Of a stretch of DNA of 12,372 bases, positions 1 to 12,372 are shown one piece after another. The notes under the pieces were generated by a model. It was not told the origin of the DNA. It worked only from the letters and a program-made list of their open reading frames with translations, and made no database searches. This stretch comes from Pseudomonadota bacterium (GTDB lineage Bacteria > UBA10199 > 2-02-FULL-44-16 > JBDRGF01). Numbering within the stretch: position 1 is the first letter of the stretch; the number at the start of each line of letters is the position of its first letter. Where the stretch lies: contig JBDRGF010000073.1 in the NCBI GenBank assembly GCA_043818055.1, forward strand, positions 1 through 12,372. Direction: 5' to 3'. Both the position numbers and the translations under genes were made by a program.

Positions 1-115
1 TGTTTATGACCGAATTGAACTATTTAGCAGGTAATATGAATGGATTTTCAAAGTGGGTTTGAACTCGATACCGTTAAGATCATTCTGCCATCTAGAGTTT
101 GCACGGACCGGGAGT

Positions 116-152
116 GTCTAAAAAGTTAGACTGTGAGTCTAAACTTTTAGAC
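116..152. promoter_or_regulatory. Tandem palindromic upstream activator sequences (putative bEBP binding sites), promoter 1
   Basis: GTCTAA-AAAG-TTAGAC (116-131) and GTCTAA-ACTT-TTAGAC (137-152) have perfect 6-bp arms and start 21 bp apart. They lie 111 and 90 bp upstream of a sigma54 box. The same layout recurs at 7805-7841. Confidence 0.8.
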
Positions 153-198
153 GTTTTTGGGAGGCTCCAAAAAAGTGTATTTCTATTTTATTCAATAA

Positions 199-211
199 TA
201 TCAACATTTTA
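199..211 (+). promoter_or_regulatory. IHF binding site, promoter 1
   Basis: TATCAACATTTTA is an exact match to WATCAA-N4-TTR, with an AT-rich tract upstream. It lies between the UAS pair and the sigma54 box. Confidence 0.7.
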
Positions 212-226
212 AAGAAAACCAAGAAG

Positions 227-243
227 TTGGCATGAAGATTGCT
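227..243 (+). promoter_or_regulatory. sigma54 (RpoN) -24/-12 promoter 1
   Basis: TTGGCATGAAGATTGCT vs consensus YTGGCACG-N4-TTGCW, one mismatch, with correct GG-N10-GC spacing. Confidence 0.85.
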
Positions 244-385
244 ATACGCAAGACACATGTTGATCGACGATTTTCTTTATGTAATGATGAATTTATGATT
301 TTTTTGACATATTTTTGAAGAATTAAGCAACAATTCAAGAAAGCGTCCGATAATTATTGTTGAATGACTTAATTCAGGGGATCCA

Positions 386-1597
386 ATGACTCGCAGCACT
401 TGGCTCTTAATAATAGCAAATTTTATCTCGAAGTTTGGGGATTGGGTAATCTTCATAGCCGTTAGCCTATTTATTTATGACAAAACTAAGCTGAATTCAA
501 TGGTTGGATTGGTAATGATTTTGCAGTTTTGCTCTGGTGTTTTAACTGCACCAATACTTCTTAAATGGGCTGACATGTTTAATAAACGCTTAGTTATGAT
601 TGTTGGAGATGTTATTGCGGCAACTGTCATGTTATGTTGGAGCTTTTTTCCAGAAAATCAAATGATGGCATATTCGGTCGTCTTTATTATTGGAACAATT
701 ACTAGTGTATATATTCCGATGCAACAATCACTTTTACCATACACATTAAAATCAAAAGAAAAATTAGACAGAGCAAATGCAGTGATGATTTTTTTATCTC
801 AATCAAATATTCTGCTAGGTGTTGCTGGAGGTGCTAGTCTATTCTATTGGTTAGGTATGCAGAAATTGATTTTCATGAATATGGGGTCATTTATCTTTTC
901 CGCGGTATTGCTTAGTTGTGTTTCTTCATATAGGAAAAACGAAGTAGAAAAATCTAAGATATCCATTTCAGAAGAAAATAGTAATTTAAGAAGTTTTTAT
1001 AAGGACTTGAAGGTAACTAAAGTAATACCTTACATTATTATACCAATTTTTATCCTTCAATTAAGTATTGGTGCAATAAATGGATTAGAAGTGGGTTATT
1101 GTCGAGTATATTTGCAATTAAACGATGCCCTTACAGGTTGGGTCATGTCAACAGCTGGCATAGGTTTGATGTTAGGGGCTGCCTTAATATCTACGATTGG
1201 TTTTAAGTTTTCCCCTGTCAAAGGAGTTTTTTTTGCTTGTTTAGGGATATCAGGTTGCACATTTATGTATTCTTTAAGCAATTCATTCCTTCAAGCAGCT
1301 ATCATTGTAGGAATGGTTGGATTTTTTAATGCAATAATGTCAATTAAATGGCGTTCATATGTACAAAAACAGATTGCAGAAAAGCTTCAAGCAAGGACTT
1401 TTGCTCTAGGGTATTATTTATTCAATACGTCTATGATTTTGTTTATGTTACTTGCCACTATCGTAGCTGACAAATGGAATATAAGAACTGCACTTGTAGT
1501 ATTTTCTATCCCAACAATTTTATTTACTGTTATCTATTTTATATTAATCACTAAAAAAGAAGTTATGTGTAATAATGCAGCAGTCTATAATGAATGA
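386..1597 (+). CDS. MFS transporter, DHA3/MefA-like exporter family
   Basis: 403 aa with about 12 hydrophobic segments. N-terminal ISKFGDW, motif A-like WADMFNKRLVMIVGD, and KLDRANA / LQARTFA loop motifs typical of DHA3-type MFS. Confidence 0.88.
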   Translation: MTRSTWLLIIANFISKFGDWVIFIAVSLFIYDKTKLNSMVGLVMILQFCSGVLTAPILLKWADMFNKRLVMIVGDVIAATVMLCWSFFPENQMMAYSVVFIIGTITSVYIPMQQSLLPYTLKSKEKLDRANAVMIFLSQSNILLGVAGGASLFYWLGMQKLIFMNMGSFIFSAVLLSCVSSYRKNEVEKSKISISEENSNLRSFYKDLKVTKVIPYIIIPIFILQLSIGAINGLEVGYCRVYLQLNDALTGWVMSTAGIGLMLGAALISTIGFKFSPVKGVFFACLGISGCTFMYSLSNSFLQAAIIVGMVGFFNAIMSIKWRSYVQKQIAEKLQARTFALGYYLFNTSMILFMLLATIVADKWNIRTALVVFSIPTILFTVIYFILITKKEVMCNNAAVYNE

Positions 1598-1929
1598 ATT
1601 TAAATATTCAGAATCCTTAGGCAAAGGAAATAAAGGCCTTGCACGTTGCAATGCATTCTAATGGGGCTTGAAAAAAGTATGGCTCAGCGTTTACTAAATA
1701 TGAGTAGCATGGGATATCACGAGATTGCGGAAAGATGACAAATAATTCTCCACAGAAACAATATTATAACGATGTTTGAGTGATGTGTGATATTAGTGAC
1801 TAGTTTAAACTTGCTGTCGAAAATAGATGTTAAGATAATAGAAAATTTCAATTTCGGATATAGCTTAGTGAGATATTTGGAGTTTGATAGGACATTTTAA
1901 AAAGAATTACGACCAATAAAATAAGGAGA

Positions 1930-2727
1930 ATGCTTACTTCGATGAAATTATATGCAAATGTTATTACTAGTTATTATCAGGGTAGGCCTAATTATTCTGC
2001 CGCAGCCAAAGTACTTGTTCAGGCTTTAGAACAAAGATTTGCGAACAATCGGAGCATACGCTTATTGGATTTAGGATGTGGTTTTGGTTTTCATGCCATT
2101 CAACTTGCTATGAACAAATTTAGAAACATTACAGCTGTTGATAATGAAGTTGCAATGATCGTTAAATTTAAGGATCAAGTTTCAAAATTGCAAAAAAAGA
2201 TTCAATCAAGAATAAAAATATATAGAGATGATTGGTTTAATCTGAATGGTGAATGGAATAGAGAAAATTATTATGATTGTATCTATTTATTAGGCAATAC
2301 AATAGGTCTTGTTGGAAATAAAATACTATTTCAAAAACTTTTTAGTAGAGTGACGCAAATGTTAAAGACTAATGGGCTATTCATTTTTGATCGTGTTTTG
2401 TTTTCACATATTGATAATGATTCTTGTCCAAAATGGTCTGAACCTATATTTCATAATGAAGAAAATAAAAATTTCCAATTAGCAATTACGAAAAATATTG
2501 ATATGAATTCAAAAGAGGGTGTCCTTATTCTGCACGTAAGATGGGTTGATGGTTCGATTTTCTCAGATGAGAAGGAAATATATAAAATTTATCAATTTGG
2601 AACGGTTGATATAGATAATCTGGCATCAATCTTTAGATGTAGGATTGTTTCATTAATTGATTTGGATTCAGAAGAGAAGGTGGAGAAAGGTACAAATAAA
2701 TGTATGTGGACTTTAGAAAAATTATGA
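1930..2727 (+). CDS. Class I SAM-dependent methyltransferase (glycine/sarcosine N-methyltransferase-like motifs)
   Basis: Motif I LLDLGCGFG, post-I ITAVD, DW motif, YDCIYLLGN, and LKTNGLFIFD. AAGGAG at 1923-1928; the start may be the ATG at 1930 or at 1942. Confidence 0.88.
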   Translation: MLTSMKLYANVITSYYQGRPNYSAAAKVLVQALEQRFANNRSIRLLDLGCGFGFHAIQLAMNKFRNITAVDNEVAMIVKFKDQVSKLQKKIQSRIKIYRDDWFNLNGEWNRENYYDCIYLLGNTIGLVGNKILFQKLFSRVTQMLKTNGLFIFDRVLFSHIDNDSCPKWSEPIFHNEENKNFQLAITKNIDMNSKEGVLILHVRWVDGSIFSDEKEIYKIYQFGTVDIDNLASIFRCRIVSLIDLDSEEKVEKGTNKCMWTLEKL

Positions 2728-4241
2728 ATAAGACATCTAAAATAGCGACTTTGATACTAATGCTAATTGGCTGTTGTGGTAATGCTTTTGCAAGCGATTA
2801 TCGAACTGCTACACCAGATATACCTAAAAACTGGGATCCTAGGTATAATACGTTGGGTTATTATACTCGATTTAGTTATCAAGTGTTTTGTTCGTTATTG
2901 ACGATTGATGAAAATCTAAATGTGTCAAACGCGTTAGCAAATCGATGGAGTGTTTCTGATGGTGGAATGAAATATATATTTGAAATTAGGAGTGATGCAG
3001 GATTTCAAAATGGACAGAGTATCTTGGCAGAAGATGTTGTTCTCTCATTAAAACGTATGATATCAGATAGCACGTTGTCTAAGGAATTGAAGGTCATCAA
3101 GTCAATCCATGTTGCAAAAGATAAAACCGAATATCCTTCGCGCTGGAATGTAGATAGAAAGAGAGTAGTAATTATTGAGCTTTTTAGGCCATATGTTCAA
3201 TTGTTGTACATTATTTCAAGTCCGGCTATGGCTATATTCCCCGCTAAACAACTAATGGAAAACCCAAATGTATTTTTTAAAAAACCCATCAGTTGTGGGC
3301 CTTTTAATATAGAATTAATAAATAAGAAAACGGTAATTCTTAAGAAAAATAAATATTATTATAATGCATCTCAAGTCAAGATTGAGAGAATTTATTTTTA
3401 TAAATATAATTTGAATGAAGCAGTCAGTGAATTCAATAAAGGGTCTTTAGATGATATTATTTTATATGCAGCAGATAAGAATGAAATTAAGAGAGAGTAT
3501 AATGTGTTAAATGGTAGGACATATATCACTCGAATGTTACAATTTAATACCAAAAAGGGTGTGTTTAAAAGTTTGAATATGAGAAAGGCCTTCATTTATG
3601 CATTTGACAAAAATAATTATGTAAAATTGGTAAACAGTAAAAATCTTATTCCTGCTACAGGTTTTATTCCAAAAGGTATGATTGGTTATTCAGAGTCTGA
3701 ATATTATTTATATTCTCCTGAAAAATCTAGAAAGCTGCTTCAAAAAGAAAAAGTGGATCATAACAAGAAAATTATTATAATATCATCACGACCTCAGGAA
3801 GCTGAAGCATTGTCTGTTATTGCTAAAGATATTGAAAAGATTTTGGGAATAGCAATTGAAGTGAAAAAAGTAACCTCAGCAGAGTTTTATCAAAGATGGA
3901 TATCTTTTAATGATGATATTATGCTTGGAGGTGCGGATAGTATCTATTTGGATCCATATTTCCAACTTCGCTATGCTATTCCAAGTTATAATGAAAGGTG
4001 TATTACTGAGTTTAAGAACAAAAATGTGGAAGAATTGCTTGAAAGAACACAGACTATTGTAAATAAAAGTGAAAGAGCTAAATTGTATAATAAGATTGAT
4101 AACTTAATTATGGATGATGCATTAATATTGCCTTTATATTATGGTTCTATAAGTACAGGAATTTACTCTCCTGATGTTTATGGTATAAAACTGCCTCCTA
4201 ATGGAGTTCAGCATGTAAGATATGAAATAGTATCAAAGTAA
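2724..4241 (+). CDS. Family-5 extracellular solute-binding protein (OppA/DppA-like), no cognate permease or ATPase in the window
   Basis: Signal peptide MNKTSKIATLILMLIGCCGNAFA. SBP_bac_5 signature LANRWSVSDGGMKYIFEIRSDAGFQNG..AEDVVLSL, plus PISCGPF, MRKAFIYAFDK and ILPLYY. Start placed at the ATG at 2724, which forms an ATGA overlap with the methyltransferase stop, rather than at 2700. Confidence 0.9.
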   Translation: MNKTSKIATLILMLIGCCGNAFASDYRTATPDIPKNWDPRYNTLGYYTRFSYQVFCSLLTIDENLNVSNALANRWSVSDGGMKYIFEIRSDAGFQNGQSILAEDVVLSLKRMISDSTLSKELKVIKSIHVAKDKTEYPSRWNVDRKRVVIIELFRPYVQLLYIISSPAMAIFPAKQLMENPNVFFKKPISCGPFNIELINKKTVILKKNKYYYNASQVKIERIYFYKYNLNEAVSEFNKGSLDDIILYAADKNEIKREYNVLNGRTYITRMLQFNTKKGVFKSLNMRKAFIYAFDKNNYVKLVNSKNLIPATGFIPKGMIGYSESEYYLYSPEKSRKLLQKEKVDHNKKIIIISSRPQEAEALSVIAKDIEKILGIAIEVKKVTSAEFYQRWISFNDDIMLGGADSIYLDPYFQLRYAIPSYNERCITEFKNKNVEELLERTQTIVNKSERAKLYNKIDNLIMDDALILPLYYGSISTGIYSPDVYGIKLPPNGVQHVRYEIVSK

Positions 4242-4250
4242 CTTGTTATT

Positions 4251-6122
4251 ATGAAAATAAAATTAAACAAAGCCTTGTCATACCCAATAGGAACGATTGT
4301 TTTTCTATCTATAGTTATTACATCCTTACTATTGGGATATTTCTTTTATAAGAATATGATAAATTCTTTTTATCGTTCTGCAAATATATATTTAGAACGA
4401 GAAGCTATTAATATTCGCGAGCCTTTAGTGATTTACGATTATCCCGAGGTAATAAAGCGTTATAATGAGGATTTAAAAATTCCAGGGTTGATTAGCATAT
4501 CAGTTTATGATGATCAGGGCCTATCTATTGTTGACTGGAGAATCAACAACTATCGAAAATCTAATAAATTAGAAAAACTTATAATTGTGTATCAAAAAAT
4601 ATTTGATATTGATAATCCGTCAAGATTAGTTGGGTCAATAAAAATGATTTTTTCAGATTCTATGATTAAAAAAATGTTTTTAAATACTGTTTTGACAACA
4701 ATGATAATTGCTTTTATTGTGTCATTATTTACAGTTGTACTTGTAGCAATATTTATTAAACGTATAATTAGAGCTCTGATGTATATAGTTGAAACTATGA
4801 AGAAATATAAACCGGGAGTATTATATTCATCTGATTTTGATTTGGATTCATTTGTATACGAATTTGATATATTAAAATCTGCTTATTATAAAATGAATAA
4901 TACAATAATACAACATCAGTCTATTTCAAAGAGATCTGCCCATCTTGCCGCAATCGGCCAGATGTCATCACACGTCGCACACGACATGCGTTCTCCGCTT
5001 TCTGTAATACAGGGATATATCGGAGGAGAGCATAGTGATGAGATGAGAAAAGCTGCGATTAATGGTGTGAATAAGTTAAATCGTATGGCGGATGAACTGC
5101 TCGATTATGCCAAAGCCTCAAAGGTAGAGCCTGTTATTACATCGGTTAAGAGCCTTGTTGAAACTACCGTTAGCAATGAGATTCAAAAGCTTGCAAATGA
5201 AAGAGGTGTTAAGCTTATCTATGATGTCAGCAATGATATAGTTGCAAAAATAGATCACTATCGCATGGGGCGTGTTTTGATCAACCTTATCACTAATGCT
5301 ATTCAGGCCATCGATGGTGTTTCAGGAGAAGTTAGAATTACGGTGAAATTAGAAGAGGATTCACTCAAAATAACGGTGGCAGATAATGGCAATGGCATTG
5401 AAAAAGAAAGTCTGGAGAAAATCTTCGACAGCTTCTTCACAAAGGGAAAAGTAAAGGGTACCGGCCTCGGCCTTTCATACTGCAAAAACGTCATCGAAGC
5501 CCACGGCGGAACGATTGAGGTATCAAGTGGATTAGGGCAGGGCACAGAGTTTGTTATTCATATCCCATCATGCATTACAGAACTACATGCTACATGCCAC
5601 ATACCACATACGTCTTTGGTTTCCCCACCACATACCACATACCATATGCCACATCCGCCTTTGCTCTCTCCACCACATGCCACATGCTACATGCCACATG
5701 CGCCCTTGGTGTCCCAGCATCACCCCGAGATTACCACGTCGTCTCTTCAAACGGAGACTCCTCGTAATGACAAACCAGCGACTGACATTCTTGTTGTAGA
5801 TGATGATGTTGGTATAATGTTGCTGTGGAATACGAAGATACAGAAGAAGTACGGTAAGCCGCCGCTTACGGCAGTCAGTCCCGAAGAGTTGATGAAGTCT
5901 AAATTCGATTACAATAATATATCGAAGGCGATAGTCGATTATCAGTTTGAGGGGAGCAAGTTAAGTGGCCTCGATGTTGTACGTTTTTTGAAAGAGAAGG
6001 GTGTGAAGGTCATTCACATGTGTACTGGCATGTTTCATGATGAAGAGCTTCAGAGAGAGGCGAAAGAATTGGGTGTTGTTTCAATCATACCAAAGCCGAT
6101 AGCGGTTGATGTGGATGTTTGA
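4251..6122 (+). CDS. Membrane-bound hybrid sensor histidine kinase (2 TM + extracytoplasmic sensor, HisKA, HATPase_c, C-terminal receiver)
   Basis: Two TM segments. H-box VAHDMRSPL, N-box NLITNAIQA, G1 DNGNGI, F-box FDSFFT, G2 GTGLGL. Receiver domain ILVVDDD..IVDY..MCTG..IPKP retains the DD/D/T/K residues. Repeat-derived linker between HATPase and receiver. Confidence 0.93.
   Translation: MKIKLNKALSYPIGTIVFLSIVITSLLLGYFFYKNMINSFYRSANIYLEREAINIREPLVIYDYPEVIKRYNEDLKIPGLISISVYDDQGLSIVDWRINNYRKSNKLEKLIIVYQKIFDIDNPSRLVGSIKMIFSDSMIKKMFLNTVLTTMIIAFIVSLFTVVLVAIFIKRIIRALMYIVETMKKYKPGVLYSSDFDLDSFVYEFDILKSAYYKMNNTIIQHQSISKRSAHLAAIGQMSSHVAHDMRSPLSVIQGYIGGEHSDEMRKAAINGVNKLNRMADELLDYAKASKVEPVITSVKSLVETTVSNEIQKLANERGVKLIYDVSNDIVAKIDHYRMGRVLINLITNAIQAIDGVSGEVRITVKLEEDSLKITVADNGNGIEKESLEKIFDSFFTKGKVKGTGLGLSYCKNVIEAHGGTIEVSSGLGQGTEFVIHIPSCITELHATCHIPHTSLVSPPHTTYHMPHPPLLSPPHATCYMPHAPLVSQHHPEITTSSLQTETPRNDKPATDILVVDDDVGIMLLWNTKIQKKYGKPPLTAVSPEELMKSKFDYNNISKAIVDYQFEGSKLSGLDVVRFLKEKGVKVIHMCTGMFHDEELQREAKELGVVSIIPKPIAVDVDV
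5583..5717 (+). repeat. Three tandem 45-bp units (4 x CYACATR heptamer + 17-bp tail), in frame within the kinase
   Basis: Units start at 5583, 5628 and 5673 and encode LHATCHIPHTSLVSP / PHTTYHMPHPPLLSP / PHATCYMPHAPLVSQ. Confidence 0.92.
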
Positions 6123-6131
6123 AAAAATGCG

Positions 6132-6200
6132 CCTCCCCTTGATAAGGGGAGGGTGGGAGGGGTCATGACCCCCTCTGGCTCCCCCTTAGTAAGGGGGAGG
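6132..6200. repeat. Intergenic inverted doublet of GC-rich hairpins (REP/REPIN-like)
   Basis: CCTCCCCTT-GAT-AAGGGGAGG (6132-6152), central palindrome GGGGTCATGACCCC (6159-6172), and CTCCCCCTT-AGT-AAGGGGGAG (6179-6199). Confidence 0.8.
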
Positions 6201-6235
6201 ATTTAGTATTAATGTAGTTTTAAAAGGAGTTCAAA

Positions 6236-7579
6236 ATGAACAAAGATTATAGAATATTATGCGTGGATGATGATGAGGATTTTCTTGTGCACATGAAGAG
6301 CATGCTTTCGAATTACAATGTTGTCACTTCGACTTCCCTAAAACGTGTTCTTAACCCGGAGACCTTAAGGGATATAGATACCGTCCTTCTTGATATAGAC
6401 ATGAAGGGCGAGTCCGGCATGGATGGTCTGAAGAGCATCAAAGATATGGATGCGTCGATCAACATCGTCATGGTCACGGGGCACAGAGAGCCGGAGATGA
6501 TAGTGGAGGCGATCAAGGCGGGCGCTTCTGATTATATATGCAAGCCGATAACTAAAGATGATCTGTCGGTCTGTATAGAAAAAGCAAAAAAATCGCGGCT
6601 GGACAAGGAGAAGATAAACGCACTCATGAGTGAGCTCAATAGTGTTGACGTCTCTTCAAGGATAATCGGAAGAAGCAGAGCATTGTCGGAGCTATTGGAA
6701 AAGGCAAAGAAGGTAAAGGGTTATCACGATGCGCACGTTTTGATAGAAGGGGAGAGCGGCACGGGAAAAGAACTGTTAGCCCGCTACGTCCATCGACTGG
6801 AAGAAAATTCGCACCGGCCTTTTGTTGTCGTAAATTGCGCGGCTATACCTGAAAACCTGATAGAGTCGGAGTTCTTCGGTCACGAAAAGGGATCTTTCAC
6901 GGGCGCCATTTGCAAGAAGATAGGAAAACTCACCCTTGCAGATAATGGCGATCTCTTTCTCGATGAGATCAACACATTAAAACCAGAGCTTCAGGCGAAG
7001 CTTCTTCGCGCCATACAGGAGAAGGAGTTCTGTCCGGTCGGCGGCAATGAACCTATAACGTCGAATTTCAGAGTGATCGCTGCGACAAACGAAAATCTGG
7101 ATAAGCTTGTTCAAGAGGGAAAGTTTCGTCTGGACCTTTATCACAGGCTTAAAATCGTTCAACTGCATATGTCTCCATTGAGGGAGAGAAAAGACGATAT
7201 CCCAGTTCTCATCGACCATTTTTTGAACAAGTTTTCAAAAAAGGGGAGCGTCAAAAAGATATCGAAGGGCGCGATGGATAAACTTCTAAATAATAATTGG
7301 CCGGGAAATGTGAGAGAGCTTGAAAATATTGTTCACAGTGCTGTAATTTTATCTCAAGGCGATATGATAGATGGAGATGATTTGCCACTATCGAAAAGAT
7401 CAACAACAAAACAAGAAGATCAAAATATGCTTTTGAAGGATTATATCAACAGCGCCGAAAAGAATTACATTCAATCCGTCCTAGATAATTTAAACGGCAA
7501 CCGAGAAAAAGCCGCCGACCACCTAGGCATCAGCCGCGCCACCCTCTACAATAAGATGAAAACGCTAGGTTTGGAGTAA
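6236..7579 (+). CDS. sigma54-dependent response regulator (NtrC family bEBP: REC, AAA+, Fis HTH)
   Basis: REC ILCVDDD..LLDIDM..VTG..KP. Walker A GESGTGKE, GSFTGA (GAFTGA loop variant), Walker B LFLDEI, FRLDLYHRL, WPGNVRELEN. HTH AADHLGISRATLYNKMK. AAGGAG RBS. Confidence 0.96.
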   Translation: MNKDYRILCVDDDEDFLVHMKSMLSNYNVVTSTSLKRVLNPETLRDIDTVLLDIDMKGESGMDGLKSIKDMDASINIVMVTGHREPEMIVEAIKAGASDYICKPITKDDLSVCIEKAKKSRLDKEKINALMSELNSVDVSSRIIGRSRALSELLEKAKKVKGYHDAHVLIEGESGTGKELLARYVHRLEENSHRPFVVVNCAAIPENLIESEFFGHEKGSFTGAICKKIGKLTLADNGDLFLDEINTLKPELQAKLLRAIQEKEFCPVGGNEPITSNFRVIAATNENLDKLVQEGKFRLDLYHRLKIVQLHMSPLRERKDDIPVLIDHFLNKFSKKGSVKKISKGAMDKLLNNNWPGNVRELENIVHSAVILSQGDMIDGDDLPLSKRSTTKQEDQNMLLKDYINSAEKNYIQSVLDNLNGNREKAADHLGISRATLYNKMKTLGLE

Positions 7580-7770
7580 GAAAAGCAGCATATGGCATGT
7601 AGCATGTGGCATGTGGTGAAAAACCAACAACCAAGCCCTTCCCCCTTTCCGCCAAAGGCGGATCCGCCTCGGGCGGAGACGGGGGAAGGTGCCCGTAGGG
7701 CGGATGGGGGTGAAGGCTTTTCGCCTTTCACTACATACTACATGCCACATGCTACATACGCTTTTTCTTA
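7577..7770. repeat. Composite palindromic element: ~44-bp imperfect inverted repeats made of 4 heptamers, enclosing a DUF559-type repeat copy
   Basis: 7577-7620 TAAGAAAAGCAG-CATATGG-CATGTAG-CATGTGG-CATGTGG-TGAA is the imperfect reverse complement of 7727-7770 TTCA-CTACATA-CTACATG-CCACATG-CTACATA-CGCTTTTTCTTA. A further partial unit lies at 7772-7792. Confidence 0.8.
7634..7716 (+). repeat. Dispersed copy of the DUF559-associated palindromic repeat (long-loop form)
   Basis: AGCCCTTCCCCC-[TTTCCGCCAAAGGCGGATCCGCCTCGGGCGGAGAC]-GGGGGAAGGTGCCCGTAGGGCGGATGGGGGTGAAGG matches the copies at 10664-11524. Confidence 0.92.
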
Positions 7771-7804
7771 AATACATGCTACATACGCCTTTATCTTCAT
7801 AACC

Positions 7805-7841
7805 GTCCGATTCTTTAGACTGAAAGTCCAATAATCTGGAC
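7805..7841. promoter_or_regulatory. Tandem upstream activator sequences, promoter 2
   Basis: GTCCGA-TTCT-TTAGAC (7805-7820) and GTCCAA-TAAT-CTGGAC (7826-7841) start 21 bp apart, as in promoter 1. Confidence 0.75.
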
Positions 7842-7886
7842 ACATTCGAACAAATCAAAACCACCTCAGATCAACAAACCCATATA

Positions 7887-7899
7887 TATCAACACGTTA
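7887..7899 (+). promoter_or_regulatory. IHF binding site, promoter 2
   Basis: TATCAACACGTTA is an exact WATCAA-N4-TTR match starting 28 bp before the sigma54 box, the same offset as in promoter 1. Confidence 0.7.
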
Positions 7900-7914
7900 A
7901 CCAACCCACCATTG

Positions 7915-7931
7915 TTGGCACGGTAAATGCA
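7915..7931 (+). promoter_or_regulatory. sigma54 (RpoN) -24/-12 promoter 2
   Basis: TTGGCACGGTAAATGCA vs YTGGCACG-N4-TTGCW, one mismatch. Confidence 0.85.
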
Positions 7932-8014
7932 TAAGGGATGAGTGATTCAGCTTAGCGAATGGTCGCAAAGCTATGTAAAACAGGGGTGGGGCGAGAGCAT
8001 TGAGGAGGGTTGGG

Positions 8015-9595
8015 ATGAAGAGTTTAATTAAATGCTCAGCAGGTTTGTTGCCAGTCATTTGCGCTTTTGCACTGCTAATTGCGGGCTGCGGTGGCGCGAG
8101 CACAGATTCCGGCACAGGTACGGAGACAAATCAATCTAATGAGACATCGGTTCTAAAGGTTCAGGAGGCGAGTCCGGTTGATGCGACAAAGGATGTCCCC
8201 GTCAATAGCACGGTTACAGTCGCATTCAATACGAAGATGGATACTGTTTCAGTAGAACAGGCATTTTATGTCAGTTCGGGAAATGCAATAAACGGCGATT
8301 ACAAGTGGGATGACACAAAATCAAAAGTTACCTTCACACCAAAATACGCCCTTGATTATTCCACAGAATATACCGTCACCATCACAGTAGATGCTAAGAG
8401 CGATACCGGCGAGAAGTTGCCTGCCGAATACAAGACAAAGTTTACCACGCTAGCTCAAAGTGCAAATAATCAAAATACTGGAAATCAAACAAACAACAAT
8501 ACCGGAACACAAACAGGCACAGGAACGGACTCCGGTACTGGAACCGGATCAGGCACGGGTACTGGAACTGGATCAGGTACAACCACTGAAAAGGATACGA
8601 CTCCCCCCGTTATTTCTTCAATCAGTCCACAAGACAATGCCGTAGATGTTACACTTGAGTCCCCTATCACTATAACATTTAGTGAAGCGATGAATAAGCA
8701 GTCGGTAGAAGATAATTTAAAAGTTACAGGATATTTTCAGGAAGGTTATATGTCGACTCTAATAAAAGGAAATATCACTTGGAGCGGAAATACATTGACC
8801 TTTGTTCCTTCTGAAACACTCTTTTCATCAATTTTGTCATACACTTTTTCTTACTCATCAAAGTACAAAATTGAAATTGGAACAGGTGCTAAGGATCTAG
8901 CAGGAAATTCCCTTTTGTCAGCCTTTTCCTCGACATTTGAAACAGAAAAAAGATCTGCATTTTTGTTAGATGGAACTGGTGATGCGGTCTTATCGAATAT
9001 GTCACATTCACAGAATAGCGATTTCACAGTTGAAGCCTGGGTATATCCAACAAGTTATAGAACAATGATAATCGCATCCGATAAAGCCTATGAACTGCTG
9101 CTAAATTATAATTCTCTGACTGGTTACTATTTAAGTCTACGGGTATATAAAGAGGATTGTGTAAATAAGATCGAAGCTGGTTTCAATCCGGGTATGAGCG
9201 GACTTGCACGCAATCAGTGGATGCACGTTGCCGGAATGTATGATAAAGCAAATGGAGAAATCATAATTGCCGTAAATGGTATTGTTAAGAAAATCTCTTT
9301 TACGCAAATCGCACGACTCTGTGCAAATCCAAGTTTCAACTTCAGCATCGGAGATATTTACACAGAACCAACAGAGAGCAACCGCGACTTCGAAGGCGCT
9401 ATCGATGATGTGCGCATATCCGACATCGTCAGATATGCCGCCGATTATGTTCCTGAGAAGGATCTAGCTTCAGATCAAAATACGAAAGGTTTATGGTCGT
9501 TTGATGAGAGCGCCGGCTCGACATCGTTCGCTGATTCGTCCGGCTATGGAAACACATTGACAGCATCAGGTGATGCTAAAACGGGTTTAAAATAA
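8015..9595 (+). CDS. Lipoprotein with two bacterial Ig-like (Big_5-like) domains, Thr/Gly/Asn linker and C-terminal LamG/ConA-like domain
   Basis: GAGGAGG RBS precedes the ATG at 8015 (preferred to the TTG at 8000). Lipobox LIAG-C. Two SP.D.A.DV....I.I.F...M...SVE repeats. LamG-like motifs FTVEAWVYP, WMHVAGMYD, FEGAIDDVRISDIVRY and GLWSFDE. Confidence 0.85.
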   Translation: MKSLIKCSAGLLPVICAFALLIAGCGGASTDSGTGTETNQSNETSVLKVQEASPVDATKDVPVNSTVTVAFNTKMDTVSVEQAFYVSSGNAINGDYKWDDTKSKVTFTPKYALDYSTEYTVTITVDAKSDTGEKLPAEYKTKFTTLAQSANNQNTGNQTNNNTGTQTGTGTDSGTGTGSGTGTGTGSGTTTEKDTTPPVISSISPQDNAVDVTLESPITITFSEAMNKQSVEDNLKVTGYFQEGYMSTLIKGNITWSGNTLTFVPSETLFSSILSYTFSYSSKYKIEIGTGAKDLAGNSLLSAFSSTFETEKRSAFLLDGTGDAVLSNMSHSQNSDFTVEAWVYPTSYRTMIIASDKAYELLLNYNSLTGYYLSLRVYKEDCVNKIEAGFNPGMSGLARNQWMHVAGMYDKANGEIIIAVNGIVKKISFTQIARLCANPSFNFSIGDIYTEPTESNRDFEGAIDDVRISDIVRYAADYVPEKDLASDQNTKGLWSFDESAGSTSFADSSGYGNTLTASGDAKTGLK

Positions 9596-9641
9596 TGCCC
9601 GAATAACAATAATCGAGTGGGAGAGAACAAAGGAGGGTTGT

Positions 9642-10580
9642 ATGAAAGCAGTAAAGATGTACATGGCAGTGCTTGCGATGTTCGCTATGGCTGCCTGTGG
9701 TAGCGCAAGTCAAAGCGACACAACGCAAGGGGAGGGTGCCCAGATGAACCTCTCGTCAAAGTCGTCGGCTATATCATATGCAGACGCAGTAGGTTCAGCC
9801 GCTGAAAAGGCGTTTGGCAATGCTGAAATGGAAAATGTTAAAAGCGGTCACACGAATGCCAGCAAAGCAGTCGAACCTCAGAGCGATGAATCTGATTATG
9901 CCTCATTTCTATGCGAGCCCAGATCGTTTTCATTTGATGTTAAAGACTTCAATGTTGCATCGGCAAATGGCGGCTCTGCTCTTTTCTCAGGCAACATCAT
10001 CTGGAAACAGGATGTTAGCACTTTGATGGATCTTACAATGGATATGTCAGCCATATTTGAGAGATTCATTGTGGGCGAAAAATTTAACGGAAGCGATGTG
10101 TTCGTAGATGGTACTGCAAAGGAAAGAGGAAATATCAGGATGGAGTTCACTAAAGGTTACGATCCTTTTTGCAAAGGAGATGCTTCGCTCGATGAGAATT
10201 CTGCTGATGAGGTCGATATCACTCTAACAGGCAAAGGCCATATGGAAGGCAACCTGACCATCTCCGGTGGAGTAGGCGGATCGATGGAGTATAATGTTGA
10301 CGAAGAAATCACGGCCACATTGTCAAGTCTTGATGACCAGGGTTCAAAGAAGGCTTCAGGATATTTCACAATGAAATCGGGAAACGAGAGCGTAACATGT
10401 ACTCTTTCAGAAGAACCGGTCAAATTAGATGAAGGATACAAACTCGATTGTAATATATCAGATGAAACAACATCCACGACCAAAGAGCTGATGGATGACG
10501 TCGCTGAAGACGTATTCAGAAAGGGCACAGTAAAAACAAAGCTCGATACATTGAGATCACTATTATCGGGACAAAAATGA
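9642..10580 (+). CDS. Hypothetical lipoprotein (acidic, likely beta-rich)
   Basis: AAGGAGG RBS. MKAVKMYMAVLAMFAMAA-C lipobox. 312 aa; no family recognised. Confidence 0.8.
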   Translation: MKAVKMYMAVLAMFAMAACGSASQSDTTQGEGAQMNLSSKSSAISYADAVGSAAEKAFGNAEMENVKSGHTNASKAVEPQSDESDYASFLCEPRSFSFDVKDFNVASANGGSALFSGNIIWKQDVSTLMDLTMDMSAIFERFIVGEKFNGSDVFVDGTAKERGNIRMEFTKGYDPFCKGDASLDENSADEVDITLTGKGHMEGNLTISGGVGGSMEYNVDEEITATLSSLDDQGSKKASGYFTMKSGNESVTCTLSEEPVKLDEGYKLDCNISDETTSTTKELMDDVAEDVFRKGTVKTKLDTLRSLLSGQK

Positions 10581-10604
10581 GAGGTAAATAGCAGTAACTC
10601 CCCC

Positions 10605-10651
10605 AACACAACCTCCCGACGTCACCAAACGACGCCGGGAGCAGTTGTGTT
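10605..10651 (+). terminator. Long stem-loop after the lipoprotein operon, possible terminator
   Basis: Paired segments AACACAAC/GTTGTGTT, CTCCCG/CGGGAG and CGTC/GACG. No clean poly-T tail. Confidence 0.4.
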
Positions 10652-10663
10652 CCCCACAATGAA

Positions 10664-10733
10664 AGCCCTTCACCCTTTCAGCTCGATGCTGATCCGCCTC
10701 GGGCGGAAACGGGGGAAGGTGGCCGTAGGGCGG
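10664..10733 (+). repeat. DUF559-associated palindromic repeat, outer left copy (long loop, tail truncated)
   Basis: AGCCCTTCACCC-[TTTCAGCTCGATGCTGATCCGCCTCGGGCGGAAAC]-GGGGGAAGGTGGCCGTAGGGCGG. Confidence 0.88.
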
Positions 10734-10759
10734 TGATATTCAAATTAAATTATCCTCTT

Positions 10760-10813
10760 AGCCCTTCCCCCTTTGATGGGGGAAGGTGCCCGCAGGGCGG
10801 AAGGGGGTGAAGG
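10760..10813 (+). repeat. DUF559-associated palindromic repeat, inner left copy (short loop)
   Basis: AGCCCTTCCCCC-TTTGAT-GGGGGAAGGTGCCCGCAGGGCGGAAGGGGGTGAAGG. Confidence 0.9.
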
Positions 10814-10851
10814 TTTTTGGGGGTGGAGGTGAAAACCACAAGGATTCAAAA

Positions 10852-11286
10852 ATGAAAAAAAACTCCAACATAAAATTAGCGAGATCTCTTCGCAGAAATA
10901 CTACAGAACCAGAAAAAATACTTTGGTTCTACTTACGCAAAAGAAGTCTAAAAAACTTCAAATTCAGAAGACAATATCCAATCGGTAAATACATTGTAGA
11001 TTTTATATCTTTTGAAGCACGTTTAATTATCGAATTAGACGGCAGTCAACATTTAGCAAGTGAAGAGAGGGATGCAAGGCGTGACAATTGGCTAATGGGA
11101 GAGGGATTTAAAGTGCTACGATTTTACAATAACGAATTGCTCGAGCATCGGGAGAGGGTGTTGGAATCGATTGTAGATGCGTGTGAAAAACACTCACCCC
11201 CTTCTGCCCAAAACCTCTCACCCCCATCCGCCCTACAGGCACCTTCCCCCATCGAGGGTGAAGGGCACAGAGGAAAAAGTCATTGA
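10852..11286 (+). CDS. DUF559 family endonuclease-domain protein (Vsr-like PD-(D/E)XK fold)
   Basis: ARSLRRNTTEPEKILWFYLR, FRRQYPIGKYIVDF, LIIELDGSQH and DARRDNWL..EGFKVLRFYN. Start set at the ATG at 10852 (AAGGA upstream), because the GTG at 10786 lies inside a repeat. The C-terminal ~30 aa are largely repeat-encoded. Confidence 0.92.
   Translation: MKKNSNIKLARSLRRNTTEPEKILWFYLRKRSLKNFKFRRQYPIGKYIVDFISFEARLIIELDGSQHLASEERDARRDNWLMGEGFKVLRFYNNELLEHRERVLESIVDACEKHSPPSAQNLSPPSALQAPSPIEGEGHRGKSH
11218..11266 (-). repeat. DUF559-associated palindromic repeat, inner right copy (short loop, inverted)
   Basis: Reverse complement reads GCCCTTCACCC-TCGAT-GGGGGAAGGTGCCTGTAGGGCGGATGGGGGTGA. An extra tail fragment lies at 11194-11209. 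Confidence 0.9.
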
Positions 11287-11347
11287 GGGCACCTTCCCCC
11301 GTCTCAGCCAGAGGCTGATCCGCCTTTGGCGGAAAGGGTGAAGGGCT
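11287..11347 (-). repeat. DUF559-associated palindromic repeat, outer right copy (long loop, inverted, tail truncated)
   Basis: Reverse complement reads AGCCCTTCACCC-[TTTCCGCCAAAGGCGGATCAGCCTCTGGCTGAGAC]-GGGGGAAGGTGCCC. Confidence 0.9.
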
Positions 11348-11401
11348 TAAATGATAATGATGCATTATTGATAGTGAATAAGGAATTATTCATTTCCCCT
11401 T

Positions 11402-11428
11402 AGCCCTTCCCTATAGAATGGGGTAAGG
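11402..11428 (+). repeat. Degenerate copy of the same repeat (first hairpin only)
   Basis: AGCCCTTCCCTATAGAATGGGGTAAGG. Confidence 0.55.
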
Positions 11429-11453
11429 AGTTAGCAATGATATTTCCCTCTAT

Positions 11454-11524
11454 GCCCTTCCCCCTCGACGGGGGAAGGTGCCCTTGCCATGTCGAATGAC
11501 GTGGCGAAGGGCGGATGGGGGTGA
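11454..11524 (+). repeat. DUF559-associated palindromic repeat with extended second hairpin
   Basis: GCCCTTCCCCC-TCGAC-GGGGGAAGGT-GCCC-[TTGCCATGTCGAATGACGTGGCGAA]-GGGC-GGATGGGGGTGA. Confidence 0.88.
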
Positions 11525-11551
11525 TTGTTCGATATAAAGGAAAATAATACC

Positions 11552-12372
11552 ATGGGAAGAGACTTTTGGTTATACAGAACAGGGCAGTTCTTATCTATCG
11601 TTGGAGATTATTGTGGTAGTATTGCTTTCGCATGGTGGATTTTAGATAAAACCGGATCAGCGGCGGTTATGGCAACGATTCTTGCGCCACCTATGTTGGT
11701 AAGGATTTTCATGCTGCCTCTCTTAGGCCCAATTGGTGATAGATTTTCCAGAAAGCATATTGTTTTTATCAGTGATATCTGGAGGGCGGTGTTTACCTTT
11801 GTAATTGTTGCTTTTGTTATGTTTGATTATTTCAGTGTCATACCTATTGTCATTATTTATATTCTTTTATCGATCGGATCGGCTGCATTTCATTCCGTAG
11901 CTATTAGTATCGTTCCACAGCTCGTTGAAGAATCAAAAATATCCAAAGCGATGCGGCAAAGCCAGACAGTTATGTATCTCGGTATGGTTTTTGGAGGAAT
12001 TTCAGGAGGATTCTTAGTAAGTATTTTAGGAGTACGTGGAGCTTTTGCTGTAGATGGAATTACATTTTTAATATCTGCTGTATTAGCATTATTGATAAGA
12101 GCTAAAACAAAACCAAAGATAGTGGTGGTTAGCGAATTGTCGTTTATTAAGCAGTGGAAAAAAGAACTATTTGAAGGTTTTAGATTTATTTATAAAGTCC
12201 CGGTATTTTTTTGGCTCTCGATTTTTGCAATGTTGTGCAACTTCACATTTGCACATCTAAATGTGGGACTCCCTGTATTGGTGAAGGAAACACGGGATTT
12301 GCCCGCGTGGTTTTTAGGATCGCTTGAATCAAGCATAGGCATAGGTTCAATAATTGGGGCGCTTCTTGTAGG
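11552..12372 (+). CDS. MFS transporter, DHA3/MefA-like, truncated by the window end
   Basis: Not in the ORF track. Hand translation of the 5' part gives MGRDFWLYRTGQFLSIVGDYCGSIAFAWWILDKTGSAAVMATILAPPMLVRIFMLPLLGPIGDRFSRKHIVFISDIWRA, with motif A GPIGDRFSRK. AAAGGA RBS upstream. The frame appears to continue to the window end. Confidence 0.88.
   Translation, partial: MGRDFWLYRTGQFLSIVGDYCGSIAFAWWILDKTGSAAVMATILAPPMLVRIFMLPLLGPIGDRFSRKHIVFISDIWRAVFTFVIVAFVMFDYFSVIPIVIIYILLSIGSAAFHSVAISIVPQLVEESKISKAMRQSQTVMYLGMVFGGISGGFLVSILGVRGAFAVDGITFLISAVLALLIRAKTKPKIVVVSELSFIKQWKKELFEGFRFIYKVPVFFWLSIFAMLCNFTFAHLNVGLPVLVKETRDLPAWFLGSLESSIGIGSIIGALLV

Follow-up and report, generated by a model that had tools for sequence, protein, structure and literature searches.

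The window analysed here, a stretch of 12,372 bp, carries a series of genes on the + strand. It begins within the 3' end of a radical-SAM gene (1-59, +), the last gene of an upstream operon on contig C3. Thereafter come a tandem palindromic UAS, the predicted activator site (116-152; GTCYRR-N4-YYRGAC twice, with a 21-bp period), an IHF-type site (199-211, +; exact WATCAANNNNTTR) and the sigma54 -24/-12 element of the cassette operon (227-243, +). The operon itself encodes an MFS exporter (386-1597, +; MFS_1), a class I SAM methyltransferase (MT; 1930-2727, +, start perhaps at 1942), a family-5 SBP (SBP_bac_5; 2724-4241, +; E 1.8e-54), a hybrid HisKA-HATPase-REC kinase (4251-6122, +) and an NtrC-type sigma54 activator (bEBP) with REC, AAA and HTH domains (6236-7579, +). 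A second promoter on the + strand, with UAS (7805-7841), IHF-type site (7887-7899; again exactly WATCAANNNNTTR) and sigma54 element (7915-7931), precedes two predicted lipoprotein genes, one with two Big_5 domains, a Thr/Gly-rich linker and LamG (8015-9595, +) and one of no named family (9642-10580, +), which has a 24% paralogue on C60 adjoining another kinase-activator pair. Thus, all genes of the co-directional run in the original prediction were found, and the tight coupling claimed for the middle three was verified: the MT and SBP genes overlap by 4 nt (ATGA) and the SBP and kinase genes are spaced by 9 bp.

The kinase consists of a TM segment, a single PAS-like (PDC) periplasmic domain, a second TM segment, a coiled linker, HisKA (H244), HATPase, a repeat-filled linker and a C-terminal REC domain (D563), after which no DNA-binding domain of its own follows. 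Its periplasmic domain resembles the PAS-like domains of WalK, CitA, LapD-type proteins and LuxQ (Z 8.5-10.4; 8.5-8.6 for LuxQ). The N-terminal part was nearest to the kinase of C42, a sister cassette in the same genome (33%), while the core was 67-80% identical to the other paralogues but 34% to C42; by these identities the kinase is chimeric, joining a variable sensor to a shared core. Within this gene the GC content shifts from about 30% to about 45%, on which the original prediction was silent. The activator has REC D53, Walker A/B, GSFTGA and HTH, and its five paralogues in the genome (53-63% identity) have similar recognition helices. An analogy to the Vibrio LuxU relay had been drawn earlier; however, no stand-alone HPt was found in the genome (93.6% complete), and the two Hpt domains that were found each stand at the start of a long CheA-like gene (583 and 753 aa) in chemotaxis-like runs, which argues against a relay of that type.

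Within the window, no permease or ATPase gene of the Opp/Dpp ABC importer type lies beside the SBP gene. Because the genome's two Opp-type permease pairs, on C21 and C102, each have an adjacent SBP5 of their own, the window SBP is very likely a partner of the kinase and not part of a transporter, as had been proposed; the recurring SBP5-kinase adjacency and a clade of its own also argue for this. In the SBP5 tree, 13 of 16 kinase-linked SBP5s fell on one branch apart from the transport OppA proteins, with an SH-aLRT of 99 (98 in the first tree); both were quick trees (the second had 3 additions and lacked 6 long-branch rows and 10 array members), and the clade was seeded with kinase-linked members. 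Three SBP5s found independently via the kinase profile stood outside the clade on long branches. When the SBP profile was searched, the top three new matches beyond the seeds (G058, G055 and G057) and the fourth (G084) were all kinase-linked. Close orthologues were also looked for: a word-based protein search (8000 candidates scored, E<=1e-30) returned only the SBP itself, and a three-sequence SBP alignment had no match in genome contigs and one ordinary OppA-like gene in metagenomes. P0012, the closest SBP outside the genome at 40% identity to the window SBP, lies on a 150-kb contig. Among the 28 long SBP5-containing matches scanned for a Rosetta-stone fusion with a histidine kinase none was found; 3 had MCP and 6 had Ser/Thr-kinase domains.

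The predicted structure of the SBP is a confident cluster-C peptide-binding fold (pLDDT 93.7), with DppE, OppA and AapF as the nearest structures. Its best single-sequence PDB match was AapF, which was solved with the signal HEHEAA and is annotated as a transport-system protein; it has a role in signal import (AapF-PipR). The original prediction had left the ligand as a methylated peptide or amino-acid derivative, and the peptide is favoured by the RiPP enzymes and precursor-like ORFs of the sister cassettes. Family-5 SBPs are also known to bind metals, opines and sugars.

The gene set is real, but it is one member of a multi-copy family. The genome holds four SBP5-kinase cassettes, or five when a PBP6 version is counted. 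The four sisters are C42 (MFS-B12 rSAM-18-aa ORF-MT-SBP5-HK), C99 (rSAM-62-aa ORF-MT-SBP5-HK-activator), C35 (MATE-MT-rSAM-16-aa ORF-SBP5-HK) and C75 (MFS-26-aa ORF-MT-rSAM-PBP6-HK-activator), and each has a methyltransferase, a radical-SAM enzyme of the RiPP type and a short precursor-like ORF with strong initiation. The four ORFs have SDs of -10 to -12 kcal/mol, and a hairpin of -22 to -25 follows three of them. The best NCBIfam models of the B12 enzymes are RiPP maturases, namely ApyD, below its cut-off, and TIGR03975, above its cut-off in L031; the best model of the C75 radical SAM was PapB, below cut-off. The window MFS is DHA3/H+-antiporter-like with a score under the curated cut-off and is 31% identical to the MFS of C42. 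The nearest models of the MT are amine N-methyltransferases (glycine/sarcosine NMT, daptide MTase), all under cut-off; for example, the daptide methyltransferase model NF041820 gave 39.8 bits against a curated cut-off of 175. The MT is 27-29% identical to those of C42 and C99, and its two closest paralogues immediately follow precursor ORFs and genes for B12 radical SAMs.

The 332-bp gap between the MFS and MT genes (1598-1929) is a further feature which the original prediction did not mention. It occupies the position of the B12 radical SAM and precursor ORF in C42. No radical-SAM maturase was found within the window operon, although the sisters and the upstream operon have one, and no ORF in the gap or leader carries sister-type SD or hairpin marks: the best SD in the gap was -5.5 kcal/mol and the hairpin -10, versus -10 to -12 and -22 to -25 in the sisters. 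A weak precursor candidate is a 23-28-codon one-cysteine ORF (1575/1589-1661), which overlaps the MFS stop. A broken maturase in the gap was looked for and rejected, since tblastn with 15 sister proteins gave a best E of 0.05, and neither tblastx/blastn against the genome and loci nor Pfam on the six frames (X at stops) and Rfam on the window returned anything. The gap was real in the sequencing run tested, possibly the source sample, where an independently assembled contig spans 982-1910 with zero differences. In an RNA run there were contigs identical to portions of the MT, kinase, activator and lipoprotein genes, though such contigs cannot show expression. The claim that the cassette synthesises its own signal is not supported by these data, as the radical SAM and precursor of its closest paralogue are missing here.

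Outside this genome, SBP5-kinase loci with swapped enzymes were observed in one Bacteriovoracaceae genome and in 9 of the 92 further genomes of the phylum. None of these eleven loci (L031, L032, L033, L039, L079, L080, L081, L083, L214, L215 and L216) had an Opp-type permease in a BLAST panel, and modifying enzymes adjoin the SBP in seven. L216 has the window's gene set in a different order. L032, L033 and L079 are enzyme-free SBP5-kinase pairs, so a listen-only state is plausible. L214 and L216 are cassettes that have methyltransferases and a tiny peptide ORF but no radical SAM (in L214, a 9-codon ORF with an SD of -12.6 and a hairpin of -32), and therefore a cryptic precursor in the window is possible. 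L226, also radical-SAM-free, has methyltransferase(s) and an NMT1-type binding protein. The MT subfamily was absent from cassette context in the 92 other genomes, where one weak match lay in a glycan-like locus. The B12 radical SAM was rejected as a marker of the circuit: SBP and kinase were both present at 1 of 79 loci, and this locus, which repeats the L047 proteins, was counted once. A literature search found no paper on the SBP5-kinase cassette family.

The same promoter had been reported before the cassette operon and the lipoprotein operon, and its identical build was verified at both: tandem 16-bp palindromes lie 21 bp apart and the distance from the start of the UAS to the -24 TGGCA is 112 and 111 bp. 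The two IHF-type sites match the IHF consensus exactly. The second promoter and the C3 peptide operon have identical -24/-12 elements. Genome-wide we found 11 tandem UAS pairs, versus 0, 2, 0, 2 and 1 in five block shuffles, counts that are biased in the motif's favour because the motif was derived from the same sites; single sites hardly exceeded chance (19 versus 5-13). A sigma54 site lies 107-122 bp downstream of nine of the 11 pairs, giving nine sigma54 promoters preceded by the same tandem UAS, and rpoN was found in the genome. These patterns support the placement of the window operon under a predicted UAS-sigma54 promoter. The predicted regulon consists mostly of natural-product cassettes, plus an Lnt-Rhs giant. 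Private feedback of the operon on itself, as first suggested, is not supported, because the UAS is common to nine promoters and might be recognised by any of six paralogous activators; given the composition of the regulon, the lipoproteins as the main output are not supported either. They are indeed predicted lipoproteins, but "adhesin-like" is based on the Big_5/LamG domains only. As a phylum-wide motif the UAS was rejected: its exact tandem pattern occurred in 1 of 92 other genomes, with no sigma54 site in the 370 bp read there. Weaker look-alikes (2 mismatches per site) precede related cassettes in L083, L214, L215 and L222, while L032 has a different palindrome.

We give about an even chance to the reading that the window is one input channel of a modular, multi-copy modified-peptide sensing system, whose sigma54 regulon is shared with the sister cassettes. 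The transporter-less SBP would likely capture a modified peptide and likely control the neighbouring kinase through contact with its small periplasmic PAS-like domain. His244 may then transfer phosphate directly to the sigma54 activator, with the REC of the kinase as a sink or brake, and the activator would bind the UAS and presumably turn on the common regulon. New channels could arise when an AT-rich front half (exporter, enzymes, SBP and sensor domain) is swapped onto a conserved kinase-activator back half. Most likely, the window copy alone makes no complete signal. It may listen for a peptide from another cassette or strain, or else N-methylate and export the peptide of the directly upstream operon, which consists of peptide, PqqD, three radical-SAM and MFS genes; the end of C3 overlaps the first 141 bp of the window, and the link rests on this contig overlap, which forks two ways. 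Two observations go the other way: the MFS and MT are intact full-length ORFs, although a sender inactivated long ago would tend to have shed them, and no trace of a deleted maturase was found in the gap.

Among the alternatives, the one that survives best, though we consider it unlikely, is the self-contained autoinducer circuit of the original prediction. In it the MT, without another enzyme, would N-methylate a small amine or a peptide that is very short or has weak translation signals, such as the ORF overlapping the MFS stop; the product would leave through the MFS and be sensed by the SBP-kinase pair. This circuit would agree with the intact MFS and MT, coupled to the SBP, with the MT's closeness to amine N-methyltransferases and with the radical-SAM-free MT cassettes L214, L216 and L226; however, the unmarked ORFs of gap and leader, the location of the MT's two nearest paralogues, which follow on from precursor and B12 radical-SAM genes, and the near absence of the MT subfamily from cassettes elsewhere in the phylum all speak against it. 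Less probable still is nisin-like, product-sensing autoregulation of antimicrobial or other bioactive RiPPs, in which the peptides would be end products monitored by the SBP-kinase pair, with the window copy serving export or immunity through methylation. The regulon is dominated by exporter-bearing natural-product cassettes and includes the Lnt-Rhs giant, a fork after one promoter into two different cassettes would suit strain-level warfare, and sigma54 activators are described as driving natural-product genes in Myxococcus xanthus (PMC7910581). But tiny precursors, each with its own divergent receptor, suit signal specificity, no immunity family was recognised, and the mechanism overlaps with that of the input-channel reading. 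Nutrient or environmental peptide sensing in the manner of CBP-ChiS is an improbable explanation, in which the SBP would bind a nutrient from outside and might in addition serve a permease from another locus, with MFS and MT only as regulated outputs: direct contact of CBP with ChiS provides a precedent (10.1101/2020.01.10.902320), two Opp-type permease pairs exist, and three of ten related loci with readable upstream DNA lack an enzyme, but each permease pair has its own SBP5, the SBP co-varies with peptide-modifying enzymes and precursors at most loci, and the regulon as annotated has no catabolic genes. Finally, a chance or chimeric gene run is very improbable, for although the contig begins at an assembly fork in a bin with 28 shared contig ends, independent contigs agree without differences over the MFS-gap region and many other parts, and the same order recurs in C42 and C99.

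Beyond the input-channel reading of the window, we tentatively propose, while thinking it rather doubtful as a whole, an uncultured diderm lineage with a multi-channel "pherotype" system. Its many chemically different RiPPs (B12-methylated, thioether-linked, lanthipeptide-like and N-methylated) would each be read by a dedicated orphan SBP and PAS-sensor kinase, and all would feed a single sigma54 regulon that comprises natural-product, Rhs and surface genes. Strains would exchange channels at one chromosomal site, by recombining within the kinase gene and in the promoter that the channels share, and the window would be a listen-only (eavesdropping) allele. Quorum sensing by modified peptides has been described chiefly in Gram-positive bacteria, and for most radical-SAM RiPPs no function is known. 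If every orphan pair of maturase and precursor is accompanied by a receptor of its own, the cognate SBP-kinase would be a built-in biosensor for the matured peptide and a direct assay of function. Such a family would further offer exchangeable parts for peptide sensing, whose sigma54 output can be rebuilt in E. coli, and an example from nature of specificity groups being exchanged within an uncultured phylum.

Parts of this arrangement resemble known systems. ApyD, of the aminopyruvatide enzymes ApyD/ApyS, is described as a peptide C-methyltransferase (10.1101/2023.10.30.564719). It is the best-scoring model of the sister B12 enzymes, though they score far below its cut-off, and no MNIO or P450 was seen. 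In the Rgg/SHP-controlled radical-SAM RiPP operons of streptococci, the signal is reportedly a separate unmodified peptide read in the cytoplasm. These too are radical-SAM peptide operons under cell-density-type control, whereas here receptor and maturase share one cassette and sensing would be periplasmic. The agr and ComQXPA systems of Bacillota resemble the present family in bringing precursor, maturase, exporter and sensor together in a single cassette, in positive feedback, and in joining, within the kinase gene, a variable AT-rich half for specificity to a conserved half for signalling. For the precursor gene there are clear candidates in the four sisters and a weak one in the window. 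Here, by contrast, a periplasmic protein distinct from the kinase would read the ligand, the output is sigma54-type, the host is a diderm, and none of the nine window proteins gave a Pfam/NCBIfam match to AgrB, ComQ, LytTR or NarL. CBP is presumably a family-5 SBP as well. In Vibrio cholerae it directly contacts and regulates the hybrid membrane kinase ChiS (10.1101/2020.01.10.902320). Both cases pair a binding protein with a hybrid membrane kinase, the contact in the window being predicted from genomic and fold evidence. The CBP ligand is a nutrient (chitin oligosaccharide) and ChiS itself binds DNA, while in the window the sigma54 activator is a protein of its own, a permease is absent and genes for peptide modification lie alongside. 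In Vibrio LuxP/LuxQ/LuxU/LuxO, parallel autoinducer channels converge on one sigma54 activator. The window shares with it a binding protein encoded with a hybrid kinase (PAS-like periplasmic domain), a sigma54 activator with REC, AAA+ and HTH, several input channels leading to one output, and sigma54 promoters with UAS. It differs in having an SBP_bac_5 of the cluster-C peptide-binding fold where LuxP is of the sugar-binding class (AI-2), and one small periplasmic domain instead of two. As no stand-alone HPt was found, it would work in a LuxPQ- or CBP-ChiS-like manner and is not a member of LuxPQUO; several paralogous activators, direct transcription of biosynthetic cassettes as the output, and probably a peptide as the signal set it further apart.

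All the genes, the junctions and both promoters of the original prediction were confirmed in the window: genes for an MFS transporter (386-1597), a class I methyltransferase (MT, 1930-2727), an SBP_bac_5 binding protein (SBP5, 2724-4241), a hybrid kinase (4251-6122), a sigma54 activator (6236-7579) and two lipoproteins (8015-9595 and 9642-10580), with UAS-IHF-sigma54 promoters at 116-243 and 7805-7931. The window spans all of contig C73 of genome G000 (2.93 Mb, 43% GC, 93.6% complete), and in this genome sister loci were found by tblastn and ORF calling. Contig C42 carries MFS, B12 radical SAM, an 18-codon ORF, MT, SBP5 and kinase; C99 carries B12 radical SAM, a 62-codon ORF, MT, SBP5, kinase and activator; C35 has MATE, MT, B12 radical SAM, a 16-codon ORF, SBP5 and kinase; and C75 has MFS, a 26-codon ORF, MT, a PapB-like radical SAM, PBP6, kinase and activator. 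On C38 (L164:3265-5062, minus strand), a radical SAM is followed by four precursor-like ORFs in tandem, each rich in Cys and preceded by a strong SD; next come a divergent SBP5 and, ahead of the contig end, an MT. For the short ORFs of C42, C99, C35 and C75, the SD energy ranged from -10.3 to -11.9 kcal/mol, and a hairpin of -22 to -25 came after three of the four. The top model for the sister B12 enzymes was the RiPP C-methyltransferase ApyD, with a score far below the cut-off; ApyD methylates a tyrosine of a peptide (10.1101/2023.10.30.564719). An S8 subtilase of 1000-1170 aa adjoins many cassettes (L002:10786-13986, L003:8922-12314, L164:8960-12475, L039, L214 and L215), with about ten close paralogues (69-78%) in G000, and could mature or destroy the cassette peptides.

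The closest sister of the window cassette was C42 (MFS 31%, MT 27%, SBP 43%). Gene order is the same in both, but the radical SAM and the precursor that separate MFS from MT in C42 are absent from the window, which has a 332-bp gap there (best SD -5.5, best hairpin -10). No remnant of a lost gene was found in this gap, and a scan of the whole window gave no short ORF with an SD of -8.5 or stronger in the cassette region; this leaves three options for the cassette: pure listening, completion of a peptide produced elsewhere, or use of a cryptic substrate. An independently assembled contig matched window 982-1910 exactly. Translational coupling could allow expression of an ORF of 23-28 codons that overlaps the MFS stop, though overlaps of this kind are frequent in AT-rich DNA. 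By contig overlap, the upstream neighbour is an operon on C3 with the same kind of promoter, containing a 24-codon ORF (SD -12, hairpin -25), PqqD, three radical SAMs and an MFS, with neither MT nor binding protein. The same 141 bases end C3 and start both the window contig (C73) and C35; 19 differences follow in the next 178 positions, and the two diverge at 320. To judge from these sequences, the fork would fit alleles of two strains, swapped inside the promoter in the manner of specificity groups. Alternatively, there may be two copies and a contig that was lost, and forks are many in this bin. At the other end of the window, a DUF559 gene (very-short-patch endonuclease-like, 10852-11286) lies between GC-rich inverted repeat elements recurring genome-wide; a second, DHA3-like MFS gene (11552-12372) runs past the contig end; its continuation was not found in the bin, and it has no sigma54 site upstream.

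The UAS is a 16-bp palindrome in tandem with a 21-22-bp period. G000, in which rpoN was found, has 11 tandem pairs, against 0-2 per shuffle in five shuffles, and a sigma54 -24/-12 element lies 107-122 bp downstream of nine of them; the motif was derived from the same sites as were counted, so the fixed spacing is stronger evidence than the counts. Tandem UAS (at most 3 mismatches in total) occurred at 9 of the 59 sigma54-like sites, before the window operon, the lipoprotein operon, the C35 cassette (a near-copy of the first window promoter), the C3 peptide operon, each half of the C75 cluster, a C33 cluster (L165:1500-12010) of radical SAMs, an ATP-grasp ligase and a class I tRNA-synthetase-like protein, an unnamed gene on C88 and a 4124-aa Lnt-Rhs protein. 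The latter (C3:24670-37044; L167:671-13045, minus strand) joins an apolipoprotein N-acyltransferase (Lnt) with DUF6531 and Rhs repeats in one protein. A single perfect site lies upstream of a C60 cluster (L166:930-9750) with an alanine-racemase-like gene, ATP-grasp enzymes and an ABC exporter. Six paralogous activators of G000 share 53-63% identity and have similar HTH helices, and it is likely that these paralogues read the UAS. With nine such promoters and six such activators, the predicted feedback is plausible, yet it is not private to the window cassette.

In the AlphaFold model, the periplasmic part of the kinase is one small PAS-like domain between two transmembrane helices, which matched the sensor of a Clostridium kinase, a LapD-type domain, WalK, CitA and LuxQ (Z 8.5-10.4), although sharing a fold is no proof of function. 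The N-terminal part was closest to C42 (33% vs 21-24% for the remaining full-length paralogues), whereas the core shared 67-80% identity with C99, C75 and a dCache kinase and only 34% with C42; GC rises at this boundary, from about 27% to roughly 40-50%. Such a pattern would be expected if an input half had recombined onto a common output half. His244 and Asp563 of the kinase and Asp53, the Walker motifs and the GSFTGA loop of the activator were present, and direct transfer from kinase to activator would be simpler, since both Hpt domains of G000 lie inside CheA-like genes. A short repeat is dispersed over 49 contigs (17-letter core; 92 matches with at most 2 mismatches) and has copies at 5586-5700 and 7597-7760; in frame within the kinase linker it gives a His/Pro/Thr-rich insert, missing or shorter in the paralogues.

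The window SBP has a predicted cluster-C peptide-binding fold (pLDDT 93.7), with DppE, OppA and AapF closest. Service to an ABC permease encoded elsewhere, one of the outcomes that would have spoken against the original prediction, found no support among the nine SBP5 matches of G000, because both Opp-type permease pairs have their own SBP5. We consider it highly probable that the protein is a receptor, and its ligand is somewhat more probably a peptide than not. Its signal peptide (2724-2800) combines a lipobox-like Cys17 with a signal-peptidase-I-like site, and those of the sister SBPs look type I. The collection included 93 genomes from the phylum of G000, and of the genomes searched, only G000 itself represented its family. 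The pairing of SBP5 and kinase recurred, with such loci in 9 of the 92 other phylum genomes (G011, G014 twice, G026, G033, G055, G057, G058, G082 and G084) and in one Bacteriovoracaceae genome. The latter locus (L031) encodes a fusion of an MT with a TIGR03975 RiPP methyltransferase. Other loci contain a B12 radical SAM with MT (L039), a FemAB-like GNAT (L081, L083), DUF4135 with a 23-codon ORF (L215), or MTs as sole enzymes with 9- or 11-codon ORFs (L214, L216), and L216 has the window's gene set in changed order. Three loci lack an enzyme (L032, L033, L079) and one is cut (L080). A kinase-sensor profile, for which 20 of the listed regions were examined, also found PBP6, NMT1, DctP, phosphonate-type and ABC_sub_bind proteins at the same position, indicating that the binding-protein class itself is swappable. 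In quick trees, 13 kinase-linked SBP5s formed one branch (SH-aLRT 98 and 99) separate from permease-linked SBP5s, a clade partly built in by the eight kinase-linked seeds of the profile; three further ones were long branches without placement. Elsewhere, relatives G003, G012 and G014 (L035, L037, L046) have 6-7 OppA genes in tandem arrays by one permease set, and related SBP5 domains (P0004, P0013, P0033 and others) are fused in pairs or fours to MCP signalling domains, BTAD/AAA regulators or Ser/Thr kinase-AAA proteins.

Taken as a whole, the explanation that a transporter-less SBP captures a modified peptide and controls, through kinase and sigma54 activator, a regulon common to the sister cassettes has about an even chance of being correct. 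The architecture itself is real, recurrent and built from known parts, and apparently unpublished: no report of an orphan SBP with a kinase inside RiPP cassettes was found in literature whose coverage of subscription journals was thin. Control of natural-product genes by sigma54 has a precedent (PMC7910581), and CBP-ChiS and LuxPQ are precedents for the binding-protein-kinase part (10.1101/2020.01.10.902320). The window system would work like LuxPQ or CBP-ChiS, by a binding protein and a kinase, and its modularity resembles that of agr; it is a member of none of the three.
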